A stretch of DNA of 64,000 nucleotides, taken from Actinomycetes bacterium (GTDB taxonomy: Bacteria; Actinomycetota; Thermoleophilia; RBG-16-64-13). The position numbers were made by a program, and so were the translations under genes. The notes below the pieces were generated by a model. The model had not been told where the DNA came from and did not search any database. It was given only the letters and a program-made list of their open reading frames with translations. The stretch spans positions 76,408-140,407 of the forward strand of contig JAGXFW010000022.1 of assembly GCA_024637035.1 (NCBI GenBank). The letters run 5' to 3'. Positions 1 through 64,000 of this stretch are shown here, in pieces (the first letter of the stretch is position 1; the number at the start of each line of letters is the position of its first letter).

Positions 1-670
1 GCGGGACCACGAAGCCGCCTTCACCCAAGACGGGCTCGGCGATGACCGCGGCGACTTCTTCGCCGCCCACGTAGTTCTTGAAGGCGTCGGAGAGAAGGTC
101 GGCGCAGGCGACGCCGCAGCCCGGGTATTCGAGGGCGAGAGGGCAACGGTAGCAGTATGCGAAGGGCAGGCGGTACACCTCAGGGGCGAACGGTCCGAAG
201 CCCTTCTTGTAGGGCATGGTCTTCGAGGTGAGCGACATGCCCATGAGGGTCCGCCCGTGGAAGGCGTCCTCGAAGGCGATCACCGCATCGCGGCCGGTGG
301 CGTAACGGGCGATCTTCACGGCGTTCTCGACCGCCTCGGCGCCGGAGTTCAGGAGTAGGGTCTTCTTCGCGAAATCACCGGGCGCCGCCGCATTCATCTT
401 CCGTGCGACTTCGATGTACGACTCGTACATCACGATATGGAAGCAGGTGTGGGAGAAGAGCGCGGCTTGATCCTGAACCGCCGCCACCACGCTCGGGTGA
501 CAGTGGCCTACTCCCATCACGCCGATGCCGGCGGCGAAGTCGATGTAGTCGTTGCCCTCTACGTCCGTGATCGTCGAGCCCTTCGCGCTCGCCGCGAACA
601 ACTCGGTCACGTTGAAGGGGCCGCGAGGCACGTTGGCGTCGCGGGCCTGCTTGAGCTCCTTGTTGGTCAT
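1..670 (-). CDS. gabT: 4-aminobutyrate aminotransferase (class III PLP), 3' end beyond window
   Basis: Manual translation from ATG at 670: MTNKELKQARDANVPRGPF...DYIDFAAGIGV...LNSGAEAVENAVKIAR...AFHGRT...EPVLGEGG; AGGAGAG RBS upstream. Confidence 0.9.
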   Translation of the reverse strand, partial: MTNKELKQARDANVPRGPFNVTELFAASAKGSTITDVEGNDYIDFAAGIGVMGVGHCHPSVVAAVQDQAALFSHTCFHIVMYESYIEVARKMNAAAPGDFAKKTLLLNSGAEAVENAVKIARYATGRDAVIAFEDAFHGRTLMGMSLTSKTMPYKKGFGPFAPEVYRLPFAYCYRCPLALEYPGCGVACADLLSDAFKNYVGGEEVAAVIAEPVLGEGGFVVP

Positions 671-758
671 CGTGCTCTCTCCTGTCTTCCGAGTGGCCTC
701 TCGTGTTCTGGGTATCTCTTGTCTTCCGGGTGTCTCTTGTCGTGCCCGTTCGTCGGGT

Positions 759-1739
759 TCATCGCCCTCTCGTCCCCTGGCTCCACGCGGCGTCCATCGT
801 GTCGAGGAGCAGTCGTGCAGCGAGGGTCGAAGTGAGTTGTGCGTGGTCGTACTGCGGGCTCACCTCCACGAGGTCTATGCCCTGCACGCGGCCGTGCGCG
901 GCCACTGCGCGGATCAGTTCGCGCCCCTCGACGTAGCTCAGGCCCCCGGGTTCCGGAGTGCCCGTGCCGGGCGCCGCCGAGGGGTCGAAGACGTCGATAT
1001 CGATCGAGAGATAGAGGGGAGCGCCGGCCGGGATGGTCTCCAGCACGGCGGCGATACCCTCGTCTCGGAATCGCGAGCATGTGATCACGTTCACGCCGAG
1101 TGAGCGCGCCTCCTCCCAGTCGGCCAAGCCGCTGTTCAGCCCGCGGATCCCAACCTGGGTCACGCCCGTCACCAACTCCCCCTCCACTGCGAGGCGGATC
1201 GGAGTGCCGTGGGCGTGACGGGGCAGGTAGGAGTCGAAGTCCATGTGGGTGTCGAGATGCACCAGATATGGTTTCGGCACGGGTCCACCGGCGAATGCCT
1301 GCAGTATCGAGGCCGTGACCGAATGATCGCCCCCCAAGCACACCGGCGTCGCGCCGGCCTCCAAGATCGCACGCACTGCGCCGGTCATCGCCGCGCGCGC
1401 CGAGTCGCTGTCGCTCGGATCGATCGGCACGTCACCGAAATCGGCTACCCGCGCGCCCACGAGGATCGCACGGCCGAGTTCGACGTCGAAGAGTTCGACC
1501 CCGCCCTCATACGAGTAGAGCGTGGAGGCGTCGCGGATCGCCCGCGGCCCGAAACGAGCGCCCGGACGGTTCGAGGTGCCTTCGTCGTAGGGGATGCCGA
1601 GGATCGCGAAGTCGAGTTCTGACAGCGAAGCCAGTGTGGTCACCGGGAGTTTGAGGAAGGTGGCGATGCCCACATAGGGCATCGAGCCCGGATGGCCGGG
1701 AAGTACGGTGGGTCCCCCGTTTGCTGGCGGTTCGCTCAT
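759..1739 (-). CDS. speB: agmatinase / ureohydrolase family
   Basis: GARFGP, GGDHS, DTHMD, SIDIDVFDP and APGTGTPEPGG motifs. Confidence 0.85.
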   Translation of the reverse strand: MSEPPANGGPTVLPGHPGSMPYVGIATFLKLPVTTLASLSELDFAILGIPYDEGTSNRPGARFGPRAIRDASTLYSYEGGVELFDVELGRAILVGARVADFGDVPIDPSDSDSARAAMTGAVRAILEAGATPVCLGGDHSVTASILQAFAGGPVPKPYLVHLDTHMDFDSYLPRHAHGTPIRLAVEGELVTGVTQVGIRGLNSGLADWEEARSLGVNVITCSRFRDEGIAAVLETIPAGAPLYLSIDIDVFDPSAAPGTGTPEPGGLSYVEGRELIRAVAAHGRVQGIDLVEVSPQYDHAQLTSTLAARLLLDTMDAAWSQGTRGR

Positions 1740-1759
1740 GTCGGTATCTTCCCCCTAGG

Positions 1760-1927
1760 AGGCTGTTGAAGATCGAAGCCTTGGCCGCCAGAACGCACTG
1801 GACGGCGCGATGCGGCGTCCTCGGTCGCGCACGTAGCGCTGCTACGTGCGCTCCCCGCTCCCTCTCGTCCTTGCCTCACGCGTGCCCATCGCGCCCTGGC
1901 GGCGAAGCGTCCATTCTTCAACAGCCT
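1760..1927. mobile_element. MITE-like / REP-like non-autonomous element
   Basis: Perfect 13-bp terminal inverted repeats AGGCTGTTGAAGA (1760-1772) and TCTTCAACAGCCT (1915-1927); internal 11-bp hairpin 1827-1851; no coding capacity. Confidence 0.65.
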
Positions 1928-1942
1928 GCTCGAGTGGCATAC

Positions 1943-1982
1943 GTCTCCAGCTGTGCACGGAGGTCTCCAGCTGTGCACGGAG
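1943..1982. repeat. 20-bp tandem duplication
   Basis: GTCTCCAGCTGTGCACGGAG x2. Confidence 0.9.
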
Positions 1983-2090
1983 ACATGACCACGGTATCAA
2001 GAAGAGACCGGCTGTTCGGTTGTTGGAATGCACTCGTTTGCGGGCGGGCGCTATGCTTCGCCACATCGGTTGTGCCGGAGTCGGGGCGGT

Positions 2091-2504
2091 CTACCCCGGT
2101 GTGCCCGTGGAGGGCCCGAGAATCCGTTTGATCTCGTTCAGCAGCATGTCCCGGTCGAAAGGCTTCTGGAGGAACCCGGCGGCGCCCGCCTCCATGATGA
2201 TGGTGGCCTGTCGGTCCACCCGGTATCCGGAACAGAGGACCACCCGCACCGTTGGATCGATCTCGCGAAGCAGCTCGAAGGTGTGAAACCCGCTCACGTC
2301 CGGCATGATCATGTCGAGGAGGACAAGATCGAAGCCGAGAGTGTCGGAGGTGAACGCATCGACGGCTTCCTTGCCGCCTTCGGCTTCTACCGTGGCGAAA
2401 CCCATGGCAGCCAACCAGCGGACATAGAGTCGCCGTATCGGCGCCTCGTCGTCGACCACGAGCACGCGGCCTTTCAGGACCCCTGCGTCGACTTCGGCGC
2501 TCAT
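2091..2504 (-). CDS. single-domain response regulator receiver
   Basis: VLVVDDE, LLDMIMPD (phospho-Asp), QKPF; start uncertain (2504 or 2582). Confidence 0.85.
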   Translation of the reverse strand: MSAEVDAGVLKGRVLVVDDEAPIRRLYVRWLAAMGFATVEAEGGKEAVDAFTSDTLGFDLVLLDMIMPDVSGFHTFELLREIDPTVRVVLCSGYRVDRQATIIMEAGAAGFLQKPFDRDMLLNEIKRILGPSTGTPG

Positions 2505-2754
2505 GGGCGGCACCCAGCATTCAGGGGGGTCTGTGTCAGACCTCGTCCACGCACGTTCGTTTGAGACTGTGGTTTCATTCACACAGAGTATATCGCTCTT
2601 CGGGGCCGGTGTTCCGCGTGGGGACGAAAGGCAATGCGGACTTCCGACCTTGTTGGCTTCGGTGAGTTTCTAGTAAACTCCAGGCCCGTCTTCGGGTGGT
2701 TTCCGCACGGGCCGGGATTCCCGGAATGGCACGGTCGTCGAGAGTTCGGAGAGA

Positions 2755-4446
2755 ATGATGCCCAATCGCAGCGATCAAGTGACACAGGGTCCGGCGCGGG
2801 CGCCGCACCGATCGCTGTTCCGCGCCCTGGGCCTCGATCCAACTGACACAGCCCGCCCTATCATCGGCGTGGCGAACTCGTATAACGAACTCATCCCCGG
2901 TCATATGCACCTTCGTTCCATCGCCGAGCAGGTGAAGTTCGGCGTCTGGCAGGGGGGAGGCATCCCTCTCGAATTCAACGTCATCGGCGTCTGCGACGGC
3001 ATCGCCATGAACCATATCGGCATGAACTATTCGCTGGTCTCTCGCGAGACCATCGCCGACTCCATCGAAATCATGGCTCAAGGACACGGTCTCGACGGAC
3101 TGGTGCTCATCCCTAATTGTGACAAGGTCGTGCCGGGCATGATCATGGGCGCCGCCCGCATCGACGTGCCTGTCGTCGTGGTCTCGGGTGGGCCGATGCT
3201 CGCCGGCGACTTCCGCGGCAAGAAGGTCGATCTGAAGGACGTCTTCGAAGCCGTGGGCCAGTTCTTCAACGGCACCATCGACGCGGACGACCTGGCCGAG
3301 CTCGAGGAGTCGGCGTGCCCGACCTGTGGTTCATGCGCCGGCCTGTTCACGGCCAACTCGATGAGCTGCCTCACCGAGATCCTCGGCCTGGCCTTGCCCG
3401 GTGATGCTACGATCCCGGCCCCCTTCTCGGCCCGCCTCGGGCTCGCCCGCCGATCGGGAGCTCGGGCCGTCGAAGTGGTGCGACAAGGCTGGGGCGCTCG
3501 CCGCTTCCTCACCCCGGCATCGCTTCGCAACGCGCTGGCCATCGACGCGGCTCTCGGCTGCTCTACGAACACGGTTCTCCATCTGCTTGCGATCGCCGAC
3601 GAGGCGGGTGTCGACTTGCCCATGAGTGCCTTCAACGAGGTCACGGGCGTCACGCCGCACATCGTCAAGCTGTCGCCCTCGGGCCCCGATCACATGGAAG
3701 ATCTGCACAGGGCCGGCGGCATCATGGCGGTGGCCAAGCGTCTCGCGGAGGGCGGGCTCATCGACGGCTCGGTGCCCACGGTCTCCGCGGACTCTCTAGC
3801 CGATCAGTACTCTGTCGCGACCATCCGCGACGATGCGGTGATCCGGCCGCTCTCCTCCCCCCACTGCGCCACGGGAGGGCTGGCGGTGCTCTACGGCAAT
3901 CTCGCTCCCCGCGGGGCCGTGGTGAAGGAGGCTGCCGTGCTCCCGAGCATGCTCGAGCATGTTGGGCCGGCGCGCGTGTTCGACGATGAGCGCAGCGTGG
4001 TGGCGGCCATCGAAGCGGGTTCGATCAAGCCGGGTTCGGTCGTGGTTATCCGCTACGTCGGGCCGAAGGGTGGGCCTGGCATGCCTGAGATGCTCACTCC
4101 CACGTCGGCGCTGGCCGGCGCCGGTCTAGACGACAGCGTGGCTTTGATCACGGATGGGCGGTTCAGCGGAGCGAGTCGGGGCGCCAGCATCGGCCACGTG
4201 GCCCCTGAAGCCGTCGATGGGGGCGTCATCGCTCTTGTGGAAGACGGTGACACGATCCGCATAGACATCCCAGCGCGCACGGTGACCCTGGACGTCTCAG
4301 ACTCCGACCTGGAACAGAGGAGAACGGCCTGGATACGCCCCGAGCGGAAGCTCACGGGCGTTCTGGCCCGATATGTAACCCAGGTCTCCGGAGCCGACCG
4401 CGGGGCCGTGCTCACGCACGGTGGTCCCGACGCGGTCGAGCGCTAG
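2755..4446 (+). CDS. ilvD: dihydroxy-acid dehydratase
   Basis: VCDGIAM, NCDK, CPTCGSCAGLFTANSM, GPGMPEML, TDGRFSG. Confidence 0.97.
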   Translation: MMPNRSDQVTQGPARAPHRSLFRALGLDPTDTARPIIGVANSYNELIPGHMHLRSIAEQVKFGVWQGGGIPLEFNVIGVCDGIAMNHIGMNYSLVSRETIADSIEIMAQGHGLDGLVLIPNCDKVVPGMIMGAARIDVPVVVVSGGPMLAGDFRGKKVDLKDVFEAVGQFFNGTIDADDLAELEESACPTCGSCAGLFTANSMSCLTEILGLALPGDATIPAPFSARLGLARRSGARAVEVVRQGWGARRFLTPASLRNALAIDAALGCSTNTVLHLLAIADEAGVDLPMSAFNEVTGVTPHIVKLSPSGPDHMEDLHRAGGIMAVAKRLAEGGLIDGSVPTVSADSLADQYSVATIRDDAVIRPLSSPHCATGGLAVLYGNLAPRGAVVKEAAVLPSMLEHVGPARVFDDERSVVAAIEAGSIKPGSVVVIRYVGPKGGPGMPEMLTPTSALAGAGLDDSVALITDGRFSGASRGASIGHVAPEAVDGGVIALVEDGDTIRIDIPARTVTLDVSDSDLEQRRTAWIRPERKLTGVLARYVTQVSGADRGAVLTHGGPDAVER

Positions 4447-4555
4447 GCGGGTCGACCCTTCGAGGGTCAGGTCGTGCAGATCTCCCGTCTTTGATCCCGG
4501 TCCGAACGGGCCCTCTGTCGTCACCTAGAAACCGAGACACGAGGCATACCACACG

Positions 4556-6253
4556 ATGAACGGAGCCAGAGCCATACTCGAATCACTCCGACGCGAAGGC
4601 GTCGACGTGGTGTTCGGCTATCCAGGCGGCAGCGTCATACCGCTGTACGACGCTCTCTACGATTTCGAGATCGACCACATACTCACCCGACACGAGCAGG
4701 GCGCGGTGCACGCTGCCGACGGCTACGCCCGGGCGTCCGGCAAGGTGGGGGTGTGTATCGCCACGTCGGGACCGGGGGCCACGAACCTCACCACCGGCAT
4801 CGCGAACGCGTATCTCGACAGCGTGCCTCTTGTGGCCATCACCGGCCAGGTGCGCACGAACCTCATCGGCACGGACGCGTTCCAGGAAGCCGACATCCAC
4901 GGCATCACCCTGCCGATCGTGAAGCACAGCTACCTGGTCAAGAACGCCGCCGATCTGCCTTCCGTGCTCCATGAGGCGTTCTACATCGCCAGGACCGGTC
5001 GTCCCGGGCCGGTCGTCGTGGACGTTCCCGTCGATCTGACTATCGCCGACGTGGAGTACGACCCCGATGCCGCGCAGACGATCGATCTGCCCGGGTACCG
5101 ACCCACGGTCAAAGGTCACCCCAAGCAGATCAAGGCAGCGGCACAGGCTATCGCCGAGGCCGAGCGCCCCGTGATCTTCGCGGGCGGAGGCGTGATCTCT
5201 GCGGGCGGAGCCGAGCAGCTGCGCGAGCTGGCTTTCTACGCACATATCCCTGTCACCACCAGTCTCACCGGCATCGGCTCGTTCCCCGAGGACAACGAGG
5301 AGTTGTCGTTGGGCATGCTCGGCATGCACGGTACGCGCTACGCTAACTACGCGGTCACCAATTGCGACCTGATCCTGGGTGTGGGCGTTCGTTTCGACGA
5401 CCGCGTCACGGGACGGATCTCGGCGTTCGCGCCGAGTGCCAAGGTCGTGCATATCGACGTCGACCCGGCTGAGATCTCCAAGAACGTGGCGGTGGACATA
5501 CCCATCGTGGGCGACGCGAAGCGGGTGCTCGGTGACCTTCTGGCGCAGCTCAAGAAGCACGAACTCTCGCCCGAGCGGCATCTGCCGTGGATGCGGCAGG
5601 TGGCAGATTGGAAGAAGTCGCACCCCATGACCGTCCGCCCGGAAGAGGACGGGGAGATCATGCCGGAGTTCGTGGTCAAGACCATCTCCGAGATCACCAA
5701 GGGTGAAGCGATCATCTGCACCGAAGTGGGGCAGAACCAGATGTGGGCGGCCCAGTACTCGCAGATCACGCGGCCGCGGCACTTCATCTCCTCGGGCGGC
5801 CTGGGCACCATGGGCTTCGGATTCCCGGCGTCCATCGGCGCGAAGATCGCCCGTCCCGATGCCACGGTGATCGACATCGCCGGCGACGGCTCGTTCCAGA
5901 TGAACATCCAAGAACTGGGCACGGCCATGAACTACCACATCCCGGTGAAGGTGGTCATCTTGAACAACCAGTACCTGGGCATGGTGCGCCAGTGGCAAGA
6001 CCTGTTCTGGAACAAGCGCTACAGCTCCACGTGCATCGCGTGCCAACCGGACTTCGTCAAGGTGGCTGAGGCATATGGAGCGCAAGGGTTCCGGGCAACG
6101 CGTGCAGACGAGGTGGAGGAAGTGCTGCGCACGGCGTTCGCCTCAGACGAGCCCGCCGTCATCGACGTGCGGGTGAAGCGCGAAGCGAACGTGTGGCCCA
6201 TGGTGCCCGCGGGCGGGGCGATCGACCAGATGTTGGGGGAGGGGGACCGATGA
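4556..6253 (+). CDS. ilvB: acetolactate synthase large subunit
   Basis: FGYPGG, RHEQGA, TSGPGATN, SGGLGTMGFG, GDGSFQMN...NN ThDP motif. Confidence 0.97.
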   Translation: MNGARAILESLRREGVDVVFGYPGGSVIPLYDALYDFEIDHILTRHEQGAVHAADGYARASGKVGVCIATSGPGATNLTTGIANAYLDSVPLVAITGQVRTNLIGTDAFQEADIHGITLPIVKHSYLVKNAADLPSVLHEAFYIARTGRPGPVVVDVPVDLTIADVEYDPDAAQTIDLPGYRPTVKGHPKQIKAAAQAIAEAERPVIFAGGGVISAGGAEQLRELAFYAHIPVTTSLTGIGSFPEDNEELSLGMLGMHGTRYANYAVTNCDLILGVGVRFDDRVTGRISAFAPSAKVVHIDVDPAEISKNVAVDIPIVGDAKRVLGDLLAQLKKHELSPERHLPWMRQVADWKKSHPMTVRPEEDGEIMPEFVVKTISEITKGEAIICTEVGQNQMWAAQYSQITRPRHFISSGGLGTMGFGFPASIGAKIARPDATVIDIAGDGSFQMNIQELGTAMNYHIPVKVVILNNQYLGMVRQWQDLFWNKRYSSTCIACQPDFVKVAEAYGAQGFRATRADEVEEVLRTAFASDEPAVIDVRVKREANVWPMVPAGGAIDQMLGEGDR

Positions 6254-6735
6254 AACACACGCTCTCCGTGTTGGTCGAGAACAAACCGGGCGTGCTCAAC
6301 CGGATCTCCGGGCTGTTCGCTCGGCGCGGATTCAACATCGACAGTCTTGCGGTGGGCGAGACCGAAGATCCGAAGTACTCGCGCATGACCATCACGGTCG
6401 ACGGGCAGGATCAGCCGCTCGAGCAGGTCACGAAACAATTGCACAAGTTGATCAACGTGATCAAGATCACCGACCTCGACCCCGCGACGAGTGTCGATAG
6501 GGAGCTGGCCCTGGTGAAGGTCAAGGCCAGCGCGGACAACCGTTCCGAGATCATGCAGATAGTCGAGATATTCCGGGCGAAGATCATCGATGTGTCGAAG
6601 ACGATGCTGGTGATCGAGGTGACGGGCACGCGGGAGAAGGTGGTAGCGATCATGAAGCTCCTGCGCCCCTTCGGCATCGTGGAACTGGTGAGAACGGGCC
6701 GAGTTGCCATGAGTAGGGGGACGGAACTCACGTAG
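6250..6735 (+). CDS. ilvN: acetolactate synthase small subunit
   Basis: MKHTLSVLVENKPGVLNRISGLFARRGFNI ACT domain; ATGA overlap with ilvB. Confidence 0.96.
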   Translation: MKHTLSVLVENKPGVLNRISGLFARRGFNIDSLAVGETEDPKYSRMTITVDGQDQPLEQVTKQLHKLINVIKITDLDPATSVDRELALVKVKASADNRSEIMQIVEIFRAKIIDVSKTMLVIEVTGTREKVVAIMKLLRPFGIVELVRTGRVAMSRGTELT

Positions 6736-6837
6736 CACGCAAAGGTGTGGCGGGGGGCCGCGTCGTCGTCGCGCGGGGCCCGGTAGAAAGACCAGGCGAA
6801 AGCAGTATCACTCACACGATTCGGCAGGGAGGACCAT

Positions 6838-7836
6838 ATGTATTACGACAAGGACGCCAGCCTCGAGCTTCTGCAAGGGAAGACCGTGGCCGTGATCGGT
6901 TTCGGCAGCCAAGGCCACGCTCACGCCCAGAATCTCAACGATAGCGGAGTCTCGGTAGTGGTGGCCGAGAAGGAAGGTTCGCCAGGATGGAAGCGAGCGC
7001 AGGACGCCGGTCTTGAGGTTCTGCCTACCGCCGAGGCGGCCGCCAAGGGCAGCATCGTGATCATGTTGGTGCCCGACCAGGATCAGAAGATCATCTACGA
7101 GCGCTTCGTGCGCGACAATCTGTCTGAAGGCGACATGCTCATGTTCGCCCACGGCTTCAACATCCACTTCGGCCAGATAGTGCCTCCTGCCGGCGTGGAC
7201 GTGGCCATGGTGGCGCCCAAAGGCCCCGGCCACCTCGTGCGCCGCATGTACGTCGAAGGCGGCGGTGTTCCAGGCCTGGTGGCCATCCATCAGGATGCGA
7301 CAGGCAAGGCCAAGGATCTCGCACTGGCGTATGCCAGGGGCATCGGCTGCACCCGGGCCGGCGTGATCGAGACCACCTTCGAGGAGGAGACCGAGACCGA
7401 TCTCTTCGGCGAGCAGGCCGTCTTGTGTGGCGGCTGTTCCGAACTGGTGCGCGCGGGCTTCGAGACTCTCGTGGAGGCGGGGTATCAACCCGAGATCGCA
7501 TACTTCGAGTGCCTGCACGAACTCAAGCTGATCGTGGACCTCATGTACGAGCACGGCATCAGCGGCATGCGCTATTCCGTTTCGGATACGGCCGAGTACG
7601 GTGACGTGACCCGTGGGCCGCGCATCATCAACGAGGACACGCGCGACGAGATGCGGCGCATCCTGGGCGAGATCCAGTCGGGCGAGTTCGCGCGCGAGTG
7701 GATACTCGAGAACCAGGCCGGCCGCCCGGTGCTCAATGCCCTCACGCGGCAGTCCGCGGGCAGCGAGATCGAAGTGGTGGGCAAGAAGCTGCGCGGCATG
7801 ATGAGCTGGATCTCCGGGGGCGGCGCGTTGGAGTAG
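6838..7836 (+). CDS. ilvC: ketol-acid reductoisomerase
   Basis: [34 protein letters not shown]. Confidence 0.97.
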
Positions 7837-8021
7837 CGGCCCCTTTCGAGGCGGGAAGGCCAGCTGCCGGAACGCCACCGCTCGTCGCCTGACCCGCGTA
7901 CAACGATGGGACTGTACAGCCGTACAGTCCCATCGTATGCTTGTCGTCCAGGGGTGCCTGAAAACCGGCCGTTCTCGTTCCGATCGCCCGATCGGCGAGG
8001 GTCATGGGAGGGAGTCAAAAG

Positions 8022-9626
8022 ATGGCTGCAGCGAGTGGCAAAGCCCGCGTACTTGTGAAGGAGAAGATCTCGGCCACGGGCATCGAGCTGCTGCGTGAGC
8101 AGTTCGATGTGGATGTGAACACCGACATGACCGACGCGGAGCTGAAGGAGCGCATCAACGACTACGACGCGTTGATCGTCCGGTCGGCCACCAAGGTCAC
8201 GGCCGACATCCTCGAGAGCTCCACGAGATTGCGCATCATCGGCCGGGCGGGTTCCGGCGTGGACAACATCGACGTGAAGGCCGCCACGAAGAAGGGCATC
8301 GTCGTGGCGAATGCGCCGGAGTCGAACGCCATGGCCGCGGCTGAGCACGCTGTGGCTCTCATGATGGCGCAGGCTCGTCAGATCCCGCAGGCGCACGCCT
8401 CCTTGAAGGCGGGGAAGTGGGAGCGCTCGAAGTTCGGTGGAGTGGAACTCACCGGCAAGACGCTCGGGCTGATCGGCCTCGGCCGTATCGGCATGATCGT
8501 GGCACAGCGCGCCAAAGGCCTGCGCATGGACGTGATCGCCTACGACCCCTACGTGGCGAGCGACCGCTTCCGTGAGAATGGGCTCGAGCAAGCCGTCGAT
8601 CTGGATGCCGTGTACGCCAAGGCAGATTTCATCACCGTGCACCTTCCGAAGACGCCCGAGACCCTGGGCATCGTCAACGACGAGGCGTTCGCCAAGATGA
8701 AGGACGGCGTGCGGATCGTCAACGCGGCGCGCGGTGGCATCGTCGATGAAGACTCATTGGTCCGGGCTCTGCAGTCGGGCAAGGTGGCCTCGGCCGGCCT
8801 CGACGTCTTCACCCAGGAACCGCCGCCTGCCGACTTCCCGCTCCTTGCGTTCGACAACGTTGTCGCTACACCACACCTGGGCGCTTCGACGGAGGAGGCT
8901 CAGGACAAGGCCGGCACCATGATCGCCGAGCAGGTGGCTGCTGGGCTCTTGGGCCAGTTCGTGTCGAACGCGGTGAACATCCCCTCGGTCTCGGCCGAGG
9001 ACATGGAGGCCGTTGGGCCGTTCCTCCATCTTGCGGAGACGGTCGGCAAGCTGATCATGGCCCTTGCCGATGGCCCCGTGGAGGAGTTCACGGTGCAGTA
9101 CGAGGGTCAGATCGCCGAGCAGGACACCCGCTTGCTCACGATCGCCCTGACCAAAGCGCTGCTCGAGGGCCGCGTTGAGGATGTGGTGAACTACGTCAAC
9201 GCACCGTCTATCGCAGAAGAGCGCGGTCTCAAGATCCTAGAGGTGAAGGATCGTCGCTCCCGTGATTTCACGAACCTCATCACCCTGAAGGCCAAAGGTC
9301 CGAAGGGCGAGTTCTCGGCGGGCGGCACCACTTTCGGGCCGAAGCACAGGCCGCGACTGGTGCAGGTGTACGGCCACGACATCGACATCGAGCCGTCGAA
9401 GCACATGGCGTTCTTCCGCTACGAAGACGTGCCGGGCATGATCGGACGCGTGGGCACCGTTCTCGGATCGCGTGGCATCAACATCGCGTTCATGAACGTC
9501 GGCCGCAAGAAGACTGAAGGCGCCGCCATCATGGGCGTCGCCTTGGACGATCGGATCCCGCAGGCCGTGCTCGACGAGATCCGCGCGCTGGAAGGCTTCT
9601 CTGAAGCTCGGGCGGTCGAACTGTAG
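8022..9626 (+). CDS. serA: D-3-phosphoglycerate dehydrogenase (with ASB and ACT domains)
   Basis: RAGSGVDNID, GLGRIG, NAARGGIVDE, TPHLGASTEEAQ, C-terminal ACT. Confidence 0.95.
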   Translation: MAAASGKARVLVKEKISATGIELLREQFDVDVNTDMTDAELKERINDYDALIVRSATKVTADILESSTRLRIIGRAGSGVDNIDVKAATKKGIVVANAPESNAMAAAEHAVALMMAQARQIPQAHASLKAGKWERSKFGGVELTGKTLGLIGLGRIGMIVAQRAKGLRMDVIAYDPYVASDRFRENGLEQAVDLDAVYAKADFITVHLPKTPETLGIVNDEAFAKMKDGVRIVNAARGGIVDEDSLVRALQSGKVASAGLDVFTQEPPPADFPLLAFDNVVATPHLGASTEEAQDKAGTMIAEQVAAGLLGQFVSNAVNIPSVSAEDMEAVGPFLHLAETVGKLIMALADGPVEEFTVQYEGQIAEQDTRLLTIALTKALLEGRVEDVVNYVNAPSIAEERGLKILEVKDRRSRDFTNLITLKAKGPKGEFSAGGTTFGPKHRPRLVQVYGHDIDIEPSKHMAFFRYEDVPGMIGRVGTVLGSRGINIAFMNVGRKKTEGAAIMGVALDDRIPQAVLDEIRALEGFSEARAVEL

Positions 9627-9690
9627 TAGAACGGGAGATCGGTCCGGCGTCGACCTGAGTCGCGCCTCGGACCGCAGCTGACATCAGAAG

Positions 9691-9720
9691 AGAAGGGGCC
9701 CCGATTGCGGGCCCCTTCTT
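9691..9720. terminator. hairpin between convergent serA and SMC-like gene
   Basis: AGAAGGGGCCC...GGGCCCCTTCT inverted repeat. Confidence 0.7.
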
Positions 9721-9776
9721 CATCGTCATCGCGCCGCAGGGTGCCGGCGCCGCCCCTTCCGGGCCAGGCTCTTCGT

Positions 9777-11669
9777 TCAGCAGCAGGTCTTCCCCGAAAC
9801 GGCCGAGTCTTCGTCGTCTTCCTCACGATCCTCCGGCGGTCGAGTGCTATCCGGGTTGCCCATCGACTCCCACACGCCCTCCCACGGGCCGTCGGGGCGC
9901 CGTCGGAGTCCGGTGACTCGGCTCCGCGGACCTCTGAGCTGAAGGATCCCACTCTGCATGGAGGAACCGCCGGGCGGTACGGCGCCGGCTCCTGCCGGCG
10001 CGTCGGCAACACGCCCCGGCGCTTCGGAAAGGGAGTGGTCACTCGGAGAGCGCCGCAGGTCGTCGGCGGCCCAGGTGCGCCTGAAGACATCGAGGCGGCG
10101 TGTGGCGGGCTCGAAGCGGAACTTCACCTGACTCGCTCCATCGAGGTTCCGCTCGACGCCGAACACCGCGTCTCCTGCTTCCTTGGCACGTTGCTGGTGG
10201 GACACCACCAGGAGCTGGCGGGTCTCGGCCACAGAGTCGAGCACGGCCTGGAGACGTCGGATGTTGGTGTCGTCGAGCGCCGGCTCCACTTCGTCGAGCA
10301 CGAAAAGGGGCGCGGAGCGTTCTTGGAAGATGGCCAATGCCAGCGAGAGGGCGGCCAGGGAACGCTCGCCGCCGGAGAGGGAGTCGACGCGGTCCAGCAC
10401 CTTGCCCGGCGGGCGCACCATCACTTCGACGCCGCCGCCGCTGTCGTCGGCCCATGCCCCGGCGCCATCTTCGGCACTCTCGAGGCCGGAGGCTTCGGCG
10501 CTTACGTCGTGCCGCTCGAACGGGAGGGAAGCCTCACCCCCCGGAGCCAGCAACTCGTAGTAGTAGCGGAAACGGCCTTCGATGCGCGCGTGGACCTCGG
10601 CGAACGTAGATGCCATCTGCCCCTTCAGAGCGGTCGCCTCAGTCGCGAGTGACTCGAGTGCTTCCTCTGCGGCGCGCGCTTCCTCGTCGAGCGTGCTGAC
10701 GCGCGCTCTCGCCACTTCCAGCTCCTCGGGGGCTCCGGTGTTGGTGGAGCGCACCGCGTGCAGTGAGCTGACGAGTTGATCGAGTTCGGTGCGCACCTCT
10801 GCCCAGTCGTGGTGGGCGGACGCAGCCGCGGGTTCGGGAAGGCCGAGTGCTTCGAGCAGCGATGCCGCGTCCGGCGCGAGCGGGTCGGTGGCGCGCTCGG
10901 TTTGGAGTGCCAACAACACGGCGGTGGCGCGAAGGTGCCCGATGCGCTCTTCGAGCGAGCGGGCGTGCTCAAGGGTGAGAACTGCCTGGCTCAGCTGAGC
11001 GACGCGCTCAGCGGCCTCCTCGCGCTCGCCCAGCAGGTGTTCGAGTCGCAACCGCAGGGCGGCAGTCTCTTGGACGACTCTCTTCCGTCTCGCTCCCAGG
11101 TCGGGCACGCCGGCGGCCTCTTCGATCAGCCTGCGGCGGGTGCTCGGGTCGATCAGAAGGAAGCGTTCGAGCTCACCTTGTCGGATCACGGCGACCGGGG
11201 GAGAGGCTGTGCCGGCGGCGGCGAGAGCGGCGCGGACCTGAGCCTTGGTGGCCTCGACGCCGTTCAGAAAGAAACCACCCTCGCCGTCCGCGCGCATGGT
11301 ACGGGTGATGGTGAGCATGCCCTCGGGCAGTTCGCGCGAGTGCTTGGCCGCGTGACCGTGCTTGCACGCTTCCATGGATAGTCCGTCGGGCGCGTGCGCC
11401 CGCGCGGGTCTGGGGTCGAGGACCGCGCTCACCACTCCGGCGCTCATAGGGAGCAACTCGTCGGTGCCCGCAAAGACGACGTCGGTCGTGCCGCGGAGGC
11501 GGAGAGAAGAGAGATCGTCCTCCCCGAGTACCCAGGCGACCGCGTCGGTGAGGTTGCTCTTGCCGCTGCCGTTGGGGCCCACGATCACGCATACGCCCGG
11601 AACCATCTCAAGTGCTGAATACTCCGGGAAGCTCTTGAACCCCTCGACGTACAGGTGTTTCAGATACAT
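9777..11669 (-). CDS. SMC-family ATPase, shortened and lacking a hinge domain
   Basis: GFKSF, Walker A GPNGSGKSN, Q-loop IRQGE, LIEEAAG, signature LSGGE, Walker B FVLDEVEPALD, SH motif; about 630 aa. Confidence 0.85.
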   Translation of the reverse strand: MYLKHLYVEGFKSFPEYSALEMVPGVCVIVGPNGSGKSNLTDAVAWVLGEDDLSSLRLRGTTDVVFAGTDELLPMSAGVVSAVLDPRPARAHAPDGLSMEACKHGHAAKHSRELPEGMLTITRTMRADGEGGFFLNGVEATKAQVRAALAAAGTASPPVAVIRQGELERFLLIDPSTRRRLIEEAAGVPDLGARRKRVVQETAALRLRLEHLLGEREEAAERVAQLSQAVLTLEHARSLEERIGHLRATAVLLALQTERATDPLAPDAASLLEALGLPEPAAASAHHDWAEVRTELDQLVSSLHAVRSTNTGAPEELEVARARVSTLDEEARAAEEALESLATEATALKGQMASTFAEVHARIEGRFRYYYELLAPGGEASLPFERHDVSAEASGLESAEDGAGAWADDSGGGVEVMVRPPGKVLDRVDSLSGGERSLAALSLALAIFQERSAPLFVLDEVEPALDDTNIRRLQAVLDSVAETRQLLVVSHQQRAKEAGDAVFGVERNLDGASQVKFRFEPATRRLDVFRRTWAADDLRRSPSDHSLSEAPGRVADAPAGAGAVPPGGSSMQSGILQLRGPRSRVTGLRRRPDGPWEGVWESMGNPDSTRPPEDREEDDEDSAVSGKTCC

Positions 11670-11765
11670 GCCTTCTCCCAACTCCGGCGTCGCGCCCAAG
11701 GTCGCGATGTTCCGCGCCGGTCGATCCCTTCCCTAGTGCCTTGAGCGGGGTAGGAGTGGATTCTA

Positions 11766-12680
11766 CTATCTCATGAGCGCCCGGGTGGCGGGGCTCTGGT
11801 TCGAGAGGGCAGAGGTGCGTATGTGCACCATCAGGGAGCGAGTGGCGACGGACGCGTAGCGGTCCCGATTCCGGATGAGGTTGAGATCTCGCGTGAGCGG
11901 CTCAGAGAACGGCACGAGCACGAGGGTTTCGTCGTCGGAGGGGCGGAAGGCCATCTTCGGCAGCACCGAGATACCGAGTTCATGCCGTACGAAACTCTTC
12001 ACCGAGTCGAGGCTGCCGGTCTCGTACGCTACCTTCGGCTCGAAGCCCGCACGGCGACATGCTTCCGTCACATGGGGTCCGAGTGTGAACGCCCCTCCCA
12101 GCATGACGAAGGGCTCGTCGGCCAGTTCGGCAAGAGACACCGACTCTCGCGCGGCGAGAACGTGGTGGGCGGGAACGACCAAGAGCAGACTCTCGGTGAG
12201 CAACGGGGTGACGTCGAGGTGTTCGGGTGAGATGGGATCGGCGACAATGGCCAGATCGGCCGAACCGTCGTGCACGGCCCGCTCCAGCGCGGCTGCGCCG
12301 CTTTCGAGGAGCGAGACCGCTACTCCCGGGAAGTTCCGGCTGAAGGACGCGAGGACCGAAGGCACGATATAGGCGGCGGCGCTCGGGATGCACCCGAGGC
12401 GCACGGTGCCGGTCATCACTCCCAGCCGGTCCTCCATGACGCTGGATGCTTCCTCGACCTTGAGCAGCACCGTCTGAGCCAGGGGAAGGAAGGTATGGCC
12501 ATCGACGGTGAGTGAGACCTTGCGGCTGGTGCGGTCAAAGAGGCGGGCGCCAAGTTCGTTCTCGAGCCGCTTGATCTGGTAGCTGAGCGCCGGCTGCGAG
12601 ACGTGTAGCCGCGCGGCTGCTTCCGTGAAGTTCTTGGTGTCGGCGACCGCCGTGAAGTATCTGAGTTGCGTGAGTTCCAT
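11766..12680 (-). CDS. LysR-family transcriptional regulator
   Basis: NFTEAAARLHVSQPALSYQIKRLENELG HTH plus substrate-binding domain. Confidence 0.95.
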   Translation of the reverse strand: MELTQLRYFTAVADTKNFTEAAARLHVSQPALSYQIKRLENELGARLFDRTSRKVSLTVDGHTFLPLAQTVLLKVEEASSVMEDRLGVMTGTVRLGCIPSAAAYIVPSVLASFSRNFPGVAVSLLESGAAALERAVHDGSADLAIVADPISPEHLDVTPLLTESLLLVVPAHHVLAARESVSLAELADEPFVMLGGAFTLGPHVTEACRRAGFEPKVAYETGSLDSVKSFVRHELGISVLPKMAFRPSDDETLVLVPFSEPLTRDLNLIRNRDRYASVATRSLMVHIRTSALSNQSPATRALMR

Positions 12681-12783
12681 GCTCGGCTCCCAGGCGAACG
12701 TGTATCCAGATCATCCGTGAAAAGAGTGCCCCGCGGATGATCCATCAATCGAAATGGATTATAGCAAGCATAGGAACAATATA

Positions 12784-12813
12784 TTGGACGAATCGTGGGG
12801 CCGCGAGTACACT
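12784..12813 (+). promoter_or_regulatory. putative sigma70-type promoter for the sRNA, divergent from lysR
   Basis: TTGGAC-18 nt-TACACT; ATCCAT-N8-ATGGAT dyad just upstream (12740-12759). Confidence 0.55.
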
Positions 12814-12819
12814 ACGTAA

Positions 12820-12938
12820 CAGCTGAGCACTGAATCACCGCGGCCCCCGGGATCCCCCCTCCCGCCCGCGCCAGGGCTCGGCAGTTTTCCCCGCAGTGTA
12901 GCCGGTCCTACCCCCTGGGACCGGCTATACTTCTTTTT
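12820..12938 (+). ncRNA. 6C-like small RNA (two hairpins with C-rich loops)
   Basis: Hairpin CGGGA-TCCCCCC-TCCCG in a longer stem; hairpin AGTGTAGCCGGTCC-TACCCCCTG-GGACCGGCTATACT followed by a T-tract; promoter upstream. Confidence 0.65.
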
Positions 12939-12989
12939 GTGGTTCCTCGTTGCGGTTCCTCTCTGCGGTTCCCCTATGCGGTTCCTCTT
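12938..12989. repeat. 13-bp degenerate tandem repeat x4
   Basis: TG(T/C)GGTTCCnnnn units at 12938, 12951, 12964, 12977. Confidence 0.85.
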
Positions 12990-13018
12990 CTCTCGCTCGC
13001 ACTCTCGCACCAGGTTCT

Positions 13019-13047
13019 TTGACAGTCCGCCTGCGGGTAGGTAGCAT
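13019..13047 (+). promoter_or_regulatory. putative sigma70 promoter
   Basis: TTGACA-17 nt-TAGCAT upstream of the 13157 operon. Confidence 0.55.
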
Positions 13048-13156
13048 CGCGGCAGCCTTCAACGAACGAGTGAGCATCCACGAGCGGAGCACGGGTGCGA
13101 GTCGCGGTTGCGAGTCGCAGGCGTTTCCGTCCTAGCTTCCCGAGGGGGATCGGTCC

Positions 13157-13879
13157 ATGGCCATGTATGTGGAGTTGTTCGAGAGAGACCGCTACTACGG
13201 AGGGATGCTCCGCGAGAGCCGCGAGGACGAGTTCGTGTCCAACGTGTTCGGCCCGCTTCGTAACTTCGAGACCACCACGTGGCTCGTAGAGCTTCTCGGC
13301 AAGGCGTTCCGCGGCGACGGCCACGAAGCGGCCATCGAGGGCGGCTACACGCTCGACTTCTGGAGACGGTTCGCGCCGCCGGTGGGTCGGGAGATCCCCG
13401 AGAACGAGACCGAGGTCTCGTGCGTGATCCAGGCCGGTTCTGTCACCTTCCTCGTGATAGCCCGCTACTGGCACGAACTCAGCCGTCAGACCGCTCACGA
13501 CGTGGAGCGCGACCAGGTGATCCGCACGTTCGACGCGGGCTACGCGGCGCTCGGTGATTCCTGCAGGGTGCTGGTGCTCACCAGCGACACGGAACCGCCC
13601 GACATCGTGTCGCGCTACTGGAACGATCCGGAGCTCCTCGTCGCCAAGATGACAGATCCCCCGGAAGGTATTGCTCCGGAGGTCTTGGCTCGGAGTATCG
13701 GCTGGACCAATTGGAGCGCGCTTCGTGAAGCGCTGGCGAGCCGGATCGGCGATACCCCTATCAACCTCACTCAGTGGAACTTCGCAAAAGACTTGGTGGC
13801 ATACCTCGACCTTGTCTCCACGCGTGGACGGGGCTTGCTGGTGCGCGCCGGACAGGGTCACGCCGAAAGTGACGCCTGA
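13157..13879 (+). CDS. hypothetical protein, PD-(D/E)XK nuclease-like fold with degenerate active site
   Basis: REDEFVSNVFG helix, ETEVSCVI, FLVIARY, RDQVIR pattern; GAGGGG RBS. Confidence 0.5.
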   Translation: MAMYVELFERDRYYGGMLRESREDEFVSNVFGPLRNFETTTWLVELLGKAFRGDGHEAAIEGGYTLDFWRRFAPPVGREIPENETEVSCVIQAGSVTFLVIARYWHELSRQTAHDVERDQVIRTFDAGYAALGDSCRVLVLTSDTEPPDIVSRYWNDPELLVAKMTDPPEGIAPEVLARSIGWTNWSALREALASRIGDTPINLTQWNFAKDLVAYLDLVSTRGRGLLVRAGQGHAESDA

Positions 13880-15710
13880 CTCAGTCGGCAGCGGGAAGTC
13901 GCCGGGACATCGAGGTCGGCCCGACCCCGACGAGCCGTACACCGTCTACCGCGGAGGTCGCGGCGTTCCGCCGGACCGGCGCAGGGTGGTTCGGCTCGCA
14001 ACCATCGGTGCAGCTATCCTGCTGACCGTGGCGGCCCTGGCGGCCGCCGTCACCTTCTTCGCGTTCCGCGGGGCGCGCGGAGATGACTCCAAGGCCGCCG
14101 GCACCTCTCTCAGCACCACCACGAGTCTGGCCGCGGCGGTTCCGGGCGAGGGAGGCAGCGGACCACCCTCCACGGCGCAGCCCGAACCCGTGGAAGAGCC
14201 GCCACCGGGCGATCCGGCCCAGTTCTCTCCGATCAACACCTCGTTCGCCGGGCTGACCATGTTCCGGGGGAACTCGCACCGCTCGTACTACGGGGAAGGA
14301 CCGGTGCCACAAGCGCCGCGCGTTCTGTGGCGCTTTCCCGAAGGCGGCGCGATGAGCTCGAGTTCTTCGGAGGGCGGCGAGTCCCGCATCTGGGCGGGCA
14401 CCGGGTGGACGGGTCAGCCTGTGGTGTGGGAGCAGGACGGTTCCACTCGAGTGATGTTCGGGGCCTACGATCGCGCTGTTCACTTCCTTGATGCCGCGGA
14501 CGGCTCACGGTTCCTCCCCGATCTTCCCACCGGTGACCTCATCAAGGGGTCGGTGGTGCTCGATCCCGACGGATATCCGCTGCTGTACTTCGGCTCTCGC
14601 GACAACTACTACCGCGTGGTCGCTCTCGACCGCGCCGAGCCCGAGGTGCTGTGGAAGCTGGACGCCGCGTCGGTGCCGCACCCGGTGTGGAACAACGACT
14701 GGGACTCGAGCGCGGTGATCGTGGGCGACTACTTGTTCGAGGGCGGTGAGAACAGCTACTTCTTCATCGTTCGCCTGAACCGTGGGTACGATGCATCAGG
14801 GAAGGTGACTGCGGCGCCCGAGGTGGTGCTGGCCTATCCCGCCTACGACCAGGAGCTCTTCTCGGCCATCGGGGACCGCACGGTGAGCATCGAGAACTCG
14901 CCGGCCGTGCACCTCGACCCCGAGCGCGGCGACAGGGTGTATTTCGCCAACGGCGGCGGCAGGGTGCTCGGCCTAGACATCAGTGCCTTGGGGCTCTCAG
15001 ACGCGGGCTATGGTCCGGCCGGGCAGGCTCCCGGCACCTGGGAGCGTGGAGTAGTCGTTCCCGGTGCCCCGGGCGTCGAAAGGGCGGGCGACCCAGCCGG
15101 TTCGGGCGCTACCGCAGCGTCCCCATCCTCCCTGCCCCAGCCTGCCCCCGGCGCGGAGTTCCCCGTAGCCTTCAAGTTCTGGGGCGGGGACGATATCGAC
15201 GCCTCGATCGTGATCGACGAGGAGGGCATGCTCTATGTCGCCGCGGAGCTCGAGCGGATGCTCCCGCGTGCGAAAGAGGTGGGCCAACTCTTCAAACTCG
15301 ACCCGTATCGTGAGGGCGATCCTCTGGTATGGTCTGTGGCCGATCCGGCGCGGGGCGACAAGGGCGGCATCTGGGCCACGCCGGCCCTGCATGGGGAGAT
15401 GCTGTACGTGTCCACGCACACTGGGCGTCTGCTGGGCGTGGCTCGCAGAGATGGCGAGATCGTCTGGGAGAAGCCGTTCACGTACCACGCCTGGGGTTCG
15501 GCGGCGGTGGTGGACGACACGTTGATCGTGGGCGACACCGACGGGTGGATCCACGCCTACGACATCGCGGATCCTACGCTCGATCCGCCTGAGATCTGGA
15601 AGGTGAGCGTGCCCGGAGGCGGGGCTGTGGAGTCCACACCGGCTGTCTGGCGCGGGCGCATCTACGTGGGTTCGCGCAATGGGTACTTCTACTGCTTTGG
15701 AGACGGATGA
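13869..15710 (+). CDS. membrane-anchored PQQ-binding-like beta-propeller protein
   Basis: N-terminal TM helix, S/T/P linker, MFRGN, repeated W...STPAV / YVGS propeller blades; GTG start overlaps upstream gene. Confidence 0.8.
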   Translation: MTPDSVGSGKSPGHRGRPDPDEPYTVYRGGRGVPPDRRRVVRLATIGAAILLTVAALAAAVTFFAFRGARGDDSKAAGTSLSTTTSLAAAVPGEGGSGPPSTAQPEPVEEPPPGDPAQFSPINTSFAGLTMFRGNSHRSYYGEGPVPQAPRVLWRFPEGGAMSSSSSEGGESRIWAGTGWTGQPVVWEQDGSTRVMFGAYDRAVHFLDAADGSRFLPDLPTGDLIKGSVVLDPDGYPLLYFGSRDNYYRVVALDRAEPEVLWKLDAASVPHPVWNNDWDSSAVIVGDYLFEGGENSYFFIVRLNRGYDASGKVTAAPEVVLAYPAYDQELFSAIGDRTVSIENSPAVHLDPERGDRVYFANGGGRVLGLDISALGLSDAGYGPAGQAPGTWERGVVVPGAPGVERAGDPAGSGATAASPSSLPQPAPGAEFPVAFKFWGGDDIDASIVIDEEGMLYVAAELERMLPRAKEVGQLFKLDPYREGDPLVWSVADPARGDKGGIWATPALHGEMLYVSTHTGRLLGVARRDGEIVWEKPFTYHAWGSAAVVDDTLIVGDTDGWIHAYDIADPTLDPPEIWKVSVPGGGAVESTPAVWRGRIYVGSRNGYFYCFGDG

Positions 15711-16543
15711 TGGAACCGGTAGTCATTACCGCGGCGATAGTGGGAGCCGAAGTCACGCTCGAGCAGTTGCCGCATCTGCCCGTGACGACGGAACAGATCG
15801 CGCGCGCAGCCGCGGAAGCGGCCGCCGCCGGAGCCACCGTGATCCATTTGCACGTTCGCGACGTAGCCGGGGCGCCCACGCAAGACGCGGGCCGGTTCCG
15901 AGAGGCCATCCTCGCCATACGTGAGAGCTGCGAGGTGATCGTACAGGTGTCCACGGGCGGCGCCATGGGCATGACTCCCGAGGAACGCCTGCAGCCGGTC
16001 ACCCACCTTGACGGCGCTGCCCGCCCAGACATGGCTTCGCTCACCACCGGAAGCTGCAATTTTGGCGATGAGGTCTTCCTGAACCCTGGGCATGATGTCG
16101 AGATGTTCGCCCGGGCGATGCGCGACCGCGGCATCCGGCCGGAGGTGGAGGTGTTCGAAGCGGGCATGATCGCGGCCGCCCAGCGCTTGGCGTCGGCCGA
16201 CATCCTGGAGGAGCCTCTGCACTTCAACCTGGTGATGGGCGTGCCCGGAGCGATCCCGGCGACGATCCCGCATGCGGTCCACCTCGTGGAGTCGCTGCCG
16301 ACGGGCGCCACGTGGACGGTGTCGGGCATCGGGCGGGGGCAGACGGCCATGGCGGCATTCGGGCTGTTGGCCGGCGGCCACGTGCGCACGGGCCTCGAGG
16401 ACAATATCTACTACCGACGGGGGCAGCTGGCCGAGAGCAACGCCCAACTGGTGGAGCGGGTCGCGCGACTCGCCGCAGAGTTCGACCGGCCGGTCGCGAC
16501 GATCGCCGAGGCGCGACGCATCTTCAGAGTCGGAGTCGCTTGA
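15707..16543 (+). CDS. beta-keto acid cleavage enzyme (3-keto-5-aminohexanoate cleavage family, DUF849)
   Basis: IHLHVRD, QVSTGG, MASLTTGSCNFG, GHVRTGLEDN. Confidence 0.9.
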   Translation: MMEPVVITAAIVGAEVTLEQLPHLPVTTEQIARAAAEAAAAGATVIHLHVRDVAGAPTQDAGRFREAILAIRESCEVIVQVSTGGAMGMTPEERLQPVTHLDGAARPDMASLTTGSCNFGDEVFLNPGHDVEMFARAMRDRGIRPEVEVFEAGMIAAAQRLASADILEEPLHFNLVMGVPGAIPATIPHAVHLVESLPTGATWTVSGIGRGQTAMAAFGLLAGGHVRTGLEDNIYYRRGQLAESNAQLVERVARLAAEFDRPVATIAEARRIFRVGVA

Positions 16544-16598
16544 GCCGACTTCGCGTCGCCTCCGGCGGGCCCGTGCCGAGGTCGGACAGGTATCGCCC

Positions 16599-16979
16599 CT
16601 AAGTGGACGGCCCGGCGCTGCGATATTCTCCTGAGACGCTGGCAAAGCGCCACGTGCCGATGCCATCCCTTATGTAGACCACGGTCGAACGGCCTCTGTA
16701 GAGTCTGCCGTCGCCTATGTCTTTGAGTTCCATGACGACTACGAACTCGGCGCGGTCGTCGGTCAGGCTCTGGTCGTCGATATAGAAATCAAGGAACTCG
16801 TCCGGGTGTTCGAAGACCCATTCGCCCAGATGTGGGTCGACTATCGACTCCCCGATCAGGTCTTGCATTATTCGGGCAGCGTCGGGGAGGGTGTCATCCG
16901 AGCCACATGATGCCACTACCGCCATTACGCTGAACGCGAGGACGAAGGCTATTCCACATGTCAGTGCTCGCCGGTTCAC
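16599..16979 (-). CDS. hypothetical lipoprotein
   Basis: Signal peptide with lipobox VASC; visibly lower GC than flanks. Confidence 0.65.
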   Translation of the reverse strand: MNRRALTCGIAFVLAFSVMAVVASCGSDDTLPDAARIMQDLIGESIVDPHLGEWVFEHPDEFLDFYIDDQSLTDDRAEFVVVMELKDIGDGRLYRGRSTVVYIRDGIGTWRFASVSGEYRSAGPST

Positions 16980-17067
16980 TCTGCCCCCCCGATCGGTTCA
17001 CGTTCCTGAATGCGCATCCATGTCAATGCTGCCGGGCGAGAATCCCCCGTCGCCGGCCCGGTGACCT

Positions 17068-17508
17068 CTACCGCCTGAGCACGAGCATCCCGCCCACCAC
17101 CAGCAGGAAGATCCCCAGCGCGCGGTACCACGATACTCCCATCTGAGCCACGCCGAACCACCCGAAACGATCGATCAGCACCCCGCCCGTGAGTTGTCCG
17201 GCGATGATGCCGGCGAGCAGGGCTGTGGCACCCACCCTTGGCAGGAGGACAATGGTGGACCAAACGAACAGCGCACCGACAAACCCGCCGGTGAGTTGCC
17301 ACCAGGGGGCACTGCGCACGGCCGTGAAGCCACCCCCGCCCGCGAGCAACGCCACTGCGAGAAGTGCCACGGTGCCCACGGCGAAACTGATGGTGGCGGC
17401 TTCGAACGACCCTGTCCGCCTGGCCAGAGCCGCATTTATGGGGGGCTGCATCGCGCCGGTCACTCCCACGGCGAACATGGCCGCACCCAGCAGGTATCGA
17501 GTCAACAT
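17068..17508 (-). CDS. DMT family transporter (YdcZ/DUF606)
   Basis: QPPINAAL, PWWQLTGG, IAGQL...IDRFG. Confidence 0.85.
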   Translation of the reverse strand: MLTRYLLGAAMFAVGVTGAMQPPINAALARRTGSFEAATISFAVGTVALLAVALLAGGGGFTAVRSAPWWQLTGGFVGALFVWSTIVLLPRVGATALLAGIIAGQLTGGVLIDRFGWFGVAQMGVSWYRALGIFLLVVGGMLVLRR

Positions 17509-17705
17509 GAGATGGTCCCTTTCCTTGGACGGGAGTCGATCAACCTATCGTGCGCGCTGCGAAGGTCCGGGTCAAGGCTGCCTTCCCGCACGATTCAACG
17601 GGGTCGGCTCGCTGCCATTCCTTCTGGTGTTCTCTATAATGCCCGGACCGGGCGCCTTCGGGTGGCGTCGGGATGGGGGGAACGACGTATCGGAGGTCCG
17701 CGATC

Positions 17706-18842
17706 ATGCGCAAGGACACTGCAGCCGTGCACGTGGGGGTAGCGCAAGACACTGCCTTCAACTCGGTGACAACGCCCATCTACCCGTCGTCTACCTTCGC
17801 GTTCGATCGCGTGGGCGAGACCCGGGGCTACGACTACACGCGAAGTGGGAATCCCACGCGCACGGCGCTCGAACAGAATCTGGCCGCGCTCGAGGGCGGC
17901 ACGTTCGCGCGCGCCACCTGCACCGGCATGGCCGCCGTCTCCACCGCGCTCTTCCTGCTGTCGGCGGGCGACCACGTGATAGCGGGCAACGACATCTATG
18001 GCGGCAGCTATCGCCTGTTCGAGTCGGTGATGCCCCGATTCGGGCTGACCTTCTCGTTCGTGGACATGCGCGACGAGACGGAGGTCCGCGCGGCCATCCG
18101 TTCCGAGACGCGCATGCTCTGGATCGAGACACCCTCCAACCCGCTGCTGAATGTCGTGGACATCGCGGCCATGGTCGCCATCGCGCGCGAGCACGGTCTG
18201 ATCACGGTCGCCGACAACACGTTCCTCAGCCCCTACTTCCAGCGGCCGCTCGACCTGGGGGTGGATCTCGTGCTTCACTCCACCACCAAGTACCTGAACG
18301 GCCACAGCGACGTGGTCGGCGGGGTGCTGATCACGAGCCGCGACGACATCGGGCAGGAGATCAGTCACCTGGTGAACTCGATGGGCCTGGCCAACTCGCC
18401 CTTCGATGCGTGGTTGGTGCTTCGCGGTGTCAAGACGCTCGGGCCGCGCATGCGGGCGCACGAGCGCAACGCCGCCGCGGTCGCCCGCTTCCTCAAGGGG
18501 CACCCCAAGTCGCTGCGCACGTACTATCCAGGCCTCGCGGACCATCCCGACCACGAGTTGGCCAAGCGACAGCAGACGGGGTTCGGAGGCATGGTGAGCT
18601 TCGACCTCGATGTCGACGCGATTAACCCCGACGAGTTCTTCTCGCGGCTCCGCGTTTTCATTCTTGCCGAGTCGCTGGGGGGAGTGGAGTCGCTCGTGGA
18701 GCAGCCGTGGACCATGAGTCACGCCGGTATGAGCGAGGAGGCCCGTAGGGCCGCCGGCATCTCGCCGGGCACCATGCGCCTCTCGGTGGGTATAGAGGAC
18801 CCGGAGGACCTCCTGCACGACCTGGCCGGCGCGCTGGGGTGA
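17706..18842 (+). CDS. metB: cystathionine gamma-synthase/gamma-lyase family PLP enzyme
   Basis: YTRSGNPTR, ETPSNP, DNTF, HSTTKYLNGHSDV, AESLGGVESL. Confidence 0.85.
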   Translation: MRKDTAAVHVGVAQDTAFNSVTTPIYPSSTFAFDRVGETRGYDYTRSGNPTRTALEQNLAALEGGTFARATCTGMAAVSTALFLLSAGDHVIAGNDIYGGSYRLFESVMPRFGLTFSFVDMRDETEVRAAIRSETRMLWIETPSNPLLNVVDIAAMVAIAREHGLITVADNTFLSPYFQRPLDLGVDLVLHSTTKYLNGHSDVVGGVLITSRDDIGQEISHLVNSMGLANSPFDAWLVLRGVKTLGPRMRAHERNAAAVARFLKGHPKSLRTYYPGLADHPDHELAKRQQTGFGGMVSFDLDVDAINPDEFFSRLRVFILAESLGGVESLVEQPWTMSHAGMSEEARRAAGISPGTMRLSVGIEDPEDLLHDLAGALG

Positions 18843-19079
18843 GGGCCCAGCCCCGCGCTGCCGATCGGCCCCGGTCTGCCGATGGCGTTCGCGGGTGGGC
18901 ACTGCCCAGGGTAGGCCGTCGGAGTGCGACACGCGGCCCGGGGTCGGCGCCGCATCCTCACACGAACTTCATGAGTATCAGGCACAATCGACAGGGCAGC
19001 ATGATCGGCGAGAACAACACGGTGCCGGAGTCCCGTGGGGCCTCCCGGCTCCCGGCGACCTAGGAAGGACTCGATACAC

Positions 19080-19388
19080 ATGAACTACGGTGTCTTCGAA
19101 CTCGGGGCGGGGATGATCGGCCTCTTCTTGATGGCCGCGTTCTGGATCGCGATCATCGTGGGTGTCGTTCTGCTGGTCAAAGCTCTGATCCGGCGCGACG
19201 AGCGCAGTGATGCGCGGGATCGACAGGCGGCTTCGACTGCAAGCCCGCCGGCGCCAGGGTATCCGCTGCCGGCGGCCGCACCTGCGCGACCGAGTGCCGA
19301 TGCCCTGCGTATCCTCGAGGAACGGTACGCACGCGGCGACATCGACCGCGAGGACTTCCTGGCACGAAAGGCCGACCTCACCGCCTGA
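19080..19388 (+). CDS. SHOCT-domain membrane protein
   Basis: TM helix plus ALRILEERYARGDIDREDF. Confidence 0.85.
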   Translation: MNYGVFELGAGMIGLFLMAAFWIAIIVGVVLLVKALIRRDERSDARDRQAASTASPPAPGYPLPAAAPARPSADALRILEERYARGDIDREDFLARKADLTA

Positions 19389-19416
19389 CGCGAAAGGCCG
19401 ACCTCACCGCCTGACG
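19365..19416. repeat. 26-bp perfect tandem duplication of a gene 3' end
   Basis: CGAAAGGCCGACCTCACCGCCTGACG x2. Confidence 0.9.
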
Positions 19417-19484
19417 CGGCGGGCCTCAGCCGGCTTTCCAAGACCGTCTCTCGCCGCCGCGCGCGTGACTCACCGTGCCCGGTT

Positions 19485-19535
19485 TTGCTTTGCGGGCGCC
19501 CCTTCTGATACCATATAACCGTGTAAACGGTTGTA
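19485..19535 (+). promoter_or_regulatory. putative ars promoter/ArsR operator
   Basis: TTGCTT-18 nt-TACCAT followed by imperfect dyad TATAACCG-N6-CGGTTGTA directly upstream of arsR. Confidence 0.5.
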
Positions 19536-19554
19536 CGAGTAGAAGGGACCGCGA

Positions 19555-19914
19555 ATGCGAGATGTGGCCGGCCTGTTCAAGGCTCTCGCCGACGAGACGC
19601 GACTGGAGATGTTGGCGCTCCTGGTGCAACGTGAAGAGCTCTGCGTCTGCCGGTTCGAGGAAGCGCTCGACATCACGCAGTCGAAAGCCTCGCGTCACCT
19701 GCGCTATCTCCTGAACGCCGGCCTGGTGTCCGATCGCCGCGACGGCGTGTGGGTGCACTATCGCATCGCCTCCGACCTCCCGACCGAGCAGGCAGAGTTG
19801 CTCAGAGCCCTGCCGCTGATCCTGGGCGAGGGTCGGATGGAGCAAGCCGTCCAGCGCCTGGCTCCGGGCGACGAATCCAGAGAAAAGCAGGCGGCGGAGA
19901 CGTGCGCCCCGTGA
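19555..19914 (+). CDS. arsR: ArsR/SmtB metalloregulator
   Basis: FKALADETRL, ELCVC metal box, SRHLRYL, WVHY. Confidence 0.9.
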   Translation: MRDVAGLFKALADETRLEMLALLVQREELCVCRFEEALDITQSKASRHLRYLLNAGLVSDRRDGVWVHYRIASDLPTEQAELLRALPLILGEGRMEQAVQRLAPGDESREKQAAETCAP

Positions 19915-19961
19915 TCGATAGTCCGAAGACCCCTAACAAGCACTCGAGAGAGGCGGTAAAC

Positions 19962-20207
19962 GTGGAGATCAAGGTGCTGGGTACGGGATGCGCTAAGTGC
20001 GAACAGCTCTACGAGACGACCCGTTCGGCCCTCGAACAGGCGGGCATGGACCCGGGCCAAGTGGTCAAGGTGGTGGACATCGACGAGATCCTCGCTCACG
20101 GGGTGATGATGACCCCTGCCCTGGTCATCGACGGCGAAGTCAAATCCACGGGCAAGGTGCCGAACGCCGCTCAGATCGCCGCATGGGTTGGTCAGGCCGC
20201 CGGCTGA
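19962..20207 (+). CDS. small redox-active disulfide protein (thioredoxin-like)
   Basis: IKVLGTGCAKC, GVMMTPALVIDGEV. Confidence 0.9.
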   Translation: MEIKVLGTGCAKCEQLYETTRSALEQAGMDPGQVVKVVDIDEILAHGVMMTPALVIDGEVKSTGKVPNAAQIAAWVGQAAG

Positions 20208-21337
20208 TGTCGGATCTAGCTGCTGCGACACCGAGAGAGAGGCCCCCCGGGCGGGCGGCTGCACCCCGCGGCGCCGTCGGCGGGCCGATCAGGGAGTCGG
20301 GCGCGACCGTCGCTTGGTACGTCGGGACTCTGATCGCCGGCCTCGCCGGATGGGTGTTCGTATATCGTCTGCTCGATCCGGCGTCGCGCTGGCTCTCGTT
20401 CACGCTCCTCGGTCTCGATCCGGAGAGCGCTTTGGGGTCCGCCGTGCAATTCTTCCTCTATGACGCGCCCAAGGTGCTGATGCTGCTGCTGGTCGTGGTG
20501 TTCGCCGTGGGTATCGTGCGCACGTTCTTCACTCCCGAACGCACCCGGGCCTTGCTCGCCGGTCGGCGGGAAGCTGTGGGGAATGTGCTCGCGGGTAGTC
20601 TGGGCATCGTCACGCCCTTTTGCTCCTGCTCGGCGGTGCCGTTGTTCATAGGGTTCGTCACGGCCGGCGTGCCCCTTGGGGTGACCTTCTCGTTCCTGAT
20701 CTCGGCACCGCTGGTGAACGAGGTGGCGCTGGTGTTGCTGTGGGGGTTGTTCGGATGGCGTGTCGCGCTGCTCTACTTGGCGACCGGTCTCGCCATCGCG
20801 ATCGGTGCCGGCTGGGTGTTGGGTCGACTGAGACTGGAACGTCACGTCGAGCCGTGGGTGTACGAGGTGAAGGTGGGCGAGGCCCAGGTGCAGGCGCCGA
20901 CGTGGCGGGAACGCATAGGCGAAGGTCGGACGGCGGTCAAGGATATCGTCGGCAAGGTATGGCCCTACCTTCTGGGCGGGATCGCGGTGGGCGCTTTGAT
21001 CCACGGTTACGTGCCTGAAGGATTCCTGGCCTCGTTCATGGGTCGGGGAGCGTGGTGGTCGGTGCCGCTGGCGGTGATTCTGGGCGTGCCCATGTACGCC
21101 AACGCCGCAGGCATGATCCCGGTCGTGGAGGCGCTCCTCGGGAAGGGGGCGGCTCTCGGGACGGCTCTGGCCTTCATGATGGCCGTGATCGCCCTCTCGT
21201 TCCCGGAGTTCGTGATCCTACGCAAGGTCTTGCGGCCTCGTCTGCTGGCTCTCTTCGCCGGTGTGGTTGCTTCCGGCATCTTGATCGTTGGCTACCTGTT
21301 CAACGTCCTGGACATCGGTCGGTTGGTGGTGTCGTGA
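20207..21337 (+). CDS. arsP: ArsP-family (DUF318) permease
   Basis: [28 protein letters not shown]; multiple TM helices. Confidence 0.85.
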
Positions 21338-21350
21338 CGACGAAGGGAGC

Positions 21351-22415
21351 ATGGTGCATCGTCTGAAGTTCCTCGACAGGTATCTCACGCTGTGGATCTT
21401 CCTGGCAATGGCCATAGGGGTGGCTGTCGGCTGGGTGTGGCCGTCCATCTCCGACGTGATCACACGGGCTAGTTGGGGCACGACGTCGGTGCCCATCGCG
21501 GTGGGGCTGATCGTCATGATGTATCCACCTCTGGCGAAGGTGCGCTACGAGGAGCTCGGCGAGGTGTTCCGGAACAAGCGGATCTTGGGGCTGTCGCTTG
21601 TGCAGAACTGGGTGGTGGGGCCTGTCTTGATGTTCGTGCTGGCTGTCGTCTTCCTCTCCGACAAGCCGGAGTACATGCAGGGGCTCATTCTCATCGGTCT
21701 AGCGCGTTGCATCGCCATGGTGATCGTGTGGAACGACCTCGCCAAGGGCGACTGCGAGTACTGCGCCGGTCTGGTGGCGTTCAACTCGGTGTTCCAGGTG
21801 CTCTTCTTCTCTGTGTATGCCTGGGTCTTCATCACCGTGCTGCCGGGGTGGCTGGGTCTGGCGGGCGCGGTGGTCGATGTGACCATCGGTCAGATCGCCA
21901 AGAGCGTATTCGTCTACCTTGGGATACCGTTCTTGGCAGGCGTCGTCACGAGGTTCGTCCTGATCCGCGCAAAGGACAAGACGTGGTATCACGAGTCGTT
22001 CATCCCCCGTATCAGTCCGCTGACCCTTATCGCGCTCCTCTTCACCATCCTCGTGATGTTCTCTCTGAAGGGCGAGGTCATCGTGCAGTTGCCGCTCGAC
22101 GTGGTGCGAATCGCCATACCGCTCCTGCTCTACTTCGTGATCATGTTCTTCGTCAGCTTCTGGATGAGCAAGCGCATGGGGGCGGACTACGAGAAGAGCG
22201 CGACTCTTTCGTTCACGGCCGCTTCGAACAACTTCGAGCTGGCCATAGCTGTGGCCATCGCCGTGTTCGGGCTGGCGTCCGCGCAGGCTTTCACCGCCGT
22301 GATCGGACCACTTGTCGAGGTGCCGGTGTTGATCGGTCTGGTGAGCGTGGCTCTCTGGTTGCGGCGCCGGTGGTGGGGCGGCCCAGCGGTCGTCGAGGCG
22401 GGGCGGTCGGCATGA
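21351..22415 (+). CDS. acr3: ACR3-family arsenite efflux transporter
   Basis: [45 protein letters not shown]. Confidence 0.95.
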
Positions 22416-22440
22416 GCGGGCGAGTCGAGTCGCGATTGGA

Positions 22441-22974
22441 GTGGGCGTGAGCGCAGAGTCGCACGAAACGAGCGCGCCGGCACCGAGTTGCCCTGGGTGT
22501 GGCGCCCCGGCCCGTGCGGTGGGCCTGAAGACGGTCAAGCACCTGCTCGACTTTCCGCAGTCGCGGGCCGTTTCCGGCGAGGGGTGGCTGTTCTGCCCGA
22601 AGGCCGACTGCGACGCGTACTACTTCCGGGCTGCCGACCTGGTCGCGAGCGATGCGGCGGCTTCCCCGGACGTGTCGGCGCCCGCGCCCAAAGTCTATCG
22701 CGCCGCCGACATCAAGCAGCGCGCCCGTCCGCACGCCCAAGGATCTGACCGCCTCGTCTGCTACTGCTTCGGCTACACCGTGGGCGACATAGCCACCGAC
22801 GCCCGCGGCGGCCGGAATGAGATACCGTCGGCGATCGCCGCGGAAGTCAGGGCGGGCATGTGTGCCTGCGAGGTGCTCAACCCCGGCGGGGGCTGATGCA
22901 CCGCCCAGGTCCGCGGGGTCGCCGCGGAGGCACTGCAGGGTGGTCAGACCGGCTCGCCGCCGGAGCGCCCGTGA
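22441..22974 (+). CDS. CopZ-N/BFD-like Fe-S metallochaperone, probable selenoprotein (UGA at 22894-22896)
   Basis: CPGCG, FCPKADC, VCYCFG, CACEVLNPGGG-UGA-C; frame stays open to 22974; SECIS-like hairpin at 22910-22928. Confidence 0.7.
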
Positions 22975-23034
22975 CCGGCTCGCCGCCCGAGAGCCTATGA
23001 GCGCCGCCGGAGCGCCCGTGACCGGTCGCCGCCC

Positions 23035-23757
23035 ATGACGGAACTCGCCTTCTTCTCCGACGTGCACGGCAATGTCTCGGCCCTCCGGGCCGTGCTGTCC
23101 GATCTGACCTCCCGCGGGATCGATCGGGTCTTCTGCCTCGGAGATCTCGTGGGCTACGGCCCCGATCCAAACGGTGCGATCGACCTGATCCGTGAGGCCG
23201 GCGTAGCGACCATCCTCGGTAACTACGACGACGGCGTGGCCTTCGATCGCGGCGATTGCGGGTGCTACTACGCCGACGCGGCGGCTCGCCGCATCGGCGA
23301 CGCCTCGTATGAGTTCACCGCCGCTACCGTCACTCTGGAGCACAAGGCCTGGTTGCGCGGGCTTCCACGGGAGCTGCGCGTGGAGGCGGCGGGGCTTCGT
23401 CTTCATCTGTTCCACGGGAGTCCACGCCGCATCAACGAGTACCTTCAGGAAGACCGTGACGAGCGTACCTTCCGAAGACTGGCCGCCCAAACCGACGCGG
23501 ACGTCCTGCTGTTCGGTCACACGCACAAGCCCTGGCACCGGGAGTATGGCGGCGTGCTGTTCGTGAACGTGGGTTCCGCAGGCCGGCCCAAGGATGGCGA
23601 CGTGCGTGCCGCCTACACGGTGATCCATCTGGCGGAGGGGCGGCCACCGGTGGTGGAAGTGCAGCGGGTGGCGTACGACGTGGAGGAGACGGCCCGCGGC
23701 GTTCTCGCCGCCGGTCTGCCCGTCGAACTGGCGGAGGCCTTTCGACGTGGAGGGTAG
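23035..23757 (+). CDS. metallophosphoesterase (YfcE/calcineurin-like)
   Basis: SDVHGN, GDLVGYGP, GNYD, HGSP, GHTH, NVGS. Confidence 0.9.
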   Translation: MTELAFFSDVHGNVSALRAVLSDLTSRGIDRVFCLGDLVGYGPDPNGAIDLIREAGVATILGNYDDGVAFDRGDCGCYYADAAARRIGDASYEFTAATVTLEHKAWLRGLPRELRVEAAGLRLHLFHGSPRRINEYLQEDRDERTFRRLAAQTDADVLLFGHTHKPWHREYGGVLFVNVGSAGRPKDGDVRAAYTVIHLAEGRPPVVEVQRVAYDVEETARGVLAAGLPVELAEAFRRGG

Positions 23758-24322
23758 TGGATGGCGGCGAGCGGAGGCGGAGCGATGCGCTCAGTACGAG
23801 CGGTTCCGCGCGATCGACTCAGCCTTCCGAGCGGGAGACCTTGCGGCGCTGCGGGCGGCGGTCGACGATCCGCAGGTAGTACCCAACGGGCCGATGCCGC
23901 TCGAGATAGGACCCTGTCTCGAGTACGCGATCTACATCAGCCCTCTGCCGTTCATCCGCGCCCTGCTGCAGATCGGCGCGGACCCCGACCCGCAGGATCA
24001 CATCGGGTTGCCGCCGCTGATCGCGGCTCTGTCATGCGGCCGCGCTCAGCCCGGAGCCCCGGCTCGGGCGGATGTCCTCGAGATCATCAAGCTCTTGCTC
24101 AGTTTCGGGGCGGATCCGGATCAGCGCGGCGTCAATGACTATACGGCTCTGCACATGGCCGCCGGTGAGGAGAACCTGGACGCGGTCCGGATCTTGTTGG
24201 AAGCGGGCGCGAATCCGTTGCTTCGAACGCGCATCGACGATTGCGAGACGCCTCGCGAACTCGCCGAGGCGGCCGGCCTGCACGATATCGCGCGCCTGCT
24301 CGCGGAGTGGGAGACGGTCTAG
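23747..24322 (+). CDS. ankyrin repeat protein
   Basis: LLQIGADP, LLSFGADP, TALHMAA, LLEAGANP. Confidence 0.8.
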   Translation: MEGSGWRRAEAERCAQYERFRAIDSAFRAGDLAALRAAVDDPQVVPNGPMPLEIGPCLEYAIYISPLPFIRALLQIGADPDPQDHIGLPPLIAALSCGRAQPGAPARADVLEIIKLLLSFGADPDQRGVNDYTALHMAAGEENLDAVRILLEAGANPLLRTRIDDCETPRELAEAAGLHDIARLLAEWETV

Positions 24323-24352
24323 CGCCCTTCCCCTTCGGCGCCGCCGCCACGT

Positions 24353-24415
24353 GTCTCCGAGCGGGCGCCACGTCTCCGAACGGGCGCCACGTCTCCGAGC
24401 GGGCGCCACGTCTCC
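24353..24415. repeat. 19-bp tandem repeat, about 3.3 copies
   Basis: GTCTCCGA(G/A)CGGGCGCCAC units. Confidence 0.9.
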
Positions 24416-24749
24416 CGCGGTGGCCCCGCGTGTCCGGGAGGGGCGGCGCCGCGGGTTCCGGAGCGCGGTCATCCCTAGTCGCGCTTCAAGATGACACCCG
24501 CGTCGCCCACGACCCACCAGTTGTCGGGCCCGCGCAGGCCACGCCGTTCAGCGAGGTTCCGTGCCCGTTTCCTGCGAATTCCAGGTGGCTCCCTCGTCTC
24601 TGACCTCGGCGATGTAGCTGTGGTTGCCCACTGCCCACGCCCCGACGCGATGTCCCGACCGTTCCTTGGACCGCTGATGTGGGTACAGCGCCTTGACATT
24701 CGCGTGAATCGCGATGCCAGAGCTGAGGGTCGGAAGGGAAGGGGGAAGC

Positions 24750-25499
24750 GTGACGGATCGAGGCACCGAAGCACACGAGGCACACGACCACGGCGGCTGG
24801 GATTTCTCGGGGTTGCGGGCGCTCTTCTTGAACTGCACGCTGAAGCGTTCTCCCGAACTGTCGCACACGCAGGGTCTCATCGATATCTCGAGGCCCATCA
24901 TGGAGAGGCACGGCGTAACGGTCGAAGTGCTACGGCCGGTGGATCATGACATAGCCTACGGCGTGTATCCGGATATGACCGAACGCGGCTGGGACCGTGA
25001 TGAGTGGCCGGAGATGCTCGAGAAGGTGATGGCCTCCCACATCCTGGTGATCACCTCGCCCATCTGGCTGGGGGAGAAGTCCTCGGTCTGCACCAAGGTG
25101 ATCGAACGCTTGTACTCTTCGTCGGGCGATCTCAACGACGCTGGTCAATATGCGTACTACGGGAAGGTCGGTGGCTGCCTGATCACCGGCAACGAGGATG
25201 GAGCCAAGCACTGCGCCATGAACATACTGTACTCACTGCAGCATCTCGGGTACGTCATCCCTCCTCAGGCCGACGCGGCGTGGGTTGGCGAGGCCGGCCC
25301 CGGCCCGTCGTACCTCGAGACCGGTTCCGGCGGACCGGAGAACGACTTCACCAACCGCAACACCACCTTCATGACCTGGAACCTGATGCATATGGCGCAT
25401 ATGTTGCGGACCGCGGGCGGCATTCCGGCTCACGGCAACCAGCGGGCGAAGTGGGTGGCCGGGTGCCGTTCCGATCATCCCAATCCCGAGTACCGGTAG
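24750..25499 (+). CDS. flavodoxin-like / NADPH-dependent FMN reductase family
   Basis: NCTLKRSPELSHT, SPIWLGE, GNEDGAKH. Confidence 0.8.
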   Translation: MTDRGTEAHEAHDHGGWDFSGLRALFLNCTLKRSPELSHTQGLIDISRPIMERHGVTVEVLRPVDHDIAYGVYPDMTERGWDRDEWPEMLEKVMASHILVITSPIWLGEKSSVCTKVIERLYSSSGDLNDAGQYAYYGKVGGCLITGNEDGAKHCAMNILYSLQHLGYVIPPQADAAWVGEAGPGPSYLETGSGGPENDFTNRNTTFMTWNLMHMAHMLRTAGGIPAHGNQRAKWVAGCRSDHPNPEYR

Positions 25500-25562
25500 A
25501 CCGGGCCGCAGTTCGCGGGGAGTGGGGCAACAGAACACCATGAGTGAGAGGCGGGTGGCAGG

Positions 25563-26027
25563 GTGAGAGAAGTGCGCAGAACGGACCGCGTCATCCCGGA
25601 CGCGGAGGTTCGGGATCTCCTGCGGCGGGCGGAGTGGGGCGTGCTGTCCACCGTGTCCGAGGACGGGACTCCGTACGGGGTGCCGCTGAACTACTGGGTC
25701 ACGGACGATTCCCTCTACTTCCATTGTGCCGTCGAAGGCCGGAAGACCGAGAACCTCGGTCATTCGCCGTCGGTCTCCTTCTGCGTGGTCGGGACCACTG
25801 AAGTGATGCCGGAGAAGTTCGGCACGAAGTACGAGAGCGTCATCGTCGCCGGGCGGGCCGAGGAGGTCTTCGCCGCGGGCAAGGAAGCCGCCTTGGAGGG
25901 CCTGCTCCGGAAGTACTCCGCCGATTTCTTCGACGAAGGAATCGACTACATCCGGACGATCGGCGAGAAGACGAGGGTCTTCAGGATCGAGATCGACCAC
26001 GTGAGTGGCAAGGCTCGGAGGGCCTGA
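25563..26027 (+). CDS. pyridoxamine 5'-phosphate oxidase-like (NimA-like) flavin-binding protein
   Basis: PYGVPLNY, YFHCAVEGRK, YESVI, SGK. Confidence 0.85.
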   Translation: MREVRRTDRVIPDAEVRDLLRRAEWGVLSTVSEDGTPYGVPLNYWVTDDSLYFHCAVEGRKTENLGHSPSVSFCVVGTTEVMPEKFGTKYESVIVAGRAEEVFAAGKEAALEGLLRKYSADFFDEGIDYIRTIGEKTRVFRIEIDHVSGKARRA

Positions 26028-26079
26028 TGGCACGGTGGCCGCGGACGGAAGGTGGCGCCGTCGTGCGCGTGGGCGCACG

Positions 26080-26409
26080 GTGACCGCTCTTTGGTCGATC
26101 GCGCTGTTCGTCTTGGCCGGCCTCGCTGAGATCGGCGGCGGCTATCTGGTTTGGCTGTGGATCCGGGAAGGTTGGGCCTTCCCGATCGGCGCCCTGGGCG
26201 CATTGATCCTGATCGCCTATGGGGTGATCCCCACATTCCAGCCGGAAGGGAGTTTTGGCCGCATCTACGCGGCGTACGGCGGGGTGTTCGTGATCATGTC
26301 CACCTTCTGGGGCTGGTGGGTCGACGGCAAAGTGCCCGACCTCTGGGACTGGGTGGGCGCCGCCGTCTGCGTCGCGGGGGTGAGCATCATCATGTGGGCG
26401 CCGCGGTAG
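26080..26409 (+). CDS. YnfA/UPF0060 membrane protein
   Basis: AEIGGGYLVWLW, GRIYAAYGGVF, PDLWD. Confidence 0.9.
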   Translation: MTALWSIALFVLAGLAEIGGGYLVWLWIREGWAFPIGALGALILIAYGVIPTFQPEGSFGRIYAAYGGVFVIMSTFWGWWVDGKVPDLWDWVGAAVCVAGVSIIMWAPR

Positions 26410-26496
26410 GGCCACGGGTTTCCCGTCCTCACCACCGGGCACAATCCGGGCACGGCTCCCGCGCGGCCGCTCCGCGCTCCCCGAAGGAGGCAGACC

Positions 26497-26898
26497 ATGA
26501 GCTCAAACCCAGCAGACGATCCCAGCCTCGATCCCTCGGACCACAAGACTTTGCTCGACCGGATGGCGGAACGCGTGGGGTCCAATGCGCGTGCGGAAAC
26601 GGTGTATGGCGCTCCGGTGGAGCGTGACGGGGTGACCGTGATACCTGTCGCCAAGGTGCGCTGGGGCTTCGGAGGTGGCGACGGCAGCAGTACCGGGGAC
26701 GGTGCGACCCACGGCGTCGGCAGCGGGAGCGGCGGGGGCGGCGGCGTCACTGTGTCGCCGCTCGGCTACATCGAGTTGGTCGATGGGAGTTCCCGATTTC
26801 GACGCATCCACGACCCGGTCGGACTTCTTCCCGTCGTGTTTGGAGCGGGGCTGGTTGCGCTGCTCTTGCTCCGGAGCCTGAGGAAGATCGTACACTGA
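26497..26898 (+). CDS. GerW/YtfJ-family protein
   Basis: VYGAPVERDGVTVIPVAKVRWGFGGG, GGGGGV, PLGYI. Confidence 0.8.
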   Translation: MSSNPADDPSLDPSDHKTLLDRMAERVGSNARAETVYGAPVERDGVTVIPVAKVRWGFGGGDGSSTGDGATHGVGSGSGGGGGVTVSPLGYIELVDGSSRFRRIHDPVGLLPVVFGAGLVALLLLRSLRKIVH

Positions 26899-26920
26899 GC
26901 GGGCTTCGGGACCCGCTCAG
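26895..26920. terminator. hairpin between convergent genes
   Basis: CTGAGCGGG-N8-CCCGCTCAG. Confidence 0.55.
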
Positions 26921-26961
26921 CTCCAGCTGACATCAGTGGTTCAGAGGCGGAAGCCCGTCGC

Positions 26962-27726
26962 CTACTTCGTGAAGCCCTCTACCACGTAGGTGCCCCCGGC
27001 CTTGCGGTCGCGCCGGATCTTGAGGAACCCGCGCTTCTCCGCGTCTTCGAGCATGTCGCTGAAGCTGCGGTAGCCATAGGTGGACTCGGTGAAGGCGGGG
27101 CGCTTCCGGCGCATGGTGTCTTTCACCATCGAGGCGAAGATGGGGTCCTTGTTCTCGCGGATGAGGGCCGCCACCGACTCGAAGAGCAGGTCGAAGACCT
27201 CCTGCTTGGCCGTCGGGATGTCCCCGGCCGCCTTGGGCAGCGGCAGCGCTTTCGGCGCCTTCTCAAGGTCTTCGTAGTAGATGAACTCGTCGCAGTTGCC
27301 GGCGAGGAGGTCCGAGGTGGACTCCTTGATGCCGATTCCGATGATGTGCTTGCCGTTCTCTTTGAGCTTCGACACCAGCGGCGAGAAGTCGGAGTCACCT
27401 GACACGATCACGAAGGTGTCGATGTGCTCTTTCGACCAGGCCAGGTCCATAGCATCGACCACCAAGCGGATGTCGGCCGAGTTCTTGCCGGTCATGCTCC
27501 GCCGGGGGATCTCGATGAGTTCGATCGCCGCCTCGTGCAACTGCCTGGTGAATTGCTTGTACTCGCTCCAGTCGGCGTAGGCCTTCTTGACGATCACTTT
27601 GCCCTTCTCGACCAAACGCTCAAGGATGGGTTCCATGCTGAACTCGCCACGCCGGTGTTTGAAGCCGATGGCCAGGTTCTCGAAATCGATGAATACCGCT
27701 AGGGTGCGGGCTGATTCTTCTGTCAT
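26962..27726 (-). CDS. NYN domain protein with OST-HTH/LOTUS domain
   Basis: FIDFEN, GKNSADIRLVVDA, SGDSDF, FTESTYGYRSFS. Confidence 0.9.
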   Translation of the reverse strand: MTEESARTLAVFIDFENLAIGFKHRRGEFSMEPILERLVEKGKVIVKKAYADWSEYKQFTRQLHEAAIELIEIPRRSMTGKNSADIRLVVDAMDLAWSKEHIDTFVIVSGDSDFSPLVSKLKENGKHIIGIGIKESTSDLLAGNCDEFIYYEDLEKAPKALPLPKAAGDIPTAKQEVFDLLFESVAALIRENKDPIFASMVKDTMRRKRPAFTESTYGYRSFSDMLEDAEKRGFLKIRRDRKAGGTYVVEGFTK

Positions 27727-27878
27727 GGGGTCGTTCCCCGCCTTCCGTTCGTATGTGACGCCCACGAGGGCGCTCCACCTCATAGCATAGCCGAAATGGG
27801 CCGAGCGGCCCATCGGCCGCGAACCGCCCTGCGGCGCAGGAGCACCGATCACCTTCACGGTCTGGGCAGGAACAGGGT

Positions 27879-29122
27879 CTACAGCATCTCCAGGAAGCTT
27901 TCCAGTCTCCCCGCGGTGTTGCTGGAGCCCCCTCCACGCTGGTCGAGAGCGTCGCCGTCTATGGTGAGGAACGGGATGCCCTCACGCGTAAGGACACTTC
28001 GCAACACGGGGAGCGTGCCGAGTCCCTGGCGACAGCCCCAGTGATTGAAGTGGATCACCCCATCGGCCCGCGCGCTGCGCGCCAACTCGACCACCAGGCG
28101 CGCGCGTCGGGTGGCGCTTCCCCAGACGGGGTGTTCGATCAGTCGTCGGGCCAGGTCGGGGAAGGGGTCGGCGGGATCGATCTCGTCCAGATGGGTGCGC
28201 CCCATCTCCTCGAACACCACGGCTCCCCCGTGAGCGCGGATGAGGTCGAAGGCGGAGTCGTCGTGGTGCGGCACCGTGTGCAGCCAGACCAGGCGAGGCC
28301 GGGGGCCGCGGGCCCCCCCGAGCCGTACGTGGGCACGACGAGGTCGGCGCACCCGCGCTCCGTGAGCAGCTTCTCAAAGCCTCGTGCGCCTGGGACCGTG
28401 CCCCAGAGCATCTGGCCGAGGAAGGCGAATGCGAACATGTGCCTGCCGTCGAGCACCAGGTCACCCGACATGCGGCCCGTGTCGATGTAACGCCATGCCC
28501 GCGCGGCCCGGCTCGAGTTGCGTATCGCTTCCGCCAGCGCCGGCCTCCGCCCCGTCATCTCGCCGAGCTGTTCGTGTAGTGCGCCCAACTGTTCCGCTAC
28601 GTCGGCCACCTGATCGGGGTGTGCGGGACCCTCGTCCGGCGGCAGCGGCACGTGGATGCTGATGAAGGGCACGTCGTGTTCGCGGGCCAGCTCGTCGAGC
28701 AGGCACTCCTTGGCCGCGCAGAGCGGCGTGGTGCCCAGACAGAGGGATGGTGCGGGAAGCAGGCGGGCGTCGAGCGCCGCCCGGGCGGCCCGGTGGTAGC
28801 TACAGAGATCCCGAGGGAGGGCCGACCGGTTCATGGCCACTTCGACCTCCCCGCGGAAGTCCATGCCCATCAGGGTGGTGGCCGCCACCTCGGGGATCAG
28901 CGGGGTGAGCCCGTACGAAGCCAACAACTCGGAGGGGAAGAGATACGAGACCCATGGGACGAAAGCGCCCTCCTCGTGGAGCGCGAGCGCAGCCGCTAGG
29001 GCATGGTGTTCAAGGTACTTCCGCGCGGTGCCCGACTTCAGGGCTCTCACCTGCGTACGCACCGAGACCGCTCTTCTAGCCATGGTGCTCGCGAGCCCGC
29101 TCTGGAGAGCCGTGCTCTTCAA
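27879..29122 (-). pseudogene. 2-hydroxyacyl-CoA dehydratase subunit (HgdA/B family), frameshifted near 28301-28319 (possible sequencing error)
   Basis: N-part PSELL, DLCSYHR; C-part ADGVIHFNHWGCRQ, LTIDGD, GRLESFLEM; one extra base in a G7 or C5 run joins the frames. Confidence 0.75.
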
Positions 29123-30180
29123 GATCGCCCGCCTCTCACTGCGTCGGGCCGGTCGGCCTTCGGTGCCGACGGGCGGCCGATGGGGTCTTCAGAAGGAGCG
29201 TCGTCGAACGCGAAGAGCTCGCCGAGCAGTTCATCCTCTAGCGTGAGCGTCTCGAGGAACGCTTCCAGGCGCACTCGCACGGGCCCGGTGACTTCCGAGG
29301 GGAATCCCACCTCGATGTCGAGGAACGGTAGGTCGAGTTCATTGGCGAGACTCCTTGCGGTGACCCCGTCGTAGGCTCCGGGATCACAGAAGGGGAGACG
29401 GGCGTGGATCAGGGCCGAAGGGGTCGCGCTTGCGATGCGTGAGGCGAGGTGTTCTCGCCTGAGGCTCACGGTCGACCGCGGGCAGACAGCGGCGGTCAGC
29501 ATCGCCCTGGCTTCGGCGTCGAACGAAAACCCGCCGTCCACTGCGGCAAGAGCGGCCGCGCGATGTGTGCCGGTGCACGAGTCTAACCCGGACACGGCGA
29601 CTCCGGCGTTCTCGATCGCCACGAGCAGATCGGCTCCGCTGAGCGGCCCCGCTATGACGAAGACGCCGCCGGGTCTCGGTTCGATGGGCGGAGCGACGAA
29701 CGCGTCCGGGGTCGCAGTGGGCTCGGGGCCAGCTGGGCCGACGCCGATCCCGACAGGCAGGTCGGTGACACCAGCGGGGTCGGTGTGGTCACTCGCGTGC
29801 CGCCCGAGCCAGTCGTCGAGCGCATCGAGTTCCTTCGCGAGTCGTCGTGTCGCTGCCTCATCCGTCGTTCGTGGCACCCAAGGCCGGTATATGCGGTCGC
29901 CGAGACGTACCGCGAGCATGTCACCCATGCGGCGCATGGCGTCACAACCCGCCGGGGCCACGAGTAGATCGGTGCAGCCAGGTGCGGCTAGAGCGGACTC
30001 GGCAGCGGCCAGGAGCTGCACCACCCAGGGGCAGGTATTGGGATGTGTCTCGAAGCCGTCGGGATCGCACTTGCCGTCAGCGGCCAGCGCGAGGGCGGCG
30101 AGCGGCCGAGCAACGAAACCCCTGCGCGCGAGGAATGCCGGCCGTACCAAGGCACAACTGTAGAAGCAGGTGGCAGTCAT
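29119..30180 (-). CDS. divergent 2-hydroxyacyl-CoA dehydratase subunit-like protein
   Basis: HPNTCPWV, GCDAMRR, DSCTG, CPR, PFCDP, RVRLEAFLETL. Confidence 0.7.
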   Translation of the reverse strand: MTATCFYSCALVRPAFLARRGFVARPLAALALAADGKCDPDGFETHPNTCPWVVQLLAAAESALAAPGCTDLLVAPAGCDAMRRMGDMLAVRLGDRIYRPWVPRTTDEAATRRLAKELDALDDWLGRHASDHTDPAGVTDLPVGIGVGPAGPEPTATPDAFVAPPIEPRPGGVFVIAGPLSGADLLVAIENAGVAVSGLDSCTGTHRAAALAAVDGGFSFDAEARAMLTAAVCPRSTVSLRREHLASRIASATPSALIHARLPFCDPGAYDGVTARSLANELDLPFLDIEVGFPSEVTGPVRVRLEAFLETLTLEDELLGELFAFDDAPSEDPIGRPSAPKADRPDAVRGGRS

Positions 30181-30483
30181 GACCCCACGTGGCGCCCGTG
30201 GTCCCACGTGCCAGGACGCCGTATCGGCGACGCTGTGACCAAGCGCCACCACCCTACTTGAGCGGACGCTGCGAGGCAAGACTTGTCAGTACCGTCGCAC
30301 AACGAATCCTGCAATACTTTAGCAATGCAATACAGCGTGCAATGGCGGTGTGGCAAGCGAACGCCCCTCAACCACCACCGCTTGAAGGGGGGCGTACCTT
30401 CCGCTATCGTCTGGGCGCTGGGAGACGACTCCTTGCGCACAGGCTTCCGACCAGCCGACTGGGAGGAGCCAAGGGGGACACAT

Positions 30484-31446
30484 ATGAGGATCGCGATCAT
30501 GGGTGCCGGCGCCCTGGGCGGCGCTTTCGGCTTTCTTCTCGCCGAGGCCGGCTTCGACGTGACATTGGTGGACGTCGATAGAGCCAAGGTCGACGCAATC
30601 AACTCTGAAGGACTCACACTGCTGATGCCCGACGGTTCTTCGCGGCACCGGCTGATCCGGGCCACCGCCGACCCTGCCGAGGTGGGGCACGTGGATCTGG
30701 TGCAGGTGGCGGTGAAGGGCTACCACACGCTCTCCGCAGCGACGCTCGCCGTGCCGCTCGTAGGCCCCGCCACGTACGTGCTCTCTCTGCAGAACGGGCT
30801 TGGCAACCTCGATCGGATCGCGTCGGTCGTGGGCCCGGAGCGAGTAGTGGGTGGGATCACGGCGCACAGCGCTATGCCGATCGGTCCGACCGAGATCCGA
30901 TTCAATGCCGCCGGTATGGGCGGCGTCCACATCGGACGTTTCGATGGGACTCGCGATGACGGGCTTGCGCCTGTAGCCGATGTCTTCATCGCGGCCGGCC
31001 TTGAAGGGCACGTGGTCGAGGGCGACGTGCACGAGCCGATCTGGCGAAAGCTGCTCGCGAACTCGTCGGTGAACCCCGTTGCGGCGCTCATGGGACTCAC
31101 CGGTCGTGAGATACAGGAGATGGAGGAGGCGTCCGGTCTGGTGCGTGCTCTCGCATGTGAGACCGGTGCTGTGGCGCGTGCGCAGGGCTTCACGTTCGCG
31201 GAACTCGACGACCCAGGCGAGTTCGTTATCGGGACGCTCGATTGGGTGGGCGACAACAAGGTCTCGATGCTACAGGACGTGGAGGCGGGACGCCGCACGG
31301 AGATCGACACCCTCAATCTCGCCGTGGTCGAGGTGGGGGAGAAGTATGGTGTGGATACCCCGCTGAATTGGACGATCGGGTCCCTCGTGCGCACGATGGA
31401 GCGCAAGATGTTGCGCGACCGGCGCAATGGCGGCGGCGCGGCCTAG
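30484..31446 (+). CDS. panE: ketopantoate reductase family protein
   Basis: GAGALGG, VKGY, LQNGLG, WRKL, SMLQD, RRTEIDTLN. Confidence 0.8.
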   Translation: MRIAIMGAGALGGAFGFLLAEAGFDVTLVDVDRAKVDAINSEGLTLLMPDGSSRHRLIRATADPAEVGHVDLVQVAVKGYHTLSAATLAVPLVGPATYVLSLQNGLGNLDRIASVVGPERVVGGITAHSAMPIGPTEIRFNAAGMGGVHIGRFDGTRDDGLAPVADVFIAAGLEGHVVEGDVHEPIWRKLLANSSVNPVAALMGLTGREIQEMEEASGLVRALACETGAVARAQGFTFAELDDPGEFVIGTLDWVGDNKVSMLQDVEAGRRTEIDTLNLAVVEVGEKYGVDTPLNWTIGSLVRTMERKMLRDRRNGGGAA

Positions 31447-31561
31447 GCCCCCCGCGCCGGCATCCTACCGGCGATTCGTGGGTAGAACATGAACAGTCCA
31501 AGTATTCGACGCGGCTTCGCGAGTCGCTGCACGACGGCCGCACAAAGGTCCTGGAGGTCAG

Positions 31562-32482
31562 ATGCTCGTAGATATCATCGGTGGATTCCTCGGCTCGGGG
31601 AAGACCACCGCGATCCTTCACCAATTCACGGAGAAGTCGTTCGATCCCGGGCGCACGGTCATCCTGGTGAACGAGTTCGGCGAGGTGGGAGTGGACGGGG
31701 TGCTTCTCGACACCGGAGAGAGTTCCGTGCGTGAGTTGCCCAGCGGGTGCATCTGCTGCAGTCTGAAGGCCGACTTCGTGGAGCAGGTGGAAGACATCGT
31801 CAATACGTTCGCACCGGAACGGCTCGTCGTGGAGCCATCTGGGGTGGCTGCGATGCGCGATATCCTGCAGGCTCTGTCACACGAGCGCATCGCGCACTTG
31901 ATCGACACCGTGCGCACCGTCCTGATCCTCGATCCGGACGACCACGACTGGTTCGTCGAGATGAGTGACACGTTCGTCGATTCGCAGGTGGGCCTCGCGC
32001 AACTGATCCTTCTGAACAAGGCCGATCTGGCGACGCCCGAGTTGCTGGCCAGCGTGACGGCAGACCTCGAGAAGCGCAACCCGCACGCCGTGGTGCTTCC
32101 CACGAGTCACGGCAGGTTCTCGTGGGAGCAGGTGGAGGGGATCTTGCCGCCCATTCCCTCGGCTGCTGGTGAGTCGGCGCGCCTCGATGGGTTCGAGTCT
32201 TTCTCGGCGGAGTTGCCCGATGCGTACGACCTCGACTCGCTGCGCGGGTTCTACGCCGGCTTGGCCGACGGCACCTACGGGAATGTAGCCCGGGCGAAGG
32301 GGGTGTTCCGCACCGACAGCGAGGGCGGCTTTCATCGTCTTGACCTAGCCGGGAGGCGAGTCCACGAGACCCCTTGGCCGAGCACCGTTCCGGGCCGCAT
32401 CAACGTGATCGGGCGGGGGATCGACGCGGATGCCATCCGAGAGGCATTGATCACGGCAGAGGTATCGAGCCCGATTGCTTAG
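31562..32482 (+). CDS. CobW/COG0523 metallochaperone GTPase
   Basis: GFLGSGKTT, NEFGE, GCICCS, EPSG, NKAD, RAKG. Confidence 0.9.
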   Translation: MLVDIIGGFLGSGKTTAILHQFTEKSFDPGRTVILVNEFGEVGVDGVLLDTGESSVRELPSGCICCSLKADFVEQVEDIVNTFAPERLVVEPSGVAAMRDILQALSHERIAHLIDTVRTVLILDPDDHDWFVEMSDTFVDSQVGLAQLILLNKADLATPELLASVTADLEKRNPHAVVLPTSHGRFSWEQVEGILPPIPSAAGESARLDGFESFSAELPDAYDLDSLRGFYAGLADGTYGNVARAKGVFRTDSEGGFHRLDLAGRRVHETPWPSTVPGRINVIGRGIDADAIREALITAEVSSPIA

Positions 32483-32541
32483 TGGTTCAGGGCATCGGAA
32501 AGAGAGCGCAGCTGTGAGATCACCGGAGAGGAGGGCCGATC

Positions 32542-33780
32542 ATGGTCGCCATGAGAGATGAGGAGAGGGCCGCCGCACCCCCGACGGCCTCCCCGACGGA
32601 CCCCCCGACGCTCGACACCAAGAACATCGGCCTCCGTGGCGTGACCGTCGCGGACACCATGGTCAGCGACGTCGACGGCCAAGGCGGCCGGCTCATCTAC
32701 CGCGGCTACGACATCCGTGATCTGGCCGCGCATTCATCGTACGAGGAGGTCGTCTATCTCCTCATCTACGGCGTCTTGCCCACCGAGCAGGAGCTCAAGG
32801 CATTCGGCGCGTTTCTGGCCGAACGCCGGGCGCTGAGTCCTAGAATGGTGACAGTGATCCGGGCGCTTCATCCCGAGACGCCCACCATGGCCGCGCTGCA
32901 ATCGATGGTCGCCGCGCAGGCGGCGTTCGATCCGTTCCCGGGGGGCACGGGTGTCGAGGCCGAGCGCGAACGGGCCGTCGACCTGGTGGCTAAGACGGCC
33001 AGCCTGGTGGCGGCGTGGCACCGTATCCACCGCGGCCTTGACCCCGTGGACCCGTCACCTCATCTGAGCCACGCCGCCGATTTCCTGCGCATGGTGCACG
33101 ACGCCGAGCCCGACGTGGACTTGGCCCGCGAGCTCGACATCGCACTGATCCTTCATGCGGACCACTCCATGAACGCCTCCACCTTCACCGCCCGAGCCGT
33201 GGCGAGCACCCACACTTCCTTGTACGCAGCGGTCTCAGCCGCACTTGGTGCGCTCTCGGGCGATCTTCACGGGGGCGCCAACGCTCGAGTCATGGAGATG
33301 CTCTGGGAGGTGGGGTCGCCCGAGGCCGCCGAGCAGTTCGTGCGCGAAGCGTTCGCGGGCGGCGGTCGCATCATGGGCATGGGGCACGCCGTCTACCGCA
33401 CCGACGACCCACGTGCCGTGATCCTGCGCGAGATGTCGAAGCGGGCCGGCGAGGTGCGCGGAGACCCGGTCTGGTATCGCACCACTCAGCGCATCGAGGA
33501 GGTCACGCGGCAGGTGTTCCGCGAAGCCAAGCAAGCCGAGATCTATCCGAACGTCGACATGTACTCGGCTTCGCTCTACCACGTCATGGGTCTACCCACC
33601 GACCTCTTCACGCCGGTGTTCGCGATCTCACGGGTGGCCGGGTGGTCGGCGCACGTGATCGAGGAGCGGTTCGCCGAGGCGGCGGACAAGCCCCAGCTCT
33701 ACCGACCCGCTTCGGCATACGTGGGACGCTACTGCGGCCCGGAGTCATGCGCCTACGAGCCACCCGAGGCCCGAAGCTAG
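32542..33780 (+). CDS. gltA: citrate (or 2-methylcitrate) synthase
   Basis: LIYRGY, HADHSMNAST, LHGGAN, MGMGHAVY, DPRA, PNVD. Confidence 0.9.
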   Translation: MVAMRDEERAAAPPTASPTDPPTLDTKNIGLRGVTVADTMVSDVDGQGGRLIYRGYDIRDLAAHSSYEEVVYLLIYGVLPTEQELKAFGAFLAERRALSPRMVTVIRALHPETPTMAALQSMVAAQAAFDPFPGGTGVEAERERAVDLVAKTASLVAAWHRIHRGLDPVDPSPHLSHAADFLRMVHDAEPDVDLARELDIALILHADHSMNASTFTARAVASTHTSLYAAVSAALGALSGDLHGGANARVMEMLWEVGSPEAAEQFVREAFAGGGRIMGMGHAVYRTDDPRAVILREMSKRAGEVRGDPVWYRTTQRIEEVTRQVFREAKQAEIYPNVDMYSASLYHVMGLPTDLFTPVFAISRVAGWSAHVIEERFAEAADKPQLYRPASAYVGRYCGPESCAYEPPEARS

Positions 33781-33846
33781 CCGTATCATCCGTTACCGCC
33801 TGCGATATCCTGGCGCCATGAGCAGCGAGCCGACCCGCAGGGTAGC

Positions 33847-35736
33847 GTGACCACCGACCAGGCAGTGATCCTGGTCGTCTTGGCCGGGACGATCCTCATG
33901 TTCCTATGGGGCCGTTGGCGCCACGACATGGTGGCCGTCGCTTCGCTGCTCGTGTGTGTTCTGGCGGGCCTCGTCCCCGCCTCCGACGCATTCTCCGGCT
34001 TCGGACATCCCGCCGTGATCACCGTAGCGTGTGTGCTGGTGCTGAGTTGGGGTCTGCAGACGACCGGAGCGGTCGACGCGCTCATCAAACGGGCCGTCCC
34101 GTCCAACCTCGGGCCGACCTTGACCATCGTCGCGCTGACCGCCCTCGGTGCCGCCCTCTCTGCGTTCATGAACAATGTGGGGGCGATGGCGCTCCTCATG
34201 CCTGTGGCGATCCAGATCGCCGGCAAGCACGACCTGACCCCGGGCAAGGTGCTGATGCCCCTATCGTTCGGCACGATACTGGGCGGCATGACCACGCTGA
34301 TCGGCACACCGCCGAACCTCATCGTCTCCGCCTTCCGCGAAGACACCGGCTTGGGCAGTTTCGGTATGTTCGACTTCACGCCGGTCGGCGTGGCCGTCGC
34401 CGGCGCTGGCGTGCTGTTCGTGGCGGCGCTCGGGTGGCGTCTCGTACCGACTCGAGAGCAGAAGGGTGCGGCTGGTTTTGAAACCGGCAAGTACCTGACC
34501 GAGGCGCGAGTAACCGAGAACGGCAAGGCTGCCGGCAAGACCGTGCGCGAGGCAGAGCAGATGCTCGAGGAGTTCGACGCGCAGATCGTGGGACTCGCCC
34601 GCAACGAGTTCCGCCTGTCGGCCCCGTCACCGTGGAGACGATTGGTGCCCGGGGACATCGTGGTGATCGAGACCGAGCCGGAAACCCTCGCTGCCGCGCT
34701 CTCGACCCTCGGTCTACGGTTGGAGGAGGCCGTGCCGCCTTCACCGGAGCGGGAGGCGGAGGGTGGACTGGACTCGGGTGAGAACGATGGCGCCACCTCA
34801 GACGCCGCCCGCGAGCCCACCGAAGACGCCGAGGCTCCCACATCGGACGACACGGGCGGATCCAAGGAGCGCGGGCGCGAAGAGGTGGTGCTGCAGGAGC
34901 TCGTGATCATGCCGACCTCCGGCTTGATAGGGAGGTCGGCGTCCAGCGTGCGCATACGTTCGCGGTATGGTCTGAACCTGCTGGCCATCTCGCGCCAGGG
35001 GCGGCGCACGATAAGGCGGCTTCGCTCGACGTCCGTTCGGCCTGGAGACGTGCTGCTCATGCAGGGCGGAGTCGAGGCCATCGCCGGGTTCGCGGTCGAG
35101 TTCGGGTGCGTGCCGCTTGCGGTGCGCGGCATCCATATCCCCGATACACGCAAGGCCGTCGTCGCCACGCTGGTCATGGCTGGGGCCATCGCCGGCGCGG
35201 CGTTCGGACTGCTCCCGGCCGCGGTCTCATTCGCCGCGGGCGTCCTGTTGTTCATGGCGCTCCGGGTAGTGCCCTTGAGGAAGGTCTACGAGGCAGTCGA
35301 CTGGCCGGTGATCGTGCTCTTGGCCGCCCTCATCCCCGTGGCCACGGCGACCGCCACCACCGGCGCCGCCGATCTGCTTGCCCGGACGCTACTCGACACC
35401 ATCGCTCAGGGCCGCCCGGTCATCGCGCTCGTACTCATCCTGGTGGTCACGATGACGCTCTCCGACTTCATGAACAACGCCGCGACCGCAGCCGTCATGT
35501 GCCCAATAGCCATCGGTGCCGCCACGCAGCTCGGCGCGGCGGCTGACCCCTTCCTCATGGCCGTGGCAATCGGTGCGTCGTGCGCCTTCCTCACGCCGAT
35601 CGGTCATCAGAACAACACGCTGATCCTCGGGCCCGGCGGCTTCCGATTCGGCGACTATTGGCGTTTGGGCCTGCCGATGGAGATCATCGCGGTGGCCGTG
35701 AGCGTGCCGATGTTGCTACTTGTGTGGCCTCTGTGA
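33847..35736 (+). CDS. SLC13/CitMHS-type permease with two TrkA-C domains
   Basis: SAFMNN, TLIGTPPN, FLTPIGHQNN; two internal soluble domains. Confidence 0.85.
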   Translation: MTTDQAVILVVLAGTILMFLWGRWRHDMVAVASLLVCVLAGLVPASDAFSGFGHPAVITVACVLVLSWGLQTTGAVDALIKRAVPSNLGPTLTIVALTALGAALSAFMNNVGAMALLMPVAIQIAGKHDLTPGKVLMPLSFGTILGGMTTLIGTPPNLIVSAFREDTGLGSFGMFDFTPVGVAVAGAGVLFVAALGWRLVPTREQKGAAGFETGKYLTEARVTENGKAAGKTVREAEQMLEEFDAQIVGLARNEFRLSAPSPWRRLVPGDIVVIETEPETLAAALSTLGLRLEEAVPPSPEREAEGGLDSGENDGATSDAAREPTEDAEAPTSDDTGGSKERGREEVVLQELVIMPTSGLIGRSASSVRIRSRYGLNLLAISRQGRRTIRRLRSTSVRPGDVLLMQGGVEAIAGFAVEFGCVPLAVRGIHIPDTRKAVVATLVMAGAIAGAAFGLLPAAVSFAAGVLLFMALRVVPLRKVYEAVDWPVIVLLAALIPVATATATTGAADLLARTLLDTIAQGRPVIALVLILVVTMTLSDFMNNAATAAVMCPIAIGAATQLGAAADPFLMAVAIGASCAFLTPIGHQNNTLILGPGGFRFGDYWRLGLPMEIIAVAVSVPMLLLVWPL

Positions 35737-35900
35737 TGCGCGGCGCCTTGAACCTTGCATGCATCTTGGGAGTAGGCCGGCCCGCCGAGTGTAGGGGGAG
35801 TCGCGGCGGGGGACACTGGCGCGATAGGATTGGAGCAGGCTCAAGGGACCTCCCGTCCGAGAGCGTAGTGACCACGAAAACGAAGCGAGGGAGTTCAGGC

Positions 35901-36308
35901 ATGAGACGGAAGAGCGTAGCCATCTTGATCGGGCTGTTGGTCCTGGTCGCTTTGACGGCGTCGGCCTGTGAGGTCAGCGTCAGTACGGCGAATATCGCCG
36001 ACGCATGGATGTCGAGTGACGAAGCGGGCGACGAGCGCACTGCGGTGTTCGCTCAAGATCAGGACTTCTACGCCCAAGTCGAGCTTGCCAACGCGCCGGA
36101 TGACTCCACCGTCAAGGCTTCGTGGACCGCTGTCGACGTCGAGGACACCGACCCCGACCTGCTCATCGACGAGGTCGAACTCACAGCGGGCGACGGTCAG
36201 CATCAGTTCTCGCTCACGAACGACAGCCTCTGGCCGATCGGCTCGTACAAGGTCGACCTCTACCTGAACGGGGAACTCGCCAAGACCGTCGAGTTCGAGG
36301 TGCAGTAG
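35901..36308 (+). CDS. hypothetical lipoprotein
   Basis: Signal peptide with lipobox ASAC; Ig-like GSYKVDLYLNG strand. Confidence 0.75.
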   Translation: MRRKSVAILIGLLVLVALTASACEVSVSTANIADAWMSSDEAGDERTAVFAQDQDFYAQVELANAPDDSTVKASWTAVDVEDTDPDLLIDEVELTAGDGQHQFSLTNDSLWPIGSYKVDLYLNGELAKTVEFEVQ

Positions 36309-36334
36309 TCTCCGAACCGAGCTCGGGGCCGTCC

Positions 36335-37129
36335 ATGCGCAGGGCTCTCGTTGAAGAGCTCCATGCTTTCGTAGGCGCGTGGCCGCCCGGACGCCGGGCT
36401 TCGACCCGGTGGGGACGGCCCCTGGTGGGGGTCGCCTCCGCCGGGGATCCGCTCTTCCCCGAACTGAAGCGGGTCGCTTCGCCGTCGCACCTGCTCCCGG
36501 ACGATCTGCTGGCGGGAGCAGGTGCGGTGGTCACCTTTTTCCTGCCCTTCGAACGGTCCGTGGGTCTGAGCAACATCTCGGGGGACATGGCCTCGGCCGA
36601 GTGGGCGACCGCCTACATCGAGACCAACGAGCTCATTCGGGCGGTGTGCGCGTACATGAAGGGTTGGCTTGAGGCGGCGGGGTACAGAGCGGCGGTAACC
36701 CCGCCCACGCACGATTTCGACGATGGCGCGCTCATGAGTGCGTGGTCGCATCGTCACGTGGCGTTTGTGGCCGGTCTCGGTCGCTTCGGACTCAACAACA
36801 TGCTCATAACCGAGGCGGGATGCTGTGGCCGGTTGGGCAGTTTCGTCACCTCGCTCGAGCTCGAGCCGGACATCCGCGCCACGGCCGAAGCTTGTCTCTA
36901 CCGGCACGATGGCTCGTGCCACCGGTGCGTCACCCGATGTGTGGGCGACGCGCTCTTCACCGATCGCTTCGACCGTCGGGCCTGCTACGACGTATGCTTG
37001 CGGAACGAGCGCCTCCACGCCTCTCTGGGCGCGGCGGATGTGTGCGGCAAGTGTCTTGTTGCGGTGCCCTGCGCGTTCGTCGACCCGGTGGCGCGGCGGA
37101 TAGCCAAGAACGAGCCTTCCCGAGCGTGA
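36335..37129 (+). CDS. epoxyqueuosine reductase (QueG)-like Fe-S protein
   Basis: WSHRHVAFVAGLGRFGLNN, CxxCxxxC, DVCGKC. Confidence 0.75.
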   Translation: MRRALVEELHAFVGAWPPGRRASTRWGRPLVGVASAGDPLFPELKRVASPSHLLPDDLLAGAGAVVTFFLPFERSVGLSNISGDMASAEWATAYIETNELIRAVCAYMKGWLEAAGYRAAVTPPTHDFDDGALMSAWSHRHVAFVAGLGRFGLNNMLITEAGCCGRLGSFVTSLELEPDIRATAEACLYRHDGSCHRCVTRCVGDALFTDRFDRRACYDVCLRNERLHASLGAADVCGKCLVAVPCAFVDPVARRIAKNEPSRA

Positions 37130-37176
37130 CAGGTGCCGAGGAATGCCATGAAGAAAATGACAAGGACGGAGCCTGA

Positions 37177-38316
37177 ATGCAGGTGAAGACGGACGTTCTC
37201 GTCGGATCCGATGAGTTCTTCAGCCGCCTCGCTGAGGACGTGCGCGGCGCGCGCGACAACGTCTACGTGCAGGCGATGAGCTTCGAGGCAGACGACGCTG
37301 GGCTTGGCATGTGCCGCGAATTGCGGGGTTCGCCGGCGACGGACATACGGGTGCTCGTGGATGAGTACGTGCGCGTGATCGTCAGCGACAGCTTCGTCTT
37401 CGCCCCGACCGGCCTCTTCGACCGCGCTCATCGCCGCGAGGTGCGGGAGACCCAGGAGTTGTTCGAGGAGTTGAATGCGGAGGGGATCAAGGTGAAGACC
37501 ACCAACCCCCTCGGTTTCATGTTCACCCGACTTCTCGCGCGGAATCACAAGAAGCTCGTCGTCGTGGACGACCGCGTTGCCTACGTGGGCGGCATCAACT
37601 TCAGCGATCACAATTTCGAGTGGCACGACATGATGTTGCGCATCGAGGACCCGGCCATCGCCGGCTATCTGCGCGATGACTTCCTCTCCACGTGGTCGGG
37701 GGTCGACCAGAACAACCTTCGATCGTTTCCCGGGTTCGATTTCCACCAGTTGGACGGTCGCAGCAACGAGAAGTCGTACGAGTCGATCTTCAGGCTTCTC
37801 GACGAGGCGCGTGACACCATCGTGATCGAGTCGCCCTATCTCTCCTTCCCCTTCTACCGGAAGCTGCGCGAAGCGGTACGCCGCGGCGTCGAGGTGAGGC
37901 TGATCCTCCCCGAGAAGAGTAACAAAGGCGTCATGCAGCGCTACAACCTGTGGGAGGCCCGGCGTTCGGGCATCAACCTGAGGCTGTTGAAAGGGCGCAT
38001 GACCCACCTCAAGGCAGTGTTGATCGACGACGAGAAGCTGATCGTGGGCTCCTCGAATTTCGACTTCGTCAGCTACCGCTGCCTTCAGGAGGTGGTGGTG
38101 GTCGTGCACGACGCCGAGACGATCGCGAGGTTCGACGAGCGCGTCTTTCGACCCGACTGGCAGACTTCGCTGCCCGTCGAGGGCACCCCGGCTTCCATTA
38201 CCGGCCCCCTCTGCTACCTCTATCTCAAGGTGGTCGACCTCTTGCTCGTGGGCGTCTCCAAGGTTCCCGGGTGGCGCGCTCGGCGCCGAGCGGCCACGCC
38301 CGGCGGTGCCGCCTAG
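37177..38316 (+). CDS. phospholipase D / cardiolipin synthase family
   Basis: Two HKD motifs HKKLVVVD and HLKAVLID; GGIN, GSSN. Confidence 0.85.
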   Translation: MQVKTDVLVGSDEFFSRLAEDVRGARDNVYVQAMSFEADDAGLGMCRELRGSPATDIRVLVDEYVRVIVSDSFVFAPTGLFDRAHRREVRETQELFEELNAEGIKVKTTNPLGFMFTRLLARNHKKLVVVDDRVAYVGGINFSDHNFEWHDMMLRIEDPAIAGYLRDDFLSTWSGVDQNNLRSFPGFDFHQLDGRSNEKSYESIFRLLDEARDTIVIESPYLSFPFYRKLREAVRRGVEVRLILPEKSNKGVMQRYNLWEARRSGINLRLLKGRMTHLKAVLIDDEKLIVGSSNFDFVSYRCLQEVVVVVHDAETIARFDERVFRPDWQTSLPVEGTPASITGPLCYLYLKVVDLLLVGVSKVPGWRARRRAATPGGAA

Positions 38317-38411
38317 ACTTCGGACGCCCGCTCGTTGCGCCCCCGACTCATGCGTGGGGGCGTCTACATGAGGGAACAAGTAAGGGGTAAGCAGGGAACG
38401 GGAGGTACCTC

Positions 38412-38828
38412 ATGGCGGAACTGAAGACACGCCCCACCGACGCAGACGTCGAGCAGTATCTCAACAGTGTGACCGACGAGCAGAAGCGTCGGGACAGCTT
38501 CACGATCCTCGAGCTCATGAAGGACGTCACGAAAGCCGAGCCGAAGATGTGGGGCGACAGTATCGTGGGCTTCGGGAGCTACCACTACACGTACGCCTCG
38601 GGTCGGGAAGGCGACTGGCTCATCACCGGGTTCGCGCCCCGCAAGCGGGAGCTCACCCTGTACATCATGGACGGGTTCGAGGGCTACGATGACCTCTTGG
38701 CGTCGCTCGGGAAGTTCAAGACGGGCAAATCGTGCTTGTATGTGAAGCGGCTCGAAGACATAGACCTCCCGACGCTCCGCACCTTGATCGAGCGGTCGGT
38801 AGCCCATATGTCGGGCTTAACCGACTAG
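38412..38828 (+). CDS. DUF1801 (YdhG-like) protein
   Basis: MWGDSIVGFGSYHY, GFAPRK, LGKFKTGKSCLY. Confidence 0.85.
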   Translation: MAELKTRPTDADVEQYLNSVTDEQKRRDSFTILELMKDVTKAEPKMWGDSIVGFGSYHYTYASGREGDWLITGFAPRKRELTLYIMDGFEGYDDLLASLGKFKTGKSCLYVKRLEDIDLPTLRTLIERSVAHMSGLTD

Positions 38829-38849
38829 GCCGGGCGGGCTCACGGCGTT

Positions 38850-38925
38850 GGGTGAGGCTGGCGCCGAGCCGAGCCTCGCGTCGGGTGCGGCTGGCGCCGA
38901 GCCGAGCCTCGCGTCGGGTGCGGCT
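38850..38925. repeat. 33-bp tandem repeat, about 2.3 copies
   Basis: GGGTG(A/C)GGCTGGCGCCGAGCCGAGCCTCGCGTC. Confidence 0.9.
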
Positions 38926-39342
38926 CTACAGCCACACCACGTCGATCTCGTGGGCCAGGACACGGAACTCGGGGTCGCCCGTGACGGCAGGCAGGCCTGT
39001 GAGTTTAGAGAGGGCGGCGCAGAAGGCATCGGCGTAGGAGATGGGGTACCGGTTCTTGAGGCGTGCCGCCACAAGAGTGAGGGCGCGCCCGGCGTCGACT
39101 GTGTCGAGGGGTAGTTGGTCGAGTGCGGCAAGCACCAGATCGGCGCTGTCGGCGCCCCGGCGGCGGCGCACGACGTAGAGCACCTCACCTAGGTTCACCC
39201 AGCTGATTAGCACGGGCCGCGTCGCGGTGCTCTTCTCCAGCATAGTTTCCACGGCCGGAGCCCCAGGCCCGTCCTCCAGATACTCGAGGACGGCATAGCT
39301 GTCGAGGATGGCGCCCTGCCACGTGTCGTCCGTCGTGGTCAC
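38926..39342 (-). CDS. vapC: VapC/PIN-domain toxin
   Basis: ILDSYA, NLGEV, SYADAF, TGDPEF. Confidence 0.9.
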   Translation of the reverse strand: MTTTDDTWQGAILDSYAVLEYLEDGPGAPAVETMLEKSTATRPVLISWVNLGEVLYVVRRRRGADSADLVLAALDQLPLDTVDAGRALTLVAARLKNRYPISYADAFCAALSKLTGLPAVTGDPEFRVLAHEIDVVWL

Positions 39343-39572
39343 TCGCGCCTGCGCTCCGCCTTCCGTTCCCGAAGGAGCTCCTCAGTGAGGGAATCATCGC
39401 GCTTCAGCAATCCCCGGAAGTGTGAGATCGGTCGTTCCGCAGCCGGTACGATCACGATGTGGTCATCGGCATCGATCACCTGCACGGTCATCCCAGGGAG
39501 GATCCCGTGGCGGCGTCGGATCTCAGCGGGGAGTACCACCTGACCCTTCACAGACACCTTCGCGGCGGGCAT
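39339..39572 (-). CDS. vapB: AbrB/MazE-type antitoxin
   Basis: KVSVKGQVVLPAEIRRRHGILPG; overlaps toxin start. Confidence 0.9.
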   Translation of the reverse strand: MPAAKVSVKGQVVLPAEIRRRHGILPGMTVQVIDADDHIVIVPAAERPISHFRGLLKRDDSLTEELLRERKAERRRE

Positions 39573-39827
39573 GGCGTCACCCCTGTCTTGTAGTACGAAT
39601 CGACATAGCAGCATAACACCGTACCCATTTCGTATATACGTTCACCCCTTGGCGTCCGCCACCCCCCCGCCGTTCCCCAGCTCTTGGCGGCCCTGCGCAC
39701 GTAGCGGCTCGGCGCGCTGCGGTGGGTTTCGGGCCTTGCGGGCCCGGTGCCTTGCGGACCCCGTGCGTACTCCGGCCTCACCTTGTACTCTTGGGAAGTC
39801 CATCGAGCGTACGACGGGAGGAGTCCC

Positions 39828-40124
39828 ATGTGGGGCGGATGGTGGTCGAGAAGTCGACGGATCTTGGCCCTGGCGGTTGTCGTGGGGGTGACGTGGGTCG
39901 TGGCCGGCTGCGCGAGTCAACCCTCGCCCGAGTCAGGAGGTGCACCCGGCTTCCTGTGGGGACTCGTGCACGGGTTCCTGATCCTCGTAGATTTCATCAT
40001 CGGGCTGTTCACGGACGCACGGATCTACGAATACCCGAACTCCGGCGGTTGGTATGACTTCGGGTTCCTCATCGGGGCGAGTATGTTCCTCGCCGGCGGC
40101 GGAGCGGGTTCACGGCGGAGCTGA
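39828..40124 (+). CDS. small hypothetical membrane lipoprotein
   Basis: Lipobox VAGC; GFLWGLVHG...IYEYPNSGGWYDFGFLIG. Confidence 0.7.
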   Translation: MWGGWWSRSRRILALAVVVGVTWVVAGCASQPSPESGGAPGFLWGLVHGFLILVDFIIGLFTDARIYEYPNSGGWYDFGFLIGASMFLAGGGAGSRRS

Positions 40125-40209
40125 GGCTCGGCCAACACGGTTGAGGCTTCGCGAGCATGGCCGACGGCCCGAGCGTTCGCCGGGTGTCGCACGAAGGAAG
40201 GGAGCGGGA

Positions 40210-40440
40210 TTGAACGCGTCCATAGGCGAGTTCACGGTGCGGAACGCGCGCATCGAGGACGCGGCTTCCGTCGCACGGCACGCCGACAAACCACGGGTGG
40301 CTGCCAACCTGCGAGATGTCATTCCCCATCCGTACGTGTTGGCGGACGCAGAGGGCTTCCTCGGGCGAATGTCTTCAAGAGCGGGCGGGTGTTCGACCAG
40401 TTGCTGTACGCACTCGTTCGAGCCACTGCGACAGATGCAC
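40210..40440 (+). pseudogene. RimJ/RimL-type GNAT acetyltransferase remnant with internal deletion
   Basis: N-terminal ANLRDVIPHPYVLADAEGF directly abuts, in another frame, C-terminal ANVFKSGRVFDQLLYALVR. Confidence 0.65.
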
Positions 40441-40627
40441 TGCGCAATCCGCGAGAGAATCGACGGGGCCTCCGCGAGGCTTCAGGAGTAGTGGAGGTCA
40501 GCGGCCATCGGGACGGCGTCGGCGAGGAGTCGGGGTGGAGAGGCCAGAGAGGAATACCAGCGCCAGGTCCGCCGCCGACTGCACGCGCACGGGGTGCTGA
40601 GATCGCTCTGGATCAGACCGGAACGAC

Positions 40628-42277
40628 CTACCTCGCCGCCGAACGCAGCGCCTTCATGGCCTCGATCTGCTCGCCCAGGCGCCGCTCGAAGATCTCATAC
40701 TTCGGTCGCGCCGCGATCTCCGCGGAGCCCAAGTCTTCGCCGGTTCCCAGCCGCATCAGCCTCTGGTCCTCCGGAGAGAAGCGCGGCCATTCCGGATGGG
40801 GCGCGAGATTGGGGTCGCCCGCTCGAGCGAAACGAGTCCAGTAGTCACCCATTACTCGAGTGAGTTCGGCATCCGCCGAGGTGGCTTCGAATAGGGGGAC
40901 GGTTCGTCCGTGCACGAAAGCCAGCTCCGCGGCGTGGAACGCGCCCGCCGTCTGCCGCGGCGACGGCGGCCTGCGCGTGAACAGGTAGAGGTAGACCGGC
41001 TGACCTACCGCCGCGGCCCGGCTCGCGTAGAAGTGAACGGGCGCGCCGAACAGGCTGTCGCCGAGAAGCGCCGCCTGCGCCGATCCCGATCCTTCGAGCA
41101 GGCCCGGATAGGAGTCGAACAGGGGCGGGGCGTCGGCACCGAACTTCTCGCGGATGAGGTCGGGTATCTGCGAGGGCCGATGGTCCTCGCCGATGCACTC
41201 GCGGAGCGGTGCGCGACACAGGGGATACATCAGCGTGCCCTCGTCCGCGTTGCTTCCCAGGAGTAGAGGCACGCGGGCCTGCCCGCCATCTGCAAAGCTC
41301 TCGAAGGGACTCTTGGGCAAGACGTACCCGTCGATGCACGGGTAGAAGTGACGGAACCTGCGCTCGTGCTGGAGCCGCTCGTAGAGGAGGTCGGGCGGGA
41401 CCAGGCGGAGAGCCGTCAGCTGACCCCGGTTCTTGCCGACGCAGTTGTCGGCGAACGCCGCGCCGTTCTCCTCGCCCGCCGGGTTGTTCAGGAACGGCCG
41501 GCGCAGGAAGGTCATCTGGCCCATGTTGGCCGGGCTCTGCATGATCGCCCGGTGGAAGAGTCCGTGCGCCAACGGCGACGTCATCATGTGGGCTACCGAT
41601 TCTCCGCCGGCCGATTCTCCGAAGATCGTGACGTTGTCCGGGTCGCCCCCGAAGGCCCTGATGTTGTCTCGCACCCACCTGAGGGCGGCGATCTGGTCGA
41701 GGGTGCCGTAGTTGCCAGAGACGCTTTGCTCGGACTCCCGGCTGAGTTCCGGGTGCATGAAGTACCCCATGAGTCCCAAGCGGTAGTTGATCGACACGAC
41801 GACCACGCCGCGTCGCGCCAGGGCGTCGCTGTCATAGAGGACGTCGCTGCCGCTGCCGTGCCAATGGTCGCCGCCGTGTATCCACACCATCACCGGGAGC
41901 GCGGCATCGCGGCCGGGGAGTGGCGTGCGCACGTTGAGGTAGAGGCAATCCTCACTCTGCTTGGGGGCGGAGGCAAGCCCCAGGAACAGCTTGACGGCCG
42001 CCGTGCGGGGGGTATTCCATCCCTGCCCGGCCACGAGCGCATCGGTGAAGACAGCGTACTCTTCGTCGTTCTGGATCGCCCGCGGGCCATGTTTGCCCGC
42101 CTCGAAGGTGCCCTGCCAGGAGTACGCGGATTGTGGCGGTCGCCAGCGCAGCGGGCCAAGTGGAGGCTGTGCGTAGGGGATGCCCTTGAACACCGCCACG
42201 GTGCCCTCGCGGTTCCAACGTCCACGCGCCGCGCCGCAGGCGGTCTTCGCCAACGGTGCCGTTCCGTTCCGGGTCAT
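40628..42277 (-). CDS. type-B carboxylesterase
   Basis: FKGIPYAQPPLGPLRW, SEDCLYLNV, WIHGG, GESAG nucleophile, AFHAAEL. Confidence 0.92.
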   Translation of the reverse strand: MTRNGTAPLAKTACGAARGRWNREGTVAVFKGIPYAQPPLGPLRWRPPQSAYSWQGTFEAGKHGPRAIQNDEEYAVFTDALVAGQGWNTPRTAAVKLFLGLASAPKQSEDCLYLNVRTPLPGRDAALPVMVWIHGGDHWHGSGSDVLYDSDALARRGVVVVSINYRLGLMGYFMHPELSRESEQSVSGNYGTLDQIAALRWVRDNIRAFGGDPDNVTIFGESAGGESVAHMMTSPLAHGLFHRAIMQSPANMGQMTFLRRPFLNNPAGEENGAAFADNCVGKNRGQLTALRLVPPDLLYERLQHERRFRHFYPCIDGYVLPKSPFESFADGGQARVPLLLGSNADEGTLMYPLCRAPLRECIGEDHRPSQIPDLIREKFGADAPPLFDSYPGLLEGSGSAQAALLGDSLFGAPVHFYASRAAAVGQPVYLYLFTRRPPSPRQTAGAFHAAELAFVHGRTVPLFEATSADAELTRVMGDYWTRFARAGDPNLAPHPEWPRFSPEDQRLMRLGTGEDLGSAEIAARPKYEIFERRLGEQIEAMKALRSAAR

Positions 42278-42632
42278 GTCCGCTTCCCCTTTCCGCGTTG
42301 TCTCGGGCTCTCCACCGCCCGACTTGGTAGGTCTTCGCGCCCACGACTTCCGGCGCCATCGCCGCGCCCCGTGAGAGACGGCGTTTGAGCTACACCTACA
42401 TCTCAATCACGTGTGCGCAGTGCTCGCCGCCCGACGGCATGGCGGTGGTGATCTCGTGGGTGACGTCAAGACCATAATACTCGGCCGGCCCGCGATTCCA
42501 GGCGAGGTTTCCGGCGAGGCACGTTGCGGTCTCGCGTCCGTGGGACACGAGCCATTCCGCAATCTGCGCGCCCTCCTCCGTGTGGGCTCACGCGGGTCGG
42601 CACATGGCACCGGCCGTAGCGCGCCCGTCCGC

Positions 42633-42661
42633 TTGCGCCGCACACGGTCCTCCTCTACACT
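42633..42661 (+). promoter_or_regulatory. putative promoter giving a leaderless leader-peptide mRNA
   Basis: TTGCGC-17 nt-TACACT, 7 nt before ATG 42669. Confidence 0.6.
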
Positions 42662-42668
42662 ACAAGCC

Positions 42669-42761
42669 ATGCGTGCTGTCAAGGACACTAGGCACTCCGT
42701 TTCACGGCCTCTCACCGGCCGTTCGCTCCTTCTCGCCCTCCTGCTTCTGCTCCCCCGCTAG
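42669..42761 (+). CDS. leuL: leucine-rich leader peptide of leuA
   Basis: MRAVKDTRHSVSRPLTGRSLLLALLLLLPR; 8 Leu codons in a 9-codon stretch just before the stop, upstream of leuA. Confidence 0.85.
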   Translation: MRAVKDTRHSVSRPLTGRSLLLALLLLLPR

Positions 42762-42838
42762 GGGGAGAAGCTATGCGAAGCCGGCGCTTTCCGGCACGTC
42801 ACCGCCAGTGAACCCGAGATCACCGTAAGGGGAGACCC

Positions 42839-44530
42839 ATGTCCATATCCGAATCGAACACCTCCGCCGACACAGCTGCAGCCGCCGCCGACACCTCCGC
42901 AGCCGCCGCCGACCAGGCCGCCCCGGGAGCCGCCGCCGGCATTCCGGCAGCGGGAACTGCCTCCGTGGGACCGCCGCGGCGCAACGCCGGCGTCCCCGTC
43001 GTCTTCTTCGATACCACTCTGCGCGACGGCGAACAGTCTCCCGGCATCAGCCTCAACATGAGCGAGAAGCTCGAGATCGCGCATCAACTGGTGCGCCTTG
43101 GCGTCGACGTGATCGAAGCGGGTTTTCCCGCCACCAGCCCGGGTGATTTCGAAGCGGTGCAGGCAATCGCGCGCGAGGTCAAGGGCGCCGTGGTCTGCGG
43201 CCTGGCCCGCTGCGTGGAGAGCGACATCCGCACCTGCTGGGATGCGATCAAAGACGCCGAACGACCTCGCATCCACACCTTCGTCTCGACCTCCGACATC
43301 CACCTCGAGCACCAGATCAGGATGACCCGTCCCCAGGTGCTCGAACTCACGCGTGAGATGGTGACGTTGGCGGCGTCCCTCTGCCCGGCCGACGTGGAGT
43401 TCTCGGCGATGGACGCCACCCGCTCCGACGTCGACTATCTCGCGGAGGTGCTACAGGCGGCCATCGAGTGCGGCGCCACCACCATCAACGTGCCCGACAC
43501 GGTGGGCTACACGCTCCCGAGCGAGTTCGCCGACCTTATCGACACCCTGTATGAGAAAGCTCCCGGTCTGGCGGATGTGATCGTCTCCGTGCACTGTCAC
43601 AACGACCTGGGCTTGGCCGTAGCCAACTCGCTGGCCGCGGTCGAACGAGGCGCGACCCAGGTGGAGGTGGCCGTGAACGGCTTGGGCGAGCGTGCCGGGA
43701 ACGCCGCCATCGAGGAGGTCGCCATGGCCCTGGTCACCCGCCTTGATCAGCTCGACCGCCCAGTGAACATCGTCACCACCGAGATCGCCCGCACGAGCCG
43801 CATGGTCTCGAACCTCACCGGCTACCAGGTCCAACCCAACAAGGCCATCGTCGGGAAGAACGCCTTCGCTCACGAGTCGGGCATCCACCAAGATGGCGTT
43901 CTCAAGGAGCGCACCACCTTCGAGATCATGCACGCGAAAGACATCGGCCTTGGGGACTCCGACATCGTCCTCGGCAAGCACTCGGGCCGACACGCCCTGA
44001 AGTCGCGCCTGGCGGAACTCGGTATCCACCTCACGGGCGAGGAGCTCGACGAGGCCTTCCGTCGCTTCAAGGTCGTCGCCGACAAGAAGAAGCAGGTGAC
44101 TGCTCTCGACCTCGAGGCACTGGCGACTGAGGAGATCCGCGAGCGGCAGGACGAGTACAGCCTGACCCGCTTCTATGTCTCAGCGGGCTCCGAGATCATC
44201 CCCACGAGTCAGGTGCAGGTTGCGCACGAGGGCAGCCAGCGCGAAGGGAAGGCGTTCTCCGGCGGATCTGTAGAGTCGGTGTTCCGGGCTATCGACGACG
44301 CCGTGGGCATCACCGGGAAGCTCCTCGACTACCGGGTGCGCTCGATCTCCTCGGGTAAGGACTCGCTTGCTGAGGTGCGGGTGGTCGTCGAGGTGGAGGC
44401 GAAGACGTACGCGGGTCAGGCCGTGTCCATCGACGTGCTAGAAGCCTCCGCGAAGGCGTACATGCGGGCCCTGAACAACGTGGCGCAGCGGCGCGAGGCG
44501 AGCGGGGCGAATCCGGAGCGGGTGTTCTAG
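42839..44530 (+). CDS. leuA: 2-isopropylmalate synthase
   Basis: DTTLRDGEQSPG, HCHNDLGLA, GERAGNA, HESGIHQDG, regulatory domain. Confidence 0.96.
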   Translation: MSISESNTSADTAAAAADTSAAAADQAAPGAAAGIPAAGTASVGPPRRNAGVPVVFFDTTLRDGEQSPGISLNMSEKLEIAHQLVRLGVDVIEAGFPATSPGDFEAVQAIAREVKGAVVCGLARCVESDIRTCWDAIKDAERPRIHTFVSTSDIHLEHQIRMTRPQVLELTREMVTLAASLCPADVEFSAMDATRSDVDYLAEVLQAAIECGATTINVPDTVGYTLPSEFADLIDTLYEKAPGLADVIVSVHCHNDLGLAVANSLAAVERGATQVEVAVNGLGERAGNAAIEEVAMALVTRLDQLDRPVNIVTTEIARTSRMVSNLTGYQVQPNKAIVGKNAFAHESGIHQDGVLKERTTFEIMHAKDIGLGDSDIVLGKHSGRHALKSRLAELGIHLTGEELDEAFRRFKVVADKKKQVTALDLEALATEEIRERQDEYSLTRFYVSAGSEIIPTSQVQVAHEGSQREGKAFSGGSVESVFRAIDDAVGITGKLLDYRVRSISSGKDSLAEVRVVVEVEAKTYAGQAVSIDVLEASAKAYMRALNNVAQRREASGANPERVF

Positions 44531-44558
44531 CGGTCGAGGCATCGCACGATCCAGAATC

Positions 44559-44587
44559 CGATGGAGTTGGGCTCAGAACTCCATCGC
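44559..44587. terminator. hairpin after leuA
   Basis: CGATGGAGTT-N8-AACTCCATCG. Confidence 0.6.
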
Positions 44588-44653
44588 GGTTCGGCTGCTC
44601 CGCAGGCGGGTCTTGCAGTGTTTCACGGCCGCCTGTCGGTGCTCGTGTCGCTG

Positions 44654-45094
44654 CTACAACGCCCGCGCCGCCTCGATCGCATTGGACGCCATTCTCCGCG
44701 TCAGCTCGAGAGTAGCGCGACGCTCGTCGTCAGTGAGACCGTTCAGCAGGCTTTCCAGTGCTTCGTGAACGATCCCCTCGAGCTCCGGCTTAATGTTCCA
44801 GCCCAGGTCGGTCAGGAAGATGCGGTAGTAGCGCTTGTCGCTGGCGTCGGTTCTTCGGTTGACGTAGCCCATGGCCTCGAGCTTGTTGACGGCTCCCACC
44901 GTGGCCGACTTGTCCACGAGGAGACGATCGCTCAAGCTCTGCTGGGATTGTCCGTCGTCCTCGTAGAGGGCGAGCAAATAGGGGTATTGCCCAGACCCGA
45001 TGCCGAGGTATTCGAGTCTACGCGCCGAGTACATGATCAGGTGGCGCCATGCCACCGAGAGGTGCCGAACGATGTTGTCTTCGAGTTCGTTCAT
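44654..45094 (-). CDS. MarR-family regulator
   Basis: GQSQQSLS, VDKSAT, LEAMGYV, DKRYYRIFLT. Confidence 0.9.
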   Translation of the reverse strand: MNELEDNIVRHLSVAWRHLIMYSARRLEYLGIGSGQYPYLLALYEDDGQSQQSLSDRLLVDKSATVGAVNKLEAMGYVNRRTDASDKRYYRIFLTDLGWNIKPELEGIVHEALESLLNGLTDDERRATLELTRRMASNAIEAARAL

Positions 45095-45180
45095 CTGTGG
45101 ATCGAGCACCTCCGATGGCTGGCTTGACGCCCCAATAATAGAACAACCCGCCGGGGTGCAACCAGCCGGCGCAACGTTGA

Positions 45181-45225
45181 ACTGCCCGCCGGGTACAGCC
45201 GACAAGGCCGAACCCGGCGGGCAGT
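45181..45225. terminator. 14-bp stem hairpin after aldehyde dehydrogenase
   Basis: ACTGCCCGCCGGGT / ACCCGGCGGGCAGT. Confidence 0.65.
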
Positions 45226-45232
45226 CGAGGAT

Positions 45233-46678
45233 CTAGAAGGGGAAGTGTCTCTGCCCCTTCTGGAAGGTCACCCATTTCACCTCGGTGAGCGCGTCCATGG
45301 AGGCCTTGCCGCCTTCTCGTCCGTAGCCGCTGCCTTTGACGCCTCCGAAGGGGGCGTTGCACTCGTCGTGGACGCAGGCGTCGTTGATGTGCACCATGCC
45401 GCTCTCCAGGCGTTCTGCGACGTAGAGCGCGCGCTGCATGTCGTTCGTGATCACCCCGCTTGAGAGACCGTAGACGCTGTCGTTGGCTACCTCCACCGCC
45501 TCATGCACGTCCTTCACGGCGATGATCGGTGCGACGGGCCCGAAGGTCTCTTCCTGGAAGATGCGCATGTCTCGCGTGACTCCGGACAGCACGGTGGCGG
45601 GGTAGTAGGGGTCGTTGCGCTCGCCCCCGCACAGAACCGTGGCCCCTCCGAGGACGGCATCTTTGACCTGTCCGTCGATGAGATCGAGCTGACCCGAGTG
45701 GATGATAGGGCCGATCACCTCTCCCATCTTGAGGGTGGCGGCTTTTGCAGCCAGCTTCCGGGAGAATTCCTCCGCGATCGGCTCCTCCACGATGATCCGC
45801 TCCGCGGACATGCAGATCTGTCCTTGGTGCATGAAGGCGCCGAAGCACACCGCGTCAACGGCGTAGTCGAGGTCGGCGTCGGCGAGGACGATCACGGGGT
45901 CCTTGCCGCCCAACTCCAAGATGACCCGCTTGAGATTGCGCCCGCACCTTTCTGCGATGTGGCGCCCCACCTCGGTGGAACCCGTGAAGGTCACGAGTTT
46001 GATGGCGGGATGATCGAGCAGAGCCTCACCCGCGACGGAGCCCTTGCCGGGTACCACGTTGAGAACGCCTGCCGGTAGGCCGCTGTCGTGGAATATCTCC
46101 GCGATCTTGAGGCCCGAGACGGGTGTGTCGCTGGCCGGCTTCAGCACCACGGTATTCCCGGCGATCAGCGCGTGAGCCACCTTCTTGGTCGCGAGAAGCA
46201 GCGGGAAGTTCCACGGTGCGATCGCCGCCACCACACCGAGTGGCTGGCGCAGGGTCATGCTGAGCTTGTCCGGTTCGGAGGAGCCGAAGGTCTCGCCCGT
46301 TACCAGCTTGTAGTCCTCCGCCGCGGAACGCAGAAGGTTGACGGTGAACCCGGTCTCGAACATGGCCTTGCCGAACCAGCCACCGCCCTCTTCCACGAGG
46401 ACACCGGCGACCTCTTCCATCCGGGTCTCCAACGTCGCCGCGGCCCGGTAGAGATAGGCGGCGCGGGCGGGCCCGGTAAGTGCGGCCCACTCCGGCTGAG
46501 CGGCCTGGGCAGCTGCCACCGCGGCCGCGACGTCCTCCACACCACCTTCCGCCACCCGAGCGTAGGTGGATCCATCCAGCGGCCGCACGTCTTCGGAGTA
46601 GCCCCCGTTGGCGGCAGGGCTCCATTGTCCGTCAATGTAGAGCTCGTACTGCTTGGCAGTCACGTCAATCGCTTTCAT
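45233..46678 (-). CDS. aldehyde dehydrogenase (benzaldehyde/vanillin-type)
   Basis: PWNFP, FTGS, LELGGKDP, FMHQGQICMS, EETFGP, PFGGVKGSG. Confidence 0.9.
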   Translation of the reverse strand: MKAIDVTAKQYELYIDGQWSPAANGGYSEDVRPLDGSTYARVAEGGVEDVAAAVAAAQAAQPEWAALTGPARAAYLYRAAATLETRMEEVAGVLVEEGGGWFGKAMFETGFTVNLLRSAAEDYKLVTGETFGSSEPDKLSMTLRQPLGVVAAIAPWNFPLLLATKKVAHALIAGNTVVLKPASDTPVSGLKIAEIFHDSGLPAGVLNVVPGKGSVAGEALLDHPAIKLVTFTGSTEVGRHIAERCGRNLKRVILELGGKDPVIVLADADLDYAVDAVCFGAFMHQGQICMSAERIIVEEPIAEEFSRKLAAKAATLKMGEVIGPIIHSGQLDLIDGQVKDAVLGGATVLCGGERNDPYYPATVLSGVTRDMRIFQEETFGPVAPIIAVKDVHEAVEVANDSVYGLSSGVITNDMQRALYVAERLESGMVHINDACVHDECNAPFGGVKGSGYGREGGKASMDALTEVKWVTFQKGQRHFPF

Positions 46679-46726
46679 GCCCTGTTCTCCTTTCGAGTGG
46701 TCGAGACAACGGCGCTTGCCGGCGTC

Positions 46727-47941
46727 CTACGCCCATGGGGGCGGCCCGTCGCCCCACGGGGGCGGTCCGTCACCCCAGGGAGGAGGTCCGTCACCCCAGG
46801 GGGGCTTGCCACCGGCTCCGAACGGCGGCGGTTCGTCACCCCACGGCGGCTTACCGCCTGCCCCTTGTCCTGGAGTCGGCGGTTCATCCGCGCCTTCAAA
46901 CGCAGCAGCCGGTGCGGCCGGGCGTTCCCCGCGCTCGTAGTTGGAGCGGCCCACGTAGAATTCGTCGTCGGGTTGCCTCGTCGCGATGCCGATCATCATG
47001 TAGGCCATCTTGGTCTGCTCGATCTCGTGCTGGTGTAGCTTGAGAGACGGTTGCCGGGTGAGTCCGCCGTTGCCTCCGACGCACCACTGATAGAACTTCT
47101 GCTGGGTCCAGTGGTAGGTGCCGATCATCTGGGTGGCGGCGAACTGCTGTTCGAAGATCACGCGAGCCGGGGTGAGCTTCCAGTAGATCTCCATCCCCTC
47201 ATCCCACTTGCCCTCGCGCAGGAGGCGGAAGTAGTCGACCAGGTAGGGCTTGTCCGGTGACTGAAACACCTCGTAACATCCCGCTCCCATCCACTGCTGG
47301 CCGAATCCCGCGACCATCATGGGCAGCATGCGTTCCACCGGGTTGTTGATGAGCACCTTGTCGCCGAAGCGACGGTGGCAGTCTGTCGCCATGCCCGGCT
47401 CGCCGATCTTGGCGGCCACCACGTTCGGTAGGTCCGCAAGACGCTCAAGCACATCGAGCGGGAACCCGCTGTTGTGGAGACGCTGGAAGTTGTAGTGGGG
47501 GCTCGGGTAGAGCGTGACGGCCAGGTCGGTCGATTCGATGAGTTCCGTGCTGTAGGCGAGGATCTCATCCCCGGACTTCGCGTAGAAGTTGGCCGGATAG
47601 CCCAGGAGGACCGCGTCGACGCCCACCGCCGCGGCGTGGGCGAGCATGGCCCGATTCTGGGCGGCCGAGTCGAAGAGCAGCGTTGTCGAGACGAGGATCT
47701 CGTCCTTGGCCTCGTCGGCCACGATCGCGACGAAGCGCTTGGCTTCGTCGAACGTGAGCCCGGTCTCGGTTGCGACCAGCGTGGAGAAGAACCCATGTTC
47801 TTTGCTCTTCTGCACGTCCCAACGGATGCCGGTCTCGTCGAGTTCTGCGAGATCAGGAGTGAACGAGGGGAAGATGCAGTTCTCCACCCCCACGAGGTTC
47901 TCCTTGGCCCATTGCTTCAGTTCCGCTTTGCTCACCTTCAT
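46727..47941 (-). CDS. DHDPS/NAL-superfamily hydratase-aldolase-like protein with C-terminal PPWG repeats
   Basis: PSFT..LDE.GIRWDV, Tyr in TLYPSP, Schiff-base Lys in VVAAKIG; Pro/Trp repeat tail. Confidence 0.8.
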   Translation of the reverse strand: MKVSKAELKQWAKENLVGVENCIFPSFTPDLAELDETGIRWDVQKSKEHGFFSTLVATETGLTFDEAKRFVAIVADEAKDEILVSTTLLFDSAAQNRAMLAHAAAVGVDAVLLGYPANFYAKSGDEILAYSTELIESTDLAVTLYPSPHYNFQRLHNSGFPLDVLERLADLPNVVAAKIGEPGMATDCHRRFGDKVLINNPVERMLPMMVAGFGQQWMGAGCYEVFQSPDKPYLVDYFRLLREGKWDEGMEIYWKLTPARVIFEQQFAATQMIGTYHWTQQKFYQWCVGGNGGLTRQPSLKLHQHEIEQTKMAYMMIGIATRQPDDEFYVGRSNYERGERPAAPAAAFEGADEPPTPGQGAGGKPPWGDEPPPFGAGGKPPWGDGPPPWGDGPPPWGDGPPPWA

Positions 47942-48031
47942 TGCGTCCGCTCCTTTTTCGCTCCATCGTCGGCAGGCATGCAGTGCACCCGGCTGTGCTT
48001 CAGTGATGCGTCGTTCGTGTGTCGTTCGCGC

Positions 48032-48361
48032 CTACTGGTCCAGGAACCGGCCCGTCCTGGCCTTCTCCACGATCTCGTCCAATCGTCCCTCGGTATGTAC
48101 CCCCAGTTGCTGCGCCCTGAGTTTGGCCGCCAATCCGATGTTGCGGGAGTCCCGGTAGAACTCCGGATCTCTGGCCCTCGAGGGGTCGAAGTCCGTCAAT
48201 CGAGACCTTTCGCTCCGGTGCGTGGCGAAGCTCGAGAACCTGCGGGTCACGTCAGTTGCGCCGCAGGCCGGGCAGCGCGCGCCCACACCGTCAACCGGGT
48301 GGCGTGCGAAGTGGTCGAACGCGCGGCTGCAGGTGGTGCATCGATACTCATAGATCGGCAC
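48032..48361 (-). CDS. FmdB-family zinc-ribbon protein
   Basis: [11 protein letters not shown]...CPACG. Confidence 0.9.
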
Positions 48362-48397
48362 TGATCCGCCCCCTTTCGGTCACGTCGTCGGGCACGA

Positions 48398-49918
48398 TCA
48401 CCCCAGATCGGCAGGGTCGTCCGATCCGGTGGGCAGTGGGGGAGGGGAGGCCGGCGTTTCCGTGGGCATCGTCCCTGGAGGCATCCCTGGAGGCATCCCT
48501 TCAAACCCTGGCGGCATGCCGGGGGGCATCATGCCCGGGGGCATCATGCCGGGAGGCATCATGCCGGGAGGCATGCCTGGAGGCATCGCGCCGGGAGGCA
48601 TCCCCGGAGGCATCATGCCGGGAGGCATCATGCCGGGAGGCATGCCTGGAGGCATCGCGCCGGGAGGCATCCCCTCCATGCCCGGCATCCCGGGCATCCC
48701 AGGAGGGCCCGACTGTGGCTGCAGGAAGTTCATCATGTGCAGCCGCAACATCTGGCCGGTTCCGTCGCACGGGTATCCGATCCACGCGTCGCAGAGAAGC
48801 TTTCCGGCCTGGTATTCCCGAGTGATTCCATACGATCCCAGGGTCTTCACTGAGCGCTCGGCGTTGCGGATGGCGGTGTCTACGGCGAACGTCTTGGCCG
48901 CCGGCGATTTGACCATAGCGGAGAAGTCGCCTGAATCCGCTGCGCAGGCGGCGTCCCACGTGATGAGGCGGGCGGCCTGAAGGTCCACCCACATGTCGGC
49001 GAGCATGCCGGCGATCGCCTGGTGCTTGATGATGGGCACGCCCCAGCTGATCCGCTGCTGAGCGTATTCGAGGGCATGCTCGTAGGCGGCGCGGGCGAGG
49101 CCCACGTGGCACGCGGCGAAGCCCACGCCGATGAACGGAAGCGCCTTGAACAGGAACAGCCCGAGACCGGCGCCGCCTCCACCCAGCTCGGCAGAAGCGG
49201 GAACGCGCACGTCGTCCAGGTAGACCTCGGCGTTCTGTGCGCTCCGCCACCCGATGAGCTCCGTGAGCTTACCAACAGTCAGTCCTGGCGTGTCGGCCGG
49301 CACGTAGAACACGCTCGTGCTCATCATGGGGGGAGCGTCTAAATCGGTGCGGGCCATGACGAAGTAGTGACTCGCCGCGCCGGCGTTGGTGATGAACGCC
49401 GACTTGGAGCCGTTGATCACGTATTCATCTCCGTCGCGGCGCGCCAGCGTGCGCATGCCCAGCTTGGGATCGGGATAGGGGCAGAGCGAGTCCGACCCGG
49501 CCTGGTCGGCTTCGCTTCCCGCACTGGCGAGCATGGCGGTGTCATTGGTGCACAACTCCCCCAACCAGGCTCGCTTCTGCTCCTCCGTTCCGCCCATCGA
49601 GATCATTACCGCGCCCGTGATCGTGACGTTGAAGTATGAGACGGCGATCCCCATGTCAACGGCCGCCAGCTCTTCCTGGAGCAGGACATTGTCCATGCAG
49701 GTGCCGCCCTGACCTCCGTACTCCTCCGGGATCAGCAAGGAGGTGAAGCCAAGCCCGGCTGCTTTCCGGTAGACCGGACGCACCTTGTCCCACGGCATCT
49801 CCTTGGTGCGGTCCATGCGTTCGATCTCCTCTGCGACCGGCCGGATCTCCTTGGCCGCGAAGTTCCGCGCTGTCTTGCGCAGAAGCTCCTGCTCCTCACT
49901 CAAACTCAGGTCGATCAT
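48398..49918 (-). CDS. acyl-CoA dehydrogenase family protein with C-terminal (MPPG)n tail
   Basis: [33 protein letters not shown]; about 105-aa Pro/Gly/Met tail. Confidence 0.85.
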
Positions 49919-50994
49919 TCCGCATTCCCCCCTTTGTCGCCCTCGGGCGCTTGTGGAAACCCGGTCTCACCCGCCGCCGGAGGACCCGCCTCGAAGTTGA
50001 CGCGCCCCACGAAGAACTCCGGGTCGGGCTCCCGTGGCTCGATGCCCACCATCCGATAGGCCATCTTCGCCCCCATCATCTGGTGCATGAAGAGACGGCC
50101 GGCGCTGCGCGGCAATCCTCCGTTCCCACCGACGCACCATTGGTAGTACTTGAACATCGCCCAGGGATAGAAGCCCTGCATGATGCCCATGATGTGCTGC
50201 CCAAACAGCCCGTACAGCGGCTGGATGCGCCAGTAGATGTCGACAGCCGCCTGGTAGTCCCCAGCCAGGAGCAGGTTGAACATGTCGACGACGTACGGCC
50301 GTTCCGGCGACTGCAGCATCTCGTAGCACGAAGCTCCGATCCACTGCTGGTCCATCCTGAGGACGGTGATCGGAGCCCAGTCCGACATGGTCACGTTCAC
50401 CAGGGCGTGCTCGGCGCAACGGGCGAAGCACTCGGCGATGAACACGGGATCACCGCTCCCGATCTTGACTCCCACCACGTTCGGGATCTTGGCTATCCGT
50501 TCCATTAGAAGCGGCGGGAAGCCGCTCGGGTGGAACCGCTGGAAGGCGAGGTTGCTTGTCGCGTAGAGCACGATGCCGATATCGGCGAGCCCGCACATGT
50601 CGCGCGTGACATCGTAGACCTCTTCCTCGCTCCGGGGCATGAATCCGGTCGGATAACCGAGCAGCGCAGTGTGGGCGCCCGCCTTGGCGGCGTGAGTGAG
50701 TAGTTCGTAGTTCTCGGCCAGAGAGTCGCGGAAGAGGGTGGTGGAAACGAGCAGGTCGTCCCCAGCCTCGTCCACCGCGATCTCCACGAATCGCTTCGCC
50801 TCCGCCATGGATAGATGCTGCTCCGCCGCGCACAACGTGGACGCGAACCCGTGTGCTTTCGCCTGCCGCACGTCCCAACGGATGCCGGCCTCGTCGAGCG
50901 CCGACATGTCATTCGTGAAGGACGGCAGGGTCAGGTTCTCCACCCCCCGCAGATGCTGCCGCGCCCAACCCTTGAGATCGCTCGACACACCCAT
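49915..50994 (-). CDS. second DHDPS/NAL-superfamily hydratase-aldolase-like paralog
   Basis: PSFT..LDEAGIRWDV, VLYATS, VVGVKIG, YQWCVGGNGG shared with 46727-47941. Confidence 0.8.
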   Translation of the reverse strand: MGVSSDLKGWARQHLRGVENLTLPSFTNDMSALDEAGIRWDVRQAKAHGFASTLCAAEQHLSMAEAKRFVEIAVDEAGDDLLVSTTLFRDSLAENYELLTHAAKAGAHTALLGYPTGFMPRSEEEVYDVTRDMCGLADIGIVLYATSNLAFQRFHPSGFPPLLMERIAKIPNVVGVKIGSGDPVFIAECFARCAEHALVNVTMSDWAPITVLRMDQQWIGASCYEMLQSPERPYVVDMFNLLLAGDYQAAVDIYWRIQPLYGLFGQHIMGIMQGFYPWAMFKYYQWCVGGNGGLPRSAGRLFMHQMMGAKMAYRMVGIEPREPDPEFFVGRVNFEAGPPAAGETGFPQAPEGDKGGNAE

Positions 50995-51023
50995 CACCCC
51001 CCTCTGGGTCCTCAGGCAATCAA

Positions 51024-51150
51024 GTTGATAACTCAACCATGGATTGCTCAACGATAGGCGGTCAACGGGCCGCCGTCAAGCCCTTCTTGACCTTGACAAC
51101 CGCATACGCATGGTGCTATTAGTTGAGAACACAACGGTTGATGCTTCAAC
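51024..51150. promoter_or_regulatory. divergent promoter region with four GTTGA-N4-TCAAC operator-like palindromes
   Basis: Sites at 51024-51037, 51039-51052, 51122-51135, 51137-51150; TTGACA at 51093. Confidence 0.7.
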
Positions 51151-51213
51151 CGGTAGAAGATGTGTCGGGGCCGGCGAACGTCGGGGGACGAGGCTCCGAG
51201 ACAGGGGGGATCG

Positions 51214-52095
51214 ATGTCTGCGAATCTGTGGTTCCAATCGTTGCTGGACGGCCTGACATCGGGAGCCGTGTACGGTCTGATCGGCCTGGGCTTCGTGACC
51301 ATCTTCCGCACGTCGACCGTGGTGAACATGGCGCAAGGGGCCTTCGTGATGCTCGGCGCCCTGCTCTGCTACACGTTCCTCGTGGACTGGCATCTCCCGT
51401 ACTGGGGGGCCGGTGTGCTGGCCGTGGCCGCGGTAGTGATCGTAAGCCTGGTTCTGTACAAACTGTTGATCGCGCCTCTCATCACGATCTCACCGGTCAC
51501 CGTGGTGCTGGCCACGATCGGAGCGAGTCTGCTGCTCGAGAACATCGGTCTTCTCTTGTGGGGCGGCTACGCCAAAGCGCTCCCGCCGTTCTCGGGTGAT
51601 TCGCCGCTTCGTCTCGGGGGGACCGTCTTCATACAGCCCCAGTACCTGTGGGTACTTGGCTTGACCGCGGTGATGGTCGTCGTTCTGCACCTTCTCGGGA
51701 ATCGATCCCGCATCGGCAAGCAGATGACGGCCTGCGCCGACGATCCCGTGGCCGCCGGCCTAAGCGGGATCCACCCGGGCCGCATGACTCTGCTGGCGTT
51801 TGCGATCAGCGCTGTTGTCGGCGCCCTCGGCGGAATCAGCATCGCCTCGGTCTCGCCCATCTCCTACGTGTCGGGTGGGATGCTCGGTCTCAATGGGTTC
51901 GTCGCCGCGATCCTTGGGGGATGGGGCTCCAGCGCCGGAGCGATCGTCGGCGGTCTGACTCTCGGGATCGTAGAGGCGATGGCCTTCATGCTGCTGCCAG
52001 GAGGGTACAAGAGCGCCGTCGCCTTCGTGGTGCTTCTGCTGATTCTGTACTTCCGGCCTTCGGGCATCCTTGCCTCGCCTTTGACGGACGCGTGA
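51214..52095 (+). CDS. branched-chain amino acid-type ABC permease (LivH-like)
   Basis: GAVYGLIGLG, NMAQG, FVAAILGG. Confidence 0.9.
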   Translation: MSANLWFQSLLDGLTSGAVYGLIGLGFVTIFRTSTVVNMAQGAFVMLGALLCYTFLVDWHLPYWGAGVLAVAAVVIVSLVLYKLLIAPLITISPVTVVLATIGASLLLENIGLLLWGGYAKALPPFSGDSPLRLGGTVFIQPQYLWVLGLTAVMVVVLHLLGNRSRIGKQMTACADDPVAAGLSGIHPGRMTLLAFAISAVVGALGGISIASVSPISYVSGGMLGLNGFVAAILGGWGSSAGAIVGGLTLGIVEAMAFMLLPGGYKSAVAFVVLLLILYFRPSGILASPLTDA

Positions 52096-54863
52096 CCGTG
52101 TCGAGCACGGCAGCCACCGAGAAGCGGCTGGAGGTCTTCGATCGCGTCCGGTGGGCGCTCGTCGCGCGGCCGGTGGCACTCAAGTTCGCCCTCGTCGCCG
52201 TGCTCGTCCTGTGGCCTCTCGCCTATTCTTCCCTGTATGGGCTCAGCGTGATGACGACGGCTGGGCTCTACGTGCTCGTGGTGGTCAGTGTGCACGTGAT
52301 CCTTGGGGAAGCCGGCCAGCTCTCCTTCGGCCACGCGACCTTCTACGGTATCGGGGCCTACTCGGTGGGAGTGCTGGCGGTGAAGTACGGCGTGCCTACG
52401 TTGCTCTGCCTGGTCGCGGGAGCACTCATTGCTTCCTTGGCTGCGCTTGTCGTGGGCCGGCCCGTGCTTCGTCTGAAGTACTTCTACCTAGCTCTCGCTA
52501 CCATCGGCCTAGGCCAGATCTTCGCCGTGGTTGTGAGCCAGACCCCTTCACTCACGGGCGGAGCGATGGGCCTGGCGCCTATCCCCGACCTACGTATCTT
52601 GGGATACGCCTTCGAGGGCTACGAGAGTCGTTACTACCTCGTATGGGTCTTTGCCCTGCTGGTGCTGCTCTTCACGGAGAAGGTACTGAAGTCGCGCGTG
52701 GGGCGTTCCTTCAGGGCTGTCGCGACCAGTGAGACCGCCGCGGCCACTTTGGGCGTTCGGACCGCGAATTGGAAGCTACTGGCGTTCGTGCTGAGCGCCG
52801 CGTATGCGGGGCTTGCCGGCGGGCTGTTCGCCTTCGTCACCGGGGCGATCAGCCCGGCCTCCTTTTCGTTCAACGCAGCCCTGCTGCCGGTGATCATGAT
52901 GTTGGTGGGAGGTCGCAGTCTGTGGGGGGGAGTACTGGGAGCGATCTTGATGACGTGGCTGCTGAACGGGCTGTCGGGAGCCCAACAGTATTCGGGTCTG
53001 GTATACACGATCGTCCTTCTCTTGCTTCTCCTCTTCTTGCCTGCGGGCGTATCGGGAGGGTTGCGGCACGAACACCGCTCCTGGTTGCGCGCGCGGCTCG
53101 GGCTCTCTCGCGCGGCGGTCTCCGGTGTGCCTTCGCCAGGTGGCCCGGCCTCCGAGGCGGGTTCGCCCGCAGCCGGCAGTGCGCTTGTACCCGCGACCGG
53201 GGCCGTTGTGGGTCCCATGCGCCCCCCCTTGAGTGCGATTCCACAGGCGGCAACCGCAGTTGCGAGGAAGCGGAACGGATCGTCTGTTTCTCCTCTGCTC
53301 GAGATCCGAGGCGTCTCTGTGGACTTCGGTGGCCTCCGGGCCGTCAACGATGTCTCCTTGGTCGTCGTCGAGGGCAGCATCACTGCCATCATCGGCCCCA
53401 ACGGAGCGGGAAAGACAACGCTCTTCAACGTCATTACCCGCCTTCAACGCCCGACGACGGGGGACATCGTATTCGGCGGACAGTCCATCACCGGCGAGTC
53501 GGCGGCCGCGGCGGCCCGCCTTGGGATGGCGCGCACCTTCCAGAACCTGCGGATCTTCCCGAACATGACGGTCCTCGAAAACGTGTTGGTCGGCTGTCAC
53601 CGTCACGAGAGATCAGGGATCTTCGCCGCGGGGCTGGGACTCCCGAGCCAGCGAAGAGAGGAGCGACGTTCGCAGGAGCGGGCGCAGGAAGCGTTGGCCC
53701 TCATGGGCCTGGAAGAGCATGCCCATCTCCCTGCCGCCGCTCTGCCCTATGGTCGGCAGCGTCTTGTCGAGATCGCACGGGCGCTCGCCTCTCAACCCCG
53801 TCTGCTCCTTCTGGACGAACCGGCCGCTGGGATGAACGGGGCCGAACGGTCCGCGCTCGTCGAGCGCATAGCCGCCATCCGCGAGGAAGGGGTCACCGTT
53901 CTCCTGGTGGAGCACGATATTGAGTTAGTGATGGGCCTCTCCGATGCTGTGGTTGTGCTCGATCACGGGAGTCTGATCGGACAAGGGGCGCCTGAGCAGG
54001 TGCGCGCGGATCCAGCGGTCATCGAGGCCTACCTGGGCGTGCGTCGCGCTGAGGGGCACGACCGGACCCCACCGAGGGCGGTCCGTCCGGATGCGCACAG
54101 GCCCGACGGCTCCTCCGCTCCGTCGCCGCTCCTCGTCGTGGGGGACGTCCGCACGGCCTACGGTCCCATCGAGGCGTTGCACGGCGTATCTCTGGAAGTG
54201 CCGGAGGGTCAGATCGTTGCCGTTCTCGGGGCGAACGGCGCCGGAAAGAGCACGCTCCTCTACACCATATCGGGAGCGCTGAAGCCGACCGCGGGCAGGA
54301 TCGAGTTCGCCGGACAGGACGTGACGGGCCTTTCGGCACCCTCTGTCGCGAGCCTGGGGATCCGCCAGGTGCCGGAGGGGAGGAGGATCTTCACCTCTTT
54401 GAACGTGGAAGACAACCTGCTGATGGGTGCATCCGGTCGACCCGACCGGGCGGGATACGAGGACGATCTGGCGTTCATCTACGACCTCTTCCCGATCCTG
54501 GCCGAGCGCCGATCTCAGCCGGCCCGCACGCTGTCCGGCGGTCAGCAACAGATGCTTGCGATCGGCCGGGCCCTGGCCGGTGGGCCGCGCCTGCTGCTTC
54601 TGGACGAGCCCTCGCTGGGCCTTGCCCCACGCTTGGTGGAGCATATCTTCGAATCGCTCGTGAAGCTGAACGACCGGGGACTCACCATGCTCATGGTGGA
54701 GCAGAACGCGGAACTGGCGCTCTCGGTGGCCCACCACGCCGTCGTGTTGCAGACCGGCACTGTGGCACTGGCCGGGCCGGCGGCAGCGCTCCGAAGGGAC
54801 GATCGCGTGCGCGAGTGCTACCTGGGTCAGGTGGCGGAGCGCCCGCTGTCAGTCAGTAGATGA
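52092..54863 (+). CDS. fused LivM permease + LivG + LivF ATPases
   Basis: GQLSFGH permease; GPNGAGKTT...LPYG...DEPAAG; GANGAGKST...LSGGQQ...DEPSLG, all in one frame. Confidence 0.88.
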   Translation: MTVSSTAATEKRLEVFDRVRWALVARPVALKFALVAVLVLWPLAYSSLYGLSVMTTAGLYVLVVVSVHVILGEAGQLSFGHATFYGIGAYSVGVLAVKYGVPTLLCLVAGALIASLAALVVGRPVLRLKYFYLALATIGLGQIFAVVVSQTPSLTGGAMGLAPIPDLRILGYAFEGYESRYYLVWVFALLVLLFTEKVLKSRVGRSFRAVATSETAAATLGVRTANWKLLAFVLSAAYAGLAGGLFAFVTGAISPASFSFNAALLPVIMMLVGGRSLWGGVLGAILMTWLLNGLSGAQQYSGLVYTIVLLLLLLFLPAGVSGGLRHEHRSWLRARLGLSRAAVSGVPSPGGPASEAGSPAAGSALVPATGAVVGPMRPPLSAIPQAATAVARKRNGSSVSPLLEIRGVSVDFGGLRAVNDVSLVVVEGSITAIIGPNGAGKTTLFNVITRLQRPTTGDIVFGGQSITGESAAAAARLGMARTFQNLRIFPNMTVLENVLVGCHRHERSGIFAAGLGLPSQRREERRSQERAQEALALMGLEEHAHLPAAALPYGRQRLVEIARALASQPRLLLLDEPAAGMNGAERSALVERIAAIREEGVTVLLVEHDIELVMGLSDAVVVLDHGSLIGQGAPEQVRADPAVIEAYLGVRRAEGHDRTPPRAVRPDAHRPDGSSAPSPLLVVGDVRTAYGPIEALHGVSLEVPEGQIVAVLGANGAGKSTLLYTISGALKPTAGRIEFAGQDVTGLSAPSVASLGIRQVPEGRRIFTSLNVEDNLLMGASGRPDRAGYEDDLAFIYDLFPILAERRSQPARTLSGGQQQMLAIGRALAGGPRLLLLDEPSLGLAPRLVEHIFESLVKLNDRGLTMLMVEQNAELALSVAHHAVVLQTGTVALAGPAAALRRDDRVRECYLGQVAERPLSVSR

Positions 54864-54888
54864 TCATACACACCACAAGGGGGACATC

Positions 54889-56178
54889 ATGAGAGCAGGC
54901 AGGAGAAGACAAGGCCGGTGGGTCGTGCTGATCGCGGGCGTGCTCGCGGTGGCGCTGGGGGTCGCCGTACTCCTGGCGGGATGCGGCGGCACTGAAACGA
55001 CGACCACCACCACACCGCCGGCCACGGGGTCGGAGACCACCACCACTCCGACCACGAGCACGGAGCCGACGGCAGACGCACCTACGATCAAGATCGGGCA
55101 CCTCGACTCCATCAGCGGACCCGGAGCTGCAGCCGCGAGTTCGATCGTCGACGGCCTGGATCTGGCGGTGGAGAAGATCAACGCCGCCGGTGGCATCAAC
55201 GGGAGCATGCTCGAGATCGTGACCGTCGACGACGGCAGCGACATGGGCAAAGCCGCCGCCGGGGCCACCAAGCTGGTGGAGCAGGACAAGGTCACCGCCA
55301 TTCTGGGTCCGTTCGTGCCGCCCTTCGGCATGGCGGTGCGGCAGATCACGGAGAAGGCCGAGGTGCCGAATCTCATGTTCATTTCGGCGATGCCCGACGA
55401 TCTTGCCCAGCCTGGTGCGTGGACCTTCCACACCATCCAGACCTTCGATGCGAACGCAGCGGCGCTGCTCGGCATCGTAAGGGCTCACGGCTTCAAGAAG
55501 GTGGCGGCCGTGAGTGACCAGGTGCCCGTGCACGTGTTATCTCTCCAAATGCTGAAGGAAGAGGCTGCCAAAGAAGGCATCGAAGTGACGATCCTTCCCG
55601 ACACGTGGGAAGCCTCCGATCCGAACATGAACATGGGGCCTATCTCCAACAAGATAGCGGCCTCCACGAAGAGCGCCGATCCGGAAGCCCTGCTGCTTCA
55701 GGCGACCGCGCTGCAGGTCGGACAGGTGATGAAGAACCTGCAGACGCAGGGGATCACCGTCCCGATCATCGGTAGCCCGGCGGCGGCCCATCCGGTCCTC
55801 TTCGCCATGGGCCCCGAACAGGTGGAGGGTCTCATCGTGCCGGGCCCGGGGATGCTCGACGCGCACGCGCTGCCGGATGACTATCCCGGCAAGGACGTTC
55901 TCGTCGACTACTTCGACAGTTTCACGGCCAAGTTCGGACATCCCCCCGATTTCATGAGTGGGTACGGCTATGACGGCTTGTATCTGATCGCCGAGGGTCT
56001 GAAGACATCGGGCGACGACCGCGCCAAACTGCGAGACGCCATCGAGGGGATCAAGGGATTCAACGGTGTGCTCGGTCCTTTCAGCTTCTCGGCCACAGAC
56101 CACGTGGGCGTCCACGGCGGGTTCGTCGAGTGGAAGGTCGAAGGCGGGCGGTTCGTCTTCGTGAGGACGCTTGACTAG
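54889..56178 (+). CDS. ABC substrate-binding lipoprotein (Leu/Ile/Val-binding fold)
   Basis: Lipobox LAGC, Thr-rich linker, INAAGGING, GYDG. Confidence 0.88.
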   Translation: MRAGRRRQGRWVVLIAGVLAVALGVAVLLAGCGGTETTTTTTPPATGSETTTTPTTSTEPTADAPTIKIGHLDSISGPGAAAASSIVDGLDLAVEKINAAGGINGSMLEIVTVDDGSDMGKAAAGATKLVEQDKVTAILGPFVPPFGMAVRQITEKAEVPNLMFISAMPDDLAQPGAWTFHTIQTFDANAAALLGIVRAHGFKKVAAVSDQVPVHVLSLQMLKEEAAKEGIEVTILPDTWEASDPNMNMGPISNKIAASTKSADPEALLLQATALQVGQVMKNLQTQGITVPIIGSPAAAHPVLFAMGPEQVEGLIVPGPGMLDAHALPDDYPGKDVLVDYFDSFTAKFGHPPDFMSGYGYDGLYLIAEGLKTSGDDRAKLRDAIEGIKGFNGVLGPFSFSATDHVGVHGGFVEWKVEGGRFVFVRTLD

Positions 56179-56221
56179 TCCGAAGAGTCGCGTGGGCCAG
56201 AGCGACATACGAGGGAGATGC

Positions 56222-56908
56222 ATGGGAACCACACACGCAGGGATCGTGGAAGAGAAGCTCTCGAGGCGGGTGCGTTCGCGCACCCGCCTGGGCATCCTCT
56301 GGCTGCTCGCCTCGGGCGTCCTGTCCGTCGTGGGGCTCCAACTCCGGGGTCCCATCGTCGACCAGAAGGTCGATCCCGAAGGGTTCGTCGACGGCGCGCT
56401 CTCATCGAGGCAACCGTGGGCGTGGGCGTTGTTGCTCACCAGCCTGGTGGTGCAGCCCTTCGGCTGGTTCGCCCTGTGGGGCTTCGTCCGGGAAACGCGG
56501 GAGGAACGAGCTGGGTTCTGGGGAACGATCCTGAGCACGGCCGGCAACGGCTTCTTCTTGCCCACCGCCGGCGTGATCGCCTTCACTTCGCCGGCGGTGG
56601 GCCGTCTCTACCGCTCGGGGATCCCGTCGGCTCTCAACATCGCCGACGACGGCATCACCGGCCGCTTGAGCCGGCCGTTTCTCATGGGATCGGCGGCGTT
56701 GCTCATGGTGGGATCATGCCTTCACGGCGTGGTCCTCTGGCGTTCGCCCAAGCTTCCTCGTTGGACCGCCGTTCCCTACGTCTGGCACGCGTTGGCTCTG
56801 ACGTTCGTGGCTCCGCGCTCGTACAGAGCTGAGCGCTCGGGCGGTCTCGCTCTACTGGTCACCAGTTTCGCGATCACACGTAGCGTGTGGAGGAGACCCG
56901 CTGTCTGA
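56222..56908 (+). CDS. hypothetical membrane protein
   Basis: Several hydrophobic helices; GGGAG RBS. Confidence 0.6.
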   Translation: MGTTHAGIVEEKLSRRVRSRTRLGILWLLASGVLSVVGLQLRGPIVDQKVDPEGFVDGALSSRQPWAWALLLTSLVVQPFGWFALWGFVRETREERAGFWGTILSTAGNGFFLPTAGVIAFTSPAVGRLYRSGIPSALNIADDGITGRLSRPFLMGSAALLMVGSCLHGVVLWRSPKLPRWTAVPYVWHALALTFVAPRSYRAERSGGLALLVTSFAITRSVWRRPAV

Positions 56909-57071
56909 GATGGCGTCGCGGCCCGCCTCGGGGTCGGCGACGAGGCGGGCGAGGCCACGATCGCCGGTGTATGCTCTCGCGCGCGGCGGAACACGTTGTT
57001 TTTCGGTCGCGGACGGGTAGCATGTGAAGCAGTCGGTGATCGGCGGAACGCTCAGTCGAGAATCGAGAGAA

Positions 57072-57656
57072 ATGACCACCACGCTGCAACCCTCAAACAT
57101 GCCCGACTCGTCCCGCGGTGGTGCGCCGACCGGCGGCTCGCGAACGGTTCTCAAGTGGGTGCTGGTGGCGCTGGCGGTGGTGGTCATTGCGGCGATCGTG
57201 TTCGGCGCAGCGGGCGTAGCCTTCTTCGTCGTCAGTCGGGGTGAGGATTCTTCGTCTGGGCCCATTACCGTCGAATCCGCCGAGAGCACCACCGAAACGA
57301 CCACGCTGGATTCGTCGGCGACCGGCGGCGGATCGGTCGCCTTGGTTGCCGCCCACCTGGTTGCGTTCGGCGATGCCTGGGAAGCAGGCGATTGGGCGCG
57401 ATTGGAAACCCTGGCGAGCGCCGATGCCGTTACGGTAGCCCGTGAGTGGTACACCGAGGGCGACCAGGTGAACGTCGACTCAGCCAACGTCGACTCGATT
57501 CTGGACGCCGGTTCGTGGAGTGACGGCCACGCGAGTTGTGATCTGCTGTACTACCCAGCGCAAGGGGGGAATGCGCTGATCTTCCAAGTGACGATCGCCT
57601 ACACCGATGCCGAAGCCCGGGTCACCGACCTGACTTTCGCCGGCGACGCCGGCTGA
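57072..57656 (+). CDS. hypothetical membrane-anchored protein
   Basis: N-terminal TM helix, S/T linker, small acidic domain. Confidence 0.65.
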   Translation: MTTTLQPSNMPDSSRGGAPTGGSRTVLKWVLVALAVVVIAAIVFGAAGVAFFVVSRGEDSSSGPITVESAESTTETTTLDSSATGGGSVALVAAHLVAFGDAWEAGDWARLETLASADAVTVAREWYTEGDQVNVDSANVDSILDAGSWSDGHASCDLLYYPAQGGNALIFQVTIAYTDAEARVTDLTFAGDAG

Positions 57657-57751
57657 TTCTGATCACCGGGCGCTCGTGGCCGGCCTCCGAGAGAACGCCG
57701 GCCGTCCCTCGTCGAGACGACCGGCTATCTGGAGGACGCGCGTCGGGCTCC

Positions 57752-58590
57752 CTAGCCCTTCAAGGGTGCGAACAGCTGCGTTTGCCAGCGGGCGGGATCC
57801 TTCTCGCTCTCGGGGTCGGTGAGGTAGGTCTCCCAACAGACCAGTTCGCCCGGCTCGTGCCCGTGCTCTTGGACCCAGCCCATGATCGCGGCCCAGGCCG
57901 TCTCGAGACCGTCGTAGGGGCCCACATGAATCGTCGTGGCCACAGTGCCGCCTGGTAGTTCGGCGTTGTGCACCGAAGGCGGGGCCGGGTCTCCCGGCCA
58001 TGGCTCGTCATCGATGGGCGCCACAAGGGGCACGCCGATCTCAAGGTCCACGGAGTCCTCGTCGAAGCTGTGGTAGACGGCCAGCGGGGGTCCGGCCGGG
58101 ATGCCGCCCACCTGGCCCACGTGCGAGAACACCCGTCCGAAAGCCTCGCCCATGACAGAGCTGATGTCGGTAGGTGGGGGATCTTGTAGCGTACCGCGGC
58201 GATCGGTTGGGGGGCCATCTCCTGGAGCTTCACCTCGTACGGCATGACGTCCTCCTCTCCTCGGATGTACCGTTCCGGAAGGGCCAGGGAGCGCTCGTAT
58301 CCGGCGATCCTGTCGCGTAGTCGGGCGCTGTGCGTCTCGAGCCTGACGCCCGCCTGAGTCCGATCCCGCTCGGCCAACAGAGCGGCGATCTCGTCGAGAG
58401 GCATGTCGAGGGTGCGCATCGTGCGCACGGCCACCGCATCACGGGGCTGCGACAGGTGGTAGTAGCGGTAGGCCGAGTCGGGGTCGACCCAGGCCGGCTT
58501 CAGCAGCCCGAGCTCGTCGTAGTGACGAAGCGCCTTGACGCTCAATCGGCAGACCCTACCGAATCGCCCGATGGGTACCAGATTCTCCAC
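57752..58590 (-). pseudogene. MerR-family regulator with GyrI-like effector domain (BmrR-like), frameshift near 58176-58180 (possible sequencing error)
   Basis: LSVKALRHYDELGLLKP..YRYY N-part; ATTIHVGPYD...ETYLTDP C-part in another frame; one extra base in the C5 run joins them. Confidence 0.8.
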
Positions 58591-58632
58591 GCCGATGTGC
58601 TCCTGACCTCCGCGGCTCCTTCTGTCTCCCCA

Positions 58633-58663
58633 AGCGTAGACTCTCCCCTGGGGGGAGAGTCAA
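58633..58663 (-). promoter_or_regulatory. MerR-type promoter with 19-bp spacer and dyad
   Basis: TTGACT-19 nt-TACGCT with dyad GACTCTCCCC/GGGGAGAGTC. Confidence 0.8.
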
Positions 58664-58683
58664 GCGCAGTCGAGGATTCGGTA

Positions 58684-58708
58684 GCCGGGCGCCACACGGG
58701 CGCCCGGC
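58684..58708. terminator. GC-rich hairpin after hypothetical gene
   Basis: GCCGGGCGCC-N5-GGCGCCCGGC. Confidence 0.5.
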
Positions 58709-58718
58709 CCGGGGGGGT

Positions 58719-59201
58719 CTATTGGGCCTGGGTCATGTTGGAGACGGTGAGCACCGTACCGTCGACGGTCCCCGCGAGTTGGCTGGATTTCTCGCTCCAG
58801 GAGATGCCGCCTGTCTGTTGAAGCCCCGTGAGTTGCACGGGATCGATGCCCCGCACTTCGAGCGACCGGGCGAGGTCGATGGACGGCGGATAGGATTCAG
58901 CCAGCGCCTCGGTGAAGTAGACGGTCCCGTCGGCGGCAACGTACAAGAACCCGTTGATCAGAAGCGGCCCCTCGAGGGTCGACGCAAGGGCGTCCGGCAC
59001 CGAGATGCCCGGACCGCTGCCCGTGACGACTGCGTTCCCGTTGTCCGAGGCTGGAGGGGCGGGGTCTCGTGGCCACGCGGCCCACGCCGCCCCGGCGATG
59101 AGCCCCGCCGCGAGCACGGCCGCCAGTAGCGCGAATGTGGTCTTCCTCGTAGGCATTCGATGCGCGGTGTCTGGTAGTGCTTCATGTGCGTGCGATGTCA
59201 T
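58719..59201 (-). CDS. hypothetical secreted/membrane-anchored protein
   Basis: Hydrophobic N-terminus, EALAESYPP motif; AGGAGG RBS. Confidence 0.65.
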   Translation of the reverse strand: MTSHAHEALPDTAHRMPTRKTTFALLAAVLAAGLIAGAAWAAWPRDPAPPASDNGNAVVTGSGPGISVPDALASTLEGPLLINGFLYVAADGTVYFTEALAESYPPSIDLARSLEVRGIDPVQLTGLQQTGGISWSEKSSQLAGTVDGTVLTVSNMTQAQ

Positions 59202-59392
59202 GGTGAGTCCTCCTGGTGTCCATGTTCTTCTGGCAATTCTGACGCCCCGGTCACCGTGTCGGTTCCGGGGCGGCATGGTCAGCCACTCAGGTTGGGTCTG
59301 CTACCATGTTGGTTCACGGAACGACGCCGCCGCGCAGGCCGCCCCTAGCGGCGACATGCGGCGCGTGCGAAGCAGTACGGGAGGGACTCAGC

Positions 59393-62203
59393 ATGAGCCG
59401 GGATCGATCGCGTGTCGAGGCCGATGTAGTCTTGGGTGGGCGAGAGAGCCGCGTTGTCCACATGGGCGTGGCGACATCCGCCGACGAACTGACCCGCCTT
59501 CCCTACAGCATTCGCGTGCTGCTCGAGAACGTACTGCGCCATGCGGGGAATGGCGTTACCACTCAGGAGCACGTTGACGCTGTGGCGACGTGGGAACCCA
59601 CGGCCTCCGAGAGGGCCGAGATCCCCTTCATGCCCTCGCGGGTGCTCCTACAGGATTTCACCGGCGTGCCGTGCGCCGTCGACTTGGCCGCGATGCGCTC
59701 GGAAGTGGCGAGGCGAGGCGGGGACCCTGGAATGATCAACCCGCAGGTGCCGGTGGATCTGGTCATCGACCATTCGGTCCAGGTGGACTACTTCGGCTCG
59801 GCGTCCGCCTACGGGAAGAACGTCGCCCTCGAGATCGAACGGAACCGCGAGCGCTACTCGCTGCTTGCGTGGGCTCAGCGCGAGTTCCACGATTTCGGGG
59901 TGGTACCCACGGGAACGGGCATCGTCCACCAGATCAACCTCGAGTATCTTGCCACGGTGGTTCACGAGCGGAAGGTGGGCGGCGCGTCGTGGGCGTTCCC
60001 AGACACGGTCGTGGGCACCGACTCACATACCACCATGATCAATGGCCTTGGGGTGCTCGGGTGGGGCGTGGGCGGCATCGAAGCCGAGGCCGTGATGCTC
60101 GGTCAGCCCTACTTCATGGTGCTGCCCGACGTGGTCGGAGTGCGGCTGGTGGGGGAGTTGCCCGTGGGCACCACCGCCACGGACTTGGTGCTTACCATCA
60201 CGCGCCTGCTTCGCCGGGTGGGAGTGGTGGGTCGTTTCGTCGAATTCCATGGCCCGGGACTCGAGAACCTCACCGTGGCCGACCGCGCCACCATTGCCAA
60301 CATGAGCCCCGAGTACGGGGCCACGTGCGGGTTCTTCCCGGTCGACGAGCAAACCTTGCGCTATCTGCAGATGAGCGGGCGAAGCCCGGAGCAGGTGGCT
60401 CTTGTTGGAGATTACTGTCGTCTGCAGGGGCTCTTCCGCGAGCCGGGATCGCCGGACCCGCAGTACACCACCGTCGTGGAGTTCGATCTCGGTGATGTGG
60501 TACCGAGCCTCGCCGGCCCCCGGCGTCCGCAGGATCTCATCCCGCTCACCGACGTCGCCCGGAGCTTCGACGAGGCCCTGCCGGCGCTGGCCGCGGCTGC
60601 CGGTCGTCCCGACACCGCCCTCTGCTCGGCTGAGGTGTGCCTGCTTGGCGCGGCACAGGAGACGGTGAGTCGCTTCGAGGACGAAGGGGGGAGTGCGGGC
60701 ACCGACGGCGTCGCGGCTCCCACCGAGGACGAGATCGCCGCGGCCACCCACATCCTGAGCGACGGCACCGTGGTCATCGCGGCGATCACCAGTTGCACGA
60801 ACACGTCGAATCCCGCCGTGATGATCGCCGCGGCGCTCCTTGCTCGCAACGCGGTGGCGCGAGGTCTGCGCGTGGCTCCGTGGGTGAAGACCAGCACTGC
60901 GCCCGGCTCGCGGGTGGTTACCAGTTACCTCGAGAAGTCCGGTCTCTTGACCCATCTCGAGGCTCTCGGCTTCCACATCGTGGGGTACGGCTGCACCACC
61001 TGTATCGGCAACAGCGGTCCGTTGGCGGCGCCGCTGGCCGAGGTCATCGAGCGCGAGAGTCTCTGCACCGCTTCGGTGCTCAGCGGCAACCGCAACTTCG
61101 AGGCCCGGGTGCATCCCCTCGTGCGCTCGAACTACTTGGCTTCGCCGCCGCTGGTGGTGGCCTACGCCCTGGCCGGCACGATGACCATCGACCTCACGGA
61201 GCAGCCTCTGGGCCATGACCCCGCGGGTATCCCGGTGTATCTCGTGGACATCTGGCCCTCAGAGGAAGAGGTGGAACGGGTTGTCGCCTCGTGCGTGCTT
61301 CCCGAGCAGTTCCGCGAGCGCTACGCCGCTGTCTCCGAGGGCGACGAGAACTGGAAGGCCCTCGATCCGCCGCTGGGCTCCCTCTATGCGTGGGATGGTG
61401 CCTCCACCTACGTGCAGGAGCCGCCGTTCGTGTCGGGACTTTCCGAAGGGCCGGCAGAGGCTGCCGATATCCGCGGAGCACGGGTGCTCGGTGTCTTTGG
61501 CGACTCGGTCACCACGGACCACATCTCGCCGGCAGGAAGCATCGCGCCGGACTCGCCCGCCGGGCGTTACCTCCTCGAACAGGGCGTCGCGCAGGCAGAT
61601 TTCAACACCTACGGTGCCCGACGCGGTAACCATCAGGTGATGATGCGCGGCACCTTCGCGAATGTGCGCATCCGCAATCTCATGCTCGAAGATACCGAGG
61701 GCCCCTGGACAGAGCACCGGCCGTCAGGCGAGAAGATGACCATGTTCGAAGCCGCCGAGCGCTACCGGGGGGAAGGGACCCCTCTCGTCGTGCTCGCCGG
61801 CAAGGAGTACGGCACGGGGAGTTCCCGGGACTGGGCCGCCAAGGGCCCTTCGCTCTTGGGCGTCAAGGCTGTTATCGCGGGCGGCTTCGAGCGCATCCAC
61901 CGTAGCAACCTCGTGGGTATGGGCATCCTGCCGCTACAGTTCGAACAGGGGGAGAGTGCGGCTACCCTCGGCCTCACCGGCAGGGAGACGATCGACATCA
62001 CCGGCCTCGAGGGTGAGACGCTGCTCCCCGGAGGGCGCGTGCAGGTGCGCGCCGTGTCAGACGATGACGGGCGCGAGGTGGCGTTCACGGTCGTATCCCG
62101 CCTCGACTCAGCCGTCGACGTGGAGTATTACCTCCATGGCGGGATCCTGCCGCAGGTGTTGCGTCATCTGGTGGGAGTCTCCGCGGAGGGCGCCGGTCGC
62201 TGA
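59393..62203 (+). CDS. acnA: aconitate hydratase A
   Basis: QDFTGVP, DHSVQVD, DSHTTM, TSCTNTSN, GCTTCIGNSG, GSSRDWAAKG. Confidence 0.97.
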   Translation: MSRDRSRVEADVVLGGRESRVVHMGVATSADELTRLPYSIRVLLENVLRHAGNGVTTQEHVDAVATWEPTASERAEIPFMPSRVLLQDFTGVPCAVDLAAMRSEVARRGGDPGMINPQVPVDLVIDHSVQVDYFGSASAYGKNVALEIERNRERYSLLAWAQREFHDFGVVPTGTGIVHQINLEYLATVVHERKVGGASWAFPDTVVGTDSHTTMINGLGVLGWGVGGIEAEAVMLGQPYFMVLPDVVGVRLVGELPVGTTATDLVLTITRLLRRVGVVGRFVEFHGPGLENLTVADRATIANMSPEYGATCGFFPVDEQTLRYLQMSGRSPEQVALVGDYCRLQGLFREPGSPDPQYTTVVEFDLGDVVPSLAGPRRPQDLIPLTDVARSFDEALPALAAAAGRPDTALCSAEVCLLGAAQETVSRFEDEGGSAGTDGVAAPTEDEIAAATHILSDGTVVIAAITSCTNTSNPAVMIAAALLARNAVARGLRVAPWVKTSTAPGSRVVTSYLEKSGLLTHLEALGFHIVGYGCTTCIGNSGPLAAPLAEVIERESLCTASVLSGNRNFEARVHPLVRSNYLASPPLVVAYALAGTMTIDLTEQPLGHDPAGIPVYLVDIWPSEEEVERVVASCVLPEQFRERYAAVSEGDENWKALDPPLGSLYAWDGASTYVQEPPFVSGLSEGPAEAADIRGARVLGVFGDSVTTDHISPAGSIAPDSPAGRYLLEQGVAQADFNTYGARRGNHQVMMRGTFANVRIRNLMLEDTEGPWTEHRPSGEKMTMFEAAERYRGEGTPLVVLAGKEYGTGSSRDWAAKGPSLLGVKAVIAGGFERIHRSNLVGMGILPLQFEQGESAATLGLTGRETIDITGLEGETLLPGGRVQVRAVSDDDGREVAFTVVSRLDSAVDVEYYLHGGILPQVLRHLVGVSAEGAGR

Positions 62204-62237
62204 TCCAGCGCCCTCGATAAGTCTCTCGGGAGTGGCT

Positions 62238-63731
62238 TCAGGCTGTGACGGCCGCTCGAGCCTCGGCTTCGCGCGCGGCTAGGATGGCGTCCAGCGTCTC
62301 GGCGACGCCGTCTCCGAGAGGCGCGGGCTCGTGGGTCGAGAGAATCCGTCTGGCCTCGACGTAGGCCCTGTCAGCGGCGCTCTTCGAGCCGTCGCGCTCC
62401 CAGACCTCTCGAGCCTTACGGTCGAAGATGCTCGACGAGCTCAGTTCTCGCATGTGCGCGAAGGTGTGGTCGTGGGTGATGTACTCGCCTCCAGGGCCGA
62501 CCTCTTCGATGAGGGCGACGGCTTCGTCGAGTCCGCTCAGGTCGATGCCCTGTGCGATGCGCTTGATGCGACCCGCCTGTTCGGCTCCCATGATCATCGC
62601 AGCGTAGTCGAAGGTGATCACCGACTCGAGCGCCCCGATGCCGTAGATCACATTTGCCCCGACGAGCGCCGCCGGCATGGCCGTGAGCGTGAAGTCGTAG
62701 CCCTGCTGGGCGTCGGGGATCTTGCTGTCTGAGGCGCAGGCCCCGGCCCAGGAGGGGAGGTCGTAGTACTGCATCAGCTGGATACCCGCGACGCCGTGCA
62801 GGGCGAGTTCGGGCACGCCGATGGGGGCCACGCTGCGTCGGAGGTCCATCATCGTGCTGTTGAATGCAGGGATGCACGGGACACCTTTGCGCACCGCTTG
62901 GGCGAGCACTAACGCGCTCAGCACCTCAGCGTTGTGCTGCACGACGACGCCCACCGGGGTAGCCGGTGAGGAGGCTCCGGAGAGACTCATAGCGTGGAAG
63001 ACTACCCCCAGACCACCCTCGATGGCCGCGATCATCGACGAGGTGCACTCGGTCACCAGCGAGAGCGGGCTCGTGGGGGAGACGAGGCACGTGACGATGG
63101 GCCGCTCGCGCAGCTTCTCGGACCCACCCGCCACCGCCGCCGCCATGGCCACGATCGCTTTGGCGTTGTCGCCACCGCCCGCGCTCAGGAACACGTGCTT
63201 GCTGGTGTTCCGAACCATGGCGTCGTAGTTGTGCACGGCCTGCACGGCCGGGTACTGGTCGCCGGAGCAGGCGGCCCGCTCCGCGAAACTCACGTGCTCC
63301 AGGTTGTCCTGGATGCGGGTTATGTCGGCTAGGTCTTGCTTGACGGTGGGCCGCACCTCGCCAGTGTGGATGTCTATCACCATCACGTGCTCGCCGTAGC
63401 CGGCGGTGAAGCCCGTGGCTCCGGGCCGTACGAGGAAGTCGTGCTTCGGTTCGCGGCCATGGAGCGTGAAGGTGCCCGGCGCCGAGCGGATCGACTCTTC
63501 CACCAGAGACGCGGGCAGGCGGACGAGAGCGTGGGTGCCGCGTTGTTCGATCGTGGCACCGGCCGCCTCGAAGATATCCACCGCGGGTGGATCCTCCACT
63601 TTGATCCCAGCGTGCCAGAGCACGTGCAAGGTGGCCTGGTGGAGCGCTTCGAGCTCGGTGCGATCGAGTGCTTTGATGCCCCACCGGGGACCCGACGGCT
63701 TGGTCGTCTCATGCGACTCGGAACTGGACAT
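62238..63731 (-). CDS. trimethylamine methyltransferase (MttB superfamily), non-pyrrolysine
   Basis: SPTSPL, QHNAEVL, SDSKIPDAQ, EVGPGG.Y...HT; no in-frame amber. Confidence 0.9.
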   Translation of the reverse strand: MSSSESHETTKPSGPRWGIKALDRTELEALHQATLHVLWHAGIKVEDPPAVDIFEAAGATIEQRGTHALVRLPASLVEESIRSAPGTFTLHGREPKHDFLVRPGATGFTAGYGEHVMVIDIHTGEVRPTVKQDLADITRIQDNLEHVSFAERAACSGDQYPAVQAVHNYDAMVRNTSKHVFLSAGGGDNAKAIVAMAAAVAGGSEKLRERPIVTCLVSPTSPLSLVTECTSSMIAAIEGGLGVVFHAMSLSGASSPATPVGVVVQHNAEVLSALVLAQAVRKGVPCIPAFNSTMMDLRRSVAPIGVPELALHGVAGIQLMQYYDLPSWAGACASDSKIPDAQQGYDFTLTAMPAALVGANVIYGIGALESVITFDYAAMIMGAEQAGRIKRIAQGIDLSGLDEAVALIEEVGPGGEYITHDHTFAHMRELSSSSIFDRKAREVWERDGSKSAADRAYVEARRILSTHEPAPLGDGVAETLDAILAAREAEARAAVTA

Positions 63732-63743
63732 TCTGTTTCCCCT

Positions 63744-64000
63744 TCAGACGGGCGGTTGCTGTTTGACACTGCTCGTGCTTCTCATATGGCAGGCGGCTTG
63801 GTGTGTTTCGGTGAGCGCACATCCGTGACCAGGGCCCCGCGCGGGGACTCGGCCACCGGCGACGCTCGGGACACCCTGAGCGATAGCCTGGTAGGCACCC
63901 CGGACGAGAGTGCGCACCGACTCGACGTGAGCGACGCTCGGCGCGCAACGCGCCACGTGGATGCCGGTGGCCCAGGCGATCGGGCCCGTGCAGTCGTGGA
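63744..64000 (-). CDS. mandelate racemase/muconate lactonizing enzyme family, C-terminal fragment
   Basis: HDCTGPIAWATGIHV...ESVR...GPGHG read from the window edge. Confidence 0.65.
   Translation of the reverse strand, partial: HDCTGPIAWATGIHVARCAPSVAHVESVRTLVRGAYQAIAQGVPSVAGGRVPARGPGHGCALTETHQAACHMRSTSSVKQQPPV

Follow-up and report, generated by a model that had tools for sequence, protein, structure and literature searches.

Do the proline-rich repeats at the C-termini of enzymes encoded in one actinobacterial gene run have a function, such as the co-assembly of a pathway, or are they a by-product of DNA slippage? The window analyzed here, i.e., the whole stretch of 64,000 nucleotides, contains a minus-strand run of six genes, as delimited by open reading frames (ORFs) and Pfam matches. 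In order, they encode DHDPS-like protein B (49915-50994 from its ATG, 359 aa, PF00701; the open frame extends to a TTG at 51051), an acyl-CoA dehydrogenase (ACAD)-fold flavoprotein (48398-49918, 506 aa; PF02771, PF02770, PF00441), an FmdB-family zinc ribbon, DHDPS-like protein A (46727-47941, 404 aa, PF00701), an NAD(P)-dependent aldehyde dehydrogenase (45233-46678, 481 aa; PF00171, 545 bits), and a MarR-family regulator (44654-45205, Pfam), which closes the run. The aldehyde dehydrogenase gene starts 48 nt downstream of DHDPS-like A, and its product reaches no NCBIfam equivalog cut-off. A divergent, plus-strand ABC transporter of the branched-chain-amino-acid type (51160-56178) comprises a permease, a single ORF that carries another permease domain along with two ATPase domains, and a Peripla_BP_6 binding protein.

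The enzyme cores share fold and domain order with MCAD-type ACADs and with DHDPS/NAL class I aldolases. All three ACAD domains are present in order and above the Pfam cut-offs (103.4, 58.8, and 89.9 bits), and residues 5-393 match MCAD structures in the PDB (E 3e-53). The glutamate of the MCAD YEGT motif, which we take to be the catalytic base, is however missing from this position, as the ACAD has CDGT where 3mdd has YEGT. Among 30 orthologs, Cys384 and Gly386 of this motif do not vary, and conservation of Asp385 reaches at least 90%; the aspartate, which stands where MCAD has Glu, could still serve as base. Genes for ETF alpha and ETF-QO lie between the ACAD and DHDPS-like A in an orthologous Desulfobacula locus. 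No ETF gene adjoins the operon of the window.

DHDPS-like A and B score 32.7 and 32.4 bits against PF00701 (cut-off 22.1), with about half of the profile covered. B is 47% identical to A in an alignment that begins at residue 20, and a profile of 29 DHDPS-like sequences matches DHDPS structures (E 4e-12). Lys178 of DHDPS-like A aligns with the Lys of VGVKDA/AVKEA, and Tyr145 with the Tyr of VYNIP/LYNVP, in 2rfg and 2yxg; these are the Schiff-base residue and a conserved residue of DHDPS/NAL class I aldolases, respectively. The first position is Lys in 25 of the 29 sequences (Glu in four) and the second is Tyr in all 29. The label 'aldolase' given to both proteins in an earlier note on this DNA is putative: both retain the Schiff-base Lys and this Tyr, yet they fall below every curated equivalog cut-off (DapA, NanA, KdgD, and HpaI-like; best 19-36 bits vs cut-offs of 278-397), and their PF00701 scores of 32-33 bits mark them as remote. 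The solved chains matched by the enzyme cores have no such C-terminal tails.

Both long tails are real, intrinsically disordered C-terminal extensions built of a short proline motif, which takes the form (M/F/G)PPPG in the ACAD and PPPG/PPPW in DHDPS-like A. The ACAD tail (residues ~401-506; 48401-48718, minus strand), attached to a core of residues 1-400, is ~106 residues long and contains 14 exact MPPG units, as the earlier note had counted, separated by A, M, or FEG spacers and followed by a non-repeat Pro/Thr/Asp terminal part. AF2 models residues 403-506 without secondary structure and with pLDDT < 50, and the core mostly with pLDDT > 90. The tail of DHDPS-like A (residues ~341-404; 46730-46921, minus strand), which follows a core of residues ~1-340, likewise has the five PPW units and one PPF unit described previously, within the units KPPWGD(E/G), PPPFGAG, and PPPWGDG. 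Of three enzymes said to be tailed, these two carry strong tails, but that of DHDPS-like B is weak, as it amounts to a Pro/Gly/acidic end of ~25 residues (about 49918-49992) that lacks repeats. The collagen-like pattern of Gly at every third residue is absent; the ACAD units MPPG, MMPPG, and AMPPG have a period of 4-5 and PPPWGDG one of 7.

The tails are also repetitive at the DNA level. Tandem arrays occupy 48513-48700 of the ACAD gene, including a 69-nt unit present 2.1 times with 97% matches (48530-48674), and a 21-nt unit occurs 3.5 times in the tail of DHDPS-like A (46732-46805). CCT accounts for 15 of 40 Pro codons in the ACAD tail vs 0 of 16 in the ACAD core. Together with the near-identity of the 69-nt copies, this bias indicates that much of the present length of the ACAD tail results from recent DNA duplication. 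None of the 160 orthologs has a longer tail, and in this genome tandem duplication of DNA has extended the tail to that extreme. The region recurs in contigs from two public sequencing runs of a single study. The tail of DHDPS-like A is spanned by single contigs of both runs with no differences. Pieces of 63-66 nt are all that these contigs contain of the ACAD repeat, one of them at about double the depth of its flanks, and the exact copy number therefore depends on the assembler.

Within the genome, such C-termini are exceptional. Ranked by the Pro fraction in the last 40 residues of 2517 crude gene models, which cover 78% of the genome, DHDPS-like A is first (0.40) and the ACAD second (0.33), against a mean of 0.055 and a 99th percentile of 0.175; DHDPS-like B ranks about 18th. 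The two most Pro-rich C-termini are thus two genes apart. A regular-expression search of 23,761 stop-to-stop ORFs for further MPPG-tailed proteins, as had been suggested, found MPPG arrays in the ACAD only, and besides DHDPS-like A the PPW pattern was found in a single 91-aa Arg-rich ORF.

Neutral slippage had been expected to leave close orthologs without tails or with unrelated ones. This is not what the orthologs show. A tail of 93 residues is present in P0001, the closest ortholog of the ACAD (92% core identity), and one of 61 residues in P0122, the closest of DHDPS-like A (85% identical), and the two tails, possibly from different genomes, share units of the MPPG/MPPFGPGG type. A PP[PG] tail is present in 43 of 160 ACAD orthologs. 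Tail state changes 14 times on the ACAD tree, as compared to a mean of 38 in shuffles, with none of 500 shuffles as low; a 42-row clade (support 100) includes 29 tailed rows and a 63-row clade none. The PPPG-type tail is thus an inherited trait in much of this ACAD subfamily, in more than one phylum. The GC content of loci with a tail ranges over 42.5-74.2%, and median GC is similar with and without tails (0.650, n = 22 vs 0.627, n = 97; Mann-Whitney p = 0.73), which argues against the tails being a by-product of GC content.

Variation among the repeat units provides further evidence. The 14 MPPG units differ from their consensus at 14 codons, representing five distinct variants, and all differences are synonymous where 25% would be expected; the units of DHDPS-like A show 10 synonymous vs 5 non-synonymous differences. 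These counts take the units as independent, while duplication copies variants. The motif cores are held by purifying selection. Judged from sequence, the tails are not simple neutral slippage but inherited and selected, because they cluster on the tree, span a wide GC range, vary almost exclusively at synonymous sites between units, and are present in the closest orthologs.

We compared 28 other distinct loci in which both the ACAD and the DHDPS-like gene are complete. The ACAD tail is absent in 22 of them, none of which has a Pro-rich DHDPS tail. C-terminal elaborations of the DHDPS-like protein occur in four of the six loci with a tailed ACAD (two Pro-rich tails, two added domains) vs 0 of the 22 tail-less loci, a co-occurrence with a hand-calculated probability of 15/20475 = 0.0007 that ignores kinship and stems from at most 3-4 lineages. 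In loci L093 and L094 (43% GC), ACAD and DHDPS-like protein both have a motif of the FGPPP/FGPTP type. DHDPS-like A has a matching tail type in the lineage of the window and in a sister lineage. The surroundings of tailed ACAD orthologs are often different, without any DHDPS-like gene in the nearest 5 kb, and five of five searched genomes with a domain-bearing DHDPS-like protein had no ACAD ortholog at E <= 1e-90. The earlier proposal that the tails co-assemble the pathway is weakened by the tail-less cassettes and the many tailed ACADs without DHDPS-like neighbor, as well as by the lack of a shell gene and of a GYF_2 reader that tracks the tails (see below). The link of the tails to this particular pathway is weak.

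ACADs and DHDPS-fold enzymes are usually oligomers. We tentatively favor, at slightly less than even confidence, the explanation that the tails are selected, disordered, multivalent short-motif extensions, tandem-amplified here, that act in weak protein association. Oligomeric enzyme particles would then bear several flexible, polyproline-II-prone arms that carry Met, Phe, or Trp. These arms would be multivalent weak-binding modules, engaging each other, an enzyme surface, or a putative reader or membrane surface, and would tune enzyme location and partners rather than catalysis; the extreme copy number in the ACAD of the window would increase valency or reach. We prefer this reading because of the top two Pro ranks, the heritability and GC independence of the tails, peptide-level selection, the tailed closest orthologs, tail co-occurrence, the AF2-modelled disorder, and the precedent of CrtA. 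CrtA, the spheroidene monooxygenase of Cereibacter sphaeroides, has a disordered Pro-rich C-terminal extension followed by a glycine-rich region, which according to the abstract is dispensable for activity and mediates association into high-mass complexes (PMC13488962). It resembles the proteins studied here as a bacterial enzyme with a disordered Pro-rich C-terminal extension, but is an unrelated enzyme in a membrane context, its abstract mentions no motif repeats, and its operon has no second tailed enzyme. Several observations, however, speak against our preferred explanation: no binding partner, shell, or adaptor was found in searches for PF04454, PF00936, and GYF_2; most cassettes manage without tails; tail length among tailed ACADs ranges from 11 to 106 residues with fast sequence turnover, as also expected for weakly constrained disorder; and longer tails go with higher GC content (Spearman rho 0.48, p = 0.025, n = 22).

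A bolder proposal, which we consider unlikely, is bacterial short-linear-motif tethering, in which PPPG-hydrophobic/PPPW tails would join the oligomeric enzymes of a pathway that produces an aldehyde, without a shell. The flavin dehydrogenase would have kept its tail over long evolutionary times and its DHDPS-like partner would have received a copy, and the product would be a multivalent assembly or a temperature-sensitive condensate. Repeat number would serve as an evolvable dial, with the cold-spring actinobacterium of the window as an extreme case. Elastin-like and other Pro/Gly-rich elastomeric repeats coacervate with temperature. The tails share with them short Pro/Gly repeats that include a hydrophobic guest residue, a high Pro+Gly content, and a lack of fixed structure, but their units are of 4-7 residues instead of the VPGXG pentamer and are placed on cytoplasmic enzymes.

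Possible, if somewhat less probable than multivalent association, is that the tails are merely tolerated or physical. An ancestral Pro/Gly C-terminal stub would expand and contract by replication slippage, and selection would keep only disorder and non-aggregation, as in an entropic bristle or solubility tag, with no specific partner or pathway role. The tandem DNA repeats, with the unusual CCT codon spread by copying of the 97% matching 69-nt unit, fit this explanation, as do the wide length range, the many losses on the ACAD tree, the increase of length with GC, the tail-less majority of cassettes, a tail modelled as wholly disordered, and the encapsulin, BMC, and GYF_2 searches that found no reader. 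However, the motif is kept down to 43% GC, variation in the MPPG core is exclusively synonymous, one motif flavor recurs on two different enzymes of a locus in two lineages, and the top two Pro-rich C-termini of the genome belong to one operon. A pure solubility tag would, moreover, have no need of hydrophobic residues such as Met, Phe, or Trp in fixed places. These conserved aromatic/Met positions suggest a role at the peptide level and also argue against a translational gate, in which the completion of the enzymes, and perhaps also translation of the gene that follows 36-48 nt downstream, would depend on EF-P activity or prolyl-tRNA supply. PPG, PPW, and PPP belong to the motifs with the strongest EF-P-dependent pausing (PMC13602936); the tails contain 15 PPG (14 MPPG and one GPPG), five PPW, and several PPP, and each stops just upstream of the next gene. 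Yet such motifs are found in any Pro-rich tail, the downstream gene varies among tailed orthologs (NmrA-like, cytochrome b561, FmdB), and known regulatory cases involve one or a few motifs rather than C-terminal arrays of 5-15. We therefore regard this gate as quite improbable.

Docking to GYF_2 adaptors is more improbable still. Cytoplasmic N-terminal GYF_2 domains of membrane proteins would recognize the PPG-hydrophobic motifs and thereby recruit the enzymes to the membrane. Three ORFs of the genome exceed the GYF_2 cut-off, with the domain N-terminal and, as judged by eye, a hydrophobic stretch after it, and the ACAD units read PPGM, i.e., PPG plus a hydrophobic residue, like the ligands of eukaryotic GYF domains, a motif that excludes Trp (PMC6648886). 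DHDPS-like A, however, uses PPW, the comparison is to a eukaryotic system, and in bacteria the domain does not track the tails: GYF_2, the sole candidate reader for the PPG-binding adaptors suggested earlier, occurs in no more than 2 of the 9 genomes that have tailed ACADs and in 2 of the 15 that do not (all are MAGs, which makes absence soft evidence). Cargo loading into an encapsulin or microcompartment shell, likewise raised earlier and compatible with the C-terminal position on oligomeric aldehyde-handling enzymes and with the terminal extensions that sort enzymes into such assemblies, is close to refuted, as the tails are repeats instead of a single short conserved peptide or amphipathic helix and the lack of shell genes noted in the window extends to the whole genome (100% complete by marker genes), with no match to PF04454 (control positive in 3 of 14 genomes) or PF00936, the BMC-domain family (control positive in 2 of 14).

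To our knowledge, few natural bacterial metabolic enzymes are organized by disordered repeat tails. Here, two enzymes of one operon have a motif whose copy number varies from 0 to 15 units in relatives, the natural tail-less relatives provide a clear control set, and there is sequence evidence that the motif itself, beyond composition, is conserved; the function of the tails is thus directly testable. Even if inert, they would be well-documented, long-lived low-complexity tails shaped by selection.

The comparisons also mark out a conserved four-gene cassette in many phyla, consisting of DHDPS-like B, the Asp-type ACAD, FmdB, and DHDPS-like A, accompanied by an aldehyde-oxidizing enzyme and a transporter. 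The FmdB zinc-ribbon gene (Zn_ribbon_8; 48032-48361, minus strand, 109 aa) indeed lies in the middle of the operon, between the ACAD and DHDPS-like A, as first noticed, and its product exceeds the cut-offs of PF09723 (47.6 vs 34.4 bits) and TIGR02605 (50.9 vs 31.3). FmdB orthologs directly adjoin the ACAD in six other distinct loci. All four Cys of the N-terminal CxxC...CxxC ribbon are invariant among seven orthologs, and conservation is full-length, with 42-49% identity across all 109 residues.

The Pro-rich low-complexity tails that the earlier note had described on enzymes of one operon are real and non-random. The operon is a tight run of six genes on the minus strand (window 44654-50994) encoding DHDPS-like B (49915-50994; the frame is open to 51051, and the alignment with its paralog begins at the ATG at 50994), an ACAD-fold flavoprotein of 506 aa (48398-49918), an FmdB zinc-ribbon protein of 109 aa (48032-48361), DHDPS-like A of 404 aa (46727-47941), an aldehyde dehydrogenase (45233-46678), and MarR (44654-45205). 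The ACAD extends about 106 residues beyond its fold and carries 14 exact MPPG units in this tail, separated by no spacer, A, M, or FEG and followed by a non-repeat Pro/Thr/Asp terminus. The C-terminal ~64 residues of DHDPS-like A contain five PPW and one PPF in units of KPPWGD(E/G), PPPFGAG, and PPPWGDG. Of the three tails initially proposed, these two stood as long repeats, whereas DHDPS-like B ends in only ~25 Pro/Gly/acidic residues without repeats. DHDPS-like A and B are 47% identical, and the ESM Atlas yields just 'DHDPS family' names. In an AF2 model built with 30 orthologs, pLDDT is mostly >90 in the ACAD core and <50 in residues 403-506, which have no secondary structure; the tail is thus predicted to be disordered.

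Such C-termini are exceptional in the genome of the window (3.57 Mb, 65% GC, 34 contigs), which its LeuA places in the Actinomycetota, near MAGs of Thermoleophilia/Gaiellales. When 2517 crude gene models were ranked by proline content of the last 40 residues, DHDPS-like A came first, the ACAD second, and DHDPS-like B about 18th; by a hand calculation, the two top-ranked genes would fall no more than two genes apart with a probability of ~4/2516. A motif scan of all open reading frames of at least 80 residues in this genome found no MPPG array besides that of the ACAD, and the PPW pattern recurred in only one 91-aa Arg-rich frame besides DHDPS-like A.

A search of 40 relatives of the genome yielded no ACAD ortholog (best match 42% identical), which makes the distribution of the cassette patchy. 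Many orthologs from many phyla, at 50-92% identity, were recovered from large databases. Among the 115 complete orthologs of 120 listed, 21 end in a Pro/Gly tail as defined by three limits (a length of 12 residues or more, P+G of at least 0.4, and two or more PP), 11 in a tail of another sort, mostly still with PPG or PPP, and 83 lack a tail. In the set enlarged to 160 rows by 44 rows taken from loci and one for the window itself, 43 contain PP[PG], and the window's tail is the longest. In a FastTree phylogeny of the ACAD cores, the tail label required 14 changes as compared to a shuffle mean of 38, with none of 500 shuffles as low; one clade of 42 rows (support 100) includes 29 tailed rows and another of 63 rows none, so that the tail is heritable within the ACAD clade. 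Loci with tails span 42.5-74.2% GC and do not differ in GC from tail-less loci (p = 0.73), and tail length increases with GC (rho 0.48, p = 0.025, n = 22). Tail presence is independent of GC. The tails are also motif-constrained.

Across the family of DHDPS-like A, the C-terminus is highly modular. Among 118 complete proteins, the window's included, it is short in 51, a Pro-rich tail in 10 (again counting the window's), and another tail in 11; an added domain of ~150 residues, assigned by motif and eye to two kinds, is present in ~29 (kind 1) and ~17 (kind 2). PPPG and PPPW/PPW elements recur in the Pro-rich tails. Proteins with added domains were listed in two groups, the first comprising P0123-P0131, P0134, P0147, L016:8004-9461, and L174:2875-4371, the second P0143, P0151, P0158, and others. 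A Pfam scan of one member per kind found nothing besides DHDPS; one kind-2 member has a precomputed AhpC-TSA match.

The closest orthologs of the ACAD (P0001) and of DHDPS-like A (P0122) both have long tails of MPPG/MPPFGPGG-type units. Taken singly and not as one genome's pair, the nearest relatives of both enzymes are thus tailed. By the refuting condition that the earlier note had set, the tails are not neutral junk, and to this extent the earlier interpretation is supported; its further ideas of co-assembly, condensation, or adaptor binding stay hypothetical. These are disordered motif-repeat tails on enzymes, a kind already known, carried by a cassette that is uncharacterised yet widespread. 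In our preferred reading they would serve oligomeric enzymes as multivalent modules for weak association, and the repeat array in the window's enzymes would raise the valency. The closest documented parallel that we found is CrtA, whose Pro-rich C-terminal extension mediates association into complexes and is dispensable for activity (PMC13488962). Literature searches on the gene combination or on Pro-rich ACAD C-terminal extensions did not find these tails described, and motif queries were swamped by the mRNA-cap term 'GpppG'.

The strongest rival is a physical one, namely that the tails are merely tolerated. It is in line with the variable tail length, the absence of tails from most cassettes, and recent duplication. 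DNA tandem arrays underlie both long tails, with a 69-nt unit repeated 2.1 times (97% matches) and a 21-nt unit repeated 3.5 times. As for selection on the peptide, the 14 MPPG units contain, compared to their consensus, 14 codon differences of five distinct variants, all synonymous against a codon expectation of 25%, and the units of DHDPS-like A differ by 10 synonymous and 5 non-synonymous changes; in neither case are these independent events, because duplication copies variants. Spacer residues are variable. CCT accounts for 15 of 40 proline codons in the ACAD tail and for none of 16 in the core, a tail-specific usage that marks single-unit copying. Together, the codon differences and the CCT bias fit an old motif under peptide-level constraint with a lately enlarged array. 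In near-identical locus pairs the tails were too alike for synonymous and non-synonymous counts.

The region was reproduced in contigs from two public DNA runs of one study, one of them possibly the assembly's source; two further public runs contained only conserved parts from relatives, and no RNA run containing the region was listed. Within the ACAD repeat (window 48540-48645) the public-run contigs are broken into pieces of 63-66 nt, one at ~2x flanking depth, which is compatible with two copies of the long unit. Since these contigs break inside the repeat, the long-unit number of the deposited sequence lacks independent confirmation, and the exact copy number is assembly-dependent; no tail length variants were seen in the same contigs.

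A second rival regards the tails as an EF-P-dependent translational gate, as PPW, PPG, and PPP rank among the strongest pause motifs (PMC13602936). Docking of the tails by GYF_2 domains is a third. Three open reading frames of the genome start with GYF_2 (C30:127537-130266, C15:11991-14378, and C11:1518-4649), and eukaryotic GYF domains bind PPG followed by a hydrophobic residue, Trp excepted (PMC6648886); the GYF literature found was eukaryotic only. However, no more than 2 of 9 genomes with tails contain GYF_2, as compared to 2 of 15 tail-less ones. By eye, two of the three large proteins continue with a hydrophobic stretch and a long subtilisin-type peptidase-like region. Shell cargo loading is nearly excluded, as the lack of encapsulin or BMC shell genes noted earlier for the window extends to family matches in the whole genome.

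Among 28 other distinct loci in which the ACAD and a DHDPS-like gene are both complete, the ACAD is tailed in six, with DHDPS-like partners that have a Pro-rich tail (two), an added domain (two), or nothing (two). None of the partners of the 22 untailed ACADs has either, and three of them have short non-Pro tails. In L093 and L094 (43% GC; order aldehyde dehydrogenase, DHDPS-like, DHDPS-like, ACAD), FGPPP/FGPTP-type motifs occur on both proteins. Against a pathway-specific role, ACAD orthologs at E <= 1e-90 are absent from five genomes that encode domain-bearing DHDPS-like proteins. Many tailed ACADs, too, lack a DHDPS-like gene within 5 kb and instead adjoin genes for a HisKA_2 kinase, a REC-ANTAR regulator, NmrA-like or cytochrome b561 proteins, or a TonB receptor. 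In Pseudomonadota with PPPG-tailed ACADs (L114:3127-7382, L183:3031-6930, and L190), the kinase and regulator come before and the NmrA-like or cytochrome b561 gene after the ACAD, in a distinct conserved context of this enzyme. L114 has its TonB-dependent receptor upstream, and the L183 kinase shows weak GAF matches under the Pfam cut-off. No evident tail reader emerged among the neighbours; the genes enriched near tailed versus untailed ACADs (HisKA_2 kinase, REC-ANTAR, NmrA-like) are lineage markers.

A Firmicutes MAG (L180, 1259-10403) has the exact order DHDPS-like B, ACAD, FmdB, and DHDPS-like A, with a sodium:solute symporter gene at its flank and, a little further downstream by a few genes, one for an aldehyde:ferredoxin oxidoreductase. 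A Desulfobacula MAG (L016, 431-9461) encodes DHDPS-like B, ACAD, ETF alpha, ETF-QO, and DHDPS-like A, and also a DUF1329 protein. These gene contents make an ETF-linked dehydrogenase and an aldehyde intermediate plausible, and the association with varied aldehyde and electron modules fits a catabolic route yielding an aldehyde. Because no CoA ligase or transferase was noted within the six-gene run, the ACAD substrate may be other than an ordinary acyl-CoA.

ACAD residue 385 is the Asp of a conserved CDGT motif and takes the place of the YEGT Glu that is the catalytic base in MCAD; across 30 orthologs Cys384 and Gly386 do not vary, and Asp385 is kept in at least 90%. Conservation of the 109-aa FmdB extends over the whole protein (42-49% identity in L096, L101, L174, L176, L180, and L182), and its gene always adjoins that of the ACAD, up- or downstream, even in loci without a nearby DHDPS-like gene; FmdB is probably an ACAD accessory protein. 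A complex prediction of the two scored 0.00, which is no answer and counts neither way. Divergent to the operon lies a branched-chain-amino-acid-type ABC transporter (51160-56178, plus strand), in which a single open frame of up to 1071 aa (51648-54863, plus strand) joins two ABC ATPase domains to a permease domain of the branched-chain type, either as a fusion or as separate genes run together by the ORF listing.

A wider DNA-pattern search for two nearby PPPG units in this genome and the nine tail-bearing genomes did not sustain a 'PPPG-tail regulon', as most matches outside the ACAD tails lay out of frame or belonged to unrelated Pro-rich proteins, membrane or secreted. Fourth in the genome of the window for C-terminal proline is a 482-aa protein (C21:27574-29019) with, by eye, a Walker-type GPTGSGKST motif; its last ~80 residues are rich in Pro, Gly, Gln, and Met and include PPG and PGM elements.
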